Shown piece after piece: positions 1 to 64,000 of a stretch of 64,000 nucleotides of DNA. The position numbers and the translations under genes were made by a program. This DNA comes from Acholeplasmataceae bacterium. GTDB lineage: Bacteria > Bacillota_I > Bacilli_A > ML615J-28 > CAG-313. The stretch's first letter is position 1. Each line of letters opens with the position of its first letter. The DNA is taken from assembly GCA_012838945.1 (NCBI GenBank), contig DUOG01000083.1:16072-80071 (forward strand), given 5' to 3'. Under the pieces are notes generated by a model. It was not told the DNA's origin. It saw only the letters and a list, made by a program, of their open reading frames with translations, and ran no database searches.

Positions 1-193
1 ATCAAATCGATGCTCAATCCATAATCCAAAATGATTCGTTCTTAAAGCAATATCAAAATCACTTTCAAATTATTACTGATTTTGAACAAATAGAAATATC
101 ATCAACTGAATATCGAAATAATTTAAATGAAGACTTACTAACTAAAGAAGTATTAAAATTTATCAAAGAAAATAATTTATACGAGGTGAATTC

Positions 194-2035
194 ATGTATC
201 ATCAAGAATTCTTAAAAGTGGGGCTAGTTGTTCCAAAAGTTGAAATTGGCAAGCCCTTAGTCAATGCTGAAGAAATAGTAAGAATTATTAATGCGGAAAA
301 GAAAGCCGAAGTAATGCTTTTTCCTGAACTTGCAATTGCTGGATATAGCATCGGTGATTTAGTATATCATCAACAACTTCAAAAAGAAAATTTGGAGGCT
401 ATTGCCTATATTTTAAATAATAATAAATATCATGGCGTCATCATTTGTGGTGCCGCATTGAGTATTAAAGGTCAACTTTATAACTGCGCCTTGGTAATTC
501 AAAAAAATAAAATCTTAGGGATTATTCCCAAACTATACTTCCCGGAAACGAGAGAGTTTATTGAATCGAGATATTTTTCAAGTGGAAAGAACATAATTCC
601 AAATGTGCCGTCCATTAATCTTTTAGGCGAAGATGTGCCAATTGGTAATTTAATTTTCACAACTTATCCACACAATATATCGTTTGCGGTAGAAGTATGC
701 GCCGACTTGTGGTCAATTCGAAATTTAAACGAAAACTATTATCTGAATGGCGCTCAAATAGTCTTTAATCTATCTGCTAGTTCATTTAATATCGGCAAAG
801 GAAAGCACCGCCGTACGTTAACGGAAAATGCCAGTTTAAAAGGCAGTGGTGCTTATGTTTATGTATCAAGCGGAGTGACAGAATCAAGTAGTAATGTTTT
901 ATTTTCAGGTCATGCCATTGTTTCAACTTGCGGTGAAACTAGTTTAGATGAACAAAACTTTAATTTTGATTCAGTTGTCTATTATGATGATTTAGATATT
1001 GAGCGTATTCGCTATAATAGAAATGTAAATTGCTATTTAAGAAATAATGTGCTCCAAAACTATCGAGAAATCGTGTGGGAGTTAAAAGAAACTAACGATT
1101 ATCAATTTGAAAAACCAATTGACAAGGAACCATTTGTGCCAAAGACTACTGAAGAACTAGATATGATTTCAAAAGTTCAAATGGCTTCTGTCTATAAGCG
1201 TTTGTTACACGTTAATACTGAAAAAGTGATTTTAGGTGTGAGTGGCGGATTAGATTCGACTCTAGCTTTACTTTCACTTGTTAGAATGTGTGATACTTAC
1301 GGTTTAGAGCGTAAAAATATCATAGGGGTGACAATGCCTGCTTTGGCTACTACTAGTGAATCAAAAAATCGGGCTACTCAACTAATGGAAAAACTAAATG
1401 TGACGGCCTATGAAATCCCAATTAAAGAAGAAGTATTAAATCAACTCCATCTTATTAATCATGATGGTCAAACTAAAGATATTACTTATGAAAATGCCCA
1501 AGCTCGCTACCGTACTATGCTACTATTAAATTTAGCTAATAAAGAAAAAGGAATCGTCATTGGAACTTCTGATATGAGCGAAATAGCTTTAGGATGGTCT
1601 ACTTTTGGTGGAGATCAATTTGCGATGTATGGTATTAATGCTGGTCTTCCAAAAACTCTAGTTAAGCGAATGGTAGCTTATTACTACGATATTTATCCGG
1701 AAGTAAAAGATATCTTGGGTGATATTATCGCTGCTCCAATCACCCCAGAGTTAACTGATAAAGACCAAAATACAGAAGCGGTTTTAGGCGATTATCAAAT
1801 TAATGATTTCATTCTATTCCAACACTTAAACTGCGGTGCAACTCATTCGAAAATTAAATTTTTACTAGGAGTTGTGTTTGGTTTAAACTCAAAGGAAAGC
1901 GAAAGATATATTGAGAACTTTAATCGCCGCTTCAAAATGGGACAATATAAACGTTTGTCAAGTCCAGAATCAGTAAAGGTACTATCAATTTCCTTAACTA
2001 ATACTGATTATCGCTTGCCAGGAGATATTAAGTAA
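194..2035 (+). CDS. nadE: Glutamine-dependent NAD+ synthetase (N-terminal nitrilase/CN-hydrolase domain plus NAD synthetase domain)
   Basis: 613 aa. N-terminal CN-hydrolase features (FPELAIAGY, catalytic Cys in VEVCADLW). C-terminal PP-loop SGGLDS (GVSGGLDSTLALL). Size fits Gln-dependent NadE. Confidence 0.85.
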   Translation: MYHQEFLKVGLVVPKVEIGKPLVNAEEIVRIINAEKKAEVMLFPELAIAGYSIGDLVYHQQLQKENLEAIAYILNNNKYHGVIICGAALSIKGQLYNCALVIQKNKILGIIPKLYFPETREFIESRYFSSGKNIIPNVPSINLLGEDVPIGNLIFTTYPHNISFAVEVCADLWSIRNLNENYYLNGAQIVFNLSASSFNIGKGKHRRTLTENASLKGSGAYVYVSSGVTESSSNVLFSGHAIVSTCGETSLDEQNFNFDSVVYYDDLDIERIRYNRNVNCYLRNNVLQNYREIVWELKETNDYQFEKPIDKEPFVPKTTEELDMISKVQMASVYKRLLHVNTEKVILGVSGGLDSTLALLSLVRMCDTYGLERKNIIGVTMPALATTSESKNRATQLMEKLNVTAYEIPIKEEVLNQLHLINHDGQTKDITYENAQARYRTMLLLNLANKEKGIVIGTSDMSEIALGWSTFGGDQFAMYGINAGLPKTLVKRMVAYYYDIYPEVKDILGDIIAAPITPELTDKDQNTEAVLGDYQINDFILFQHLNCGATHSKIKFLLGVVFGLNSKESERYIENFNRRFKMGQYKRLSSPESVKVLSISLTNTDYRLPGDIK

Positions 2036-2084
2036 AATACTTTTCACTTTACAAAAAATAATGAATATTGTATAATATGATAAA

Positions 2085-2345
2085 TTGATGAAGAGGAGGA
2101 GTAGAAATACTCGATCATCATAAGAGAGAAGCCGGTTGGTGAAAGGCTTTATGATTGGTATTTTGAAGGTCGCCTCGGAGATGGTGAAGGGAAATAATAG
2201 TACTTTCACTCGTGTCCTAGCGTTAATGGGATTAAGTGCAAAGAAAGTAAAACCTAACTATAGTTAGGGTATTTGATTTCTTTGAATAAAGGTGGTACCG
2301 CGAATTTTCAAGTTCGTCCTTTAAGGATGGACTTTTTTTATTTTT
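2085..2345 (+). promoter_or_regulatory. T-box riboswitch leader upstream of valS (likely Val-specific)
   Basis: AGAGA box (taagagagaag), GNUGA-like element, and conserved T-box sequence aaaggtggtaccgcg at 2288-2302. Followed by hairpin plus T7 run at 2315-2340. Sits directly 5' of valS. Confidence 0.8.
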
Positions 2346-2369
2346 TAAGACAACGAAAGGAGTATTATT

Positions 2370-4988
2370 ATGAAGCGAAAAGAAATGGCCCCAAAGTACA
2401 ATTTTAAAGAAGTTGAGAAAGGGAAGTATAAATATTGGATTGACCAAGGTTTTTTCACTAGTGGTGATATTAATAAAAGACCTTATACTATTGTGATTCC
2501 ACCACCAAATGTTACTGGAAAACTTCATTTGGGTCATGCTTGGGATACGACCCTTCAAGATATTATTATCAGAAGAAAGCGAATGCAAGGTTACGATGCC
2601 TTATATTTGCCTGGAATGGACCATGCAGGTATTGCAACTCAAGCAAAAATTGATGAAAAACTAAGAAACCAAGGAATTAGCCGCTATGATTTAGGTCGTG
2701 AAGGTTTCTTGAAAGTAGCTTGGGAATGGAAAGAAGAATATGCTGACTTTATCCGTTCACAATGGGCTACGCTTGGTTTATCACTTGATTATACGAAAGA
2801 AAGATTTACCCTTGATGAGGGTCTTAATAAAGCCGTTAATAAAGTATTTATTAAACTTTATGAGGAAGGTCTAATCTATCGTGGTGAACGAATTATCAAT
2901 TGGGATGTTGAAGCAAAGACTGCCCTATCTAATATTGAAGTTGAATATAATGATATTGAAGGCGGTTACTATCACTTCGTTTATCCATTTGTTGACGGTG
3001 ATGGTGGTATCGAAATAGTAACTACCAGACCAGAAACAATGTTTGGTGATACAGCAATAATGGTTCATCCGGATGATGAACGCTACCAAAAATATATTGG
3101 TAAAAAAGTTTATATCCCGGGAACAGACCGAGCCATTCCGATTATTAGTGATGAATATGTTGATCGTGAGTTTGGAACAGGAGCAGTTAAGGTAACTCCA
3201 GCACATGACCCTAATGACTTTGAAGTTGGAGTTCGTCATCAACTTAATTTTATCATTTGTATGAATGAAGATGGAACTATGAACGAATATGCTGGCAAAT
3301 ATCAAGGCCTAGATCGTTTCGAGTGCCGTAGACAAGTTACAAATGATTTAAAAGAGTTGGGTCTATGTACTGAAGTTGAAAAAATGATCCATTCAGTCGG
3401 TCACTCTGAGCGAACTGGGGTTGTTGTTGAACCACGACTTTCTAAACAATGGTTTGTTAAAATGGAACCACTCGCTAAAGCAGTAATTGAGATGCAAGCA
3501 ACCGATGGGGCAGTAAATTTTGTTCCAGAACGTTTTGAAAAAACATTCACCAATTGGCTTGAAAACATTCAAGATTGGTGTATTTCTCGTCAATTATGGT
3601 GGGGTCATCGTATCCCTGCCTGGTATAAAGGTGAAGAAGTATATGTTGGTGAACAATGTCCTGGTGAAGGATGGGTTCAAGATGAAGACGTCCTTGATAC
3701 TTGGTTCTCTAGTGCACTTTGGCCGTTTTCAACTCTTGGATGGCCGAATACGGAGGACCCACTGTTAAAACGATATTTCCCAACTAATACTTTAGTTACG
3801 GGCTATGATATTATTTTCTTCTGGGTTACCCGAATGGTATTCCAATCTAAGCATTTCATGGGAGAACGACCATTTGAACATGTTTTAATCCATGGTTTAA
3901 TTCGTGATGAACAAGGTCGCAAAATGAGTAAATCACTTGGAAATGGTATTGACCCTATGGATCTAGTTGATTCTTATGGTTGTGATGCATTGCGTTATTT
4001 CTTAACGACTAATTCATCTCCAGGTCAAGACTTACGATATTCAGAGGAAAAGATGGGAGCTGCTTGGAACTATATTAATAAGATTTGGAACATCTCTCGC
4101 TTCATTCAAATGAATCTTGATAACCATGATTATCAAGATGAACCTTTAAATTTAGAAATATTAAATGACATTGACAAGTGGATTTTAAATAAGTTAAATT
4201 ATGTAATTGAAAATGCTGATGAATGCTACGAGAAATTTGAATTTGGTGAAGCAGCAAAATTAATCTACAACTTTGTTTGGAATGATTTTGCTTCTTGGTA
4301 TGTTGAACTTACCAAAGTAACTTTCACTGAAGGCAGTAAGGAACAAAAAACTAATGTATGTGCTTTATTAAAGTATTTGTTAAATGCTGTATTAAAACTA
4401 TTACATCCATTCATGCCGTTTGTTACTGAAGAAATATATCAAATTTTCAATGAAGGTTCAATTTGTGTGGCACCGTGGCCGACTGTTCTTAGCTTCGATA
4501 AGGATGTAAAACGATTAGAACTAGTTGATGTTTTACTTAACATCATCACAGCAGTAAGAAATATTAGAGCTGAAAAAAATGTTCCATTAAGCAAAAAGAT
4601 CAATGTTTTAATTGAAACAAAAGAAGCAGAAGTTCAAGCATTCTTACATGACCATTTGTCGTATTTAGCTCGCTTTTTGAATTTTGATCATTTAGAAATT
4701 AAAGAAGATATTGACAAAAACAATGTGATTTCCGCTGTTATTGAACGAGCCATAATTGTAATTCCTGCTGAAAATTTAATTAATATTGAAGAAGAATTGG
4801 CGCGTCTAGAAAAAGAAAAAGTACGACTTGAAAAAGAAGTTGAACGTTCAACTAAAATGCTAGGTAATCCATCCTTTAGAGAAAAAGCGCCAGCCGATAA
4901 GGTGGCTGCGGAAGAAGAAAAGTTAGCTAAATATCAAATTCAATTAACTGAAGTAATTAGATTGATTGAAGATTTAAAGAAAAAATAG
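2370..4988 (+). CDS. valS: Valine--tRNA ligase
   Basis: 872 aa. HIGH-type motif PPPNVTGKLHLGHAW and KMSKS motif (KMSKSLGN). C-terminal coiled coil. Conserved valS-folC adjacency. Confidence 0.93.
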   Translation: MKRKEMAPKYNFKEVEKGKYKYWIDQGFFTSGDINKRPYTIVIPPPNVTGKLHLGHAWDTTLQDIIIRRKRMQGYDALYLPGMDHAGIATQAKIDEKLRNQGISRYDLGREGFLKVAWEWKEEYADFIRSQWATLGLSLDYTKERFTLDEGLNKAVNKVFIKLYEEGLIYRGERIINWDVEAKTALSNIEVEYNDIEGGYYHFVYPFVDGDGGIEIVTTRPETMFGDTAIMVHPDDERYQKYIGKKVYIPGTDRAIPIISDEYVDREFGTGAVKVTPAHDPNDFEVGVRHQLNFIICMNEDGTMNEYAGKYQGLDRFECRRQVTNDLKELGLCTEVEKMIHSVGHSERTGVVVEPRLSKQWFVKMEPLAKAVIEMQATDGAVNFVPERFEKTFTNWLENIQDWCISRQLWWGHRIPAWYKGEEVYVGEQCPGEGWVQDEDVLDTWFSSALWPFSTLGWPNTEDPLLKRYFPTNTLVTGYDIIFFWVTRMVFQSKHFMGERPFEHVLIHGLIRDEQGRKMSKSLGNGIDPMDLVDSYGCDALRYFLTTNSSPGQDLRYSEEKMGAAWNYINKIWNISRFIQMNLDNHDYQDEPLNLEILNDIDKWILNKLNYVIENADECYEKFEFGEAAKLIYNFVWNDFASWYVELTKVTFTEGSKEQKTNVCALLKYLLNAVLKLLHPFMPFVTEEIYQIFNEGSICVAPWPTVLSFDKDVKRLELVDVLLNIITAVRNIRAEKNVPLSKKINVLIETKEAEVQAFLHDHLSYLARFLNFDHLEIKEDIDKNNVISAVIERAIIVIPAENLINIEEELARLEKEKVRLEKEVERSTKMLGNPSFREKAPADKVAAEEEKLAKYQIQLTEVIRLIEDLKKK

Positions 4989-4992
4989 GTAC

Positions 4993-6285
4993 ATGATTAT
5001 GTATTTAGAAACAATGACCGAATTCTTGAATTTTGTTGAAAGTCAACGCCGCTTATCCAAGAAATATTCACTTGAAAAAATGTATTATTACTGTCAATTA
5101 TTTGACCATCCAGAAAATGACTTTCGTTCAATCCATATCGGTGGTACTAATGGTAAGGGGTCAGTAGTTGCTTATATGCGTCATATTTTAAAAGAAAGTG
5201 GATACAAGGTTGCTACTTACACCTCGCCATACGTCGTTTGTTTTAATGAACGAATTACCTTTGATGGAAAATACATAAGTGATGAGGATTGTCTTAAGTA
5301 TGCCAATATAATCTTGAGTAAATATCCTCAGATTGAAAAAGAAGGGTATGAATTCCCAAGCTTCTTTGAATTTATTACTTTACTAGCATTCTTATATTTT
5401 AGGGATTGTGAGGATTTAGATTTTGCCTTGATTGAAGTTGGTTTAGGTGGTTTGCTTGATGCAACCAATGTCATTACTCCACTTCTCAGTATTATTACAA
5501 CTATTTCATTTGATCATATGAATGTACTAGGTAATACTTTGGCTGAGATTGCTGAGAATAAGTTAGGAATTGTAAAACCCGGAATTCCTCTTATCAGTGG
5601 AATCAAAGATGATAAATTACGCAAACAGTTTGTAAAACACACGAAAAAGAAAAAAACATCAGTAACTTTTACTGACTTCGATCAAATTAAAGTTGAAAAG
5701 ATGGACCTACATGGTAGTATCTTTGCGTATAAAAATGAAACACCATATGTAATTAAGATGCTAGGTGCTCATCAAATCGAAAACGCTGCTCTTGCTTTAG
5801 AAGCGATAAAATATCTGAATGAAAATGGAATCATTGATGCACCTGATAATGTTATTAGAAATGGTTTAGAAAAGACTTCATGGCCAGGAAGAGCAGAAAT
5901 TGTTCACAGAGATCCATTGATAATTCTCGATGGCGGTCATAACTTAGATGGCATAACACGGATGTGTGAGTTTATTAATTCCTTTAAAAAGAATCATTAT
6001 GTCCGTGGAGTGTTTGCTGTGGCGGCTGATAAAGATAAAGAAGTGATGATTAAAAAGATTGATGATACTTTTGATGAAATTATCTTTACAGAGTTTAGTT
6101 ATAAACGAAGTGATCATGCTTATCATCTCTATGAGCTTTCTAATCATCCAAAGAAACAATATCATGATGATATTAAAACCATTATTGATAAGGTTATAGA
6201 AGAACCAAAACCAATAAATGTGTTTTTAGGAAGTCTTTACTTTGTAAGTGAAGTTAGACAACTACTAAAAGATTTTAACAAATAA
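4993..6285 (+). CDS. folC: Folylpolyglutamate synthase / dihydrofolate synthase
   Basis: 430 aa. P-loop IHIGGTNGKGS typical of Mur-ligase family FolC. Position after valS as in Bacillus. Confidence 0.85.
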   Translation: MIMYLETMTEFLNFVESQRRLSKKYSLEKMYYYCQLFDHPENDFRSIHIGGTNGKGSVVAYMRHILKESGYKVATYTSPYVVCFNERITFDGKYISDEDCLKYANIILSKYPQIEKEGYEFPSFFEFITLLAFLYFRDCEDLDFALIEVGLGGLLDATNVITPLLSIITTISFDHMNVLGNTLAEIAENKLGIVKPGIPLISGIKDDKLRKQFVKHTKKKKTSVTFTDFDQIKVEKMDLHGSIFAYKNETPYVIKMLGAHQIENAALALEAIKYLNENGIIDAPDNVIRNGLEKTSWPGRAEIVHRDPLIILDGGHNLDGITRMCEFINSFKKNHYVRGVFAVAADKDKEVMIKKIDDTFDEIIFTEFSYKRSDHAYHLYELSNHPKKQYHDDIKTIIDKVIEEPKPINVFLGSLYFVSEVRQLLKDFNK

Positions 6286-6291
6286 TCTACT

Positions 6292-6324
6292 AGGCTTGTA
6301 ATTTAGATTTACAAGCCTTTTTTC
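6292..6324. terminator. Rho-independent terminator after folC
   Basis: Hairpin aggcttgtaatttagatttacaagcct followed by a T run. Confidence 0.7.
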
Positions 6325-6370
6325 AACAAAAAAGATTGATTTTATTTAGTAATATGATATTGGTGATATT

Positions 6371-6970
6371 GTGAAAAAACATTCATTTGATTTTCCAGGA
6401 ATAATAATAGGCATTGTTATTGGTTTAATATTTGGTTTTTTAATTAATTCAAGGTTAAGGGAGCCATTATTATCGACAAATGTCTCATTGAATGACACGA
6501 GTTCCGTATATTTGTTACAAGTTAATAAAACAACTAACCCCGAAGTAGTTGCTTCATTTTGTGATGATTTGCGTAGAAGTGGTTTGAAACCAGTTTATGT
6601 AAGAGAGGGATCTTATTACTATGTGTATACAGCTATTGCAAAAGAGGAAGAAGATTTAGCTTTAGAAAAAACAGTATTAGATCAGTTACAAATTTCTTAT
6701 GTTGTGAAGGTTCAATCGCTTAATAACTATCCAAATAATATAATTGGCGAAGACGAATTTGATTTTTGGGATCAAGGCGTGAAAAATTTTTTGTTGGCAC
6801 TCTCTGATAAGAATTTCACTATTAATAATGAATACTTAAATAATCCCATCAATGCAGAATTTCATAAAAATTTAATATATTTAAATGCTTTAGTTCAAAA
6901 TGGTTCGAAAGAAGCAAAAAACTATCTCCTCCTCGAAACATATAAATTGATAGTTGAAAACTTAAGTTAG
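6371..6970 (+). CDS. Membrane-anchored protein with SPOR-like peptidoglycan-binding domain (putative)
   Basis: 199 aa, GTG start. N-terminal TM (IIIGIVIGLIFGFLI). Following segment VYLLQVNKTT...YYYVYTAIAKEEEDLALEK resembles the SPOR fold pattern. Weak, pattern-based. Confidence 0.4.
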   Translation: MKKHSFDFPGIIIGIVIGLIFGFLINSRLREPLLSTNVSLNDTSSVYLLQVNKTTNPEVVASFCDDLRRSGLKPVYVREGSYYYVYTAIAKEEEDLALEKTVLDQLQISYVVKVQSLNNYPNNIIGEDEFDFWDQGVKNFLLALSDKNFTINNEYLNNPINAEFHKNLIYLNALVQNGSKEAKNYLLLETYKLIVENLS

Positions 6971-6980
6971 GAGGAATTAA

Positions 6981-7661
6981 GTGTTATTAAGAGATGTGCC
7001 ATACTTTGAAAGACCACGAGAAAAAGCATTAAAATATGGAGTTAAGAGTTTATCAAATCAAGAACTCCTTGCAATCATTTTAAGAACAGGGACTAAATCA
7101 GAGTCTGTGTTAACCTTAGCAAATAAAATATTATATAAACTAGAATCAATCAGCGATTTAAATGATCTTACGTTAAATGAGTTAATGAGTATTAAAGGAA
7201 TAGGAATTGCTAAAGCACTTGAAATAAAAGCAGCTATCGAATTTGGAATTCGGATTATAAGAGATGAACAAGATCATGAACAAGTCTTGAGTCCCTCAGC
7301 TGTATATGAATTATTAAAAGATGAAATGCGACTATTGAAGCAAGAACATCTTTATGCACTATACTTAAATATTAAAGGAAAACTTATATCCAAAAAAGTC
7401 ATCACTAAAGGAACAACTAATATGACATTCATTGATGACAAAGAGATTATTAAATGGGCATGTAAGCATTCTGCTTCAGCCATTATCATTAGCCATAATC
7501 ATCCAAGTGGTGATCCTACACCTAGTATGGAGGATTTAAGGGCCACCGAGAAATTAATAAAATCAACTAGATTAGTTGATATCCCCTTGCTTGATCATAT
7601 TATCATTGGAAAATCTTATTATAGCATTCGTCAGAAAACCTCACTCTTTAGTCATAAATAG
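6981..7661 (+). CDS. radC: RadC-like JAMM family protein (UPF0758)
   Basis: 226 aa. N-terminal HhH-like region (LSNQELLAIILRTG). C-terminal JAMM motif HNHPSGDPTPS. Position matches Bacillus ysxA/radC after folC. Confidence 0.85.
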   Translation: MLLRDVPYFERPREKALKYGVKSLSNQELLAIILRTGTKSESVLTLANKILYKLESISDLNDLTLNELMSIKGIGIAKALEIKAAIEFGIRIIRDEQDHEQVLSPSAVYELLKDEMRLLKQEHLYALYLNIKGKLISKKVITKGTTNMTFIDDKEIIKWACKHSASAIIISHNHPSGDPTPSMEDLRATEKLIKSTRLVDIPLLDHIIIGKSYYSIRQKTSLFSHK

Positions 7662-7695
7662 GGTTTGTCTAACGTAAAATGTTTTAGGTGATAAT

Positions 7696-8310
7696 ATGAA
7701 TAAATATCATAAGCATCTAAAAAAATATCATCAACTTGTTAACAAACGAAATAAAAAAGAAAATAAAAAGACGTATTTTGATTATCTGTTAACGAGGATT
7801 TTTGTTAGTTCAGTTATCATTTTACTGTTTGTTTCGATTGATTTTTTAAACATTAGTTCTTTTAATAGTAAAGTAATTAATGCGAAATTATCAGAACAAA
7901 CAAACATATTTAAATACGTGAATTTTTTTAATGGAACTTTCGGTTCTTTTTTTCCAATTGAAAAAAGTGAGCCTGTCTTTAGTTCAGATGTTTATGATTA
8001 TGTTGCTTATAACAATAAAGTTAATGAAATTACTAACTATTCCTTTGAGGGGGTTGTTAATCTAGTAGAAGGAATCGTTATGAAGATTAGTAGAAATGAA
8101 AATAACTATTATGAAGTTATGATTAAGGGTGCTGACTCTTATGATTATGTTTATTCCAATTTAATAGGAATTGATGTATCGATTTATCAATATGTAACTA
8201 AAGATAAAATTATCGGTAGAGCCCCGAAGGTCAACAACATTTACCGTTTCAACCTACAAATTGTGAAAGATCAAGTCTATTATGATTTTTACGACCAATG
8301 TCAAGATTAA
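7696..8310 (+). CDS. SpoIVFA-like membrane protein (degenerate M23/LytM-type domain), putative
   Basis: 204 aa. Basic cytoplasmic N-terminus, one TM, extracytoplasmic domain. Located immediately upstream of and overlapping an M50 site-2 protease gene, then rplU, as spoIVFA-spoIVFB-rplU in Bacillus. Confidence 0.35.
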   Translation: MNKYHKHLKKYHQLVNKRNKKENKKTYFDYLLTRIFVSSVIILLFVSIDFLNISSFNSKVINAKLSEQTNIFKYVNFFNGTFGSFFPIEKSEPVFSSDVYDYVAYNNKVNEITNYSFEGVVNLVEGIVMKISRNENNYYEVMIKGADSYDYVYSNLIGIDVSIYQYVTKDKIIGRAPKVNNIYRFNLQIVKDQVYYDFYDQCQD

Positions 8311-8923
8311 GATTCATTATTCATTAATAATCTTTATCATCTTATCATTGTTTTTAGGACAATTAAAATATGTTCTAATCTTTTTAACAATTGTCCTTCT
8401 TCATGAAGGAGGACATATTTTTGCGTTGTTGTTGTTTAAAGGTGAACTACAAAAAATTACCCTTACTGTTGTTGGTGGGATTATTGACGTCAATGACTAT
8501 AAATTGAACAATCTTCAAAACTTAATTGTTAGCCTTAGTGGTATAACCATCAATGTTCTAATAATTCTTATAATTAAAAATATTTACATCGATAGTGCTA
8601 TAAAAGAGGTTATCCTGTCTTATAATAAGTTAATGATAGCTTTTAACTTATTACCAATCTACCCCCTTGATGGTTTTAGAATCATTGAGGTTTTTTTAAA
8701 TATGGTATTTGATTATGAGTACGCTCAAGATCTAAGTACAATCGTCTCATCTTTTTTTCTAATACTCATTTGTATGTATGGTATGATTTCCAAAAGTGGC
8801 GCCATAATAATAATTAGCATCTTTCTTTTCCTAAAAATGTTAGAACGAAGGAAAGTTTTGAAATTTTCTAGGATCCGTCATAATGCATATAATATTGCAT
8901 TGATCAGACGATTAAATCGGTAA
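8282..8923 (+). CDS. Site-2 protease family (M50) intramembrane metalloprotease, SpoIVFB-like (no CBS domain)
   Basis: 213 aa, polytopic. HExxH motif in a TM segment (LLHEGGHIFALLLF). Second-site motif LLPIYPLDGFRI (LDG). Synteny upstream of rplU-prp-rpmA. Confidence 0.7.
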   Translation: MIFTTNVKIKIHYSLIIFIILSLFLGQLKYVLIFLTIVLLHEGGHIFALLLFKGELQKITLTVVGGIIDVNDYKLNNLQNLIVSLSGITINVLIILIIKNIYIDSAIKEVILSYNKLMIAFNLLPIYPLDGFRIIEVFLNMVFDYEYAQDLSTIVSSFFLILICMYGMISKSGAIIIISIFLFLKMLERRKVLKFSRIRHNAYNIALIRRLNR

Positions 8924-9037
8924 TAATAGGATTTTAAAACATAGTTGTTTCGTTTGCAATATAATGGAAAAAATGGTATAATCATCAATGTAGTGTAAAT
9001 CACTGTAATAAAATATTTTAGAAAGGATAGTAAATTA

Positions 9038-11665
9038 ATGAGCAAATTTGTTTATTTATTTAACGAAGGAAATGCAGGAATGCGTAATCTCCTTGGTGGT
9101 AAAGGTGCCAATTTAGCCGAAATGACCAGTTTGGGATTACCTGTACCTCAAGGATTTACTGTTACAACTGAGGCATGTACAAAGTATTACACTGATGGTA
9201 AAACTTTAACTGACGACGTTGTTAATCAAATTTTTGAGGGCATTACTAGCCTTGAAAACCTTTATGGTAAAAAGTTTGGCGACGCTGAAAATCCTTTGTT
9301 AGTATCTGTACGTAGTGGTGCTCGTGCATCAATGCCTGGGATGATGGACACCATTTTAAATCTTGGTTTAAATGATATTGCTGTTGAAGGCTTAGCTCGT
9401 TTAACCGATAACCCTAGATTTGCCTATGACTCATATCGTCGCTTTATTCAAATGTTTGCTGACGTAGTTATGGAAATTGACAAATCAAACTTCGAAGAAC
9501 TATTCGACGCTCAAAAAGAAAAGCGAGGAGTTAAAGAAGATACTGAATTAGACGCTGATGATCTAAAAATTATCGTCGCTCAATTTAAGAAAAAATATGC
9601 GGAATTAAAAGGCGAAGAATTCCCTCAAGATCCAAGAGAACAATTATTAGAAGCTGTAAAAGCTGTATTCCGTTCTTGGGACAACCCACGTGCTAACGTT
9701 TATCGTCGTTTAAACAACATTCCTTACGAATGGGGAACTGCAGTAAACGTTCAAGTGATGGTATTTGGTAACATGGGATTAGATTCAGGTACTGGTGTTG
9801 CATTCTCTCGTAACCCATCTAATGGAGAAAATGAATTATACGGAGAATATCTATTCAACGCTCAAGGTGAAGACGTTGTTGCTGGTATTAGAACACCAGA
9901 GCCTATCGCTAACTTGAAAAAAGTAAATCCTGCTATCTATGAAGAATTCGCGCAAATCGCTGAGAAACTTGAAAAACACTATCGCGATATGCAAGATATG
10001 GAATTCACCATTGAAAGAGGTAAATTATTTATTTTACAAACTCGTAATGGTAAGAGAACAGCTCAAGCTGCCTTACGTATTGCTATTGATTTAGTTAAAG
10101 AAGGCTTATTAACTGAAGAAGAAGCTATTCTAAAAGTTGAACCTAAATCACTAGACGCTTTATTACACCCTCAATTTGATGCAAAAGCAATTAAGAAAGC
10201 AACTCCAATTGCTAAAGGTCTTAATGCATCACCAGGTGCTGCAGCAGGTAAAGTTGTCTTTACAGCTGAAAGAGCAAAAGAACTTAGTGCTGATGGCTCT
10301 CCAGTAATCTTGGTTCGCCAAGAAACAAGTCCTGAAGATATTGAAGGAATGGTAGTAGCTAGAGGTATCGTTACTGCTCGCGGTGGTATGACAAGTCACG
10401 CAGCCGTTGTTGCTCGTGGTATGGGTACATGCTGTGTTGCTGGTTGTGGCGAACTTCACATTAATGAAGAACAACGTTTCTTCGAATGTAAAGGTAAGAG
10501 ATATAACGAAGGCGATTGGATTAGTATCGATGGCGGTACTGGATTCATCTATGGCGAAAAAATTGACACTGTAGAAGCTGACGTTAGTGGCGACTTTGCA
10601 ACTTTAATGGAATGGGCTGATAAATATCGTGCTCTAAGCATTCGTACAAATGCTGACAATCCAAAAGATGCAGAAACAGCTATCAGATTCGGTGCTGAAG
10701 GTATCGGATTATGCCGTACTGAACATATGTTCTTTGAATCAGATCGTATTTTCGCAATGCGTCAAATGATCGTTGCTAAGAACGTTGAAGAACGTCGCAA
10801 GGCTCTTGCTAAATTATTACCAATTCAACGTAAAGACTTTGAAGAAATCTATCGTGTTCTAAAAGGCTTGCCTGTTACTATTCGTTACTTAGACCCACCT
10901 CTACATGAATTCTTACCTCACACTAAAGAAGAAATTACTGAATTAGCTGAAGATTTAGGAATCACTTATGAAGAGTTAAAAGCAACTATTGATGAACTTC
11001 ATGAGTTCAACCCAATGCTTGGACACCGTGGATGCCGTCTTTCAGTAACTTATCCAGAGATTGCTGAAATGCAAACTCGTGCTGTTATTGAAGCAGCAAT
11101 TAACGTAACTAAAGAAGGTAATTTCACAGTTAAACCTGAAATTATGATTCCATTAGTTGGTGAAGTTAAAGAATTAGAATACATCAAAAAAATAGTTGAT
11201 GAAACTGCTAAGAAAGTAATGGAAGAACAAGGCCTAACATTAGAATATAAAGTTGGTACTATGATTGAAATTCCTCGTGCATGTTTAACAGCCGATGAAA
11301 TTGCTGAAAAAGCTGATTTCTTCAGTTTTGGTACTAACGACCTTACTCAAATGACTTTCGGATTCAGCCGTGATGACGCTGGTAAATTCTTAGAAGATTA
11401 CTATGACAAGAAAGTATTTGCAATGGATCCGTTTGCTCATGTTGACCGTAAAGGTGTTGGTCAATTAATGAAAACAGCGATCAAATTAGGTCGTTCAGTT
11501 AAACCTGACCTTAAATTAGGTATTTGTGGTGAGCATGGTGGAGATCCATACTCAATCGAATTCTGTCATGAAATTGGTTTAGATTACGTTTCTTGTTCAC
11601 CATTCCGCGTTCCAATTGCTCGTTTAGCAGCAGCACACGCTAATATCTTAAACAAGAGAAAATAA
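9038..11665 (+). CDS. ppdK: Pyruvate, phosphate dikinase
   Basis: 875 aa. PEP-utilizing enzyme phosphohistidine motif GGMTSHAAVVARGMG. C-terminal PEP/pyruvate-binding region (CRTEHMF, GICGE). Size typical of PPDK. Confidence 0.9.
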   Translation: MSKFVYLFNEGNAGMRNLLGGKGANLAEMTSLGLPVPQGFTVTTEACTKYYTDGKTLTDDVVNQIFEGITSLENLYGKKFGDAENPLLVSVRSGARASMPGMMDTILNLGLNDIAVEGLARLTDNPRFAYDSYRRFIQMFADVVMEIDKSNFEELFDAQKEKRGVKEDTELDADDLKIIVAQFKKKYAELKGEEFPQDPREQLLEAVKAVFRSWDNPRANVYRRLNNIPYEWGTAVNVQVMVFGNMGLDSGTGVAFSRNPSNGENELYGEYLFNAQGEDVVAGIRTPEPIANLKKVNPAIYEEFAQIAEKLEKHYRDMQDMEFTIERGKLFILQTRNGKRTAQAALRIAIDLVKEGLLTEEEAILKVEPKSLDALLHPQFDAKAIKKATPIAKGLNASPGAAAGKVVFTAERAKELSADGSPVILVRQETSPEDIEGMVVARGIVTARGGMTSHAAVVARGMGTCCVAGCGELHINEEQRFFECKGKRYNEGDWISIDGGTGFIYGEKIDTVEADVSGDFATLMEWADKYRALSIRTNADNPKDAETAIRFGAEGIGLCRTEHMFFESDRIFAMRQMIVAKNVEERRKALAKLLPIQRKDFEEIYRVLKGLPVTIRYLDPPLHEFLPHTKEEITELAEDLGITYEELKATIDELHEFNPMLGHRGCRLSVTYPEIAEMQTRAVIEAAINVTKEGNFTVKPEIMIPLVGEVKELEYIKKIVDETAKKVMEEQGLTLEYKVGTMIEIPRACLTADEIAEKADFFSFGTNDLTQMTFGFSRDDAGKFLEDYYDKKVFAMDPFAHVDRKGVGQLMKTAIKLGRSVKPDLKLGICGEHGGDPYSIEFCHEIGLDYVSCSPFRVPIARLAAAHANILNKRK

Positions 11666-11667
11666 GT

Positions 11668-11702
11668 GAAAAATCGCTAACGTCAAGTTAGCGATTTTAA
11701 TT
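11668..11702. terminator. Bidirectional Rho-independent terminator between convergent ppdK and GGDEF gene
   Basis: Perfect hairpin atcgctaacgtcaagttagcgat flanked by A run 5' and T run 3'. Confidence 0.8.
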
Positions 11703-11720
11703 TTAAGATTAATTTATTTT

Positions 11721-12884
11721 TTAAATAAACAAAGAGTTGTTTTTACCGATGCTCTTCACATTGTATAAAGCAGTATCAGCATCAACAATTAGTTTCTCGA
11801 ATGTACGATCATCATGTTCTTTGGTGACTGTACCACCAATACTAATGGTAACATTTGCTCCTGGTCTGAGTCCAGGATTTTTGATACCTAAATTATAGAC
11901 GGCTTGTCTTGCGTCTTCCGCAATCTCTCGAATTTCTGCTTCTGAAAGATTGAAGAATACAACCAGGAACTCTTCACCACCATAACGGAAGATATTATCC
12001 GTATATGGTGCAATAACTTCTTTAATAGTCTCAGAAATTTTTATGAGAGCTCGGTCACCTTCTATATGATTATAATAATCATTAAAGTCTTTAAAGTTAT
12101 CAATATCTATCATTAACACACCAACAGGTATATTATTTTTGATATTGTAGTTACATTTCTCAGATAAACTTTCTAAGAAATGACGATTATAATAACTGGT
12201 TAAACTATCAGTTATAGATTTTTTCTGGAGTTTACTATTTAAATTATAGAGTTCTTTATTTTCCTCCATAATATTTTTTCTCTCATAATAGTCTTTTTCT
12301 TTTTGGAAGTATAAGAAGAGGGAAGCCAAAATCGCAAATAAGGCAAAGACTGTAGGATTGAGATAATCATTTTCCAACGTAGTAAAACTCGAGAAAATAA
12401 TAGGTACTAAAATATATGTCAAGAAAGATAAGGCAATAGTAGTAATACTTACAACCGGTTTAAAGAGTGGGATTGTTCCAAAAATCAATAGACCGATCAT
12501 ATATGATATAACTATATTGGAAGGTGATGAATTAATAAAGGTAATAAAGACCGACCAAAACAAGATAATAGCATATGGTAAGAATGATAAAACTCTGAGG
12601 ATTCTACAAGTCAGTCTAAAATATTTTTTGATAATTGAATAAGAAGCGATAATTAGTACCAACGCAATCAAAAGAAATAGATATGCTATAATTAAATAAG
12701 TCGATTGTTTTGAGATATTAAAATCCATTAAAAAAGCATTTATTAGAAATCCAATTAAAAAAATTAAAGCAATTGCAATCCCAATCAGCGACAGTTTAAG
12801 ACCCCTACACAGGTTTATCATGGTATTTTCTTTATGAAAATCCGTATAATCGACTTGCTTTTTGGGAGTTTGGGCTTGGTACAA
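11721..12884 (-). CDS. Membrane-anchored diguanylate cyclase (multi-TM sensor plus GGDEF domain)
   Basis: 387 aa. About six predicted TM helices N-terminal. C-terminal GGDEF domain with RYGGEEF active-site motif. Confidence 0.8.
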   Translation of the reverse strand: MYQAQTPKKQVDYTDFHKENTMINLCRGLKLSLIGIAIALIFLIGFLINAFLMDFNISKQSTYLIIAYLFLLIALVLIIASYSIIKKYFRLTCRILRVLSFLPYAIILFWSVFITFINSSPSNIVISYMIGLLIFGTIPLFKPVVSITTIALSFLTYILVPIIFSSFTTLENDYLNPTVFALFAILASLFLYFQKEKDYYERKNIMEENKELYNLNSKLQKKSITDSLTSYYNRHFLESLSEKCNYNIKNNIPVGVLMIDIDNFKDFNDYYNHIEGDRALIKISETIKEVIAPYTDNIFRYGGEEFLVVFFNLSEAEIREIAEDARQAVYNLGIKNPGLRPGANVTISIGGTVTKEHDDRTFEKLIVDADTALYNVKSIGKNNSLFI

Positions 12885-13099
12885 AGAATCACCTCCCTTT
12901 TTAAATTATTAGTGCTTTAATCATTATAGCACTTGATAAAGTCTTTTTCTACAAAAACGTTAATAATTTGTAAATAATTGTTAATCATTTTCAGAAACAT
13001 CACAAAATAAATATCAAGTATTTTATAGGAATTTTAAGGTATAATAATTTTTAAGCAGGCAGTACAAAAAAATCTGGTAAAATAAGAAAATAATATTTT

Positions 13100-13235
13100 T
13101 TATTGCTTGCTTTTTATTATCAATTGATGTATAATATGTATGTTGCAAAAGTCGAGGCAACCGCTCAGAACAGGTTTAAAGTATCTTATGATCACCTTGA
13201 TGGCGTGTCTTAGTTTATATGAGGAGGTGCAAACG
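13100..13235 (+). promoter_or_regulatory. Promoter and 5' leader of rplU-prp-rpmA operon (possible L21 leader)
   Basis: -35 ttgctt / -10 tataat (13130-13135), then a ~95-nt untranslated leader with hairpin potential before the SD gaggagg. The six-frame ORF starting at 13140 is leader, not coding. Confidence 0.45.
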
Positions 13236-13535
13236 ATGTACGCAATTTTCGAAACTGGCGGTAAACAATATCGAGTTGAAGTTGGTCAAACACTTTATAT
13301 TGAAAAACTCGATAAAGAAGTTGGCGAAAAGGTTGTTTTTGACCGTGTCCTACTTGTTGGTGATACTGTAGGTAGTCCTTTTGTTGAAGGTGCTAGCGTT
13401 GAGGCTGTTGTTGACAAACAAGGTAAACAAAAGAAAATTATTGTTTATAAATACAAGCCTAAGAAAAGCTACCACAAAAAACAAGGTCACCGTCAACCGT
13501 ATACAAAGGTTACAGTAACCGCTATTAATCAATAA
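13236..13535 (+). CDS. rplU: 50S ribosomal protein L21
   Basis: True start [18 protein letters not shown] at 13236 with strong SD gaggagg. Classic bL21 N-terminus. Followed by prp and rpmA. Confidence 0.93.
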
Positions 13536-13843
13536 TGATAAAAGCAAAATTCACTAAAACCGATGATCATTTTACTAATCTTGAAATAAGTGGTCATGCT
13601 GAGTATGCTGAATACGGCAAGGATATTGTCTGTAGCGCAGTGACTGCGGCATTTTCTACAACAATTAATTTAATTGATCGTATAGGTTTTAGATATCAGT
13701 TACAACAAAATGATGGTTATATCAATCTTAATGTTGCTGCAACCGACAAGATGATTGATCTAATCTTAGAAAATCTTTTCGATGTTTTAAAATCAATCGA
13801 AGAAGATTATCCCAAAAATGTGAAAGTTATTCTCAAAAAATAG
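13535..13843 (+). CDS. prp: Ribosomal-processing cysteine protease Prp
   Basis: 102 aa between rplU and rpmA. Conserved catalytic region [16 protein letters not shown] (DUF464/Prp). Confidence 0.85.
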
Positions 13844-13854
13844 GAGGTGGCGTA

Positions 13855-14136
13855 ATGCTAAAATTTAATTTGCAATTTTTTGCATCTAAAAAAGGTGTCG
13901 GTTCTACTAGAAACGGCCGTGATTCAATTGGTCGAAGATTAGGTGCTAAATTAGCTGATGGTCAATTTGCCACTACTGGTTCTATTATTTATCGTCAAAG
14001 AGGAACTAAAGTTCATCCTGGAAACAATGTTGGTATTGGTTCAGATGATACATTATTTGCTCTTATCGACGGTATTGTTAAATATGAACGTAAAGGTAAA
14101 AGCAAAACTCAAGCTTCAGTATATCCAGTTGAATAA
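13855..14136 (+). CDS. rpmA: 50S ribosomal protein L27 with cleavable N-terminal extension
   Basis: [24 protein letters not shown]. The N-terminal 9 residues match the Prp cleavage motif seen in Firmicutes bL27. Confidence 0.93.
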
Positions 14137-14273
14137 TACCGTGATGCATTAAAGCACTTGATTTAAGGTTTTTTATCCTTGATAGAGTGCTTTTTATAAT
14201 ATTTAATGCATAATAGTAGATAATATAAATATCTAAATGGTATTATTTAGAATGATAAAAGGTGGTAATCAAT

Positions 14274-15548
14274 ATGTTTATTGATAGTGTAAAAATATAT
14301 GTAAAAGCCGGCAAGGGCGGCGATGGAATCGTTGCCTTTCGTCGAGAAAAATACGTTCCTAAAGGTGGACCTGCTGGTGGTAATGGCGGTCGTGGTGGAA
14401 GTGTTATCTTTGTTGGTGACAGCAATTTAACAACTTTATTAGATTTACATTACCGAAAACACATCATCGCTGGTGATGGTCAAAATGGAATGAGCAAAAA
14501 TAAATTTGGTCGAGATGGTGAAGATATTATTATCAAAGTTCCCCTAGGTACAACTGTTACTGATTTGGATCGTGGGGTAGTAATCGCTGATGTCACAACT
14601 GATGGACAACAAATTGTCATTGCTAGTGGTGGCAAGGGTGGAAAAGGAAATGCAGCATTTGCAACCCCGAGGGTTCCTGCACCTTATATCTTTGAAAAAG
14701 GTGATCCAGGTGAAGAGTTTAACTTAAAGTTAGACTTGAAAGTTTTAGCTGATGTTGGCTTAGTCGGCTTTCCAAGTGTCGGTAAGTCAACACTGATATC
14801 GGTGATTTCTGAAGCTAAACCTAAAATCGCCGATTATCCGTTCACTACTTTAAAACCAAATTTAGGCGTTGTTCAAGCACCCGATGGACGCAGTTTTGTG
14901 GTAGCGGATTTACCAGGATTAATTGAAGGAGCTCATTTAGGGGCTGGTTTAGGTATAGAATTCTTAAAGCATATTGAAAGAACCCGAGTCATCGTTCATA
15001 TCGTTGATATGGGGTCCCTTGATGGTCGTGATCCATATCAAGACTACTTAACCATTAATAAGGAATTAGAAAGTTATGATATGGAGTTATTAGAACGACC
15101 ACAAATTATTGTCGCTAATAAGATGGACTTACCAGAATCTGAAGAAAATCTAAAAAGATTTAAAGAATTAGTAAAAGAAGAAGTTATTCCAATCTCTGCA
15201 GCAACCAAAGAAAATATTTCAACATTGTTGTATAAGATAGCCGATACGCTTGATGAAGTACGAGCTCAAGAGCCTAAATTAAAAATCAATGAACAACCGG
15301 TGGAATATACTTATCAAGAACCAGAAGCTGATTTTACTATCGCTCGTGATGAAGATGGAGTCTTCAATGTCACTGGACCGACTATTAAAAAGTTATTTGA
15401 TCGAACCGATTTCAATTTTGAAGAAAATGCAAAACTGTTTGCCAGACGCATCCGCAACCTAGGAGTTGACGCAAAACTCAGAGAGTTAGGAGTTAAAACT
15501 GGCGATATTGTTCGCATTTTCGATTATGAATTCGAGTTCATTGAATAA
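14274..15548 (+). CDS. obg: GTPase Obg
   Basis: Start MFIDSVKIYVKAGKGGDG at 14274 with SD aaaggtgg. Gly-rich Obg fold, G domain (GFPSVGKST), C-terminal OCT domain. Confidence 0.92.
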   Translation: MFIDSVKIYVKAGKGGDGIVAFRREKYVPKGGPAGGNGGRGGSVIFVGDSNLTTLLDLHYRKHIIAGDGQNGMSKNKFGRDGEDIIIKVPLGTTVTDLDRGVVIADVTTDGQQIVIASGGKGGKGNAAFATPRVPAPYIFEKGDPGEEFNLKLDLKVLADVGLVGFPSVGKSTLISVISEAKPKIADYPFTTLKPNLGVVQAPDGRSFVVADLPGLIEGAHLGAGLGIEFLKHIERTRVIVHIVDMGSLDGRDPYQDYLTINKELESYDMELLERPQIIVANKMDLPESEENLKRFKELVKEEVIPISAATKENISTLLYKIADTLDEVRAQEPKLKINEQPVEYTYQEPEADFTIARDEDGVFNVTGPTIKKLFDRTDFNFEENAKLFARRIRNLGVDAKLRELGVKTGDIVRIFDYEFEFIE

Positions 15549-15584
15549 AATATAAAAAATTTAAAATAAGGAGATTTTATTCTT

Positions 15585-16181
15585 GTGAGAAGAAAAGATA
15601 CTCAAAAAGTTGCATTAACAGGTATTCTAATTGCTTTAATTGCAATTATGACATTTATTCCATTCATAGGCTACATTAATATAGGTTTTGTTACCTTAAC
15701 TACCATTTTTGTACCTGTGATTATCGGTATTATCTATTTAAAAGATATTCGTTATTCGTTAGTGTTGGGCTTAGCCTTCGGGTTTTTAAGTTTCTTAAAA
15801 GCATTAGTTAAACCCGAAACATTACTCGACCCATTTTTCGTTAATCCATTAGTCTCAATTGTTCCAAGAATATTGATGGCTGTGGTTGGTCATTATGTTT
15901 ATGTTGCATTTTCACGCCAAAGCAATAAATGGCTAACCTATAGTGTAACTGCCCTTTTAACTACTGTGGCCAATACTGTTTTTGTCCTTGGATCGCTATT
16001 GTTATTCTATTTTAACGATATTAATACTATTGCTGTTGAAAATGAATTTGCATCAAGTGCATGGTCTTATATCTTACTGATAATTACCACAGGATCAATT
16101 TTTGAATTTATTAGTTCAGTTGTTCTGACAATCATTGTAATGAGAGCAACCGACTACTTTATTGAACGATATGAACACTAA
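15585..16181 (+). CDS. ECF-transporter substrate-specific (S) component, substrate unknown
   Basis: 198 aa, 5-6 TM. N-terminus KVALTGILIALIAIMTFIPFIG is typical of ECF S components. No riboswitch in the short upstream spacer. Confidence 0.5.
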   Translation: MRRKDTQKVALTGILIALIAIMTFIPFIGYINIGFVTLTTIFVPVIIGIIYLKDIRYSLVLGLAFGFLSFLKALVKPETLLDPFFVNPLVSIVPRILMAVVGHYVYVAFSRQSNKWLTYSVTALLTTVANTVFVLGSLLLFYFNDINTIAVENEFASSAWSYILLIITTGSIFEFISSVVLTIIVMRATDYFIERYEH

Positions 16182-16287
16182 TATAAGAGGTTTCTAAAGA
16201 ACTAAGTTCTTTGGAAATCTCTTTTTTTGTCTTAAAAATTCTTCATTCTTTGATAAAATATGATATAATAATTTCTAGGTGAAGAAT

Positions 16288-18840
16288 ATGTATCAAAAAA
16301 TTGATAAAAGCAAATACACGCCAATGATGCGTCAATACTTAACGATTAAAGAAGACTATCCTGACACTCTCGTTTTTTTTCGCTTAGGCGACTTTTATGA
16401 GATGTTTTTTAATGATGCCATTGTCGCTAGCCGCGAATTAGAAATTGTCTTAACAGGTAGGGATGCCGGCACAGAAGAACGAGTTCCTATGTGTGGAGTG
16501 CCTTTTCATAGTGTTGATTCATACATTGATCGTTTGACTGAAAAAGGATATAAAGTAGCGATTGTGGAACAACTAGAAGAACCAAGTAATAAAAAGATTG
16601 TATTACGAGATGTCGTGCGAGTTATCACTCCTGGTACCGTCGTTGACGAAAAAGCTCTCGGAGAAAAGGATATTGTATATTTAGCAAGCCTTGAAAAAGA
16701 TAGTTTCGGATACAGTTTATCTTATGTTGATTTATCAACCGGATTAACATATGCTACTAGTTTTCCTTTAAATGAAGAACTGGTGATTAATGAGGTAATC
16801 AAACTTCAAATTAAAGAAATTGTTGTTTCTTCAAGCTTTGATTTACTTAAATTCACTATTCTTAAAAATAACTATGGAGTTTTATTCTCCGTATGTGATG
16901 AAACAAAGATTGACCCTTATCTTAGCGTCTTGATTAATAAACTACCAGCGCTTGAATTTTCAAGTGCTCAGAGACTACTTGCATATGTTGTTAAAACACA
17001 AAAACGGGTATTGATCCACCTTCAAAAATTCAATCACTATGATAGTAGTGATTATCTAAAGATGGATTTAAATTGTGTCCGTAATCTTGAATTGATTGAA
17101 TCAATTCGCAGTAAAAACAAGAAGAATAGCTTATTCTATGTCTTAGACCAATGCGTAACCGCAATGGGATCGCGATACTTGAAAAAGAGTATCTTATATC
17201 CGTTGTTTGATCAAGAAAAGATTATTAATCGACAAATAGTTATTAAGAGTTTAATTAATTCTTATCTGATAGCCAATAATTTAATAGAAGCGTTAGCTAG
17301 TGTTTACGACTTAGAGCGGATTATTGGTCGGATAAGTTATGGTAATTTAAGTCCCAAGGACTTATTGATGTTAAAGAAATCTTTAAGTGTTTTACCAATT
17401 ATTAAAGAAAATCTTTTTACTTTAGATAACGATGTTTGTCGTCATTACGCTAATCAAATATCTGATTTTAGTGAGCTGACCTTTTTATTAGAACAAAGTA
17501 TTAGAGAAGATGCCCCATATTATATTCGTGATGGTGGCATTATAAAAAGTGGCTACAATAAAGAATTTGATGAATTAAAAAATATTAGTTCTAAAAACAA
17601 AGAATTTTTAGTAAACTTAGAAATCCGTGAACGAGAACGTACTGGTATTAAAAACTTAAAAGTTGGTTACAACAAAGTCTTTGGATACTTCATTGAAGTT
17701 ACCAAATCAAATATTCCACTGATAAAAAAAGAATTTGGCTACATTAGAAAACAAACTCTAAGTAATGCCGAACGTTATATAACCGAAGAATTAAAAGAAC
17801 GTGAAGTTTTAATTTTAAGAGCAGATGAAAAAGCTCTTGAATTAGAACAATCATTATTCAATGAAATTAGAGACATTTGTAAAGGCTATACAAGTGAACT
17901 CCAAAAGACGGCTTTAATCATTAGTGAACTTGATATGCTACTAGCTCTTAGTATTGTAGCAAAAAAGAATAATTTTGTCTGCCCTACTTTTGGTGATTCG
18001 GTAGATGTTATTGATGGTTGGCACCCAGTACTAGCTCATTTTAGTAAAGAACCAGTCATTCCTAATGATTTAAAGATGACCGATGATGATCAAATAATCG
18101 TCATTACCGGTCCGAACATGAGTGGAAAAAGTACTTATATGCGTCAAAATGCTTTACTGGTTATTATGGCTCAAATGGGATCTTTTGTTCCTGCCGTCAG
18201 TTGCACCCTTCCAATCTTTGATCAAATATTTACTAGGATTGGATCAAGTGATGATATCACGAGTGGTGAATCAACTTTTATGGTTGAAATGCTAGAAGTT
18301 AATTTTGCATTAAAGAACGCCACTGAAAATAGTCTAATTTTACTTGATGAAGTTGGCAGAGGAACTGCCACCTTTGATGGAATGGCTTTAGCTCAAGCAA
18401 TTCTTGAATATATTCACAACCATACTAAAGCCAAAACCTTATTTTCAACCCATTATCATGAATTAACTATTTTGGAGGATGACTTGAAAGGTCTCAAGAA
18501 CGTTCACGTGGATGCTCGTAGCGAAAATGACACAATAATCTTTTTCCATAAAGTATTACCAGGCCCAAGTGATGAAAGTTATGGTATTAATGTTGCGAAA
18601 CTTGCTGAGTTACCTGATCAAATCATTCATCGCGCCAATGATATTCTTATTAAGATTGAACAACAAAATGGCTATGAGAAAAAGGTTTTATCACCATCTA
18701 CTTATCAAGAACCGAAAATTATCAAAGAGGTTCCGGAAAATGTTAAAGTGGTAATTGATGCTTTAAATGAACTTGATGTTGATAATCTCAAACCACTGGA
18801 TGCGCTAATGTTTTTAGCTAAAATAAAGGAGAAATTATAG
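16288..18840 (+). CDS. mutS: DNA mismatch repair protein MutS
   Basis: About 850 aa. Walker A GPNMSGKST. Start likely ATG 16288 after SD aggtga. Adjacent to mutL. Confidence 0.93.
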   Translation: MYQKIDKSKYTPMMRQYLTIKEDYPDTLVFFRLGDFYEMFFNDAIVASRELEIVLTGRDAGTEERVPMCGVPFHSVDSYIDRLTEKGYKVAIVEQLEEPSNKKIVLRDVVRVITPGTVVDEKALGEKDIVYLASLEKDSFGYSLSYVDLSTGLTYATSFPLNEELVINEVIKLQIKEIVVSSSFDLLKFTILKNNYGVLFSVCDETKIDPYLSVLINKLPALEFSSAQRLLAYVVKTQKRVLIHLQKFNHYDSSDYLKMDLNCVRNLELIESIRSKNKKNSLFYVLDQCVTAMGSRYLKKSILYPLFDQEKIINRQIVIKSLINSYLIANNLIEALASVYDLERIIGRISYGNLSPKDLLMLKKSLSVLPIIKENLFTLDNDVCRHYANQISDFSELTFLLEQSIREDAPYYIRDGGIIKSGYNKEFDELKNISSKNKEFLVNLEIRERERTGIKNLKVGYNKVFGYFIEVTKSNIPLIKKEFGYIRKQTLSNAERYITEELKEREVLILRADEKALELEQSLFNEIRDICKGYTSELQKTALIISELDMLLALSIVAKKNNFVCPTFGDSVDVIDGWHPVLAHFSKEPVIPNDLKMTDDDQIIVITGPNMSGKSTYMRQNALLVIMAQMGSFVPAVSCTLPIFDQIFTRIGSSDDITSGESTFMVEMLEVNFALKNATENSLILLDEVGRGTATFDGMALAQAILEYIHNHTKAKTLFSTHYHELTILEDDLKGLKNVHVDARSENDTIIFFHKVLPGPSDESYGINVAKLAELPDQIIHRANDILIKIEQQNGYEKKVLSPSTYQEPKIIKEVPENVKVVIDALNELDVDNLKPLDALMFLAKIKEKL

Positions 18841-20691
18841 ATGAGTATTATAAAACTTCCTCCCCATCTTGCAAATATGATTGCTGCTGGAGAAGTGGTT
18901 GATCGCCCACTAAGTGTTGTTAAAGAATTAGTTGAAAACAGTATTGATGCTGGAAGCACTAGTATTAAGGTTCAACTAGTTGAAAGCGGGATTACTAAAA
19001 TCACTGTCATTGATAATGGCAGTGGAATCGACCAAAGTGAAATGCTAATTGCTTTTCAATCACATGCTACCAGTAAAATTAAAACCGCGGAAGACCTATT
19101 TAAAATTGGCTCCCTTGGCTTTAGAGGGGAAGCCCTGCCATCGATTGCTGCGGTTAGTGTAGTAACTATGACCTCAAGCACTACTGGAAATGAGGGGTAT
19201 TTCTATACTTTAAAAGCTGGTGAAGTAGTTGATGAAGGTCCTACGCAAATGACTAAAGGCACTAAAGTAGAAGTAGAAAAATTATTTTTCAATACACCTG
19301 CTCGTTATAAACACTTGGGTTCAACCTATCAAGAATTGAGTTTAATAACTGACTATTTATATAAATGTGCTTTATCACATCCTAATATTGCATTTACCCT
19401 AACTAATAACGATAAAATTCTCTTTAATACGAGCGGCAAGAATGATATAATTGAAACGATGGGAGAAGCTTTTGGTTTAGAAACTGTCAATAATGTCTTT
19501 TATTTTGAGGGGAAAAATTCGCTTTATAAAATATACGGTTACACCTCAAATAATCAAGTATTTCGCTCTCATAAAAATAACATTACTGTCATTTTAAATG
19601 GCCGTGTTATCCGAAACTCGGGACTCATCTATGCTGTTAGTGAAAGTTATAAATCGATCATACCAATCGGTAAATATCCGATAACGGTTTTATATATTGA
19701 AAGTGATTTGACATTGGTTGATGTTAATATTCATCCTTCTAAATTAGAAGTGCGCCTAACCGATGAAACAACTTTGAAAAATTTAATCACTGATACAATT
19801 AAAAAGGTTCTTTATAACCGACCGCTAATCGAACAAAGAACGGAAAATGTAAATCAAGATTATTTTAGACAAGAAACTTTTCCAGATGATGTAGAGCTAG
19901 TATCTAACGAAAAAGAGGAGGAAGAAATTCTTTATACCGAAGAAGTAAAAGAAGTAGTAAAACAAGAAGAGTTTTCATTTTCTGATTTTTGGGATGCTTA
20001 TCCCGATAGCACAACGGTTATTAAAGAAGAACCAATAGTGATTGAACCGGAAAAACCAGTAATTGAACCAAAAGTTAAGTATGAACAAACTGAAATAAAT
20101 AAGACCTCATTTTTTGAGAGTTTAGATTATTTAGGACAATACAATCAAACCTATTTATTGATGCAAGGTGGTACAGATCTTTATCTGATCGATCAACACG
20201 CAGCAATGGAACGGGTTATGTATGAAAAAATACGAAAAAGTTTCTCAAATGTCACAAACGATTTTTATGATTTGTTAATTCCGTTTCAATTGGAGTTTTC
20301 AGTTTCTGAAGCTTTACTTATTATAAGCAAAATGGATGAAATCAAATCTTTAGGAATTGTTATTGAAGAGTTTGGAAATACTGCTTTTATCGTACGCAGT
20401 ATTCCAATATGGATTCCCAATGGATTAGAAAATGAGTTTGTTTCTGATATTATCAATCATATAATTAATAACCGGGAAACCGGAAAAGCTAAAATGTATG
20501 ACAGTTTAGCAAAAAGTTTAAGTTGTAAAGAGTCAATTAAAGCTAATATGCATATTGATCGGGAAGAAGTAAAGAAACTAATGAGTGATTTAGATCGCTG
20601 TGAAATGCCTTATACCTGTCCTCATGGAAGACCAACTCTAGTTAAATTTACGCTTTATGAAATTGAAAAAATGTTTAAACGGGTGATTTAA
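18841..20691 (+). CDS. mutL: DNA mismatch repair protein MutL
   Basis: 616 aa. N-terminal GHKL ATPase motifs (ELVENSIDAG, DNGSGI). C-terminal dimerisation domain. Start abuts mutS stop. Confidence 0.92.
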   Translation: MSIIKLPPHLANMIAAGEVVDRPLSVVKELVENSIDAGSTSIKVQLVESGITKITVIDNGSGIDQSEMLIAFQSHATSKIKTAEDLFKIGSLGFRGEALPSIAAVSVVTMTSSTTGNEGYFYTLKAGEVVDEGPTQMTKGTKVEVEKLFFNTPARYKHLGSTYQELSLITDYLYKCALSHPNIAFTLTNNDKILFNTSGKNDIIETMGEAFGLETVNNVFYFEGKNSLYKIYGYTSNNQVFRSHKNNITVILNGRVIRNSGLIYAVSESYKSIIPIGKYPITVLYIESDLTLVDVNIHPSKLEVRLTDETTLKNLITDTIKKVLYNRPLIEQRTENVNQDYFRQETFPDDVELVSNEKEEEEILYTEEVKEVVKQEEFSFSDFWDAYPDSTTVIKEEPIVIEPEKPVIEPKVKYEQTEINKTSFFESLDYLGQYNQTYLLMQGGTDLYLIDQHAAMERVMYEKIRKSFSNVTNDFYDLLIPFQLEFSVSEALLIISKMDEIKSLGIVIEEFGNTAFIVRSIPIWIPNGLENEFVSDIINHIINNRETGKAKMYDSLAKSLSCKESIKANMHIDREEVKKLMSDLDRCEMPYTCPHGRPTLVKFTLYEIEKMFKRVI

Positions 20692-21605
20692 TGAAAAAAG
20701 TTATTATTATTACCGGTCCTACGGCAGTTGGGAAAACTAAACTATCAATAAAACTTGCTCATCTGCTAAAAACCGAAATTATTAGTGGCGATGCCTATCA
20801 GATTTATCGTAATATGAATATTGGCACCGCAAAACCAACTATGGCTGAGCGTGAGGGCATAATACATCATCTTATGGACATCATTGATCCGAGTGAATCA
20901 TATTCAGTTGCTGATTATCAAACCCAAGTTAGATCAAAGATTGATGATTTGACGAGTCGAAATCTTATCCCCTTAATTGTTGGGGGTAGCGGACTTTATA
21001 TAGATTCAGTAATCTTTGATTATCAATTCAATGCTCCATCGAGAAATCAGGAGATTGAATCGAGATTTTCAGGTTTGGATAATGAAAGTTTGCATCAGCA
21101 CTTAGCATCATTAGATGCAGAAGCTGCTCGAAATATTCATCCTAACAACCGAAAACGGGTCTTGAGAGCGATTGAACTTGCTGATAGTGGTTATAACTAC
21201 CACCATAACAAAGATCGAACCAAACGCTTATATCAGGCTTTAATCTTCTTTTTAAATGATGACCGTACTACTCTTTATCAACAAATAAATGCTCGCGTGG
21301 ATGAAATGATGAAGCAAGGCCTCTTAGAAGAAGCCGAAAAGATTTTTCATCAACCTTTGTCTATTCAAGCTGCTAAAACAATGGGATACCAAGAATTATT
21401 TCCTTACTTTAAAGGTGAGATAACTTTAGAAGAAGCGGTTGATCAAATCAAAAAGAATACTAGACGCTATGCTAAGAGACAGTTAACATGGTTTAGAAAT
21501 CGTGACGATGTTATCCAGGTAATGATAAATCGAGAAAATTTTGATGAAACGATAAATTTTGTCTATCAAAAATCACTAAGCTTTATTAAAGGAGAGAAAC
21601 TATGA
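20691..21605 (+). CDS. miaA: tRNA dimethylallyltransferase
   Basis: 304 aa. P-loop GPTAVGKT. Overlaps mutL stop by 1 nt. Confidence 0.9.
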   Translation: MKKVIIITGPTAVGKTKLSIKLAHLLKTEIISGDAYQIYRNMNIGTAKPTMAEREGIIHHLMDIIDPSESYSVADYQTQVRSKIDDLTSRNLIPLIVGGSGLYIDSVIFDYQFNAPSRNQEIESRFSGLDNESLHQHLASLDAEAARNIHPNNRKRVLRAIELADSGYNYHHNKDRTKRLYQALIFFLNDDRTTLYQQINARVDEMMKQGLLEEAEKIFHQPLSIQAAKTMGYQELFPYFKGEITLEEAVDQIKKNTRRYAKRQLTWFRNRDDVIQVMINRENFDETINFVYQKSLSFIKGEKL

Positions 21606-22897
21606 GGAAGATATCAATTTTATGTCTGTTGCTAGCAATGATGTTTCTAGGTGGATGTCAAGAGAAAGAAGTTCTTGTTGAAGAAGAAATAACGATAAAT
21701 ATGTATTATGGTGATCAGATTGATATACATGATTATTTAGAAAATTTAGATTCTTTCTACTTTGACAATAATCAAAAAATAGAAGAACTAACAGCCGGGA
21801 ATCATGAATTATATCTCCATTATCGCTTGAAAAACGATAATACCCCTTATAAACAATTATTTAAAATTAATGTGAAGGCGGTGAATTTAGGATACAATAT
21901 GGAAACAAAAACAATTAACAAAGGTAATTATCAAATATTTAACAATGAATTAGAAGCTGGTGTCTTAGAAAACTTAGATTATGTCAATAATAGTTTAGTC
22001 TTAAGAGATAATCAGATTCAAGGTAGTGTTACGACGCCGATTTATGAGGCTCCATTATTTAGTACCATAGTTGCTTCTTGGAATGCTCTTACTGATTCTA
22101 ATAACAATATTGAATTAATGGTGAGAGTTCGTGTAGATGGTGCTTGGAGTAATTATTTTTCATATCGAGCATGGTCTAAGAACAAAATAAACTATACAAT
22201 TGATACAAAAGATCAATTGGCTAGAATATCCATAGATATGATTGATATTTTAGATGGCAAGTATGCTGATGCTTTTCAAATCAAAGTATTTTTAAGAAGA
22301 GACAACTTGGAAATTAGTTCTCCAATTTTAAAAATGTTTTCGGTGGCCCTTGATTTGAAAGATGAATCAACTTTTGTTTGTGAAGATGATTATTATCAGG
22401 TAGTTGATATTCCTAAAATCACCCAAATGGATGAACCAGGAATCGGTAACATCATTTGTAGTCCAACTTCAACCACCATGATGTTAAATTATCTTGGTAT
22501 TGATATCACTAAAGGTGATTTCGCGAGAATGGCTCGTGATAATCGTAGTAGTACAATTTACGGTAATTGGACTTATAATGTTGCTGCTGCTGGTGAATTA
22601 GGAGTTAATGCCTATGTCGCTAAAATTACTATGGAAGAATTGAAAGCTTTTATCGCATCAAATCAAGCAGTAGTAGTAAGTATTAGATCGACCAATTCCA
22701 ATCCGCTGACTGGAGCTCCTCAACAATATCCAAGTGGTCACTTAATGGTTGTTAAAGGATTTACCATTATTGATGGAGTTGAATATGTAGTAGTTAATGA
22801 TCCAGCTGATCCTAATGTGGAAAATGTTGAGCATTTGTATCGAGTAAATGAGTTAAATAATACCTGGAAAGGTTACTCATATATTATTTATAAATAG
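21602..22897 (+). CDS. Lipoprotein with C-terminal papain-like (peptidase C39-like / BtrH-type) domain
   Basis: 431 aa. Lipobox MFLGGC. C-terminal NIICSPTSTTMMLNYLG (CxPTS..M.L catalytic Cys) and downstream SGHLMVVKG (His). Confidence 0.5.
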   Translation: MRKISILCLLLAMMFLGGCQEKEVLVEEEITINMYYGDQIDIHDYLENLDSFYFDNNQKIEELTAGNHELYLHYRLKNDNTPYKQLFKINVKAVNLGYNMETKTINKGNYQIFNNELEAGVLENLDYVNNSLVLRDNQIQGSVTTPIYEAPLFSTIVASWNALTDSNNNIELMVRVRVDGAWSNYFSYRAWSKNKINYTIDTKDQLARISIDMIDILDGKYADAFQIKVFLRRDNLEISSPILKMFSVALDLKDESTFVCEDDYYQVVDIPKITQMDEPGIGNIICSPTSTTMMLNYLGIDITKGDFARMARDNRSSTIYGNWTYNVAAAGELGVNAYVAKITMEELKAFIASNQAVVVSIRSTNSNPLTGAPQQYPSGHLMVVKGFTIIDGVEYVVVNDPADPNVENVEHLYRVNELNNTWKGYSYIIYK

Positions 22898-22924
22898 AAA
22901 AACAATAACGAAAGAAGGTAAATT

Positions 22925-23581
22925 ATGAAAAGAAAATTTTTATTATCTTTTTTACTGATTGCATCTTTAATACTACTTGGTGGATGTCAAGATCGCACAA
23001 AACAACCAGATGTTGATATTAACTTCAGTGTTTCACCAAATGGTGGTGGGGAAGTTAAAGCAAATTATGATGATTTTAAACTAAATGATGGGGTTGTTTT
23101 AACCGCTATTCCTAAAGAAGGTTATATTTTCAAGAACTGGACCGAAGATGGAAATGAAATAAGTACTAATGAAGTATACAAATTTCGCGCTTTAACTAAT
23201 CGAACACTGGTAGCTAACTTTGTTGAGAGTTTCAACTTAGAAGTTAAATTTGATCCTACTGAAGAAGCCGGAAAAATCGAAGCAGAAAAAGCTTATGAAA
23301 AAAATACCGAAATTACCATTAAAGCAACCGCAAGTTATGGATATGAATTTGTTAAATGGGTTGATGAAAATGGTAATGAAGTAAGTAAAGATAAAAACTA
23401 TACCTTTACCATCACAAATGACACAGTATTAACGGCTGTTTTTGAAAAGGTTAGTCCAACTGAATCTTCACAAATCATTACTTTTGTTGTTATAGTTGTG
23501 TTGATTGCTGGTGGAATCGCTTTAACATTAGCTCTAAAGAAGAAGCGAAAAGTAACTGCTGGAAATAAAACATCAGAATAA
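22925..23581 (+). CDS. Lipoprotein with two InlB B-repeat (Listeria-Bacteroides repeat) domains and C-terminal TM anchor
   Basis: 218 aa. Lipobox LLGGC. Two repeats ending GYIFKNWTEDGNEIS...TLVANF and GYEFVKWVDENGNEVS...VLTAVF. C-terminal hydrophobic helix plus KKKRK. Confidence 0.55.
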   Translation: MKRKFLLSFLLIASLILLGGCQDRTKQPDVDINFSVSPNGGGEVKANYDDFKLNDGVVLTAIPKEGYIFKNWTEDGNEISTNEVYKFRALTNRTLVANFVESFNLEVKFDPTEEAGKIEAEKAYEKNTEITIKATASYGYEFVKWVDENGNEVSKDKNYTFTITNDTVLTAVFEKVSPTESSQIITFVVIVVLIAGGIALTLALKKKRKVTAGNKTSE

Positions 23582-23668
23582 ACCACTTGAAGCCTAGTTT
23601 ATGCTAGGCTTTTAAATTTGCTTATTATATAATTTTTGATTTTTAATATAATTATATAGGTGAGCATA

Positions 23669-24691
23669 ATGAGAAAAGTTATTGGTTTAATAATAGTAGC
23701 TATAATTTCCTTAACTAAAACAGTGGATCATCAAGCCACGATAAATGATGTATCGGCCCGTAGTGCAATCCTAATGGATGCAGGAAGTGGTAGGGTGATG
23801 TTTCAAAAAAATATTCACGAAAGACTTCTTACTGCCAGTATTGCCAAGATTATGACCGCAATCACCGCAATCGAACATCTAGATTTGGAACGTGAAATTA
23901 CCGTAACCAAAGATGTTTTAAAAGCCCATGGTTCTAGTATATATTTAGAAATAGGTGATCGGATTAAGATAATAGACCTCTTATATGGCTTAATGTTAAG
24001 AAGTGGTAATGATGCCGCTTTGATGATTGCTTTAAGTTACAATGTTAATGAAAGTTACTTTGTCAGGCTAATGAATGAAAAAGCAAAGCAATTGAAGATG
24101 ACCAATTCGACATTTGAAAATCCTTCAGGACTTGATGAAACTACCAAAAATTATTCAACGGCTTATGATATGGCTGTATTAATGCGTTACGCTCTACAAA
24201 ATACAACCTTTAGGATGATTATCAGTACAAAACATTATGTAGCCAAAACAGCAAGTGGAAAAATATTAGATTTTTATAATAAACATCGTTTAGTTTGTGA
24301 ACATCCACAGGTAACTGGGGGCAAAACAGGTTATACCAAACTTGCTGGAAGAACCCTCGTTACCAGCTTTCAAAATAAGGGAATGGAAGTAATTGTAGTT
24401 ACCTTTGATGCTGGAGGGGATTGGAATATTCATAAATCCCTTGCCAATTATGCTTTTGAGAATTTTAAGAATGAACTAATTATTAGTAGACGTCATTTTA
24501 AGCTGGCAACATGTCTATATAGTTTTGACTTTTTTCTGGAAAGAGATGTTTACCTACCTTTAAAAGAAGGTGATGAAGTTTATTTAGGTTTATATCTTAA
24601 ACCTGAAAGTAAGAAGAATAAAGGGCTTATAGGGCAACTTAATGTATATTTAAACAATGAATTAATCTTAAGGGTGCCGGTATATCAATAA
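23669..24691 (+). CDS. dacB: D-alanyl-D-alanine carboxypeptidase (low-MW PBP, DacB-like)
   Basis: SxxK (SIAKIMT), SGN (RSGNDAA), KTG (KTGYT). Start ATG 23669 after SD aggtga. Followed by spmA-spmB as in the Bacillus dacB operon. Confidence 0.85.
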   Translation: MRKVIGLIIVAIISLTKTVDHQATINDVSARSAILMDAGSGRVMFQKNIHERLLTASIAKIMTAITAIEHLDLEREITVTKDVLKAHGSSIYLEIGDRIKIIDLLYGLMLRSGNDAALMIALSYNVNESYFVRLMNEKAKQLKMTNSTFENPSGLDETTKNYSTAYDMAVLMRYALQNTTFRMIISTKHYVAKTASGKILDFYNKHRLVCEHPQVTGGKTGYTKLAGRTLVTSFQNKGMEVIVVTFDAGGDWNIHKSLANYAFENFKNELIISRRHFKLATCLYSFDFFLERDVYLPLKEGDEVYLGLYLKPESKKNKGLIGQLNVYLNNELILRVPVYQ

Positions 24692-25284
24692 TGCTAAATA
24701 TCATTTGGGTTGTTTTAATACTATCTGGTATTCTATATAGTATATTCACTGGAAATACTAATCAAATCGGTGAAATAATATTAAACTCATCACTGGATGC
24801 CTTTAATCTATTCTTTAAGGTAGCTCTTTTACTAATTTTTTGGAATGGGATGTTTCAAATTGCAATCAATAGCGGGATGATAAAAAGAGTTAGCAAAATA
24901 TTAAAGCCCATACTAGTAAAACTTTTTCCTGAAATTCCTTATGAAAGTGAAATATTTGAGTATATCTCAGCAGCAATTATTGCTAATGTATTGGGTCTTG
25001 CTGCTGCAGCAACCCCGCTGGGCCTTAAAGCGATTGAAGAGATGCAAAAAATAAATACCGATAAAAGAAAAGCATCAAGATCAATGATTACTCTCTTGTT
25101 ACTTAATATTAGTAGTTTAACGCTTTTTCCTTCAACAATCATTAGTTTAATGCATTCATTTAATAGTAAATCAACTAACACCTTATATCTGTTATTGTTT
25201 GTCACTACTAGTATCGGAACAATTTTTGCGATTATGCTTGATAAGGTATTTGCTTGGTTTTATTCAAGGAGGGAAAAAGAATGA
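24691..25284 (+). CDS. spmA: Spore maturation protein A (nucleoside-recognition domain membrane protein)
   Basis: 197 aa polytopic membrane protein directly after dacB, with start overlapping the dacB stop. Gate/nucleoside-recognition-like pattern. Synteny dacB-spmA-spmB. Confidence 0.7.
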   Translation: MLNIIWVVLILSGILYSIFTGNTNQIGEIILNSSLDAFNLFFKVALLLIFWNGMFQIAINSGMIKRVSKILKPILVKLFPEIPYESEIFEYISAAIIANVLGLAAAATPLGLKAIEEMQKINTDKRKASRSMITLLLLNISSLTLFPSTIISLMHSFNSKSTNTLYLLLFVTTSIGTIFAIMLDKVFAWFYSRREKE

Positions 25285-25775
25285 TTGCGATTGTCATTTA
25301 TGTAACGATAATATTAGTCTATTCTCTTTTTAAGAAAGTTGATGCTTATGAGTCTTTTAATCAAGGAGCAAAAGAAGGTTTAAAAGTATGCGTTAATATC
25401 TTTCCGCCTCTCTTAGCCTTCATCGTGTCAGTCAATATTTTTATGAAATCAGGAATTACAGATGCACTTGGAAGTCTATTTTCCAACAAACTAGTACCAC
25501 CAGAAATCCTATTACAAGGTTTTATAAGGCCGTTATCAGGAAATTCATCCTTAGTTTTAATGACTAAAATATATGAAACCTATGGTGTCGATAGTTTGTT
25601 TGGTAAAATGGCTACCCTTATTCAGGGTACCAGTGACACTACTTTATATATTGTTTCGTTTTATTTAGGAACAGTTTCCATTAAAGATAGTAAGTATGCT
25701 ATAAAAGCTGGTCTTCTGATAAATCTTTTTACTTTCATTATGGCTATTGTAATTTGTTTGATATTATTCGATTAA
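25281..25775 (+). CDS. spmB: Spore maturation protein B
   Basis: Start MIAIVIYV at 25281 with SD aaggaggg. Small polytopic membrane protein. Third gene of the dacB-spmA-spmB arrangement. Confidence 0.7.
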   Translation: MIAIVIYVTIILVYSLFKKVDAYESFNQGAKEGLKVCVNIFPPLLAFIVSVNIFMKSGITDALGSLFSNKLVPPEILLQGFIRPLSGNSSLVLMTKIYETYGVDSLFGKMATLIQGTSDTTLYIVSFYLGTVSIKDSKYAIKAGLLINLFTFIMAIVICLILFD

Positions 25776-25801
25776 ATGCGCATAATTCGTGCGCATTTTT
25801 A
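25776..25801. terminator. Rho-independent terminator after spmB
   Basis: Hairpin atgcgcataattcgtgcgcat plus ttttt. Confidence 0.75.
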
Positions 25802-25863
25802 TCTTAACTCTTTTTAGTTGTTAAGAAGGGCTGTTTTTTGGTATAATATTATAGGTGAATTAT

Positions 25864-26613
25864 ATGATTAGATTACAAAAAATTATTGCTGATGCTGGAG
25901 TAGCTTCGAGAAGAAAAGCCGAAGAGTTGATCTTAGCAGGGCGGGTAAAGGTTAATGGTGAGGTTGTCACCGAATTAGGTTATAAAGCAAGTCCCAAAGA
26001 TATCATTATGGTTGATGACAAGGTGGTAAGCAAACAAGAAAAGAAATATTATTGTTTATATAAGCCACGGGGTGTTATTTCTTCGGTAAGTGATCCGTTA
26101 AATAGAAAAACCATAATTGATTTATTAGATGAAGATCTTAAATCTTATCGGTTATATCCCGTAGGACGTTTAGATTATGATACCAAAGGTATCATCCTTT
26201 TAACTAATGATGGAGAGTTTATGAATTTAATGGTAGGACCTCAAAGCGGAGTTCAAAAACAATATTTGGCTCGCCTTGATGGTATTATTGACAAAAAGAC
26301 ATTAGCCACTCTTGAAAAAGGTATTGTGATTGAGGGACAAAAAACACTTCCTTGTATAGCGAGAAGAGTATCAGTAGATCGAAAACATCGTTCTAGTTTG
26401 GTTGATATAACCTTAACTGAAGGGAAATATCATCAAGTGAAGAAGATGTTTGAAGCGGTTGGCTTCCCGGTTAAGAGACTAACTAGAGTTCGCTTTGGAT
26501 GTGTTGAAATTGGAACAATGAGTGAAGGATCATATCGCCCCCTTACCATTCATGAAATAAAAACGTTAAGAGTGCTTGCTCTAGAGGATAAGATAATAAA
26601 ACGCCCTAGATAG
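25864..26613 (+). CDS. rluB: rRNA pseudouridine synthase (RluB/RsuA family, S4 domain)
   Basis: N-terminal S4 domain (RLQKIIADAGVASRRKAEELI). Catalytic motif VGRLDYDTKGIILLTNDGEF. Confidence 0.85.
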   Translation: MIRLQKIIADAGVASRRKAEELILAGRVKVNGEVVTELGYKASPKDIIMVDDKVVSKQEKKYYCLYKPRGVISSVSDPLNRKTIIDLLDEDLKSYRLYPVGRLDYDTKGIILLTNDGEFMNLMVGPQSGVQKQYLARLDGIIDKKTLATLEKGIVIEGQKTLPCIARRVSVDRKHRSSLVDITLTEGKYHQVKKMFEAVGFPVKRLTRVRFGCVEIGTMSEGSYRPLTIHEIKTLRVLALEDKIIKRPR

Positions 26614-26635
26614 TCATATACAGGTCATTTTATAG

Positions 26636-26697
26636 CATTTGAGTGGATAATTACCCACACAATCAAAATTCAAACGCTGTAATAAGGGTTGGTAGAA
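26636..26697 (+). repeat. Copy A of ~55-60 nt conserved intergenic element (TTGAGTGGATAATTACCCACA-N-CAAACGCTGTAATAAGGGTTGG)
   Basis: Near-identical to the copy at 29878-29938. Related copies at 30122-30182 (+), 30813-30877 (-), 31097-31155 (-), 31640-31702 (-). Lies in the promoter/5' UTR region of the PAP2 gene. Confidence 0.8.
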
Positions 26698-26709
26698 AGG
26701 ACAGGTAGT

Positions 26710-27597
26710 ATGTTTTTATATTTTGCTTGGGAATTCGAATTAATAAAATGGTTACAAGAGCATAGTAATAAAATAACTGATTTCTTTTTTAACGCAGCTT
26801 CATTATTTGGAGAAGAAATTATTCTAATAATGGTGGTGGCAGTTGTTTACTGGTGTATCAGTAAAAGACGTGGCGAATATATTGCTTTTTCACTTATGAC
26901 ATCAATCGCCTTGAATGCCATATTGAAAAATATATTCTTAGCTAAACGGCCATTTGAATATGAAGGGTATGGGATTATTAATAAACGTCCCGCAACCGCA
27001 ACCGGAACATCATTCCCGAGTGGTCATACGCAATCTGCATCAACCGCTTTTACTTCGCTATACCTAGCATTTAAGAAAAAGTGGATGTTGTACTTTGCGA
27101 TTATCATAACCATTTTAGTTGCCTTATCACGGATTAATTTAGGGGTTCATTTTGTAACAGATGTTGTTGTTGGTGGTATTCTTGGAGTGGTTTTTGCTAT
27201 CGGAGCTTACAAACTCTTTAACACTTTTGAAAAACAGAAGTTTTTAATCTATTTAATTATTATCCTATTCTTAATACCGGTGTTAATTATCATCGATGAT
27301 AAAGCAATTTATATGGGGGCTGGTCTCTACATTGGTTATGTCAGTGGTATCTTTGTGGAAAATAAGTATATCAATTTCACAACTGAAAGTACCCTTTTAG
27401 AAAAGATAATTCGTGTTTTATTAGGCGTGGTATTGCTTTTTGGTTTAAAAGAAGGTTTAAAATTAATCTTTCCAGAGCAAAATCTATTCCACATGATTAG
27501 ATATGGTTTAATTAGTTTTGTTGGGATAGGCCTCTATCCTGTTACTTTTAAATACATCAACAAAGGTTTATTGAAAATGAGCAAACGGGAAGTCTAA
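26710..27597 (+). CDS. PAP2-family membrane phosphatase with extra C-terminal TM domain
   Basis: PAP2 motifs KRPF (LAKRPFEYEGY), PSGH (FPSGHTQSAS), SR...H...D (LSRINLGVHFVTDVV). Start ATG 26710 with SD aaaggacagg. About 295 aa. Confidence 0.8.
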   Translation: MFLYFAWEFELIKWLQEHSNKITDFFFNAASLFGEEIILIMVVAVVYWCISKRRGEYIAFSLMTSIALNAILKNIFLAKRPFEYEGYGIINKRPATATGTSFPSGHTQSASTAFTSLYLAFKKKWMLYFAIIITILVALSRINLGVHFVTDVVVGGILGVVFAIGAYKLFNTFEKQKFLIYLIIILFLIPVLIIIDDKAIYMGAGLYIGYVSGIFVENKYINFTTESTLLEKIIRVLLGVVLLFGLKEGLKLIFPEQNLFHMIRYGLISFVGIGLYPVTFKYINKGLLKMSKREV

Positions 27598-27610
27598 TCC
27601 CGTTTTTTTC
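27583..27610 (+). terminator. Rho-independent terminator after PAP2 gene
   Basis: aaacgggaagtctaatcccgttttttt overlapping the stop codon. Confidence 0.7.
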
Positions 27611-27698
27611 TTTCAAAATAGTTAAAAATAAATAATCATTTAAAAATTACTAATATATTAATAATGAACTTATTTAAAAGGGGGGGAGTAAGTAAACA

Positions 27699-27881
27699 AT
27701 GTTTGATATCTTATTGGCGATTACCATTACGTTAATAGTTACTGTTATAGTATACTTATTAATAAGAAAAGCGGTAAAAGCCCGCGCAAAATGTGACTTT
27801 GTGACATTAGGATTTATCATTTGGTTTATCCTATTGTTGACAATAGGATTAACTCTCTTGTATGTTGGATTGTTCCTATAA
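27699..27881 (+). CDS. Small two-TM membrane protein (60 aa), hypothetical
   Basis: ORF with SD aaagggggg. Two hydrophobic helices. Followed by a long hairpin terminator. Coding status unverified. Confidence 0.35.
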   Translation: MFDILLAITITLIVTVIVYLLIRKAVKARAKCDFVTLGFIIWFILLLTIGLTLLYVGLFL

Positions 27882-27904
27882 TGTTACAATAATGTAAAAT
27901 AATA

Positions 27905-27962
27905 TTGCCTGCCTAAAGTAGGTGCTTAATGCAAATTAAGTACCTACCGAAGCAGGAATTTT
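27905..27962 (+). terminator. Long imperfect hairpin plus T run (terminator-like) after small ORF
   Basis: cctgc...gtaggtgcttaat gcaa attaagtacctac...gcagg then aatttttatta. About 20 bp nested stem. Confidence 0.55.
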
Positions 27963-28028
27963 TATTATAAATATACTCATCACTTGTATTTTTGACTATA
28001 TTTATGTATAATAATAATGGTGATATTA

Positions 28029-29069
28029 ATGAACGGACTTAAAAATATTGATAAAATAATCATCCCGACTGATATTATTCTTGACTTAGTGGACATCTAT
28101 AAATACATTGGAAAAAATGATGACTATTATAATCGAGTTGAGAATAATTATGATATCATTTTAGAACAAACGATTGAACGTGATACTTACTTTTTAGCTA
28201 GTCTAGCTGACTTAGATCTATCAGACACAAGAATGAGATTAATTATTACTAAGAATTCGAAACCTAGAACAAAAGAAGAGGCCATTCTTGCAAATATTAA
28301 AGAGGTAGTAAAGGTTATTCATCGAAACTCTTCAGAATACATCTTTAATTCAAGTGATCTCCTAGCTATTGCAAATAAGATTTATGACAAAAACAGCGTA
28401 AAGTTTGCTAGTGAAAAGCGATCGCGTAAGACGCCGCTCGCAAGCCAAGCGTTAAGAAGTAAAAGAGTTGTATTTGATGAGATGGTAGATGAATACTCTC
28501 TTTTAATTGAGAAAGAGATACATGAGCGAATTTTCTTATCTACGATGTTTTTTGTTGACTTTATTAATTATCAACCTTTTACTGATAAGAATGAAATAAC
28601 TAGCTATTTGGCTCTCTATTACTTATTACTCAGATGCAATGTCGATGTTTTTAAATATATTAGTTTTTTTGAAAGTTGGTTTGAGGTAAAAGATGAATTT
28701 CAAAAGCAACTCATAGCAGCAAGTTTTAACTGGGAGGAAGGTTTTCCTCAAGTGTTAGGTTTGTTTAGGGTAATTTTGAAAATGATCAAATCCAGCTATC
28801 ATCGCTTAGAAGACTTTATAAAAGAATATTATTATGAAGAGAAAATAAATAAAGCAGATAATGTTGAAAATACTATTTATAAATTGCCAAACATTTTTTC
28901 AAAAGAAGATATTAAGATGATTCACCCTTATATTAGTGAATCAACAATTAATCGTACTCTAGCCAAACTACGAGATGAAAATAAAATTCGTCCACTTGGA
29001 AGAGGACGAAGCGCCAAATGGTGTAAAATCATCGAAGAAGATGATTTTGAACATATTTTTAGAGGATAA
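28029..29069 (+). CDS. Fic/DOC-family-like protein with degenerate active-site motif and C-terminal winged-helix (putative)
   Basis: Region FFVDFINYQPFTDKNEITSYLALYYLLL aligns to the Fic core HPFxDGNGRxxRLL but with H to Q and GNGR to KNEI substitutions. C-terminus INRTLAKLRDENKIRPLGRGRSAKW is wHTH-like. Confidence 0.4.
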   Translation: MNGLKNIDKIIIPTDIILDLVDIYKYIGKNDDYYNRVENNYDIILEQTIERDTYFLASLADLDLSDTRMRLIITKNSKPRTKEEAILANIKEVVKVIHRNSSEYIFNSSDLLAIANKIYDKNSVKFASEKRSRKTPLASQALRSKRVVFDEMVDEYSLLIEKEIHERIFLSTMFFVDFINYQPFTDKNEITSYLALYYLLLRCNVDVFKYISFFESWFEVKDEFQKQLIAASFNWEEGFPQVLGLFRVILKMIKSSYHRLEDFIKEYYYEEKINKADNVENTIYKLPNIFSKEDIKMIHPYISESTINRTLAKLRDENKIRPLGRGRSAKWCKIIEEDDFEHIFRG

Positions 29070-29073
29070 TCAA

Positions 29074-29871
29074 ATGAAACCTATATCGAACTATCATACT
29101 CATATTTACTTATGTAAGCATGCTACTGGTACAGTAAGAGACTATGTAGAAAAAGCTATAAGCTTAGATTATCAAGTGATTGGTATTTCAGATCACGGTC
29201 CAATTAACGAAGAATTAAAAAAACAGTTTTATACTAGACGGATGGATATGAAAGAATATCAAAATATTTACTTGAAGGATCTAGTACAATTAAAAGAAGA
29301 ATATAGAGATAAAATAACCCTTCTAGGAGCACTTGAAATTGAATTCTTTGATGAGATGGTAACTCACTATCCCAAATTCATCAATGAACTTGACTATTTA
29401 ATTTTAGGACAACACTATCTAAAGGTTGATGGTAAGTATACAAGTGTTTATCGAGGCATGACCCCGAAAAACATAAAGATCTATACTGATACCGTATTAA
29501 AAGCATTTGCCTCTGGATACTTTAAAATATTGGCTCATCCAGAAATATTCACTATGAGTTATCCAAAATGGGATGAACATTGTGAACAGGCAACGCAAAG
29601 AATAATTGAAGGTGCTAAAAAATATAATATTATCTTAGAAGTCAATGCCAATGGAATGCGACTTAATAGAGCGGCTTTAACTAAAGATAATAAGTTCACC
29701 AATTCATATCCACATTTAAATTTTTGGCAATCTGTGGCCAAGACTGATTTGCCGGTAATTGTTAATGATGATGCTCATGCAGTGGAACATCTTTGTGATC
29801 AAGCCACTTTTAGAGCTTATGATTTTGCGAGAGAACTTGGACTGAATATTATTCAAAAAATACAGCTTTGA
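29074..29871 (+). CDS. PHP-family phosphoesterase (histidinol-phosphatase HisJ/HisK-like)
   Basis: Start MKPISNYHTHIYLCKHA (YHTH metal-binding motif) at 29074 with SD agagga. Additional His/Asp motifs (GISDHGP, ILAHPE, NDDAH). About 265 aa. Confidence 0.75.
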   Translation: MKPISNYHTHIYLCKHATGTVRDYVEKAISLDYQVIGISDHGPINEELKKQFYTRRMDMKEYQNIYLKDLVQLKEEYRDKITLLGALEIEFFDEMVTHYPKFINELDYLILGQHYLKVDGKYTSVYRGMTPKNIKIYTDTVLKAFASGYFKILAHPEIFTMSYPKWDEHCEQATQRIIEGAKKYNIILEVNANGMRLNRAALTKDNKFTNSYPHLNFWQSVAKTDLPVIVNDDAHAVEHLCDQATFRAYDFARELGLNIIQKIQL

Positions 29872-29877
29872 TTAAAT

Positions 29878-29938
29878 AACTTGAATTGATAATTACCCAC
29901 AAAAACAAAACTCAAACGCTGTGACAAGGCTTATGGAC
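29878..29938 (+). repeat. Copy B of the ~55-60 nt conserved element
   Basis: ttgaattgataattacccacaaaaacaaaactcaaacgctgtgacaaggcttatgg, immediately after the PHP gene stop. Followed by a terminator hairpin. Confidence 0.8.
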
Positions 29939-29962
29939 AACCCCTTAAAAAGGGGTTTTTTG
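29938..29962 (+). terminator. Rho-independent terminator directly after repeat copy B
   Basis: caaccccttaaaaaggggtttttt. Confidence 0.75.
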
Positions 29963-30121
29963 TTTTGGGAAAGTCGTGAATTTATTTTAGCGAAGTGATG
30001 AGAAAGATTAAAATAAAATAAGGTGTGTGTAGTGAAAGTCCTAAATTTTCAGATTGTTAAAATGCAGATGGAGGACTCTAAAATATTTGAAGCTAGCCCC
30101 CTCAAAAATCAGGGCTTATAT

Positions 30122-30182
30122 GATAATTTGAGTTAACAACTATCCACGAAAAACAATTTCAAGCGCTATAAAACGGCTTATT
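30122..30182 (+). repeat. Copy C (diverged) of the conserved element
   Basis: gataatttgagttaacaactatccacgaaaaacaatttcaagcgctataaaacggcttat. Same block order (TTGAGT, xxCCAC, CAAaCGCTxT, AAGGnTTAT). Confidence 0.6.
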
Positions 30183-30812
30183 TTTATGATTCTATAATTA
30201 AAATAAGATATTTTTTTCTTAAGCTTAGTCTTTCATATGGTCTAGAGATGATAAACAGAACAAGTGAAAACAATATTCAAATTATAAGCCTAAAACAAGC
30301 GAAATAAGACATTTTTATATACTACCTAGGTTTCTTATTTAGAAGTATATAAAATCCAAAATTGAGCGTTTTTTTGTCTCAAAGTATTAGAAGTCTTTCG
30401 ACAAAATATGCTATAATTAAATATATCAAATCTTTGTTCTTGAATATGTTTGTTTTTAAAAACGGCTTAACTTTCGACAAATAAATATAATAAACTACTC
30501 TATATTGTGTTAGTAGAACCACTATTACTAGATATTGTTATTGTTGTTATGCTTCCTATAATATATATTATGTTAACTAGTTGTATTGTAAGGTAAAAAG
30601 CGGATAAAACACTAATATGTTGAAATGTTGATAACTACTAAAACACGCATTTTATTACTTATTTTCTGATCAAATAATTGACAAATCTTCTGCTTTTAAA
30701 CCGATTGATTTCTCTCACTACAAGTTTTCTTTCGATAACAATTGACAAATTAAGCAGTCCTTTTGTCATGTTTGTTAGTATTTGAAATACTTGTACTTGT
30801 TATAAGATTCTA

Positions 30813-30877
30813 TTCGACAAAATACCCCATATGTCAGCGTCTGAAATAATTTTTCATGTCCAATAGTATATTCACCT
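30813..30877 (-). repeat. Copy F (degenerate, minus orientation) of the conserved element
   Basis: Reverse complement reads gtgaatatactattggacatgaaaaattatttcagacgctgacatatggggtattttgtcgaa. Shares the CAgACGCTG and GGGTATTTTGTCG blocks with copy E. Confidence 0.45.
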
Positions 30878-31096
30878 TTTCCTACAGAGGCCTACTTTCT
30901 ACACATCTATCCTCCAAAAAAATATATTGGTAATTGGTCGTGCATTTTCTTCAGCTAATGTTTTGTGTTCAAATCTCTAAAGATCATCGTATTAATAAAA
31001 CTATTTTTTTCAAATAGTTTTGTATTTGCCTATATAAATCACTTTATTTTTAACTTGGACTTACACTTTTAAAAATCATCAAAAATAAATAAATAA

Positions 31097-31155
31097 CCAC
31101 CCCTTCTCAGAGCGTTTGAAAAATGTTTTTGTGGATATTCATCCATTCATATTTT
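31097..31155 (-). repeat. Copy D (minus orientation) of the conserved element
   Basis: Reverse complement ggatgaatatccacaaaaacatttttcaaacgctctgagaaggggtggtt. Confidence 0.7.
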
Positions 31156-31639
31156 TCTACAAGAGTCGACATTTTGATGTTTTTTGATTTGGATATATGT
31201 GTGTTTCAAAAAACTTCTTCTTACATATATGACTTGTTTTTTCCGTAAGTATAGAGTATATTTTTTTAAATATATGTTTTTTTAAAATCTATTTTTCCCT
31301 TAACATATATAGAAAAATCAAAATATCTGTTGTTCATTCTTTTCTATATAAATTGATTTTCTCAAGCTAAAAGATTTTATATATATCTTACTCCTTTTGT
31401 TTTTTTCTTCCAGATATATAATTCCCATCTGATTTTATTTTTGAGTGACATTTGTGAATTGACTTTCTATTTGATATATGTATTATCGTTGTCGATATAT
31501 TACATTTTTTAAAAATGCAAGCGACATTGAAATTGTAAAATCTTTTTTATTTAATGATTTCTTTTAAAATGTTTCATTTTTCTAGTTTATATATGTAAAT
31601 ATTTTTTCGGTACAAAATATCAAACAATCTGATTTTATC

Positions 31640-31702
31640 CGACAAAATAACCCTTCCTACAGCGTTCGAAAATTCAAAACGTGGGTAATTGTCCATTCGA
31701 AT
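31640..31702 (-). repeat. Copy E (minus orientation) of the conserved element
   Basis: Reverse complement aattcgaatggacaattacccacgttttgaattttcgaacgctgtaggaagggttattttgtcgg. Confidence 0.75.
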
Positions 31703-31850
31703 TATATAGCGAAGGCTATGTTATATATCTAAAACCTGTTTTTGACAAAATTAAAGTGACATAGGACTTATTCAAAAAAAGTAAATAAAAAAAGCGCATT
31801 ACGCGCTCATTTTATTGTTATCATATATATATAATTTGTTAAATTGATCA

Positions 31851-32642
31851 TTAGTTTAATGATGGTGAATATTCTTCATTAGCTATTATGATTTGTTTAA
31901 GTTCTAGCTTATTTTTAATATCTTTGATTAGGAACGGTAGATAAGCTATTACAAATAGGACATTAGCTAAGATAAACATTATTCCAAATCTTAACCAGAA
32001 ATTGCTTGGTAAGATATTTAATATTGAATCACCTTCAACCACACCCTCAAGATATAAGTAGTTTGCTCCTGGAATTGCTTTGTTAACAGCAATCGCTATT
32101 AAAGCTAGGATAAAAAGGGCCGCGAATGATTTAAAGTATGATCGCCAAGTTGGTCTCATTTTGTGAACAAAAATCATATAGATCATACAAATGAATAATG
32201 AAGTGTGTTCAATCCAAAATTGATAATAGCGGTAGTGTGATGGTCCAGCATTAGTAATAACAGCTGGAGTAATTAATGCGTTAACTGACCCCGCAAACAC
32301 CCAAAAGTAGTTTATATCAAAGAGTGTTTTACTTTTAGAAACCAATAAATAAGAACCGAAAATACAAGCCCAACCACAAACTCTAATCGGCAAATGTTCA
32401 ACTGGACTAGTTGAGATATTCGGATTGATTACTAGCCAATAATATGACATGTCCATAATAATCATAATAAAGGCAAAAATTAACCTTAATGATGATTCGT
32501 GTTTCCAATTTCTAATAGCATCTTTGTATTTTATAATCAAAAATATTATAATACCCATAATGATTAATGGGATAAAATGCGCTAAAGTAAAATATTTAAA
32601 TTCTCCTGGCACGCCATTATCTAAGAAGCCTAAAATATGCAT
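31851..32642 (-). CDS. Polytopic integral membrane protein (YwaF/TIGR02206-like?), hypothetical
   Basis: Highly hydrophobic, about 7 TM. Likely start MHILGF (32642) after SD aaagga. The longer ORF to 32714 lacks an SD. Confidence 0.4.
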   Translation of the reverse strand: MHILGFLDNGVPGEFKYFTLAHFIPLIIMGIIIFLIIKYKDAIRNWKHESSLRLIFAFIMIIMDMSYYWLVINPNISTSPVEHLPIRVCGWACIFGSYLLVSKSKTLFDINYFWVFAGSVNALITPAVITNAGPSHYRYYQFWIEHTSLFICMIYMIFVHKMRPTWRSYFKSFAALFILALIAIAVNKAIPGANYLYLEGVVEGDSILNILPSNFWLRFGIMFILANVLFVIAYLPFLIKDIKNKLELKQIIIANEEYSPSLN

Positions 32643-32788
32643 AACATACATCCTTTCATAGCAATAAGTAACTATGACATATTTTATCACATTTTGAAAT
32701 CTCAAGCAAAACAAATAATAAATTTAAACTTTGATTCCCAAAGTAAATTATAATAAAAAAGAATGAGATTTTAAGAATCTCATGTCTT

Positions 32789-33715
32789 TTATTGGTTATT
32801 TGATTGATAAAATTCAACAATATCTTGTATTACTTGATTTTTAATATCCAGAACCTCATTGATCAGTTCATGGCGGCCATTCTCATAAAGTTTGTAATCT
32901 ACTTTTAATCCTAGGTTTTTTAAAAAATTATATAATTTGAGAATCCCTTTTCCGTTATTTGAAACCGGATCGTTACTACCACTAATAAGGAATAATTCAA
33001 GATTTGAATTTATATTTTTATAATTAGCTTTCTTAGTAACTTCAGTCATTAATTTTGATAAAGAATAGTAGTAATTTACCGGAAAAGCTGCTCCACAATA
33101 CTCGTTTTCATTGTATTTGTCTACTTCTTCCGTTACACTTGATAGCCAATGGTTTTTACCAAGCAAATCTTTATATGGCTTGTTAAATTTGTCAATTGAC
33201 ATTTTTTGAACTAAACTACTATAGTGAGTTTTGCCTCTAAAAGTCATTATTATTCTAGTTAATACCCTGCCTAAATAATGTTCGAAATTAGTGTTACTAC
33301 TTCCTGATAAAATAACTTTTGAATAATCATTTGGATATAATTGAATGTATCTTTGAGCAGCAAAGCTCCCCATGCTATGGCAGAAACCATAGATTGGAAG
33401 TCCAGGATGCTCTTTTTTTATCAATTCAACTGTAAGTTTCATATCATCAATAATTGTACTCATAAAGTCTTTTTCGGTTATAACGCCTATTTTTTTAATG
33501 TCAGTTGATGATTCGCCGTGAGCATAATGGTCTTCACCATACACCGCAAATCCAGCATCGACTAATTTATTCGCAAACTCATCATAACGTAAGATATGCT
33601 CAGCCATTCCATGTGATATATGAATAATCGCTTTTGGTTCTTGACCTTCTAAATACCACTTATAATAAACTATATCCGTATTTTCATCATACTTCAAGGT
33701 TCCTCTTATTCTCAT
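32789..33715 (-). CDS. Alpha/beta hydrolase (lysophospholipase / monoacylglycerol lipase-like)
   Basis: 308 aa. Nucleophile elbow GFCHSMGSF (GxSxG). HG oxyanion region HISHGMAEH. Confidence 0.7.
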
Positions 33716-34905
33716 TTATCAATTATCCTCCCCATAAGATTTGTTCCAATTTCAGGTTCTTTTACCCCAAAGTTTCCACAAACTGTTCTTCCTACTGTCG
33801 CAAATGAGTTTTGTAATGGTAAAACTCCTGGTTTAATCTGATTGTGATAGATGAACAGTGGTGGGTATTCTCTAGTATGATCAGTGCCATGATGGATCGG
33901 ATCATTTCCGTGATCGGCTGTAACCATCAAGAGATCATCATCGTTCATTTTTTCAATAAATTCTTTTAATTGAATGTCAAACTCTTCTAAACTTTTTCCA
34001 TAGCCTACTGGATCACGACGATGGCCATATAAAGCATCGAAGTCCACTAAATTAGTGAAACACAAGCCATTAAAGTCTTTATCGAGCATTCTAATTGTTT
34101 CTTCCATACCATTAGAGTTGCTCTTGGTGCGATAACTTTCGGTAATCCCTTCACCTGCAAAAATATCAAATATTTTTCCAATAGCAATTACATCATATCC
34201 AGCAGCTTTTAAAGTATCTAAAGTTGTTGCTGAGAAAGGTTTAACCGCATAATCATGACGATTAGCTGTTCGTTTAAAGTTTTCTGGTGATGTTCCTACA
34301 AATGGTCGGGCGATAATACGGCCTACAAGCCATTCAGGATTATCTAAAGTAATTTTTCGAGCAATTTCACAAATAGAATATAACTCCTCTAGCGGAACTA
34401 TTTCTTCGTGAGCAGCAATTTGTAACACCGAATCAGCCGATGTATAAACAATGATTGCTCCGGTCTTCATGTGTTCGAGACCTAAATCTTTAATAATTTC
34501 AGTTCCACTAGCACTGATATTTCCGATGACTTTTCGGCCAGTTAGTTTTTCTAATTGATCAATTAATTCTTTAGGAAAACCAGTATCAGTGAATGACGGG
34601 AATGGGGTATCAACCTTTAATCCCATTAATTCAAAGTGTCCGGTTAAAGTATCCTTTCCAACACTTATTTCTTTTAAAAGGGTAGCTATTCCTAATAAAT
34701 CTTGTTCAGGTACTGGTTTAATAACTTTATTAGGATTGATATTCCCTGCCCCTAGTTTAGTTAAAGTTGGGATTTTTATTTCTGGATAAGATTCCACAAT
34801 GTGTTTAAAGGTGTTAGAACCTTGATCATTATAAAGATGAGCATCATCAGCTTCACCAAAACCTACTGAATCCATTACTATTACAAAAACTCTTTTAAAT
34901 TTCAT
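33712..34905 (-). CDS. deoB: Phosphopentomutase
   Basis: 397 aa. N-terminus [22 protein letters not shown] typical of DeoB metal site. Adjacent xerD as in Bacillus ripX-drm. Confidence 0.88.
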
Positions 34906-35807
34906 AATACCTCTTTTCCACGCGGATGCGCGTTTTGATAAATTTCTTTGATTCGTCCTTGACTCAAGTGCGTATATATTTGAGTGGTCGAAATATCTTC
35001 ATGTCCAAGTAATTCTTGAACAAACCGTAAATCAGTGCCTGCTTCTAATAAATGAGTCGCAAAAGAATGTCGAAGGGTATGTGGCGAAATCTCTTTTGTT
35101 ATCCCAGCATTTTTACCCAAATTAATTAAAATCTTGTAAAAACCCTGGCGCGATAAAACATTACCGTGATGATTCAAAAAGACAAATCCTCGATCTTTCC
35201 CAGTTACTAATAGTTTGGTACGTCCTTCAATAATGTATTCACGTAATGCTTTAGCAGCATACTCATTTATTGGTACAATTCGTTCTTTTGAACCCTTACC
35301 TCTAATCTTGATTAAATTATTGGTTAAATGGAGATTGTCAAGCTTTAGATTTAAAAGTTCACTGACCCGCAGTCCAGAACCATATACAACTTCAAGCATT
35401 GCTTTGTTTCTCAAATCTAATGGCGTGTTACCTTCTACTACTTCTAACAGGCGTTGAGTTTCATCAATTGATAACACTACTGGCAACTTTTTATCTAACT
35501 TGGGCGACTCAATTAATCTACTTACATCTTTGTCAGTATATTTTTCTTTGTACAAAAACTTATGAAAAGACTTAATAGCACTTAAATAACGGCTTCTAGA
35601 TGATGATGAATACTTTCTTTTTCTTAGATGAGCTAGAAAATCCCGAATATGTTCATCTAAAATGTATTTCGGATCATCAACTAAAGATTTTTCTTTTAAA
35701 AACTCTAGATATTTTTCAATATCATTCATATATGAATTAATGGTATTTTCACTAACCATCTTTTCAGTTGCTAGATAGTATTTGTATTCTATTGCTAATT
35801 CATCCAT
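34902..35807 (-). CDS. xerD: Tyrosine recombinase XerD
   Basis: 301 aa. C-terminal catalytic region [39 protein letters not shown] (R..HxxR..Y). Confidence 0.85.
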
Positions 35808-35822
35808 TTAGTCACCTACTTA

Positions 35823-36941
35823 TTAAAGGATTTCTGCTAGAACATAGTTTCCTAAATAAAGATAAGGGAAATTAATCGCAATATTACCATTTTTTTTAAC
35901 AAGGAGACCACGTTCAAGACCACTTTCGATTTTTGGAAAGGCATCATAAATTGAAACTCCATATTTTTCAAAGAAAGTCTTTTCGCTAACCCCTTCGATT
36001 AATCTCAAGCCTAAGATTAATTCTTCGTTCATTTTATCTTCTTTAGAAAGAACAACTTCTTCAAAATAAAATAATTCACCACTTAATACCCCAGCAAAAT
36101 AACTCTCAAGATTTTTAGTATTTGTATAACGAGTATCATCGATGTAATAACTTGCTGAAGGTCCTAATCCTAAATAATGTTCATTTTTCCAATAAATTAG
36201 GTTATGAGCCGATTGATTACCAGGTAAAGCAAAATTGGATGTTTCATAATGAATGAAGTTAGCTTTACTTAAGCGTTCGATAATGTGAAAGTACATTTTA
36301 CTTTCTAATTCTTCATCCATTAAATTATATTTACCTTTTAAGTGTTGATTATACAAAATGGTATGCGGTTCAAGTTGCAAGGAATAAGTAGAGATATGGG
36401 TAGGCTTTAAACTAAGAAAGAGATCGATTTCTTTATCTAATTCGTTTAAATCAAAGCCAGTTATACCATACATCAAATCTAAATTGATATTAGTTATTCC
36501 GTGTTCCTTTAAAAGGGATACAGCTTTAGATACTAGTTCATAATTATGATTTCTGCCTAATATTTTCAGCTTTCTTTCATCAAAACCTTGAACACCGATG
36601 CTAACCCGTTTAACTTGATATTTTACTAAACATTTAACTAATTCTTCATTTATATCTTCTGGATTAACCTCAATAGTACTCTCCTCTAAGCGTTTGAAAT
36701 CTAAAACCGTGGACAGTTTATCATACAAACGCTCTAAGAGCGTCACACCAAGCGCACTAGGTGTCCCTCCGCCAATATATAAGGTAGAAATTTGGGAAAA
36801 CTTTGATTCCTTGAGATCTATTTCTTTTAAAAGCATGTCGATATATTTTGTCTTTAATTTTTCTCCCGCAATCCTCTTATAAAAATCACAATAGGTACAT
36901 ATTTTTTTACAGAAAGGAATGTGAATGTATAATCCCCTCAT
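35823..36941 (-). CDS. hemW: Radical SAM heme chaperone HemW (HemN-like)
   Basis: 372 aa. N-terminus MRGLYIHIPFCKKICTYCDFYK with CxxxCxxC. Confidence 0.85.
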   Translation of the reverse strand: MRGLYIHIPFCKKICTYCDFYKRIAGEKLKTKYIDMLLKEIDLKESKFSQISTLYIGGGTPSALGVTLLERLYDKLSTVLDFKRLEESTIEVNPEDINEELVKCLVKYQVKRVSIGVQGFDERKLKILGRNHNYELVSKAVSLLKEHGITNINLDLMYGITGFDLNELDKEIDLFLSLKPTHISTYSLQLEPHTILYNQHLKGKYNLMDEELESKMYFHIIERLSKANFIHYETSNFALPGNQSAHNLIYWKNEHYLGLGPSASYYIDDTRYTNTKNLESYFAGVLSGELFYFEEVVLSKEDKMNEELILGLRLIEGVSEKTFFEKYGVSIYDAFPKIESGLERGLLVKKNGNIAINFPYLYLGNYVLAEIL

Positions 36942-37088
36942 ATTTTATCACCATTATTATTATACCAAAAAACCGCGAAATTTTAAAGGAATATGGCTAT
37001 AAAAGGGAATAATTAGTAATATGTACAAAACTCTCTCTTTGGGCTTAAAAAAGGCCCCTAATCTCGTTTTTGGATTAGGGACCTTGGT

Positions 37089-39062
37089 TTAAGATATTAA
37101 GTCATTAATTGATGGTGCATCACCAATACTAATGATCTCATAATCATTTTGATACATATAAAATTGGAAGGGTTTTTCACCAGCGGCCATAAGAAATACT
37201 TTTGACAGTCCATCAAGTCTTGAGTCTGCTAGCGATATCTGATAATAGCCTAGATCATTCTTCAAGTCATTATTTCGAAAGGTTATCTGACTTAAGTTTA
37301 ATCCTCCCCCAAACAAGGCGATACCACCATGAACATACTCAACTCCTTGATGTTTTTTAATCATCTTTTCATCAGCCACTACCCTCAAATATTCTCCTAT
37401 GTCAAATTTGATTGCGGTATGTGTTCCGCTAATCAAAGTTGAACTATCTAATGAGTCAACACTTTTCCAATCATAAAAACGAACATCACCACTAATGGTT
37501 AAATGGGATGCATAAGAGGTTGCTGCTAAATCTTTAACGCCATTAGCATATTTTGTACCATCATACAGTAGCGGTCCGGAAAAATGAGTGTCTATACCGA
37601 TACAAAATATTCCTGAGGTGTAAAAGAAAGTATCCTTGACGATTACACTTGAGTCACTAGCAATTCCCCCCCTAGTATCATAAGGAATGGGATAAAGTTG
37701 TTCTTGATTTTGGGCTCTGATAAATTGATTAGAACCTATTTTCAAGATGAACTCACGTGCATATTGCAAGATAGATTTTTCAATCGTTAAATTTTCATTG
37801 GAAAAGCTTCGAACGGTAGTTCTTCCGTTGGAAATAATTGAATTAATAATTGTAACATTATCCCCCATTATTTCTAATGTAGTACCTACAAAATCAAGAT
37901 GAGTTAAATCACTAACATTATTAGTGTTCTTTAAAGAAACATTGTTTATCATAACATGATCCCGACTTACCAAGAAGCCGATATTATCTTGGCCATGAAC
38001 AGTCACTCCTTGAGCCGAGACAAATTCTAAAGGCCCTTGAAAAGGATCATTTAATCCGAGAATTGGTTTATTAGTTTCAGGGTGCAATTGACTCGGAAAG
38101 GTCAGTTCATGAAGGTTAATGGTAAAACCGTTACCATAAATATCTTGTTTAAATTCAATTCCTACTTTCAACTTTTTTGGTATGATTCCTAAGTTATGGT
38201 AGTATCTTAAATCATAGTTTGAATCTATTTCAATAAAAGGGACGATTGTTTTATCATTTTGTATAATTCCAGCTAATGAAGCATTAGCCCTCGAAAGATT
38301 CTTTTTACTTTCAAGGTTGGTTTGCATTACAACAACTTCACCATTTAAACTCCCATTGGTACATCTTAATAAATCTTCATATGAATAGACGTTTACTCCA
38401 TCAACTACTTTAAAAGTGTAGGTTGCATAAATATTTTCGTCAGCTTTAGCTTTAAAGGTAATGGTATAAAGTCCTGGTGATTTAAATTCCATTTGGCAAT
38501 TCTCATTAATAACTACTTCTTCATTTGGATTTTCAATAATCACATCCTGTAAGGCACTAGTTCTTGGAATGACAACGACATCAAGGTTTATTACGTCTTT
38601 TACCTTCTTATCTCCTTGATAGCGATACATCCCATAATAAGATAGACTTTCAATTCCTTGTTCAGTATGACGCGGATTACTTACTGATATGTATTTTGGA
38701 TTTGGATCACTGCTTACCACATAAAGTTCGAATGACTTAGAAGGGACGGAATTATCCTTAAGTGAGGCCGTAATAGTAACCTTACCTTCTTGATATGTGT
38801 GGACAACGTCATCAATTATTTTTGCGATAGAATCATCACTTGACGTCCAAATAATATCTCGATTCGTTGCAGCAAGAGGATAAGCCGCACCATAGAGGAT
38901 GAATTTATTGCCAAGTTCTACTTCTTCAAATAAATTATGTTCTAGTTCGATATATTCGGCTTTTAAATCAATCAAGATTTTGATGGTATCAGCTACTCCG
39001 TAAACAATAAAAATAATTAATAGGGGGATGATTATAATGAAACTCAAAACACGTTTTTTCAT
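37089..39062 (-). CDS. Exported/anchored protein with Big_2 Ig-like domain and probable right-handed beta-helix region, hypothetical
   Basis: 657 aa. N-terminal TM/signal anchor. Big_2-like segment (AATNRDIIWTSSDDSIAKI...VTITASLKDN). Later T/N/G/S-rich repeats suggest a beta-helix. Last gene of a 3-gene ABC operon. Confidence 0.4.
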   Translation of the reverse strand: MKKRVLSFIIIIPLLIIFIVYGVADTIKILIDLKAEYIELEHNLFEEVELGNKFILYGAAYPLAATNRDIIWTSSDDSIAKIIDDVVHTYQEGKVTITASLKDNSVPSKSFELYVVSSDPNPKYISVSNPRHTEQGIESLSYYGMYRYQGDKKVKDVINLDVVVIPRTSALQDVIIENPNEEVVINENCQMEFKSPGLYTITFKAKADENIYATYTFKVVDGVNVYSYEDLLRCTNGSLNGEVVVMQTNLESKKNLSRANASLAGIIQNDKTIVPFIEIDSNYDLRYYHNLGIIPKKLKVGIEFKQDIYGNGFTINLHELTFPSQLHPETNKPILGLNDPFQGPLEFVSAQGVTVHGQDNIGFLVSRDHVMINNVSLKNTNNVSDLTHLDFVGTTLEIMGDNVTIINSIISNGRTTVRSFSNENLTIEKSILQYAREFILKIGSNQFIRAQNQEQLYPIPYDTRGGIASDSSVIVKDTFFYTSGIFCIGIDTHFSGPLLYDGTKYANGVKDLAATSYASHLTISGDVRFYDWKSVDSLDSSTLISGTHTAIKFDIGEYLRVVADEKMIKKHQGVEYVHGGIALFGGGLNLSQITFRNNDLKNDLGYYQISLADSRLDGLSKVFLMAAGEKPFQFYMYQNDYEIISIGDAPSINDLIS

Positions 39063-40642
39063 CCGATTATCCTACTCACTTTCTTGTTTAAATTACGGTA
39101 AAGTTTTGATGTTGATAGCGTTAAAACGAGAATTCCCAAACCACTGGTTAATAAAATCATCATTTCAAAGTTATAAAGCAAATAGATTATAAGTGCCAAT
39201 AAACCAACAATTATTCCGGCGAAAATAGCATTTAAGATATAACTAGTTGTGTGTTGATGATTATTTAGATCACCTTTAAAATGGGGATGTTCAAGGTCTT
39301 TATTAATAGCTAGTAACATCAATCCTTGACTAATCAAGGAAGATATTCCCCATACTGCTATACCTTCGATCCAAGTAAATTCTTTAGTCAATATTAAAAC
39401 TAAGTTAGTTATCAGTAAAGCAAGTTGCATCATAATGGTTAACAACAGGACTTTAACATTGATTTGAACTTTATATGATATAGGCATGATTTTTATCAAA
39501 GTCATACTTTTTCCTTCTTTGGAAATTATAATTCCCGCCATTGTATTAGATACACCCACTAATAAAATTTCAAACATTAAAGCAAAAGGAATTAAATAAT
39601 TTTGACCTATGATTTGTGCAATCGCTTGATTGAGGGTAGACACCAACAAGTAACTGATAAGCGGCAACAAAATTAATACTGACAAATAAGAAAAAGAAAG
39701 TTCAGATGAGCGAAGAATTGTCAAAAGTTCTTTTTTCACTAATGCAAAAACAGCACTTTTACTTTTTAAAATATAACCTTTTATTTTTTTTGTTGATTCT
39801 TTTTTTGATTTCACTAACCTTAGATAATTAAATCGGCTTACCCAAATACTAATGATAACCAAAGATGTGATAACTAAGAAACTTAAAATAAAATTAAGCA
39901 ACAAAAATCGATTAGCTAACACATTGGTAAAAAAATTAAAAGGGACTAAGTATTTAATAGAATTTTTAATTTGATTGGCGACATCAGCATTTATTAAAAA
40001 ACGTAGTTGATTATCATTAATCAATTTGATAATAATACCCAAGACCTTGCGGTAACCTACAAACAGAATGGTCAAAATGAAAAGTGACCATCCAAGTTTT
40101 AATAGACCATTCCTTTTGAAAAACGATTCTATTTTTAAGTATGGAAGGGCCAATATGAGAGCAAATGAAACCACCATAAAAGGAAGCATCAAAATCACTA
40201 TAATAAAAAGCATATAGAAAATAAAACCCGCATCATTAAGAATTCCAAAAGCTACTCCCAAAGGAATAATTAACATTAACGATTTTAAAAGTTCTTTAAG
40301 ATAGGTTATAAGTAATTTTGTGACCAAAATTATTTCGGGTTTGATTGGTAGTGGTTGTAAAATATAATAATCTTTATTTTGAAAAACATAATAGACAATT
40401 GGTTTAATGCTAGTTATAATTTGAACACTCAATAAAAAAGTCAATATAATTGTGAAAATTTCATAGCCTAAACCATAAGTGTTAAAACCACTAGTTAGTT
40501 CAACAAATAAAAATATTAAAATCCCTATCAAGACTAAATAGATAAGAAGATTGATAAAATTATTAAGTAACCCTTTAGTCCGGATATTGTTAATAAGGGC
40601 TTTGAATTCTCTTTTAAAAAGCAATTTAAAAGTATTCATCAT
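39059..40642 (-). CDS. ABC transporter permease (large polytopic, >10 TM)
   Basis: 527 aa, almost entirely hydrophobic helices. Translationally coupled (4-nt overlaps) to upstream ATPase and downstream exported protein. Confidence 0.6.
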   Translation of the reverse strand: MMNTFKLLFKREFKALINNIRTKGLLNNFINLLIYLVLIGILIFLFVELTSGFNTYGLGYEIFTIILTFLLSVQIITSIKPIVYYVFQNKDYYILQPLPIKPEIILVTKLLITYLKELLKSLMLIIPLGVAFGILNDAGFIFYMLFIIVILMLPFMVVSFALILALPYLKIESFFKRNGLLKLGWSLFILTILFVGYRKVLGIIIKLINDNQLRFLINADVANQIKNSIKYLVPFNFFTNVLANRFLLLNFILSFLVITSLVIISIWVSRFNYLRLVKSKKESTKKIKGYILKSKSAVFALVKKELLTILRSSELSFSYLSVLILLPLISYLLVSTLNQAIAQIIGQNYLIPFALMFEILLVGVSNTMAGIIISKEGKSMTLIKIMPISYKVQINVKVLLLTIMMQLALLITNLVLILTKEFTWIEGIAVWGISSLISQGLMLLAINKDLEHPHFKGDLNNHQHTTSYILNAIFAGIIVGLLALIIYLLYNFEMMILLTSGLGILVLTLSTSKLYRNLNKKVSRIIG

Positions 40643-41367
40643 TCAACCCCTTCTGAAGTTTGAACTAGTTGATAAAACAACTTTTCTAATGACTGGCCAT
40701 TAAAGTCTTTCATATCGATAATAGTCTTAATTTCACCCTTGATAATAATGGCTACTCGATCACAGAGTTTTTCAACCGAATCAATATTATGACTTGTTAA
40801 AAGAACACTCTTTCCTTTTTTCTTATAATCAATAATTGTGTTTTTTAATTGCATTGCGCTACTGATATCAAGACCAGTTAATGGTTCATCCAAAATCCAT
40901 AGATCTGGTTCATGAATTAAACTAGCTATGATGCAGACTTTTTGTTTCATCCCGTGTGAATAATTAGAAATGTATTGGTCTATTGCATGACTCATATTAA
41001 AGCGCTTTACTAATTCCTCGAATAGGTGTTTGAAATTCTCTTTTAAACCATAAACACTAGCTATAAATTCAACAAATTCACGGCCAGTCATTTCCTCATA
41101 AACTGCTTGATTATCAGCTACATAACCAAATGATCTTTTAGCATCTAGTGGCTCTTGTAAAATATCCAAATTGTTAATTGTTATCTCACCTTCTTCAAAG
41201 GGCAAGATTCCCGTGATGCATTTTATTGTAGTGCTTTTACCAGCACCATTTGGTCCAATGAACCCGAATACTTCACCTTTTTTTACTTCTAGTGATAATC
41301 TTTTTATTACCGGTTCATCAGAACTATAATATTTCACTAAATTAGTTATTTTTAAAATCGTTGACAT
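40639..41367 (-). CDS. ABC transporter ATP-binding protein
   Basis: 242 aa. Walker A GPNGAGKST, signature LSGGMKQK-like (YSHGMKQK), Walker B ILDEP. Confidence 0.85.
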   Translation of the reverse strand: MSTILKITNLVKYYSSDEPVIKRLSLEVKKGEVFGFIGPNGAGKSTTIKCITGILPFEEGEITINNLDILQEPLDAKRSFGYVADNQAVYEEMTGREFVEFIASVYGLKENFKHLFEELVKRFNMSHAIDQYISNYSHGMKQKVCIIASLIHEPDLWILDEPLTGLDISSAMQLKNTIIDYKKKGKSVLLTSHNIDSVEKLCDRVAIIIKGEIKTIIDMKDFNGQSLEKLFYQLVQTSEGVE

Positions 41368-41501
41368 AAATACTCCTTATTCGTCTTTTTTTGTCCCGTA
41401 TGTATTTACATAATTAATATTCTATCATATTATTCGACAATTATCTACAATATTAGATAAAGAAAAACCACTTCACCCAAAATGATAAAGTGGTCATATT
41501 T

Positions 41502-43337
41502 TTACTTTTCATTATCGTCTAAACTCAATACTGCTAGGAAAGCTTCTTGAGGAAGTTCAACACTACCTACTGATTTCATTCGTTTCTTTCCTTCTTTTTG
41601 TTTAGCTAATAACTTCTTCTTTCGCGAAACGTCTCCACCATAACATTTGGCTAGAACATTTTTTCGCATGGCTTTAATAGTTTCACGAGCAATTACTTTA
41701 TTATTAACTGCTGCTTGGACTGGCACCTCAAACATTTGTCTCGGAATAATCTTTACCAGTTTTTGCGTTAATAACTTACCTCTTTGATAAGCAAAGTCTT
41801 TATGGACAATAGTACTTAAGGCATCAACTTTTTCTCCATTTAACAAGATATCAAGTTTTACGAGTTTAGATTCTTTATAACCAGATAGTTCATAATCAAG
41901 AGAAGCATAACCTCTAGTAGTTGACTTCAAACGGTCAAAGAAATCATAAACAATTTCAGCAAGTGGCATTTCATAATGGATCACAACTCGTCTTTCTTCA
42001 ATATATTTCATATTGACAAAGATCCCTCGTTTATATTGACACAATTCCATTATTGAACCAACGTATTCGCTTGGAGCCATAATGTTAACTTTGACAAAAG
42101 GTTCTTCGATAGATTTAATTTTCACTAAATCAGGGAAGTTTGATGGATTATCCACCAAAACATGTTCTCCATTGGTTAAATTGACGCGATAAACAACACT
42201 TGGTGCTGTTGCAATCAAATCAATTTTAAACTCTCGTTCAATACGCTCTTGAATGATTTCCATATGGAGAAGGCCCAAAAAGCCCATTCTAAACCCAAAG
42301 CCTAAGGCCTGTGATGTTTCTGGTTCATATACTAAAGAAGCATCATTTAACTTTAATTTTTCGATAGCTTCTTTTAATTCTTCGTATTTATTAGGTTCAA
42401 TTGGATACAGTCCGCAGAAAACCATTGGATTAAGTCGACGATACCCTGGTAAAGGATTTTTAGTCGGTCTATACTCATGAGTAATGGTATCACCAACGTG
42501 AATTGTATTGACATCTTTAATTGAAGCAACTAAATAGCCAACGTCACCAATCGTTAAGAAATCTCTTTTAACTTCTTTTGGAGTAAATACTCCCACTTCT
42601 AAAACTTCATAGGTTGCACCAGTGGCCATCATCTTGATATGGTCACCTTTTTGAATCGTACCATTAATAATTCTTATTGAAGGAATTACTCCCCGATAGG
42701 CATCATAATAGGAGTCAAAAATAAGTGCTTCCAATGGAGCAGTCGGATCACCAGTTGGTGCTGGTATTTTCGTGACAATTTGTTCAAGTAGTTCTTCAAC
42801 TCCAATACCATCCTTAGCAGAGGCGAGAATTGCTTCACTAGCATCCAAGCCAATGACGTCTTCAATTTCTGCTTGTACTCGTTCAGGATCAGCAGCCGGT
42901 AAATCAATTTTATTGATTAAAGGTAGAATTTCCAAATCATTGTCTATTGCTAAGTAAACATTGGCTAAAGTTTGAGCCTCAATTCCTTGAGCTGCATCAA
43001 CGACTAAAACAGCACCTTCACAGGCGGCTAAACTGCGAGAAACTTCATAAGTAAAGTCAACATGCCCTGGAGTGTCGATCAAATGAAAAATGTATTCAAT
43101 TCCATCTTTGGCCCGATACTTGAGTTGGATGGCATTTAATTTAATAGTTATCCCACGTTCTCGCTCTAAATCCATCGAATCAAGCAATTGACTTTTCATT
43201 TCACGGCGCTCGATACTTCCGGTCTTTTCTAGGATGCGATCAGCAAGAGTACTTTTACCATGATCAATATGCGCTATGATCGAAAAGTTGCGGATTAATT
43301 TAGCACGAGCTAGTAATTCATCTTTTGTAGGCATCAT
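41502..43337 (-). CDS. lepA: Elongation factor 4 (LepA)
   Basis: 611 aa. [21 protein letters not shown]1 motif, DTPGHVDF. Size and C-terminal LepA domain. Confidence 0.92.
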
Positions 43338-43442
43338 TTCACCTCTTTAATATATCATATTTTACTATATTTTTTGATTTTTATCAAATATATTACAAAC
43401 TTTCCAAAAGAAAGGTACTTGAAAATTAATCAAGTACCTCCT

Positions 43443-44090
43443 CTATGAAGGAGAATTATTTGAAAGAATGCTTTTAATAAGTTCTCCCTCTTTTATTTTT
43501 TGAAGATATTTGTTGCTAGTAATCTTAATGGATTTTTTAATTAATTCAAATGTTTTTTCAAAATGTAATCCTTTGATGGTTAGCCTTATATTCAAACAGT
43601 TAATATCTACATTATTGACTTCTAGATTGCAACTATCAATATCGTTAAATGATACAACCATGTATTCGTTTGGCTCAACTTTAATAACCAAACGACGGGC
43701 TTTTGAATCAATATATAGAGTCTCTTTCTTCATCTCATAATATTCAATCATATGATCAATCATAAAACCACGAATTTTAAATAAGGATGGATGAGAGATT
43801 TTTAAGATAGTGCCTGAATCACAGGTTCTAACACTAGATTTATTAGCCTCACTTAAAACTATAAAGGAATATCCTATTATTATGATTCCTATAATAATAG
43901 GAACAATGCCAAATATAACTAATAAATAATTTTTATTTTGGATTGATTTTATGACAATATATAAACCAATCCCAATTAATAAAACTCCATTAATTGTTGT
44001 GATTACTTTCAAAAAAAGATTGTTATCTTTTTTTTGACTATTTTTCATTTTGTTCACGTTCATTGATTTGATTTTCATTGTTGCGTACAA
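43443..44090 (-). CDS. Membrane-anchored hypothetical protein (2 TM plus cytoplasmic domain)
   Basis: 215 aa. Two N-terminal TM helices, then a soluble domain of unknown type. Confidence 0.3.
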   Translation of the reverse strand: MYATMKIKSMNVNKMKNSQKKDNNLFLKVITTINGVLLIGIGLYIVIKSIQNKNYLLVIFGIVPIIIGIIIIGYSFIVLSEANKSSVRTCDSGTILKISHPSLFKIRGFMIDHMIEYYEMKKETLYIDSKARRLVIKVEPNEYMVVSFNDIDSCNLEVNNVDINCLNIRLTIKGLHFEKTFELIKKSIKITSNKYLQKIKEGELIKSILSNNSPS

Positions 44091-44649
44091 TTACGCCAAA
44101 GCCGATAATTAAAGTTTTAGCCACCCAACCGCCAATAACGGTTGTCACTGCTCCTAATATGGCATAAATGAAAATTTCAACCTTTTGTTCAATCGATGTA
44201 AACAATAAGATAAAAGAAGGGATAATCATTATAACAGCTAATAAACGCGTAACGAGCCATAAAGTATGAGCACAAGCTTCGATATCACTTGAGAAACAAT
44301 TTTTTCTCATTAACTTTTTGTTGTTTAGCTGATTATACTTGTTATTTTTAGAACGGGACATCTTCTTTGTTTTAATTAACGAATCCAAATCAAAATCAGT
44401 AAACCCTCGTTTTTTCAACTCATTAATTATTTTGGGGTCGTAAGGATTAACTTGATAAGCTCGTTCATAATACTTCTTGGCAACTCGAAGATAGCCTCTT
44501 TTTGTATGCAAATCTCCAACTTTTATAAAAGCAATTATTTCCCCTTTGTTAGCAGCTTCAAGATAGAGTTCTTCAGCACGATCAAATTCTTGCTTTTCTG
44601 CTAATTGATCAGCTTCAAGCATTAGTGCTTCCAAATCATTACCACTCAT
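44038..44649 (-). CDS. TPR-like repeat protein with C-terminal TM anchor, hypothetical
   Basis: 203 aa. N-terminal helical repeats (EELYLEAANKGEIIAFIKVGDLHTKRGYLRVAKKYYERAYQVNP). C-terminal two TM helices. Overlaps the downstream ORF by about 50 nt. Confidence 0.35.
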   Translation of the reverse strand: MSGNDLEALMLEADQLAEKQEFDRAEELYLEAANKGEIIAFIKVGDLHTKRGYLRVAKKYYERAYQVNPYDPKIINELKKRGFTDFDLDSLIKTKKMSRSKNNKYNQLNNKKLMRKNCFSSDIEACAHTLWLVTRLLAVIMIIPSFILLFTSIEQKVEIFIYAILGAVTTVIGGWVAKTLIIGFGVIVRNNENQINEREQNEK

Positions 44650-44771
44650 TTTTTATCCTCCACTAGTTATTATTATATGTATTTTACCATAAAAGCGAGA
44701 AAAAGTGTTAGGAAGTAATAATAGAGAGCATGAAAAAAGAAAGCCTACGCTCTCCAGCTATTGCTTTCTAA

Positions 44772-45068
44772 TTAACGCCTCTTCTTTCTTGTTAAAGCTA
44801 AAACAACATAAAGTGGTATTCCAATAATTATTAAAAGATTTAAATACCAATCAAGATTTAAGGGGTCAAATCCCAAGTTAATAATACCTCTAATGGCTGG
44901 TTCCAATGTTGTGATCAATAATAAGACTAATAAAGCAATAAAAGATGGTGTTTTATTAATCTTACGGGTACTCTTACTAATTTCAGTATACAGTAAGTAA
45001 ATAATTAGGATAACTTGTAAATAAAATAGTACATCTTTGATAAAATTGCCAATTTGACTAAGGAACAT
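44772..45068 (-). CDS. Small 3-TM membrane protein, hypothetical
   Basis: 98 aa hydrophobic ORF. No recognisable motif. Confidence 0.3.
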   Translation of the reverse strand: MFLSQIGNFIKDVLFYLQVILIIYLLYTEISKSTRKINKTPSFIALLVLLLITTLEPAIRGIINLGFDPLNLDWYLNLLIIIGIPLYVVLALTRKKRR

Positions 45069-45136
45069 AATATCACCTCATATTATTCTACCATTAGTAT
45101 AACATTTTAATGTAAAAATATTATCAAAAAAAGTAA

Positions 45137-45448
45137 TCAAAATCCAAGATAAGCATCTAGCCTAATTAGGGGCACCTTAAAATAGCTACAAGTATTAATG
45201 ATTTTATTATTGATATTGGGGGTTACAACTTGAACAACATTTAGCGATATGAATATTTCATCAAAAAATATTCTCGTATTACTGACAAAACCATTTTCCA
45301 ACACTTTCTCAAAGGGAATAATAACTACTACTGGCTCTTTGATCTTACTAAAGTTGCAAGCTTTGTCAGTGATTAACATTTTCCCATTGATCCTTTTAAC
45401 AAACTTTAACATTCTTTCATCAACTTTTCCGATAATAACGAGCATCAC
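45137..45448 (-). CDS. Hypothetical protein (103 aa)
   Basis: ORF with no motif I can place. Confidence 0.25.
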   Translation of the reverse strand: MMLVIIGKVDERMLKFVKRINGKMLITDKACNFSKIKEPVVVIIPFEKVLENGFVSNTRIFFDEIFISLNVVQVVTPNINNKIINTCSYFKVPLIRLDAYLGF

Positions 45449-45596
45449 ATTTTCCCTTCCTATTCAATATAGTTTATGAAAAAGTCGATAAATGTGAATA
45501 AACATTTAAAATAATTATTAAATACTTGAGGTTATTCATAAATTAAACACTTAAAAATCAAAAATATGATAAAATATAAGTATCCCAAATTAAAAA

Positions 45597-45630
45597 TGAG
45601 TAAACAATCTTAGTGACTGTTTACTCAAAA
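45597..45630 (-). terminator. Rho-independent terminator after thiT
   Basis: gagtaaacagtcactaagattgtttactc hairpin followed by a T run on the minus strand. Confidence 0.7.
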
Positions 45631-45639
45631 TAAGGCAAC

Positions 45640-46182
45640 CTATTCTTCTTTCAAGTCTGGAATTAGTAGTTGTGGTTGAATGGTAAAAATGAGGATCATT
45701 ACAACGGTTGTCAAGATAAATGATGGTAACATATAACTACCATTATATAGAATCGAACCGATCCAATCAACCTTCCAAAATACTACGCCACCAATGGTGT
45801 GTAAGATAAAACGCAATAGACAGCCTATAAAAGTACCAATGATGATTGTCGCAATCTTATACTTGCGTTTTGATAGTGGATAGATAATTCCAGCTACTCC
45901 TACAATTGCATAAGCGCCATAATAGTCGAAGAATGCTTGAAAAATATTTAAAAATCCCTCACCAGCATAAAGGATTTGCAAGAGACCAATGATTAAACCT
46001 GTGAGGAGACCGTATAATAGTCCTCTTCGATATGCCATAATTAAAATTGCTACCATTGCAACACCGATACTTCCGCCATTTGGCCATGCAACGCCAAAAA
46101 GTGATGAAAGATAGTCTAAAATAATTCCAATTGAACTTAATACCCCTACTTCAGTAAAATTTAGCAATTTTTCATTTCGCAT
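45640..46182 (-). CDS. thiT: ECF-type thiamine transporter S component ThiT
   Basis: 180 aa, 6-TM S-component-like protein immediately downstream of a TPP riboswitch. Confidence 0.7.
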   Translation of the reverse strand: MRNEKLLNFTEVGVLSSIGIILDYLSSLFGVAWPNGGSIGVAMVAILIMAYRRGLLYGLLTGLIIGLLQILYAGEGFLNIFQAFFDYYGAYAIVGVAGIIYPLSKRKYKIATIIIGTFIGCLLRFILHTIGGVVFWKVDWIGSILYNGSYMLPSFILTTVVMILIFTIQPQLLIPDLKEE

Positions 46183-46204
46183 ATTATCACCTCTTTTCTG
46201 ATTT

Positions 46205-46310
46205 TGAAAAGAGAACTTTCGTTCCCTACGATGGCATTACCCAACAGGTTCAACGGGTCGTTCTTGAAAACCTCTCAGCCGCATAATTGCAGCTCCCCGA
46301 CTCATTTATT
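46205..46310 (-). ncRNA. TPP (THI-box) riboswitch controlling thiT
   Basis: Minus-strand sequence ggggagc...gctgagag...gacccgttgaacctgttgggtaatgccatcgtagggaa matches the TPP aptamer core (CUGAGA, ACCCGUUGAACCUG, GGUAAUxCCAxCGUAGGGAA). Upstream promoter tttact-17-tataat. Downstream anti-SD pairing ctcttttc / gaaaagag. Confidence 0.88.
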
Positions 46311-46482
46311 ATAACAAAATAACTATATCTAGTAAAGTAATTAAACTTAGATGACTAACATAACCTGAATTTATCGATTTTTAACCAATTTATTTTATTT
46401 TTTGCTTGCATTTAGAAAAGATATGTGATAAAATTTATGTACTTAATCAGGTTATGTAGTAAAAATAAAGGAGGATTTTTTT

Positions 46483-46994
46483 TGTACGAAATCTTAATAC
46501 CTATTTTTATTATTGTAACCTTATTAATTATATATAAAATATACAATAATCTTAAACCCCGTATTCGCAAGCAGAAAATCTTCCAGATGATTTCTGAAAG
46601 ACTAGATGCCAATAACTCGGATATTCAGTTAAGTAATTCAAAGAGCTACGATTTTACTTTAACAATCAATAACGAAGTGTATGCTCTAAAAATCGTTTCA
46701 ATAGAAAAGAATTCAGAAATAACGATTAATAACCCAGTAACATGGGAAATGCACTTTGGGGGTGGGGAATATATAGGAAAACCATATAGACATCATCGTT
46801 ATTTGCGTGAAGTAGTTCCTTTCTTGAAACTTAAAACCGAGGCGAAAAAAATAGTAATAGTGACACCTGATGCTAAAAGAATTCTAAAATGGATAAATGA
46901 ATCAGAAATGATTATCGTTTCTCCAAATCAAACAATCGATGGGGTCAGGATTATGAATATTGATGATTTTTTTAACTTTATTCTTCTTACTTAA
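46483..46994 (+). CDS. Membrane-anchored hypothetical protein, possibly NERD (nuclease-related domain)-like
   Basis: Likely TTG start at 46483 after SD aaaggagg. N-terminal TM. Soluble domain with alternating beta-strand pattern (YDFTLTINNEVYALKIVSIEKN...). Assignment tentative. Confidence 0.3.
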
Positions 46995-47004
46995 TCCCTT
47001 TTAT

Positions 47005-47036
47005 GTAAAAAAGATGGTTTCTAACCATCTTTTTTA
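47005..47036. terminator. Bidirectional terminator between convergent genes
   Basis: aaaaaagatggtttctaaccatctttttt. Confidence 0.75.
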
Positions 47037-47057
47037 CTTTGTGTTTATTTAAAATAT

Positions 47058-48389
47058 TTATTTGCCAGATACCATTAATGATTTAACTTTAATACTAGGG
47101 GCTCCAACACCCATAAGATTCTTTATTAAGTCATTTCCTACTATTTCAACTTCATTAAGCATTTCGAAGAAGTTTCCAGAAACAACGATTAAAGTAACTG
47201 GTTGTGTCTTTTTGCCATTTTCAATTAAGTAGCCCGTTGCTTGTAAGTTAAATGCTCCTGAAATAGGATTCAATCCTGAGTGGAGTCCAGCACATTTAGT
47301 GATAAAGAGACCTTTTTCAACACCTGCGATCATCTCATCTAAACTTTGATTTCCTGGTTTAAGATAAAGGTTAGTTGGGCTAACACCAATCGGAGAAGTT
47401 AAACCAGCTTTAAAACCATTACCAGTAGATTTTGTTTGATGATAACGTGCTGTTTTTAAGTTATGTAAGAAACTCTTGAAAACACCATTTTCCACTAGAG
47501 TTGTTTCTTCACATGGATATCCTTCATCATCAAAACTACGTTTAATTAATGATTCTTCATAGAAAGGATTGTCAACAATATTAATGTTGTCACCAAATAC
47601 TTTTTCACCAAGACGATCTTTTAATTGGGTCATATTGCGCATGGCACTTTCACCAGAAAAAACACTTGAGAATGCTTCTAAAATCTCGCTAAAAACATCA
47701 TTTCTTAAAACTACTGGATAAACTCCTGATGGGATTGGTTTACCGCCAAGTTCACCAAGAGCATCTTCGGTAGCTTCTTTAATGATTCGTTCAGTTTCAA
47801 GATCCTTAAATTTTGTTTTTATATCATAAGAATAGCCAGCAGCGGTCTCGTCTTGTTCTGCTGCTACTACACCAGAAAACAAATGAATATATGAATAAGA
47901 ATCACTTAAGTTTAAACCTTTAGAGTTAATGATTTTTACATCAACTTCTCTTTCTGAATATTGACAATAACCTACATCTCTAATTTTAGGATCAGCATTT
48001 AGCAATGATTTCTCAAGATTTTTTAATAATTCAACTTTTTCTGGAGTTGAGTAATCATCATAATTGGCTCTTTCATTACTAACGACAGGGTATTCTTCAA
48101 CACCTTCAAAAATTATATCAATTTCTTTTGCGTTAGTAGTTTGAGCATTGTCAATTAATTTCTTAAGGGCATAATCAATTGCTTCTTCACTAAAATCTTC
48201 GCTCATAGCATAGCCAATTTGTCCGTTGTATAGACCGCGAATTGAGATGCCACCATCATTGGAAATTTGACTTGATTCAACTTCACCATGGAATAATTTG
48301 ATGACCATTCCGCGGGCATTGCGTACATATAATTCAATTTCAGTGATTCCTAATTTCAAACCTTTTTCTATAATGCTTTGATAATCCAT
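47058..48389 (-). CDS. pmbA: Metalloprotease TldE/PmbA family protein
   Basis: 443 aa. TldD/PmbA fold pattern. Paired immediately downstream of the tldD homolog. Confidence 0.65.
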   Translation of the reverse strand: MDYQSIIEKGLKLGITEIELYVRNARGMVIKLFHGEVESSQISNDGGISIRGLYNGQIGYAMSEDFSEEAIDYALKKLIDNAQTTNAKEIDIIFEGVEEYPVVSNERANYDDYSTPEKVELLKNLEKSLLNADPKIRDVGYCQYSEREVDVKIINSKGLNLSDSYSYIHLFSGVVAAEQDETAAGYSYDIKTKFKDLETERIIKEATEDALGELGGKPIPSGVYPVVLRNDVFSEILEAFSSVFSGESAMRNMTQLKDRLGEKVFGDNINIVDNPFYEESLIKRSFDDEGYPCEETTLVENGVFKSFLHNLKTARYHQTKSTGNGFKAGLTSPIGVSPTNLYLKPGNQSLDEMIAGVEKGLFITKCAGLHSGLNPISGAFNLQATGYLIENGKKTQPVTLIVVSGNFFEMLNEVEIVGNDLIKNLMGVGAPSIKVKSLMVSGK

Positions 48390-48391
48390 TA

Positions 48392-49780
48392 TTACTTGCC
48401 TCCCTTTCCGCCAACAGTCATCATTGATACTCTAATAGTTGGTTGGCCGACGTTAACTGGAAGTGATCCACTGACTGATCCACACATACCATGACCAAAA
48501 CTTAAGTTATCTGCAATCATATCAATGCGTTTTAAGACATCTTTTCCTGAACCAACAAGGGTTGCACCACGAACTGGTTTGGTAATTTTTCCGTTTTCGA
48601 CCATATAACCTTCATTAACCGCAAAATTAAATTCTCCAGTAGAAGGGTTAACACTACCGCCACCCATCTTCTTCGCGAAGAAACCATATTCAGTATTTTT
48701 AATAATTTCTTCAAAAGTAGCGTTGCCGTTAATAAAGAATGTATTTGTCATTCTTGAAGTAGGTGAGAATTTATATGATTGACGACGAGCACTACCTGTA
48801 ATAGCGGCATTCATCTTCTTACCATTTCTCTTATCAACCATATAAGATTTTAAGATACCATTTTCAATTAAGACATTTCTTTGGGTTGGAGTTCCTTCAT
48901 CATCAACATTTAATGAACCCCAAGCGTTATCGATTGTTCCATCATCAACGGCTGTTACGATGTCACTAGCTATTTTCTCACCAATTTTACCAGTGAAAAC
49001 TGATAAACCTTTAGCTACTGAAGTTGCTTCTAAAGAGTGTCCACAAGCCTCATGGAGGATTACCCCGCCAAAGGCATTATGAATGATAACTGGTAACTCT
49101 TGACCAACCATTTCATCAGCGTGGAGCATCGTTACCGCAACCTTTGCTGTTTCTTCACCAAACTTGTATGAATCAAAATTATCAAACATTTCCATACCTT
49201 GGTTGAAACCATAGTTGTCACTAGCAGTTTGCATAACCTTACCATCGGAAGCAACAACATTAATCAATGCACGAGTATTAACTCGGCGATCGGTTGCCCA
49301 TGTGCCATCAGAAGCAAAGACTAAGATGTCTTGAGTCTTATCAGTTAAGATTGCTACTGATTGAACTATTTCTTTTGAGTACTCAAGGGCACCTTCATTC
49401 ATTTTCATCAAAATGTTAACTTTATTTTCATTCTTTTCGGTAGAAGGTTCTACCTTAACTGGATGACGGTTTTCATAAAGTGTTTCTTTAAATGGTGCTA
49501 CATCAGTTGTTTTACTACCGTCAAAACTACTAGCTAGCTCAGCAGCTAACTTTTCAATACTAGCAATGCTCTTATCATTAGTATAACCAAATACTTCTTT
49601 AAAATCTTTAATAATACGAACTGATACACCGCTAATAACTTGCGTTAAGGCTTTGGTAACTTCGCGAGAAGTTATTTCAAGGACGTTGCTTATGGTAGTC
49701 TCCATAAAGACTTCAGCAAAATCTCCACCAGTAGCAAGAGCAGTCTCTAAAATTCGTCTTGCGTCTTGTTTAGTCATCAT
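48392..49780 (-). CDS. tldD: Metalloprotease TldD
   Basis: HExxxH motif ILHEACGHSLEA. Gly-rich C-terminal region. Likely start MMTKQDARRILETA (49780); the longer ORF to 49969 would overlap cls. Confidence 0.75.
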   Translation of the reverse strand: MMTKQDARRILETALATGGDFAEVFMETTISNVLEITSREVTKALTQVISGVSVRIIKDFKEVFGYTNDKSIASIEKLAAELASSFDGSKTTDVAPFKETLYENRHPVKVEPSTEKNENKVNILMKMNEGALEYSKEIVQSVAILTDKTQDILVFASDGTWATDRRVNTRALINVVASDGKVMQTASDNYGFNQGMEMFDNFDSYKFGEETAKVAVTMLHADEMVGQELPVIIHNAFGGVILHEACGHSLEATSVAKGLSVFTGKIGEKIASDIVTAVDDGTIDNAWGSLNVDDEGTPTQRNVLIENGILKSYMVDKRNGKKMNAAITGSARRQSYKFSPTSRMTNTFFINGNATFEEIIKNTEYGFFAKKMGGGSVNPSTGEFNFAVNEGYMVENGKITKPVRGATLVGSGKDVLKRIDMIADNLSFGHGMCGSVSGSLPVNVGQPTIRVSMMTVGGKGGK

Positions 49781-49802
49781 TTTTATCACATCACTTTCAT
49801 TT

Positions 49803-51344
49803 TTATAATATAGGACTAAATAGATTAATAAATCCTTGCAATATTTTAACAAAAATTGGTCGTTTGCGCCACTCATTAAGTAAAATTTCATTTGACCGAT
49901 TTCGATCTTCATAAAAATCATAAACCAATTGATCAACACTACTATCACGAATAATAGCTGTAGCTTCAAAGTTTAAGTTAAAACTACGGGGGTCAAAGTT
50001 CACGGTTCCAACGGATGCAAGATAATCATCAATTATCATTACTTTGGAATGAATAAAGACATTTTTATATTCATAAATCCTTACTCCCGTTTCAAGCAAC
50101 ACATCATAATATGATTTGGTAGCTAAATTCATGAAAACTTTATCCGGTTTTCCTGGAACAATTATTTCCACGATTACTCCAGATTTTGCAGCATTTTTTA
50201 ATGCTTGCAACATTTCTGGTTCCAAAATTAAATAAGGTGTTTGAATCTTGATACTTCGTTTGGCACTATTAATCATCTTAAAGTAGATATCTTTAATAAT
50301 CATGTTTTCATAATCTGGACCAGATTCCACTACCATAAATTCTCCTGGATGATAGATATCTTCCTGTACTTCTTCCTCAGTTTCTGGCCAGGTTCCGGTT
50401 GCATAATACCAATCTTTTAAAAAGATATTTTTTAAACCAATAACCCCTTTCCCTTCAACTAAGAGGTGAGTGTCGCGCCAAAAACCAAATCTATTGCTTA
50501 AATGGTTGTACTCATTAGCTAAATTCATACCCCCAATAAATCCGTACTTACCATCGATGACGGTAACTTTTCGATGATTTCTAAAATTGAGTCGATTCAA
50601 AATATTAATAACTCTAATGCCTTGAATACAATCAAATTCAATCACCTTAACTCCAGCGGCTTTTAAAGACTTCATATATTTTCTACTAAGTCGAAAATTA
50701 TTTGATCCAAAGGAATCATACATCAAACGAACATCTAAACCTTCCAGAGCCTTTTCTTTTAAAATATCTAAGACTTCTCGTCCCATTTGATCAGTCTTAA
50801 TAATATAAAAGGTCATATAAATATATTTTTTAGCTTGACGCAAAGCTTCCTTTAAAGCGGGAAACATTTGATCACCGTTTGTTAGCACTTGTGTCTTCGT
50901 ATTATTTTGATAAAGTGATCTTCCGCTTACATTTAAGCTAAACCTAAAGATATCATTTAAATAGTTATCATCTAATGTAAAGGGTAAATTAGGTTCATAT
51001 TTCAAATATTCCTTACTAGCGAGCATTGGTCTTTTTTCATCCAATATTTTTGTTTTAAAGTCTCGTGCAAAAAAGAAATAAAGGATAATTCCCCAACCAG
51101 GAAGTAAAAAGGTAATAAAAAGCCATAATGTTTTACTATAACTGTAATTATGATTAAGGAGTAAAACAATCCACATGAGAATAGTTAAGAAAATCGTTAT
51201 GTAATGCCAAATGAGGAGGATTCTTGTTGTACCTAAATCAATAATATCAAGTCGATTTAAAAGCAAAGCAATAATTGTAAAAGCAATTAATACAATAAAT
51301 ATCGATAAAATAAAAAAGAACTTTTTCTTTTTCATCTTCTTCAC
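49803..51344 (-). CDS. cls: Cardiolipin synthase
   Basis: 513 aa. Two N-terminal TM helices. Two HKD motifs (NHRKVTVIDGKYGFIGGMN and FIHSKVMIIDDYLASVGTVN). Confidence 0.85.
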   Translation of the reverse strand: MKKMKKKKFFFILSIFIVLIAFTIIALLLNRLDIIDLGTTRILLIWHYITIFLTILMWIVLLLNHNYSYSKTLWLFITFLLPGWGIILYFFFARDFKTKILDEKRPMLASKEYLKYEPNLPFTLDDNYLNDIFRFSLNVSGRSLYQNNTKTQVLTNGDQMFPALKEALRQAKKYIYMTFYIIKTDQMGREVLDILKEKALEGLDVRLMYDSFGSNNFRLSRKYMKSLKAAGVKVIEFDCIQGIRVINILNRLNFRNHRKVTVIDGKYGFIGGMNLANEYNHLSNRFGFWRDTHLLVEGKGVIGLKNIFLKDWYYATGTWPETEEEVQEDIYHPGEFMVVESGPDYENMIIKDIYFKMINSAKRSIKIQTPYLILEPEMLQALKNAAKSGVIVEIIVPGKPDKVFMNLATKSYYDVLLETGVRIYEYKNVFIHSKVMIIDDYLASVGTVNFDPRSFNLNFEATAIIRDSSVDQLVYDFYEDRNRSNEILLNEWRKRPIFVKILQGFINLFSPIL

Positions 51345-51472
51345 TCCTTTGCACTATTATAGTCTACCACAATTTACCGTACTTTAAAAGTAAATTGAAT
51401 GCAAAAGAATATCAAATCAATTGTCAAAGAATAGTTAGTAAGTTATAATGTAATAATAAGGAGGTAATTGAA

Positions 51473-51805
51473 ATGAAACTTTTTAAATGTTCTGTATGTA
51501 ATCTAATAATTGAAGGCGAACACGCCCCTGACAAATGCCCTAAATGTGGTATGCCAGCTGAAAAATTTAATGAGTTAACCCCTGAACAAGCAAAGAAAAT
51601 TTATGATGCTGATGAAACTAATACTTTATTAGCAACTCTTATTGAAACTGCTGATGAATTAATTAAAGTTTGCCACCGTGGGCTTGAAATCAAGTTAGAC
51701 CCCGGATGTGTTGGCGTATTTGAAAAAGCCAAAGATGCACTTTGGTTAATGAAACAACTAGCAAAAGCTGAAATTGAAACTCACGTTAAACGTGACAAAT
51801 GGTAA
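51473..51805 (+). CDS. Rubredoxin-like zinc-ribbon protein, hypothetical
   Basis: 110 aa. N-terminal CSVC...CPKC zinc ribbon followed by a helical domain. Confidence 0.4.
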   Translation: MKLFKCSVCNLIIEGEHAPDKCPKCGMPAEKFNELTPEQAKKIYDADETNTLLATLIETADELIKVCHRGLEIKLDPGCVGVFEKAKDALWLMKQLAKAEIETHVKRDKW

Positions 51806-51819
51806 TATGAACATTAAAC

Positions 51820-51880
51820 TACTTTGAATCTTCAAAGTAGTTTTTTTATAAAAAAATAACTGTCAATGACAGTTATAATT
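51820..51880. terminator. Two back-to-back terminator hairpins between convergent genes
   Basis: aaactactttgaatcttcaaagtagttttttt and aactgtcaatgacagtt with flanking T/A runs. Confidence 0.7.
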
Positions 51881-52115
51881 ATAACATATTAAACAAATTA
51901 TCATTTACTCCATTTTTCATTATATCTCTGACAATTTGATTTTCTTGATATTTATCAATTGGTCTATTAGCCAGTTTGTAGACATCACGAATTACCTTTC
52001 TAATGCTGTTTTCATCGGTTAAATCCATATCTTTAATCTTGTCGACTAACGCAAACACATCTTCTGGATTGATATTGTTTTGCGCAATGAAATTAAATGC
52101 CTTATTAATATTCAT
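51879..52115 (-). CDS. Small protein, possibly stage VI sporulation protein F (SpoVIF)-like
   Basis: 78 aa. Pattern NPEDVFALVDKIKDMDLTDENSIRKVIRDVYKLANRPIDKYQENQIVRDI matches my recollection of the SpoVIF family (PEDIF.LA..V...DL.DE...R.LI..V..LAN.P..K..E..IV). Confidence 0.35.
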   Translation of the reverse strand: MNINKAFNFIAQNNINPEDVFALVDKIKDMDLTDENSIRKVIRDVYKLANRPIDKYQENQIVRDIMKNGVNDNLFNML

Positions 52116-52175
52116 TTTTTCACCTCAATATAATGTATGACAAATGTCTCATTTGGTGCTATTTTTTAAATACAA

Positions 52176-52727
52176 TTACCTAATGATATTGGTGAAAAGG
52201 CTATTGAAAAAACTATAGAGAACAACCAAAATTAAACTGACTAAAATAACCTTAAAATAGTTTCCTGAATCGCGATTTTTGATAGTAACGATACCTAAAT
52301 TAACTAATGACATTTTTACTCCTTGATATGTTACATAAATAAGGGCTGGTAATAAAAATAATATTTGTAATAAAATCAATTTAAAGAACGAAAAGAAGCC
52401 AAAAACCGCTTCAGAGCGGATCAAAAGGGTAAAAGTAACCCCCCATATAAATCCTTTAAAAAACGCAATAAAATAATTGACAATGAGTCCAAAACTAACC
52501 ATTCCAGCTATCCAACTGACAAACAGATACCAGTAATTTATCGTAAAAGCATTAATAAATATTTTAACTCGGCTACTAGAAATTCGATCAACCTGAAAGG
52601 TAATATGCTTTAAATCTCCACTAGCCATAAAACCAAAAATAAAGCCGACAACAATGATTACAATAACCGATGTCAAGAGCCGACTATTATATTGATATTT
52701 ACTTTGAAGTTTGGAGATAAAAGACAT
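52176..52727 (-). CDS. Polytopic membrane protein, possibly stage II sporulation protein M (SpoIIM/DUF95)-like
   Basis: 183 aa, 4-5 TM. FFKGFIWG motif resembling the SpoIIM family. Confidence 0.35.
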   Translation of the reverse strand: MSFISKLQSKYQYNSRLLTSVIVIIVVGFIFGFMASGDLKHITFQVDRISSSRVKIFINAFTINYWYLFVSWIAGMVSFGLIVNYFIAFFKGFIWGVTFTLLIRSEAVFGFFSFFKLILLQILFLLPALIYVTYQGVKMSLVNLGIVTIKNRDSGNYFKVILVSLILVVLYSFFNSLFTNIIR

Positions 52728-52793
52728 ATAAATACCTCAATCATAAATTATGGTTGTACACTTTAAATATATGATTAAAAGAGTAATCTTATT

Positions 52794-52820
52794 AAAAGAA
52801 AAAAGTTCCGAAACGGAACT
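52794..52820 (-). terminator. Terminator after gpsA
   Basis: agttccgtttcggaact hairpin with T run on the minus strand. Confidence 0.7.
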
Positions 52821-53823
52821 AATCTTCTGGTTTTAAAGCTTTTAACATAAGCTCATCAATTGCTTCTTTAACTGGCTGTTGATGATAGATAATATTATAC
52901 ACAGCATCAATAATTGGTGTATAAATATTATGCTTTCTAGCCGCTTGGTAAGCAGATAAAGCTGTTCTTGCTCCTTCGACAACCATCGACATACTAGCCA
53001 ATGTTTGTTTCAAGTTCTTTCCTTGAGCAATTTTTACTCCGGCTTGGAAATTGCGGGAATGGAAGGAAGTGGTGGTAACAACTAGGTCACCAAGGCCAGT
53101 TAAACCATAAATGGTTTCTTCCTTAGCACCAAGAGCAACGGCTAAGCGTCTCATCTCACTTAATCCTCTAGTGATTAAAGCCGCTCTAGCGTTGTCGCCA
53201 TATCCTAAACCGTACAGCATCCCAGCTGCCATCGCAAATACGTTCTTAATCGAACCACCAAGTTCGGCTCCGATTAAATCATTAACCGTATATACTCTAA
53301 AGTAAGTGTAATTGCTGAACATTTTTTGAACCCGTTCAGCCATTTCTTGTGAGGTGCTCGCTGCCGCAATCACCGTTAACATTTGGTTAATTACTTCTTC
53401 ACCATGACTTGGGCCGGTTAAAGCAACAAAGCCCAATATTTTATCATTATCGATAACTTCATAAACAATTTCTGAAACTCGTTTATAAGTATCTGGTTCA
53501 ATACCTTTACTAGCATTGACAATTAATTTTGGTTTATCAACTACTTCATTAATTTCTGTAATAACTCCCCGAATTACTTTCGTAGGAACAGATAAGACCA
53601 AAACATCACCAAAGGTAACCGCTTCTTTGATATCAGTTGTTGCCTTTACCGAATCTGGTAATTTTCCAACTGGTAATTTAGCTATATTGGTGTGATATTT
53701 GTTTATTTCTTCGATAGTTGCTTCATCACGATCATAGAGGAGTACTTGGTGATTATTATCACCTAAAATGCGAGCTAACGCACTCCCCCAACTACCAGCA
53801 CCAATGATTGTTACTTTTTCCAT
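52819..53823 (-). CDS. gpsA: NAD(P)H-dependent glycerol-3-phosphate dehydrogenase
   Basis: 334 aa. N-terminal Rossmann motif MEKVTIIGAGSWGSALA. der-gpsA synteny. Confidence 0.9.
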   Translation of the reverse strand: MEKVTIIGAGSWGSALARILGDNNHQVLLYDRDEATIEEINKYHTNIAKLPVGKLPDSVKATTDIKEAVTFGDVLVLSVPTKVIRGVITEINEVVDKPKLIVNASKGIEPDTYKRVSEIVYEVIDNDKILGFVALTGPSHGEEVINQMLTVIAAASTSQEMAERVQKMFSNYTYFRVYTVNDLIGAELGGSIKNVFAMAAGMLYGLGYGDNARAALITRGLSEMRRLAVALGAKEETIYGLTGLGDLVVTTTSFHSRNFQAGVKIAQGKNLKQTLASMSMVVEGARTALSAYQAARKHNIYTPIIDAVYNIIYHQQPVKEAIDELMLKALKPED

Positions 53824-53828
53824 TCAAT

Positions 53829-55151
53829 CTACTCCTTTTTGCGAAGGATAATTCTAATTGGTGTTCCCTCGAAATCAATTGCTGCTCTCAATTGGTTTTC
53901 CAAATATCGCTCATACGAAAAATGCATGAAAGATGGATTATTACAAAAGAGCACAAAAGTTGGTGGAACAGTTTCAACTTGAGTAGCATAATAGATTTTA
54001 ATGCGATCGCCATTAAAGATTGGTGCCTGATTCATAATTGTCGCATCCATAATGATATCATTGATAACATTAGTTGGAACACGGCGATGATAATTTGCAT
54101 ATACTTCTTTTATTTTGTCAAACAACAAATGAATTCTTTGTTTTTTTAATGCTGAGACAAATACAACTGGAGCATATGATAAAAACAAAAATTGATTACG
54201 AATTTTTTCGGTAAACTCATTCATCGTTTTATCATCTTTTTCCACGGCATCCCATTTGTTTACCACAAATATTACCGCTCGATTTGCTTCAACTGCTAAT
54301 CCAGCAATCCGTTTATCTTGCTCTTCAATATCTTTCGTGCCATCTAAGACTACTAAAACAACATCAGAACGTTCTATCGCATTAATAGCCCGAATAACAC
54401 TGTATTTTTCGGCATTTTCATAAATCTTACCTTGTTTTCTAATACCAGCGGTATCAATAACAGTGTAATTCTCACCATCTCGGGTAAATGGCGTATCGAT
54501 AGCGTCTCTAGTAGTGCCTGGAACGTCACTAACTATAACTCGTTCATAACCTAAGATGGCATTAGTTAATGATGATTTACCGACATTCGGTTGACCAATA
54601 ACACAAAAGTTAGTGGTATTTTCATAAGTCTTGATCATCTTGTTTGGTAAATATTCAACAACCTTATCGAGCAAATCACCAATACCAATTCCATGAAGGG
54701 CACTTATTGGAATAATATCTTCAACTCCCAAGTTGTAAAAATCATAGATATTATCGATAAATTTCACATCGTCAATTTTGTTGGCGGCAACAATAATCTT
54801 TTTATTACTGCGAAATAATATATTCACGATATCAGCATCTTGATTCATGACCCCAACTCGACCGTCAACAACAAAAATAATAACATCCGCCTCATCTATA
54901 GCTAGTTCAGCTTGAGCACGAATTTCTTCCATAAAGGGGAGGTTCTTCATTTCAATTCCGCCCGTGTCGATGACCATAAACTCTTGATCGAGCCACTGAC
55001 ATCTTGAATATATACGATCGCGGGTAATACCACTTACATCATCAGTTATCGAAATTTTTTCGCCAACAATGCGGTTAAATAAACTCGACTTTCCGACATT
55101 AGGTCGGCCGACGATTGCTACAATTCCCCTTTTTTTAATCAAATTAATCAC
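53829..55151 (-). CDS. der: GTPase Der (EngA), double G-domain
   Basis: 440 aa. Two P-loops GRPNVGKSSLFN and GQPNVGKSSLTN. C-terminal KH-like domain. Confidence 0.92.
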   Translation of the reverse strand: MINLIKKRGIVAIVGRPNVGKSSLFNRIVGEKISITDDVSGITRDRIYSRCQWLDQEFMVIDTGGIEMKNLPFMEEIRAQAELAIDEADVIIFVVDGRVGVMNQDADIVNILFRSNKKIIVAANKIDDVKFIDNIYDFYNLGVEDIIPISALHGIGIGDLLDKVVEYLPNKMIKTYENTTNFCVIGQPNVGKSSLTNAILGYERVIVSDVPGTTRDAIDTPFTRDGENYTVIDTAGIRKQGKIYENAEKYSVIRAINAIERSDVVLVVLDGTKDIEEQDKRIAGLAVEANRAVIFVVNKWDAVEKDDKTMNEFTEKIRNQFLFLSYAPVVFVSALKKQRIHLLFDKIKEVYANYHRRVPTNVINDIIMDATIMNQAPIFNGDRIKIYYATQVETVPPTFVLFCNNPSFMHFSYERYLENQLRAAIDFEGTPIRIILRKKE

Positions 55152-55161
55152 CTATTATTTT

Positions 55162-57216
55162 CTATTTAAATTCTTTTAATTTATCTCCAAGTAAATCTGC
55201 GATTGTTGTCGTTGGAATACTCTCTGCTTGTTCTTTGAAGTATTGATTGAAAGTTTCACGTTCTTTAGCATATTGATAAGATTTAGCACTAACAACTAAA
55301 CGAGCTCTTAGTGGTTCAAATGTTTTTACTAAAACATTGATTTCATCATCAATATTTAATACTTCTTCTGGTTTAGAAATTCTTTTTTCATTTGTAATTT
55401 CCGCGATTGGTAAAAAGCCCATAACGTCTTTATAAGAAACTTGTGCACCTGCTTGATTGAAGCCGACAACTTTAACTTTGATTGCGTCGCCAACATTAAG
55501 TTTGATGTTGCCCCAAGTATTTTCTTTTGTTTCGCGGTGAGATAGAGTAATACGACGAGCTTTATTATCAATATTGATAACCTTAACTTTTATCGTATCT
55601 CCAACTTCATATTGACCTTCTAATCTTTCAGTTATTAGCCAAGAATATTCACGAGCTGGCATTAATCCAGAAACTTCTTCTGTCATTTTAATAATTAAAC
55701 CAGCATCAATAATTTTAACGATTTCACCGTCAAAAATATCGCCTACTTGATATTTTTCTGTTAAATCATCCCATGGATGTTTAACAAGAGCTTTCATTGA
55801 TAGTCCAATTTTGTTATCTGCTAAGTTGATGATTTTAACTTTTACGATATCACCAATACTTAAATAATCTCCTACATTGCGTACTCGTTTATGAGTAATT
55901 TCAGTACGATGTAATAATCCGGTAACTTTGCCGATGTCGATAATAGCACCAAAATCTTTAAGGTCTACTACCTTACCTTCGACAACCATACCAACTTCTA
56001 AATTACTGTAAGCTTCTTCTCGCTCTAAACGGGCAGTTTTGTTTGCTGCTATGATTTGAGAAACAGTAACTTGTAATTTGTTAAAATTAACATTTGTAAC
56101 TACTACATCAATAGTAGCCTTTTCTTTTCTTAATTGATGAAGTGCTTTACTATTTAAATAACTTTGTCTTAAAGGTAAATAAACATTAAAGTCATTATAG
56201 TTTAGATAAGCTCCCCGAGAATCAACACGAACAACTTGTGCAGAAATAATTTCTTCTGTTTCTCTTAATTGTTCGAATGTTGGTAATATTTCCAATACCT
56301 TATAAAGTCTTGTCGATAAAATCAATAAAGGTTCCCCGGTTTCCTTATCTTTATCAATTTGTTTAATAAGGGCTTTAAACTCTCCGCCTTCATTATATTG
56401 ATCTGATAATCTTTGTCCTTCCGAATATCCCTCGATGTCATTACTATAAATAACAGCTTTACTGTCACCTACAATTAAATAAAGGGCATCTCTAGTCACA
56501 TTAGTGATTGTCCCCACTACCTCTTGTCCGACAGTTAATTGTAATTCGCTCATTTTCAATAAGCCCCTTTCATTAATTAATAAAACTATAGTGTCGACTA
56601 CTTCATCAATTGTCATGTTCGAAGTGTCGATGACGACCGCGTCGTCTGCTTTTTTTAACGGACTAACTTCTCTAGTTGAATCCTTTAAATCGCGAATCTC
56701 AATTTCTTTTTGAATCTCCGCAATCGTTTGATCAATTCCTTTACTTTTACGTTCTATCATTCGCCTCTTGGCCCGCTCATAGGACGATGCATCTAAATAG
56801 ATCTTTAAGTCCGCATCCGGTAATACAACCGTACCAATATCGCGTCCATCCATCACAACGTCTTTATCTTTACTCATTTTACGTTGATATTGGACTAGAT
56901 AATCCCGCACAAAGGGAATCTTTGAAGGAGTTGATACATTCTCAGTAACTTCAAGAGTTCTTATTTCTTTGGAAACATCTTTTCCATCGAGATAAATACA
57001 ATTATCTTTAAAATTAAAAGTCGTGTCTCTTAAGAAGTCGTATGATTTTGGGTCTTCTAAATCTAATCCTAATTGTAGTGCCTTGTAAGTTACTGCTCGA
57101 TACATTGCTCCGGTGTCAATATAGACAAATCCTAATTTTGAAGCAATCTTTTGAGCAATCGTACTTTTCCCAGCACCAGCGGGTCCGTCGATTGCAATTT
57201 TTATCATTTGTATCAC
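55162..57216 (-). CDS. Fused cytidylate kinase / 30S ribosomal protein S1 (four S1 domains)
   Basis: 684 aa. N-terminal Cmk (IAIDGPAGAGKSTIA, about 220 aa) continuous with four S1 repeats (GQEVVGTITNV, GMVVEGKVVDLKDFGAIIDIG, etc.). No stop separating cmk and rpsA. Confidence 0.85.
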   Translation of the reverse strand: MIQMIKIAIDGPAGAGKSTIAQKIASKLGFVYIDTGAMYRAVTYKALQLGLDLEDPKSYDFLRDTTFNFKDNCIYLDGKDVSKEIRTLEVTENVSTPSKIPFVRDYLVQYQRKMSKDKDVVMDGRDIGTVVLPDADLKIYLDASSYERAKRRMIERKSKGIDQTIAEIQKEIEIRDLKDSTREVSPLKKADDAVVIDTSNMTIDEVVDTIVLLINERGLLKMSELQLTVGQEVVGTITNVTRDALYLIVGDSKAVIYSNDIEGYSEGQRLSDQYNEGGEFKALIKQIDKDKETGEPLLILSTRLYKVLEILPTFEQLRETEEIISAQVVRVDSRGAYLNYNDFNVYLPLRQSYLNSKALHQLRKEKATIDVVVTNVNFNKLQVTVSQIIAANKTARLEREEAYSNLEVGMVVEGKVVDLKDFGAIIDIGKVTGLLHRTEITHKRVRNVGDYLSIGDIVKVKIINLADNKIGLSMKALVKHPWDDLTEKYQVGDIFDGEIVKIIDAGLIIKMTEEVSGLMPAREYSWLITERLEGQYEVGDTIKVKVINIDNKARRITLSHRETKENTWGNIKLNVGDAIKVKVVGFNQAGAQVSYKDVMGFLPIAEITNEKRISKPEEVLNIDDEINVLVKTFEPLRARLVVSAKSYQYAKERETFNQYFKEQAESIPTTTIADLLGDKLKEFK

Positions 57217-57325
57217 CTCAACCGATGTTTATTATAACATATTCAAAAAATAAATACAAAAAAATAATTAATTATATTATTATGTAGTATTTTTGGTAGT
57301 TTTGTTTAAAAAATAACAAAATAAA

Positions 57326-57364
57326 AGATGATTCATGTTATTATGCACCCATAAATCATCTTTT
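57326..57364. terminator. Bidirectional terminator hairpin
   Basis: aaaagatgatt...aatcatctttt symmetric hairpin. Confidence 0.6.
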
Positions 57365-57376
57365 ATAATTGATTAT

Positions 57377-61868
<4,492 letters not shown>

Positions 61869-61981
61869 CTATAATTTTTGCTAAATATAGTCAAAAACAG
61901 TGCAAAGTGTTAATTTTTTATCAATTTCATTGGTTATTTTCGGGTTTTAGCGTATAATACCATATGGTTGAGGTGATTAAT

Positions 61982-62581
61982 TTGACACACTTAGTAAAAT
62001 ATTTCTTAATAATTATTGCCTACCTATTAGGCTCTATTCCCTTTGCGTTAATTGTTAGTAAAACCGCTAAAGGAATCGATATAAGAGATTATGGCAGCAA
62101 GAATATGGGTGCCACCAATGTCCTCAGAGTCCTAGGTCTAAAGTATGGACTCATTACTTTTTTTCTGGATGCTACAAAAGCAGCAATCATCATACTTCTT
62201 TTTAAACTGGGAGTACTAGATGAAAATGTGCATGCTTTAGGTCATCCATTGATTTATGGAATTGTAGCAATCATTGGGCACGTCTTTCCGGTCTATGCCA
62301 ATTTTAAAGGCGGAAAGGCTGTGGCTTGTTCAGCAGGAATTGTTCTCGTCTATAGTCCTCTGACCTTTGTCATCTGTGTAGCAACCTTTATTACCATTTA
62401 CCTCTTAACAAAGATCGTATCAGTTAGTTCTATTTCAGCAACTATCGCAGCGGTGATCACAGCTATTATCTTAAAAGATTGGACTTTCACTTTTTTCATT
62501 TTCATAATGGCCATCATAATAATTGGTCGCCATGGTGACAATATTAAAAGATTAATAAAAGGGAAAGAAAAGAAAGTATAA
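61982..62581 (+). CDS. plsY: Glycerol-3-phosphate acyltransferase PlsY
   Basis: AYLLGSIPF and GSKNMGATN motifs. Likely TTG start at 61982 after SD gaggtga. The ATG at 61964 sits about 6 nt after a tataat -10. Confidence 0.85.
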   Translation: MTHLVKYFLIIIAYLLGSIPFALIVSKTAKGIDIRDYGSKNMGATNVLRVLGLKYGLITFFLDATKAAIIILLFKLGVLDENVHALGHPLIYGIVAIIGHVFPVYANFKGGKAVACSAGIVLVYSPLTFVICVATFITIYLLTKIVSVSSISATIAAVITAIILKDWTFTFFIFIMAIIIIGRHGDNIKRLIKGKEKKV

Positions 62582-62587
62582 TAATTA

Positions 62588-62614
62588 AAAAATGAGGCTA
62601 CTGGCCTCATTTTT
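62588..62614. terminator. Bidirectional terminator
   Basis: aaaaaatgaggctactggcctcattttt. Confidence 0.75.
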
Positions 62615-62840
62615 GGTTCTTATATTGGTTCATTGACTCCATAATACGATTAATATCACGCTCAGATGGTTTACGTCCCATTTGCATCATCATTGCTCGT
62701 ATCATATTTTTATTAATTGGGGGATTCTTTTCTAGATACTTTGTAAATAGATTACGTGAAACAAAAAAGCCAATTACTGCCCCAATAATAAGTGTTAGTA
62801 ATAAAATTACTACAAATAACCATATTTTAATATCCATCAT
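62607..62840 (-). CDS. UPF0154/YneF-like small membrane protein
   Basis: 77 aa. N-terminal TM followed by conserved basic tail (NPPINKNMIRAMMMQMGRKPSE). Confidence 0.6.
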   Translation of the reverse strand: MMDIKIWLFVVILLLTLIIGAVIGFFVSRNLFTKYLEKNPPINKNMIRAMMMQMGRKPSERDINRIMESMNQYKNQK

Positions 62841-63057
62841 ATTTTTTCAACTCCTTGCGTGTTCATTATTATATTATACTAATAAAGGCAAAAATTATCA
62901 ACTAAAAAGTATACTTTATTCTTTTATTTACAAATCATATTTTTGATAAACTTATATAAAAAGTTCGTTTTCAAAATTCGACAATTTCTTACTGTTATAA
63001 TTGCATTTATTTTTAAATGTGATATAATATCTACGAGAATATAGGGAGGTTAAGAAT

Positions 63058-63225
63058 ATGCCAAGATTTATTACAGATGCTTGTATCGCATGTGGAAACT
63101 GCGCAAGTGAATGTCCAGTTGATTGCATTAGCGAAGGTGAAATCTACGTTATTGATCCAGATCTATGTATCGACTGTGGTGCATGTCAAGAAAACTGCCC
63201 TACTGACGCCATCATTGAAGTATAG
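63058..63225 (+). CDS. fdx: 2x[4Fe-4S] ferredoxin (55 aa; below the ORF-track size cutoff)
   Basis: MPRFITDACIACGNCASECPVDCISEGEIYVIDPDLCIDCGACQENCPTDAIIEV. Two CxxCxxCxxxCP motifs. SD gggagg 8 nt upstream. Terminator follows. Confidence 0.85.
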   Translation: MPRFITDACIACGNCASECPVDCISEGEIYVIDPDLCIDCGACQENCPTDAIIEV

Positions 63226-63280
63226 TATTAATTTTAATACTTAAATAAATGGTTAGGTAGATTTACACAGTATTTCTTAA

Positions 63281-63312
63281 AAAAACAAACGGTGGTTATC
63301 CGTTTGTTTTTT
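63281..63312. terminator. Bidirectional terminator between fdx and Nif3 gene
   Basis: aaaaaaacaaacggtggttatccgtttgttttttt. Confidence 0.8.
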
Positions 63313-63315
63313 TAA

Positions 63316-64000
63316 TTATATTACAGTGAAAGGGTCTACATCCTTCTCGGAAATAAAGATATTTGCATTAGCAAACTCTTCTTCTATGATGTTTTTCAAC
63401 GGTTCTTTAAATAGACTTTCAACGTGATGCGATACCTCTATAATAGCAAGTCCTTTTTCTCTGGCATAAAGAGCGTGATTTTGCTTCACTTCACCAGTTA
63501 TTAGTACATCACAGTTAACTTCAAGGGCATGATCAATTTCTACCGCACCACTACCTCCAACTATACCAACAGTGGATATCTTTTTATCCAAGTCACCAAT
63601 TAATCGAACCATAGTTTGATTAAATTTATCCTTTACTATTAAAGCTAAATCTTTCAAAGCAAGTTCATTAATCGTACCATAACGCAAGAAATTATTATCG
63701 ACTTGGTCTTCAAAATAACTCTTAACGTTATTAAGTGATATAATCTGGGCTAATTCATCGTTCATGCCACCAAAGGCAGAATCATAATTAGTGTGCATAT
63801 TTATTATATTAATGTTATTTTTTATGACCTTTACTAACTTAAGTCCTGAGGTCTCATCATAATCAATTCTTATAATAGAATTAAAAATGAATGGATGATG
63901 ACTGATGATGACATTAGCTCCTTTTTCAATAGCTTCATCGACAACGTCATTTGTCACATCTAAGGTGATTAAAATACCCGAAACCTCACTTTCAGCACTA
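63316..64000 (-). CDS. Nif3-family dinuclear metal centre protein (partial; N-terminus beyond window end)
   Basis: Conserved IISHHP motif near the N-terminus. Reading frame stays open through position 64000, so the gene continues off-window. Confidence 0.75.
   Translation of the reverse strand, partial: SAESEVSGILITLDVTNDVVDEAIEKGANVIISHHPFIFNSIIRIDYDETSGLKLVKVIKNNINIINMHTNYDSAFGGMNDELAQIISLNNVKSYFEDQVDNNFLRYGTINELALKDLALIVKDKFNQTMVRLIGDLDKKISTVGIVGGSGAVEIDHALEVNCDVLITGEVKQNHALYAREKGLAIIEVSHHVESLFKEPLKNIIEEEFANANIFISEKDVDPFTVI

Follow-up and report, generated by a model that had tools for sequence, protein, structure and literature searches.

REP, BIME and REPIN sequences of Proteobacteria are short, extragenic, imperfect palindromes that are often found directly downstream of stop codons or in the gaps between convergent genes, occur in either orientation and may form stem-loops in mRNA. 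In these sequences a hairpin potential is combined with a conserved primary sequence that is bound by host proteins. The elements described here resemble them in location, orientation, hairpin potential and sequence conservation, but classical REPs are 20–40 nt or doublets, whereas these units are ~70–90 nt and have a two-tier hairpin with a one-sided bulge. Classical REPs are also RAYT-linked and dispersed in hundreds of copies, whereas here the copies are few, lie within about ±5 kb of the dif site, and no RAYT was seen; and the host is not a proteobacterium but a low-GC member of the Bacilli (Acholeplasma-like), with further copies on phage contigs. The BOX, RUP and SPRITE repeats of Streptococcus likewise come from low-GC Gram-positive bacteria, are intergenic, measure ~100 nt and have hairpin potential, but they are numerous and dispersed whereas the present elements are centred on dif; no evident sequence similarity to these families was seen by eye. 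The Tus-Ter (E. coli) and RTP-Ter (B. subtilis) systems consist of two opposed groups of repeats flanking the terminus, as is also seen in the window (the whole stretch of 64 kb analyzed here). However, Ter sites are 23–30 bp with no hairpin requirement and a polarity fixed to fork direction, whereas here the polarity flips between related lineages and no Tus or RTP candidate was found. To our knowledge, the elements do not resemble the Ter consensus of either B. subtilis or E. coli. Finally, the matS/MatP system of Enterobacteria marks the terminus around dif with repeats whose polarity is not needed, a likeness shared by the present elements, but matS is a 13-bp palindrome spread over ~800 kb, whereas the present units of ~80 nt are contained in 5 kb, and no protein resembling MatP was identified.

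An earlier note had described a conserved repeat of ~55–60 nt in six copies, and the repeat family is real, each copy lying within a few bases of its reported position. An HMM built from the six copies (nhmmer) returned them from the 64-kb window at E-values of 7.5e-17 to 5.3e-13, the next best matches being at ~1e-3, and a covariance model (CM) search with filters off gave the same six at 52.6–79.5 bits, with the next match at 27 bits. MAFFT aligned the copies without hand adjustment, and independent repeat finding recovered them as families D1-D3 and I1-I4. Both HMM and CM searches found no comparable copy in the remaining 59 kb of the window; the only six strong copies fall within 5.1 kb around dif. 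The conserved block was correctly recognized at the time, but the complete element is longer, ~88 nt including both arms, and while the copies themselves stand, the informative strand is the complement of the one originally used. The features are as follows, with the previous limits in brackets.

26618–26705, minus strand: copy A (26636–26697, plus), between the stop codon of a rluB-like gene (26611–26613) and a PAP2 start codon (26711); nhmmer 26631–26695 (+), E 7.5e-17; CM 76.5 bits
29860–29947, minus strand: copy B (29878–29938, plus), core beginning 2 nt past the stop codon of the PHP gene (29869–29871), left arm overlapping the gene end; nhmmer 29873–29936 (+), E 1.7e-15; CM 66.7 bits
30107–30194, minus strand: copy C (30122–30182, plus), centered 414 nt left of dif; nhmmer 30121–30188 (+), E 5.2e-15; CM 66.8 bits
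30809–30896, plus strand: copy D (30813–30877, minus), centered 288 nt right of dif; nhmmer 30815–30882 (-), E 5.3e-13; CM 52.6 bits
31084–31171, plus strand: copy E (31097–31155, minus); nhmmer 31092–31157 (-), E 1.3e-15; CM 65.5 bits
31634–31721, plus strand: copy F (31640–31702, minus), ~70 nt past the terminator of a TMEM164-family gene; nhmmer 31640–31706 (-), E 4.1e-16; CM 79.5 bits, the best match

The descriptions of C as diverged and D as degenerate were fair, D having the lowest score and being the most degenerate of the six. All six lie outside ORFs of at least 50 aa, except for 12 nt of the copy B model span that overlap the PHP stop region.

The center of the window is the replication terminus. 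Cumulative GC skew reaches its maximum at ~30 kb, and ORFs of at least 180 aa are predominantly on the plus strand to the left (21 of 22) and on the minus strand to the right (22 of 24). A dif site is located at the skew maximum, and matches the B. subtilis dif (ACTTCCTAGAATATATATTATGTAAACT, taken from PMC3025954) at 25 of 28 positions. The terminus, the dif site and the mirrored layout around it had been overlooked in the earlier description. The main features of this neighborhood are:

30551–30578, plus strand: dif, at which XerCD resolves chromosome dimers, GCTTCCTATAATATATATTATGTTAACT; no second match in the window
28029–29069, plus strand: context gene for a Fic/Fido-fold protein of 346 aa with a C-terminal winged helix
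34902–35807, minus strand: gene for an XerC/XerD-type tyrosine recombinase (Pfam Phage_integrase, E 6.9e-54, and Phage_int_SAM_1)

In 11 related lineages the locus extends across the convergent gap, and all of them have the same dif there in the same orientation. The recombinase gene is 4.3 kb from dif, and its place is conserved in relatives whose loci reach so far, while the Fido-protein gene adjoins the dif gap in every related lineage examined. A Pfam scan of the Fido protein gave no match, but a profile search matched PDB 8uqu (‘Fido domain-containing protein’, E 3.8e-24), and its AF2 model (pLDDT 89) was matched by Foldseek to 8uqu and to SoFic (3eqx/3zec). By eye, its canonical Fic motif (QPFTDKNE) looks degenerate.

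The order of elements in the window is A, B, C, dif, and then D, E and F in mirrored orientation, at the point where the skew switches. Lineage L018 shares this layout and four more lineages are mirrored about dif, which is the textbook picture of polar, Ter-like replication terminator sites, with three opposed sites per side bound by a terminator protein and forming a fork trap. The comparison between lineages does not support such a trap, since the orientation of the elements relative to dif is not conserved: on the model strand all of them face away from dif in the window and in L018 but towards it in L093, L020, L095 and L023, while both directions occur in L021 and L025. A trap could not function in both senses, and a mirrored arrangement is also expected from co-orientation with the convergent genes. 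A Pfam scan of ten neighboring ORFs found neither Tus nor RTP nor any other terminator-protein candidate, and a polar fork trap is considered very improbable.

Read on the strand opposite to that used previously, the consensus is AATAACCCTTCTGTGAGCGTTCGAA / ATTTAAAAA / GTGGGTAATTATCCAT / TCGAACGCTATAAAA. In each copy an outer stem of 5–17 bp, a one-sided, A/U-rich bulge of 11–14 nt and a short inner hairpin make up an imperfect palindrome. The inner hairpin is the 14-bp near-palindrome TGGATAATTACCCA, which had been reported correctly (two mismatches against its own reverse complement) and is a genuine sub-feature; in a sister clade it forms the inner hairpin with compensatory changes. In an alignment of 22 copies from 10 lineages and three phage-like contigs (A5), the two helices were 70.9% paired, compared with 37–45% when the partners were slid, none of 500 shuffles was as high in pairing or in covariation score, and both partners had changed in 14 of 23 pairs. 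On the strand first considered, pairing was 59.5% and no better than in shuffles (91 of 500 as high), and the other strand has an excess of G-U over A-C (76 vs. 39) that is only modest after correction for base composition. The sister-clade copies that follow parC fold strongly (z -2.8 to -6.7), with compensatory changes at 6 of 19 pairs among four sequences only. In L177 the copy after parC carries a terminator-like U-run, and at the same spot L178 has a plain terminator.

The near-palindrome had been proposed as a site for a dimeric HTH regulator or recombinase. This is weakened by the finding that the box changes between lineages while its self-complementarity is kept, a pattern of hairpin covariation rather than of a fixed half-site. 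Another explanation is that the elements are double-stranded DNA sites at which a terminus-specific protein would mark or process the dif region regardless of polarity, with a matS/MatP-like organizer, an Xer/FtsK accessory factor or preferred Topo IV/gyrase sites as candidates. Within the 64 kb, the copies are restricted to a tight cluster around dif. Five lineages have one copy 308–418 nt to the left of dif and another 220–421 nt to the right, that is, a copy on each side at ~300–420 nt. The 5' arm, box and TCnnnCG motif are conserved whatever their orientation relative to transcription, even in copies incapable of forming the hairpin; the copies are under purifying selection (see below); and parE-parC, xerD and a winged-helix protein are encoded beside the gap. 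However, base pairing fits better than a fixed protein half-site with the variation of the box and outer arms between lineages, in which self-complementarity is kept, and with the presence of two arm variants (TTTGA/TCAAA and TTCGA/TCGAA) side by side in one genome. There is also no candidate binding protein; the recognition residues of the Fido-protein winged helix look near-invariant in an alignment inspected by eye, while the box varies, and phage contigs without dif also bear copies. The DNA-site explanation, together with its candidate proteins, is thus regarded as possible but rather unlikely.

Not all copies retain the hairpin. Copy A is the best paired in the window, with 18 Watson-Crick and two G-U of 23 pairs, and has a predicted fold of -14.9 kcal/mol (z -2.6) on the minus strand and -13.6 kcal/mol (z -1.9) on the plus strand; copy E gives z-scores of -2.6 and -1.8. 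In copies B, C, D and F the hairpin has decayed, and they fold no better than shuffled sequence on either strand (copy B, a poor hairpin, has z +1.5 and +0.6), and yet their primary sequence is conserved, so the hairpin cannot be the sole function. The strength of this conservation can be judged against L018, where four-fold degenerate sites are only 35–46% identical to those of the window, i.e., saturated, and outside the copies the 2-kb gap aligns only at the dif block and in short, weak matches. The copies with a clear counterpart nonetheless keep 77–81% identity, for example copy C and the L018 copy after the PHP gene (81% over 70 nt), and copy F and its L018 orthologue (79% over 53 nt), and from this it follows that the copies are under purifying selection.

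This constraint also bears on whether the elements are selfish, miniature palindromic mobile elements (MITE- or REPIN-like), possibly spread by phages, that pile up in a tolerant dif gap and beside stop codons and have no host function. Copy number and positions differ among relatives, and the element directly behind the PHP stop codon faces one way in the window and the other way in L093. Long, near-perfect arms occur in some copies (10 bp in L042, 17 bp in L023 and 13 bp in L094), with decayed arms in others, and three phage-like contigs carry single, intercistronic copies without dif, all of which would suit a mobile element. Against it, orthologues with 77–81% identity at silent-site saturation reflect constraint and not neutral decay, and the 64 kb contain just six copies, which all lie close to dif. 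The annotated genes in the vicinity of copies (in the window and the ~13–21 kb loci of relatives) include no transposase or RAYT, neither target duplications nor empty sites nor other signs of mobility were found, and no target-site duplication was visible by eye at the copies read. A purely selfish origin is therefore judged unlikely.

Of about 30 copies, 15 start 0–15 nt past the preceding gene's stop codon and one more at 38 nt, with nine in the sense and seven in the antisense orientation. The upstream genes include rluB, PHP, parC, an HI0933-like gene, and genes for a hydrolase and a phage methylase. Copy B is a case in point, and is directly followed by a terminator, as had been noted:

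29939–29957, plus strand: intrinsic-terminator-like hairpin and T-run directly after copy B, ending the PHP operon (terminator scan)

The hairpin has an 8-bp stem with four G-C pairs, followed by TTTTGTTTTG. Although this terminator is real, the proposal that copy B forms a repeat-plus-terminator unit resembling a small-RNA gene did not hold up, as only one of six copies has a terminator, most window copies fold no better than shuffles, and roughly every second copy of the family adjoins a stop codon, in one orientation or the other. More generally, the elements could be independently transcribed small-RNA genes or cis-regulatory leaders (riboswitches or attenuators), in line with the hairpin covariation and with copy A, those of L037 and L042 and the sister-clade copies, which lie directly upstream of a Shine-Dalgarno sequence and start codon. 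The downstream genes are mutually unrelated, however, the L177 copy follows parC and does not precede the Fido gene, and orientation to neighboring genes is inconsistent. The region shows no enrichment of promoter-like sites (42 vs. 38.7 expected), and the combination of own promoter and terminator expected of a small-RNA gene was not found. The element had not been recognized earlier as a known riboswitch, and this was borne out by Rfam 15, in which no family matched any copy at the gathering score or at E<=10; searches of 50,697 phage records and 72,556 plasmid records gave no match either. A small RNA or leader is accordingly considered quite improbable. A protein-coding or leader-peptide element is not supported, there being no three-base periodicity (mean column entropies of 0.60, 0.68 and 0.72 by codon position, in every frame) and in-frame stops in several copies.

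The elements constitute an undescribed, lineage-specific and hairpin-capable family of ~70–90 nt, which occupies the ends of genes and the gap without genes that surrounds dif. The explanation that we favor, tentatively and at somewhat less than even confidence, is that they are a new REP/BIME-like family centered on dif. Like REP and BIME sequences they are extragenic, follow the 3' ends of genes or separate convergent ones, are found in both orientations, and are imperfect palindromes with compensatory pairing. The generic REP model falls short in that the copies are few and confined to ~±5 kb of dif, with six strong copies in the 64-kb window rather than a high, dispersed copy number. As REP/BIME-like elements they would act in cis at operon boundaries, forming stem-loops in single-stranded nucleic acid, probably RNA rather than DNA, where the hairpins may serve in transcript ending, processing or stabilization and might incidentally shield dif from the convergent transcription of both sides. 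The conserved arm and box sequences would probably also be bound by a host factor.

A role in the biology of the terminus is also conceivable, if improbable. Neither Tus nor RTP has been seen in this clade of uncultured Bacilli, which is of family rank, and the elements may there be functional cis parts of the terminus, kept as a pair of sites ~300–400 bp on each side of dif and borrowed by phages. Such sites, perhaps in the form of extruded hairpins, would pause replication forks, help XerCD, or serve to load or halt FtsK/SpoIIIE or Topo IV.

The earlier note had described six copies of a conserved element, and these (copies A-F) are visible on reading positions 26400-32000 and were recovered by a de novo repeat search, which assigns them to the direct-repeat families D1-D3 and the inverted pairs I1-I4. 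Independently of the original hand alignment, MAFFT aligns the six copies unguided, with 21 invariant columns. An HMM built from them returned these six alone across the 64 kb (E 7.5e-17 to 5.3e-13; next matches E ~1e-3), and a covariance model of the family (R1), run with all filters off, gave six matches of 52.6-79.5 bits, the next being at 27 bits. Also as first described are the near-palindrome of 14 bp and, at 29939-29957, the terminator that follows copy B. A resemblance to the element at 36662-36748 (+ strand of the model; nhmmer E 6e-5, CM 27 bits) lies inside a hemW-like ORF (35823-36941) and includes a perfect 8-bp stem, AGCGTTTG/CAAACGCT; an in-frame insertion into hemW was ruled out, as this is conserved coding sequence and aligning the protein with those of five relatives reveals no insertion. 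A further weak match (25 bits) lies within the PHP gene at 29301-29363.

The cumulative GC skew of the window reaches its maximum at ~30 kb, the skew being positive before and negative after this point, and ORFs of at least 180 aa are found mostly on the + strand to the left (21 of 22) and on the - strand to the right (22 of 24). The middle of the window is the replication terminus, with copies on both sides of a dif site:

30551-30578, between copies C and D: dif, GCTTCCTATAATATATATTATGTTAACT, matching 25 of 28 positions of the B. subtilis dif sequence as printed in PMC3025954.

Copies A, B and C (+ as originally read) precede this site while D, E and F (-) follow it, and a XerC/D-type recombinase gene is located 4.3 kb from dif. 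The same sequence as the window also occurs in the MAG GCA_050953185.1. The GC content of the window is ~32%, and it carries ordinary Firmicute features scoring above the Rfam gathering score, namely a T-box leader (2079-2324, +), an L21 leader (13149-13220, +) and a TPP riboswitch (46206-46309, -). Together with the names under which homologues are filed ('Bacilli bacterium', 'Acholeplasmataceae bacterium'), these features put the organism among uncultured low-GC Bacilli.

Three short sequences near dif recur across relatives by eye: TTCGACAAATAAAT, 80-150 nt to the left (30473-30486, also 30397-30408), AAGGTAAAAAGC, ~12 nt to the right (30590-30601), and ATGTTGATAA (30625-30634), which is similar to the XerD arm of dif. 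They may serve as accessory sites or as additional ones of XerD type. The heptamer TTCGACA, which on the opposite strand reads as the Spo0A box (TGTCGAA), is found five times exactly or with one mismatch, always on the + strand (30397-30403, 30473-30479, 30813-30819, 31638-31644 and 31741-31747), and copies D and F each have one of these as their tail; sporulation-type genes (spmA/B-like, dacB-like) are present in the genome. An extended -10-like sequence, TGCTATAAT (30409-30417, +), lies ~135 nt left of dif, and transcription from it would cross dif and then copies D-F in the sense orientation of the model. Across the whole window, GAAGAAG is strongly strand-skewed towards dif (at 30565), by 35:2, as are AAGAAGAA (18:0) and AGAAGTA (22:0), making these candidate FtsK/SpoIIIE-orienting (KOPS/AIMS-like) words, a skew that may include coding-strand bias. 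Within the tail of copy E is GAGAAGGG, the B. subtilis SRS, but this identity for the element was rejected because AGAAGGG is without strand skew in the window (4:4), the skewed word being GAAGAAG.

Beside the gap that holds dif is a 346-aa gene (28029-29069) without a Pfam domain but with ~394 homologues, and its product was used as the anchor to fetch twelve related loci. In all 11 loci that span the gap, it adjoins a convergent gap holding a dif site in the same orientation; in the twelfth, L094, the gap is outside view, the contig stopping 37 nt past the gene. This 118-kb contig ends (7042) at the edge of the dif gap, which fits a repeat-caused assembly break. Across the gap lie deoB and xerD, in most cases with a hydrolase gene in front, while PAP2 and other genes lie upstream of the anchor gene in one clade (as in the window) and parE-parC in a sister clade, giving a conserved terminus gene order of (parE-parC or PAP2), Fido-wHTH, PHP, dif, hydrolase, deoB, xerD. 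The anchor protein combines a Fic/Fido fold and a winged helix at its C terminus (profile match to 8uqu, E 3.8e-24), and its AF2 model (pLDDT 89) has Foldseek matches to 8uqu and SoFic. Its Fic motif is degenerate by eye (QPFTDKNE versus HxFx(D/E)GNGRxxR). A degenerate Fic/Fido winged-helix protein is encoded beside the dif gap in every lineage examined, and follows the Topo IV genes in the sister clade. Some Fic toxins modify GyrB and ParE, so the linkage may be meaningful. Between a 60-aa ORF and the Fido gene, positions 27894-28003 (+) give a sub-threshold match to an L10 leader (29.4 bits versus a gathering score of 44, E 0.068) and contain, by eye, a long hairpin, CCTGCCTAAAGTAGGTGC...GTACCTACCGAAGCAGG.

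In L018, the related locus whose anchor protein is 75% identical, copies occupy the places of A, B/C, D, E and F. The clearly matching copies are 77-81% identical to those of the window, while 4-fold degenerate sites are only 35-46% identical (random sequence of the same composition gives 31%), and apart from a 232-nt block around dif (30474-30699; 74% identity) the remaining ~2-kb gap aligns only in short, weak matches. With silent sites near random and the rest of the gap unalignable, the copies are, on this sequence comparison, under purifying selection. More distant lineages (anchor ~45-54% identical) have one to three copies in or beside the dif gap. The window and L018, L093, L025 and L021 each have one copy 308-418 nt left of dif and one 220-421 nt right of it, and L095 has a copy at +286.

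On the R1 strand, every copy in the window and L018 points away from dif and every copy in L093, L020, L095 and L023 points towards it, while L021 and L025 are mixed. The mirror layout of the window made a Ter fork trap attractive, but a polar trap cannot tolerate both senses, and with copies pointing either way about dif among lineages we regard this identity as unsupported and highly improbable. Co-orientation with replication or with convergent genes would give the mirror layout in each lineage. Position relative to genes is another feature of the copies: 15 of ~30 start 0-15 nt from the stop codon of the upstream gene and one more at 38 nt, these genes being rluB, PHP, parC, hydrolase, HI0933-like, phage methylase and small phage ORFs. 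Nine of the stop-adjoining copies are in the sense orientation of the model and seven are antisense.

Most window copies, folded singly, are no better than shuffled sequence. On the strand originally read, a stem model did no better than shuffled sequence, 59.5% being paired and 91 of 500 shuffles reaching that level; covariation, the RNA-structure check proposed in the earlier note, is seen on the opposite strand. In the sister clade, a homologous element directly after parC forms a very stable two-tier hairpin (z -2.8 to -6.7) in which 6 of 19 pairs show compensatory changes across four sequences; L023 has a second hairpin copy, lying between two genes on the other side of dif (z -6), and L176 has a 13-bp outer stem, AACCCTTCTGTAA with TTATAGAAGGGTT. 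The parC copy of L177 is followed by a U-run like that of an intrinsic terminator, and L178 has a plain terminator at the same spot. An alignment of 22 copies on the model strand (A5) has the consensus AATAACCCTTCTGTGAGCGTTCGAA / ATTTAAAAA / GTGGGTAATTATCCAT / TCGAACGCTATAAAA, with a 17-bp outer and a 6-bp inner helix that are 70.9% paired (37-45% for slid partners), and its pairing and covariation score was reached by none of 500 shuffles. Against these slid and shuffled controls, base pairing of the family in single-stranded nucleic acid is supported. An excess of G-U over A-C cells (76:39, versus ~59:41 from base composition alone) is only suggestive of a strand bias. Copies B, C, D and F are decayed as hairpins, yet conserved in sequence.

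Copies outside the host chromosome are few. Pattern scans gave only 7 single matches in a genome-contig collection, which is chance level, and 63 in metagenome contigs, two of which (L037 and L042) are true copies by HMM; scans of viral contigs returned only L092, the same contig as L037. Both L037 and L042 are phage-like (terminase, D5 primase, SNF2 helicase, methylase and GIY-YIG genes), the copy being intercistronic in each. In a helicase-based scan for phage relatives, only L096, related to L042, has a copy among 80 loci kept (1.37 Mb), and no match was found in phage (50,697) or plasmid (72,556) records. The element of L096 is at the same place as in L042 and is followed by an inserted small serine-recombinase gene (2876-3560 of this 45.8-kb phage contig), a 193-aa resolvase/invertase-type gene at 2972-3553 between the element and the helicase gene; the insertion is flanked by an ~18-nt direct repeat, AGAAAGGAAATAAATATAT and AAAAAGGAAATAGATATAT, and is absent from L042. 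A res site for such an enzyme was rejected, as the recombinase is missing from the window and the relatives' loci, and L042 has the element without it. That the family is a selfish MITE is unlikely.

Other identities were also tried. DnaA boxes were suggested by TTACCCACA and TTATCCACA, which are 0-1 mismatch away from one in 7 of 18 copies; among relatives, however, this box is free to drift, and the likeness is considered coincidence. Consistent -35/-10 geometry for sigma-70, ECF or sigma-54 promoters is absent by eye in both orientations, and a promoter scan was unenriched; Cheo, cre, Fur and ARG boxes gave partial matches only, by eye. An apparent MDNYP...SNA..R reading frame shows no 3-nt periodicity and is broken by in-frame stops in several of the copies, arguing against a coding or leader-peptide role, and an sRNA or leader is very unlikely. 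No Rfam family matches the element and no described equivalent was found in literature searches, and the family is best placed among extragenic palindromes, its distribution around dif being unusual.

The copies make up a genuine repeat family that is able to form hairpins and is conserved by selection. It is centred on dif and on the ends of genes, keeps no fixed polarity and is common to a few phage contigs. We tentatively infer a REP/BIME-like role, at somewhat less than even probability, in which extragenic palindromes would form stem-loops at operon boundaries, acting in transcript ends, processing or stability, and the elements would probably also bind a host factor. A plain REP model explains neither why the copies keep to the surroundings of dif nor why those that have lost their pairing are still conserved in sequence, and both points keep alive a DNA-level, terminus-linked protein-binding site, which is nevertheless rather unlikely. 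If the function were that of transcript-end hairpins only, the finding would be modest, and it would be of high interest only if the terminus-linked reading, which we consider quite unlikely, were true. Beyond E. coli and B. subtilis, little is known of how replication termination and the dif region are organized. The analysis provides a covariance model of the family, the dif/terminus location for these metagenome-assembled genomes and a conserved terminus gene neighborhood. At a minimum, the elements constitute a new REP-like family of low-GC bacteria, unusual in that its distribution is restricted by position, and as conserved, selectively maintained repeats that bracket dif across a whole uncultured lineage, they offer a concrete candidate for a cis element linked to the terminus.

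Follow-up and report, generated by a model that had tools for sequence, protein, structure and literature searches.

A gene-free dif region with candidate polar protein-binding repeats at the replication terminus of an uncultured spore-forming Bacilli lineage

Ter sites are 23 bp (Tus) or 32 bp (RTP, A+B) long and spread over 10–40% of the chromosome, and the RTP or Tus gene adjoins the innermost Ter site in both model organisms. Only Tus–Ter and RTP–Ter, two unrelated systems that each occur in a small bacterial group, are known to trap forks in a polar manner; in the RTP–Ter system of B. subtilis, the innermost sites lie very close together and each site consists of two imperfect inverted repeats (PMC13220808). 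Chromosome dimer resolution is served by dif, which in B. subtilis reads ACTTCCTAGAATATATATTATGTAAACT and in E. coli ends in the right-hand 11 nt TTATGTTAAAT (both quoted in PMC3025954). Motifs that guide DNA translocases include KOPS (GGGNAGGG), the SRS of B. subtilis (GAGAAGGG), and GAAGAAG in L. lactis (PMC3384302). The original work on XerD–XDS sites (Karaboja et al. 2021, cited in PMC11840125 and PMC11894783) is cited as showing that they serve to unload SMC at the terminus in B. subtilis. Finally, the consensus of the 0A box is TGTCGAA (PMC2731898; PMC5295017), and phage phi29 carries host parS and Spo0A sites (PMC2731898).

Here, we describe a locus from an uncultured spore-forming Bacilli lineage, found in a 64-kb stretch of DNA that we call the window and always mean at its full length. 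The locus is almost certainly the replication terminus and a chromosome-dimer-resolution locus, with the only dif of the window. Compact, conserved, and devoid of genes, this dif region combines three kinds of DNA that proteins may bind, namely polar 58-nt repeats, phased TTGTCRAW boxes, and extra XerD-arm-like half-sites. It bears on the question of how termination, translocase arrival, and condensin unloading are organized around dif in most bacteria, and it offers a testable model in a lineage without a cultured representative. As an explanation of the whole, we regard a terminus/dif locus whose repeats are selected polar protein-binding sites as probable. Should the repeats be only REP-like passengers, the finding would shrink to a routine, still useful, annotation of dif and terminus.

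The gene-free gap and its dif site

The gap (29872–31850) runs from the stop codon of a PHP-protein gene (29871) to that of a TMEM164/YwaF-family gene (31851) and is a gene-free, AT-rich spacer at the replichore junction, recognized by ORFs, gene orientation, GC skew, and comparison with relatives. The initial annotation had described it as very AT-rich, free of ORFs of 60 aa or more, and unlike an ordinary promoter/terminator spacer, all of which is correct: G+C is 26.5% (local minimum 21%; 31–37% in the flanking coding DNA), the longest ORF has 47 aa, and the region is that of dif and the terminus. On nine conspecific contigs spanning the gap, its ~1.98 kb are likewise uncalled, save for two tiny calls on one contig. 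The gap makes up about a third of the window's non-coding DNA, so the clustering of repeats there is less striking than it appears. The PHP gene has an intrinsic terminator with an 8-pair stem followed by a T-run (29939–29957, + strand), and the TMEM164/YwaF-family gene has a bidirectional one (31792–31808, − strand); no terminators internal to the gap were found. Promoter-like (sigma-70-like) sites in the gap are fewer than expected (11 versus 16.3), a tRNA/tmRNA scan gave none, and a tandem-repeat finder reported only a trivial 16–17-nt AT repeat.

Within the gap lies dif, a 28-bp XerC/XerD chromosome-dimer-resolution site (30551–30578, + strand) that reads GCTTCCTATAA-TATATA-TTATGTTAACT. 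It is identical to B. subtilis dif at 25 of 28 positions, and its XerD arm matches, at 10 of 11 positions, the right-hand 11 nt of E. coli dif, which we take to be the XerD arm of that site. With its 28 bp, 11-nt arms, and 6-nt centre, it resembles the XerC/XerD–dif (CodV/RipX–dif) systems of B. subtilis and other Firmicutes, as it does in its GC-skew switch, convergent replichore junction, single copy (in the 64-kb window), and accompanying xerD gene. No other site in the window comes close, the next best having at least 9 mismatches of 28. Genes lie on the + strand left of the gap and on the − strand right of it, converging on dif, and GC skew is positive before about 30.4 kb and negative after, with a cumulative peak at 28–32 kb. 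Since the switch in gene orientation and that in GC skew both fall within the gap, we place the meeting point of the two replichores there, an assignment based on 64 kb and not on the whole genome. The xerD gene (34902–35807, − strand), 4.3 kb from dif, encodes a ripX-type tyrosine recombinase with Pfam Phage_integrase and SAM-like N-terminal domains that scores 355.8 bits against TIGR02225 (recomb_XerD), above the equivalog cut-off of 329.6; xerC or another second Xer gene was not found within the window. At this site, XerCD recombination would resolve chromosome dimers at cell division. Annotation as dif and terminus explains what had seemed a mysterious non-coding tract. The initial annotation had missed the dif site, the gene convergence, and the GC-skew switch.

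Unlike the dif sites of B. subtilis and other Firmicutes, the present one stands in an unusually long (~2 kb) gene-free tract and is accompanied by ~230–480 bp of conserved flank, a fixed AAGGTAAAAAGC block, and an extra XerD-arm-like half-site. In a related species (L012), whose flanking PHP protein is 75% identical, a ~1.99-kb gap between the same two genes contains the same dif, and a ~2-kb gene-free gap is kept in L012 and L020. Two more distant relatives (L013 and L014) have the same dif and its conserved flank; a 22-nt dif core, CTTCCTATAATATATATTATGT, follows the PHP gene and is identical in L012, L013, and L014. When the genome-contig collection was searched with the PHP protein, a single relative at 35% identity emerged, and the species itself is absent from that collection. 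A second relative found through TMEM164 (L022, 67%) was rejected as a comparator, its context being different and not that of a terminus.

Alignments to related species delimit a conserved non-coding core around dif (30270–30750). Of this, ~230 bp (30474–30699) align to L012 at 74%, matching the conservation of the flanking genes; blocks of ~85–105 bp align to L013 and L014; and the wider extent comes from tblastx matches to L013 and from alignments A3 and A4. No consensus RNA structure was found around dif on either strand. In the related species, the ~230–480 bp around dif are conserved as DNA and not as RNA structure. The AAGGTAAAAAGC block (30590–30601, + strand) stands at a fixed distance right of dif, with AAGGT.A.AAGC invariant in four species. 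The XerD-arm-like half-site ATGTTGATAACT (30625–30636, + strand) lies ~47 nt right of dif, with ATGTT.A.AAC conserved in four species; its form in L014 is TTATGTTAATAACT.

Such half-sites call to mind XDS, which the citing papers describe as dif-like XerD-binding sequences scattered in the terminus region and with which we compare the locus by that description and not by motif. The likeness lies in the half-site 47 nt from dif, in TATGTWAA patches in the gap, and in two XerD-arm-like 11-mers of L012 (at 5243 and 5379, one mismatch each, i.e. 10/11). Unlike XDS, the 58-nt repeat has no similarity to the XerD arm.

Copies, polarity, and possible nature of the 58-nt repeat

The repeat is bipartite, with a block 1 of GAATGGATAATTAYCCAC, an 11-nt spacer, and a block 2 of TCRAACGCTnTnnnAAGG. 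Exactly 11 nt separate the conserved blocks in the five strong copies, and the spacer sequence varies; the copies are ~67% alike (mean column identity), with conservation confined to the two blocks, and block 1 is partly palindromic (4–7 of 8 dyad pairs). A loose pattern of the repeat has 5 matches versus 0.45 expected. At least five copies of a ~55–60-nt element, in the order + + − − −, had been noted initially; an nhmmer profile recovers them and adds copy A, upstream of the PAP2 gene and outside the gap.

Left of dif, on the + strand, are copy A (26636–26693; E=2.4e-16), between rluB and the PAP2 phosphatase gene and 3.9 kb from dif; copy B (29878–29935; E=4.4e-15), 6 nt past the PHP-gene stop codon; and copy C (30125–30182; E=4e-13), 426 nt from dif. 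Right of dif, on the − strand, are copy F (30821–30857; E=0.012), which is degenerate, with an indel in block 1, and fused to a TTGTCGAA box; copy D (31096–31153; E=1.2e-14), which contains GAGAAGGG; and copy E (31646–31703; E=3.6e-16), followed by TTGTCGGA. A possible but uncertain partial copy of the same polarity lies inside a hemW-like gene (36684–36718, − strand), with CCAC-N11-TCAAACGCT exact and an nhmmer E of only 0.0011. No copies were found in the other ~55 kb of the window (about 50 intergenic regions).

All copies thus point at dif, and their order and polarity are kept in L012, a species with ~25% diverged coding DNA. Copy A has a degenerate ortholog upstream of PAP2 there (486–534). 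The ortholog of copy C (3782–3836) lies 430 nt to the left of dif and shares 81% identity over 70 nt. After dif follow positional counterparts of F (4466–4424, − strand, weak) and D (4950–4897, − strand) and a counterpart of E (5705–5649, − strand, 79% identical), in DNA that is otherwise unalignable. Additionally, L013 has one − copy right of dif; three species carry the repeat, and the comparative evidence is thin. Ten conspecific contigs from different samples are 99.6–99.9% identical to the window and therefore provide no comparative constraint; within the species, polymorphism in the repeats is not clearly lower than elsewhere in the gap. By itself, the polarity has a p of about 0.03 with ~6 copies, and it is confounded because all genes co-orient with replication. 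The same mirrored polarity would be expected of any element coupled to transcription or replication, or of spread through symmetric inversions.

In having asymmetric repeats in two opposed groups that flank terminus and dif, here and in L012, the locus resembles RTP–Ter and Tus–Ter, and a partly palindromic block 1 with a second block adjacent recalls RTP–Ter in particular. It differs from both in the length of the repeat (~58 nt), in the confinement of all copies to ~4–6 kb of dif, and in that Pfam scans of window ORFs of at least 90 aa (except four overlapping longer genes) revealed no RTP or Tus domain. To our knowledge, the repeat has no sequence resemblance to either type of Ter site. With KOPS and SRS it shares the character of polar leading-strand motifs aimed at dif: copy D contains the SRS sequence, and several right-hand copies hold, in the permissive orientation, AGAAGGG or GGAAGGG. 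A separate candidate is GAAGAAG, whose 35:2 skew toward dif across the window is confounded with the coding strand. KOPS and SRS are 7–8-mers found genome-wide, whereas the present repeat has 58 nt and is confined to ~6 kb of dif.

Two other identities were considered and rejected. The AGAAGGG embedded in the repeat is unskewed in the window (4:4), which speaks against reading the repeat as SRS; and block 1 resembles the DnaA box TTATCCACA, but boxes with at most one mismatch occur about once per 2.4 kb window-wide, only three of them in the gap. By eye, we know of no fit across the copies to sites for sigma-F/G/E/K/H, ECF spacing, cre, PurBox, CodY, LexA, Fur/Zur, the ARG box, boxA, or matS.

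It is quite possible that a DNA-binding protein recognizes the repeats in a sequence-specific manner and that their polarity matters for a process at the terminus. In favour of selected DNA sites are the fixed spacing of the two blocks, the order and polarity retained in L012, the − copy of L013, the lack of a fold signal, Rfam hit, or protein family, the location of C, D, and E past the terminators of the flanking genes, the dyad pairs of block 1, and a copy in a phage contig, to which the host sites in phage phi29 are a parallel. Candidate roles are polar fork arrest (Ter-like), the shielding of dif, and, in its vicinity, the directing or stopping of a condensin or DNA translocase (KOPS/SRS-like or XDS-like). 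A bolder version, which we consider distinctly unlikely, would make them the sites of a third, unrelated terminus system in uncultured spore-forming Bacilli, either a fork trap (cf. RTP–Ter and Tus–Ter) or a polar barrier or loader for SpoIIIE, SftA, or SMC at dif. The gap would then serve as a 'terminus cassette', compact (~2 kb) and free of genes, to which TGTCGAA-type boxes would also recruit a sporulation regulator and which at least one phage would have copied.

We judge it unlikely that the repeats represent a selfish or neutral small interspersed element (REP-, BIME-, or MITE-like), lodged in transcribed DNA between genes, immediately past stop codons, and accumulated in the sole large non-coding tract, with a polarity that is a by-product of strand-biased insertion (replication-coupled single-strand transposition) or of symmetric inversions. 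Like such elements, the repeats are short and partly palindromic, lie between genes, often just past stops, and share the orientation of transcription. Of the strong copies, about half (A, B, L012a, L012d, L013, and L016) begin 6–22 nt after the stop codon of a co-oriented gene, and block 2 is partly repeated in inverted form shortly before about half of all copies, in a TIR-like or hairpin shape. A selfish element would also suit the single copy in a phage contig (L016, equal to L019), outside a terminus context; the absence from L012 of copy B with about 240 nt of surrounding DNA; and a 44-nt insertion, apparently a tandem duplication, within copy E of one strain (L004). The repeats differ from REP, BIME, and MITE elements, however, in their low copy number, high divergence, and orthologous positions, and in that neither target-site duplications at the copies nor a transposase or RAYT-like gene in the window was found. 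Strict-pattern scans of metagenome and viral contig collections gave the phage copy as the sole true extra one, blastn of copy E against GenBank phages gave nothing, and no copy lies in the rest of the window. The persistence of order and polarity between species whose flanks are unalignable argues for selection in place and not for recent mobility. The decayed MITE cluster envisaged by the initial annotation conflicts with the same divergence, orthology, and lack of target duplications; hallmarks of MITEs or IS elements are not seen in the repeats, only about half of the copies having the inverted block-2 arm. The start of copies 6–22 nt past co-oriented stops fits a 3'-UTR, a REP-like, or an insertion-preference explanation.

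Selection of the repeats as protein-binding DNA has also to be weighed against action as RNA, either as 3'-UTR or intercistronic elements (for processing, stability, or protein binding) or as the 5' parts of sRNAs transcribed toward dif. In orientation the copies agree with the flanking genes; a transcript of the upstream gene would include A, B, L012a, L013, and L016; and block 2 can pair with its inverted copy into the stem of a hairpin in A, E, and L016. C, D, and the L012 copies lack that hairpin, the ten copies fold no better than shuffles (z +1.1 to −2.2), covariation is absent, and the small stem of block 1 is broken by TGG/TTG variants. Copies C, D, and E lie downstream of the strong terminators of the flanking genes, in a gap with no excess of internal promoters and no internal terminators. 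A search of the whole window against Rfam at the gathering threshold gave no match in the gap, and a search of the gap only, with E up to 5, gave three matches at chance level (SSRC41, snoR4a, and mir-567; E 3–4). A role as RNA is quite improbable on these results, and the lack of Rfam matches, consensus structure, internal terminators, and better-than-shuffled folds also tells against the array of small-RNA genes that had been suggested at the outset.

It is barely plausible that the repeats are remnants of 5' gene ends or small ORFs. One frame reads (M/V/I)-D-N-Y-P-x4-S-N-A-x2-R in all copies, with changes of synonymous type (TAC/TAT, GAT/GAC, TCA/TCG, and AGG/CGG) and a count of synonymous to non-synonymous pairwise codon differences of 104/365, versus 70/385 and 59/384 for the other frames; on one contig, a 25-aa gene is called at copy D. 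Against this, 2 of 10 copies have in-frame stops, five start with ATT or GTT in place of a usual start codon, none has a Shine–Dalgarno sequence, and nothing is conserved past codon 16. Similarity by tblastn and tblastx extends over all frames, meaning that it is similarity of DNA, and a profile search of 5.8 billion proteins returned only one conspecific 25-aa call and no family. This result, together with the absence of protein-level gene remnants in the gap (by tblastn with the relatives' neighbouring proteins and tblastx between gaps), also counts against an origin of the gap by serial gene duplication and decay, another of the initial suggestions.

The inverted copies that flank dif (55 nt, 76% complementarity, 1172 nt apart) could in principle make the dif segment invertible or a hotspot of homologous recombination. 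With short arms of only ~75% likeness, no neighbouring invertase gene, and ten conspecific contigs that are collinear with the window and show no inversion, the likelihood is close to negligible. Of the earlier idea of an invertible or recombinogenic hotspot, the recombinogenic part stands loosely, in that a XerCD recombination site, dif, is present; the inversion does not.

ATATAT patches and candidate regulator boxes

Short palindromic patches, many of which the initial annotation had seen in the gap, form an array of ~11 ATATAT(GT) patches at 31193–31728. ATATAT occurs 11 times in 31170–31740 (1.16 ± 1.1 expected) and ATATGT/ACATAT 6 times (0.83 expected), counts that 0 of 1000 dinucleotide-preserving shuffles reach; no larger repeat unit was found among the patches. 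The array is absent from the gap of L012 and is therefore specific to the window's lineage. Two of its patches resemble the start of the XerD arm, namely TATGTAAA at 31592 (+ strand) and TATGTTAA on the − strand at 31300 (TTAACATA on the + strand).

An origin of the gap by decay of elements that had integrated at dif (an IMEX or a XerCD-using phage) would account for these patches, for its AT-richness, for the ATATATGT patches that look like dif halves, and for the repeat copy carried by a phage. The two XerD-arm-like 11-mers of L012 and the lineage-specific right half of the gap point the same way. Such an origin is nevertheless very improbable: the window has no second dif or good pseudo-dif (the best again with at least 9 of 28 mismatches), the gap holds no gene remnants, gap length and repeat order are conserved between two species, and the conspecific contigs show no presence/absence variation at the gap.

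The repeated TTGACAAAT-like boxes noted earlier are likewise real and clustered. In the form TYGACAAAW, there are 15 in the window (6.9 ± 2.6 expected), six of them in 30398–31750 (1.35 kb) and all six on the + strand. The dif core region holds same-strand TTGTCRAW boxes, some of which are exact TGTCGAA, a heptamer that occurs 3 times within 420 bp of dif and 10 times in the window. A TTGTCGAA box at 30397–30404 (− strand) contains the Spo0A-box consensus TGTCGAA, and its position is conserved in L013 and partly in L012; in a second (30473–30480, − strand), CGACAAA is conserved in three species; a third lies at the 3' end of copy F (30813–30820, − strand). Of the TTGACAAAT boxes (reverse complement TTGTCAA), one is at 30678–30686 (+ strand), with AATTGACAAA invariant in three species, and one at 30742–30750 (+ strand), aligned to TTCGACAAT in L012 and to TTGACAAAT in L013. 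Box positions are conserved in three species, with only the TTGTC core invariant.

0A boxes, which are perfect or imperfect forms of TGTCGAA often paired 3 bp apart, are bound by Spo0A~P. As in the B. subtilis oriC and phage phi29, TGTCGAA heptamers are here clustered in a non-coding chromosome-maintenance region of a spore-former, near DnaA-box-like sequences (block 1 contains TTAYCCAC), and phages carry host-protein sites. Unlike known 0A-box clusters, which are at the origin and in promoters, these boxes are at the terminus. The likeness weakly suggests that, in this spore-former, the box array might recruit Spo0A or a regulator like it. Regulators of SpoIIID type (RRACAR) or others could fit the boxes equally well.

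The gap, its borders and the terminus

The AT-rich spacer at 29872–31850 (hereafter, the gap) is bordered by two stop codons: on the left, that of a PHP-family histidinol-phosphatase-like gene (28975–29871, + strand) and, on the right, that of a gene encoding a TMEM164/YwaF-family membrane protein (31851–32714, − strand). The initial annotation called this spacer ORF-poor and AT-rich, which is confirmed by an ORF limit of 47 aa, by gene callers having left the same ~1.98-kb stretch empty in nine spanning conspecific metagenomic or MAG contigs (except for two tiny calls in one contig), and by a G+C content of 26.5% overall and locally down to 21%, compared with 31–37% in the neighbouring genes. 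That account of the gap was accurate but overlooked the terminus and a dif site at 30551–30578.

Nearly all substantial ORFs are on the + strand in 194–29871 and on the − strand in 31851–63957. GC skew ranges from +0.08 to +0.17 until ~30 kb and from −0.07 to −0.18 thereafter, with the cumulative skew reaching its maximum at 28–32 kb. Such a skew pattern is characteristic of replication forks that converge. The dif site, GCTTCCTATAATATATATTATGTTAACT, is identical at 25 of 28 positions to the experimentally defined dif of Bacillus subtilis, ACTTCCTAGAATATATATTATGTAAACT (PMC3025954), and there is no second dif-like site within the window, the next-best match having at least nine mismatches. A xerD gene (34902–35807; XerD equivalog TIGR02225, 355.8 bits vs a cut-off of 329.6) lies 4.3 kb from dif. 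We are highly confident that this stretch comprises the replication terminus and the XerCD-dif locus. The dif assignment itself is ordinary; what merits follow-up is the conserved array of polar repeats surrounding it.

Ten conspecific contigs are collinear with the window (99.6–99.9% identical), without an inversion among them. The gap is about fourfold richer in variable columns than its flanks within the species (46 columns and a single 44-nt insertion in 1,979 bp vs 29 in ~5,000 bp). Three more distant relatives were found via the PHP protein: L012 (= L020; 75% protein identity), L013 (64%), and L014 (54%). In L012, the two bordering genes likewise enclose a gene-free gap of ~1.99 kb, and the dif core CTTCCTATAATATATATTATGT is identical in all three. 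Approximately 230 bp around dif are 74% identical to L012, i.e. conserved as well as the coding flanks; blocks of ~85–105 bp near dif align with L013 and L014; and translated and multiple alignments delimit a wider core of ~480 bp (30270–30750) common with L013. Outside this conserved core, the gap is unalignable with the relatives. Neither strand of the dif-flanking DNA yielded a consensus RNA structure, indicating conservation as DNA. Two blocks stand at fixed distances to the right of dif in four species: AAGGT.A.AAGC (30590–30601, 11 nt after dif) and the XerD-arm-like ATGTT.A.AAC (30625–30636, ~47 nt after dif; TTATGTTAATAACT in L014). They may form an accessory site for XerD or another protein.

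One conspecific strain (L005) has two substitutions within dif: G>A at 30551, the first dif base, which regains the ACTTCC form of the relatives, and T>A at 30564, inside the central hexamer. Each may reflect genuine variation or an assembly error.

A polar repeat around dif

Repeat copies of ~58 nt were defined by alignment and an nhmmer profile. To the left of dif are three strong copies on the + strand: A (26636–26693), B (29878–29935), and C (30125–30182). To the right, on the − strand, are the degenerate, indel-containing copy F (30857–30821) and the strong copies D (31153–31096) and E (31703–31646). The consensus is bipartite, consisting of block 1 (GAATGGATAATTAYCCAC, with a dyad of 4–7 of 8 pairs), a spacer that varies in sequence but is always 11 nt long, and block 2 (TCRAACGCTnTnnnAAGG(G)TTAT). 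Polarity is uniform: all copies are + left of dif and − right of it. L012 has the matching arrangement, with + copies at 486 (upstream of PAP2) and 3782, dif at 4212, and − copies at 4466 (weak), 4950, and 5705; L013 has one − copy 600 nt right of dif. Copy C is 426 nt from dif, and its L012 counterpart 430 nt. Copies C and E keep both blocks relative to their L012 counterparts (79–81% identity) while the surrounding DNA is beyond alignment, which reads as a signature of purifying selection on each repeat copy in place.

Two observations concern individual copies. In the conspecific strain L004, a 44-nt insertion inside copy E (at window position 31667), apparently a tandem duplication, creates a second block 2 and box. 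A doubtful partial match on the − strand (36718–36684; nhmmer E = 0.001) lies within a hemW-like gene; it has an exact CCAC-N11-TCAAACGCT, an inverted AGAGCGTTTG just upstream, and the polarity of the right-hand copies, and may be a coding-embedded repeat copy or chance.

Several readings of the repeat were rejected. It has no Rfam match, arguing against a known RNA, and a structured RNA is not visible: fold z-scores lie between +1.1 and −2.2, and C, D, and the copies of L012 lack the hairpin found in A, E, and that of the phage contig L016. A coding role is unconvincing, given in-frame stops in two of ten copies, five copies without a usual start codon, and a ribosome-binding site in none. 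One frame reads (M/V/I)DNYPxxxxSNAxxR and has a mild synonymous excess (104 synonymous vs 365 non-synonymous, the other frames giving 70/385 and 59/384); the corresponding peptide profile matched, among 5.8 billion proteins, a single conspecific 25-aa call. No pseudogene remnants were found.

We tentatively suggest, at somewhat less than even odds, that the 58-nt repeats serve a terminus function as polar DNA sites that are under selection and bind a protein. Such sites could act by arresting forks, by controlling a translocase or condensin, or by protecting dif; no RTP or Tus domain was found among the window ORFs scanned. The main rival, that the repeats are REP- or MITE-like passengers, we regard as rather unlikely. 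A typical MITE is rejected: the copies have a mean identity of 67%, lack target duplications, occupy orthologous positions, and have no transposase nearby. A REP-like or 3′-UTR-element reading is kept alive by other features. About half of the strong copies (A, B, L012a, L012d, and those of L013 and L016) start 6–22 nt past the stop codon of a gene in the same orientation, and about half of the copies are immediately preceded by an inverted partial block 2. Because all genes here are co-oriented with replication, mirrored polarity is inseparable from transcription direction, and the clustering in the gap is less surprising than it appears since the gap holds about one-third of the window's non-coding DNA. 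A phage copy also bears on this reading and is compatible with protein-binding sites as well, as phage phi29 carries host parS and Spo0A sites (PMC2731898).

The phage contig (L016 = L019; IMG/VR UViG, 7005 bp) encodes a Firmicutes-type large terminase and has one true repeat copy at 5740–5795, between genes for 97-aa and 76-aa proteins, with an inverted partial block 2 just upstream.

Shorter motifs near dif

The TTGACAAAT-like boxes and ATATAT(GT)-type patches noticed in the initial annotation both proved real. TYGACAAAW occurs 15 times in the window (6.9 expected); six of these, every one on the + strand, lie to either side of dif in 30398–31750, and the positions are conserved in L012 and L013. 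Read on the opposite strand, the boxes are TTGTCRAW (30397–30404, 30473–30480, and 30813–30820, −; weaker ones at 30678, 30742, 31637, and 31742), in a single orientation on both sides of dif and 64–77 bp apart. Three are exact TGTCGAA, at most 420 bp from dif, a sequence known as the Spo0A ‘0A box’ (PMC2731898, PMC5295017). This box also closes copies E and F as well as that of L013 and, in L012, the weak one at 4466; its only part invariant across three species is TTGTC. On motif identity, the TTGTCGAA boxes are candidate Spo0A sites, which is an indication rather than proof.

The ATATAT(GT) patches far exceed expectation (~11 vs 1.16; 31193–31728), form no larger repeat unit that we could find, and are absent from L012, making the array lineage-specific. 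Two of the patches look like the beginning of the XerD arm. The L012 gap contains TTATGTAAACA and TTATGTAAATT, at 5243–5253 (+) and ~5379–5389 (−), each with one mismatch (10/11) to the B. subtilis XerD arm TTATGTAAACT; these are possible XDS-like XerD sites. Patches and L012 matches alike recall XDS, described as XerD-binding sites at the B. subtilis terminus (Karaboja et al. 2021, cited in PMC11840125).

GAAGAAG, the KOPS heptamer of Lactococcus lactis (PMC3384302), is skewed 35:2 toward dif across the whole window, a ratio confounded by coding-strand bias. L013 has AGAAGAAG left and CTTCTTCT right of dif.

Host and neighbouring genes

Housekeeping genes make up the remainder of the window (valS with a T-box, rplU-rpmA, obg, mutSL, miaA, dacB, spmAB, rluB, deoB, hemW, lepA, der, cmk-rpsA, and plsY), and spoIIM and spmAB are sporulation genes. 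Homologues come from sources named ‘Bacilli bacterium’, ‘Mycoplasmatota bacterium’, and ‘Izimaplasma’. The host belongs to the Bacilli; it is uncultured, low in G+C, and spore-forming.

At its longest, the PHP ORF shares 95 nt with the upstream gene (28017–29069, +). Gene callers chose later starts on other contigs (giving 265 or 276 aa), and the true start is therefore probably 29044 or 29077. The 350-aa product of that upstream gene has no significant Pfam match but resembles a Fido-domain protein (PDB 8uqu, E = 1e-14), with a weak Fic match and, judged by eye, an apparent C-terminal winged-helix segment. Its gene adjoins the PHP gene in four of four species. The protein could thus be counted among DNA-binding candidates close to the terminus, but L014, which is without repeats, has it too. 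Between the PAP2 gene and this Fic-like gene, a 60-aa hydrophobic ORF (27699–27881, +) with a strong ribosome-binding site, called too in conspecific contigs and L012, probably encodes a genuine small membrane protein.

A pair of genes for the A and B subunits of a type IIA topoisomerase (57377–61847, −; parE/parC-like, gyrase possible) lies ~27–31 kb from dif; if it is Topo IV, chromosome-unlinking genes, xerD included, cluster near the terminus. Three leaders exceed Rfam gathering scores: the T-box upstream of valS (2079–2324, +), an L21 leader upstream of rplU (13149–13220, +), and, ahead of a thiT-type thiamine transporter gene, a TPP riboswitch (46206–46309, −). The cmk-rpsA fusion is one 684-aa ORF (55162–57216, −) combining cytidylate kinase with S1 RNA-binding domains.
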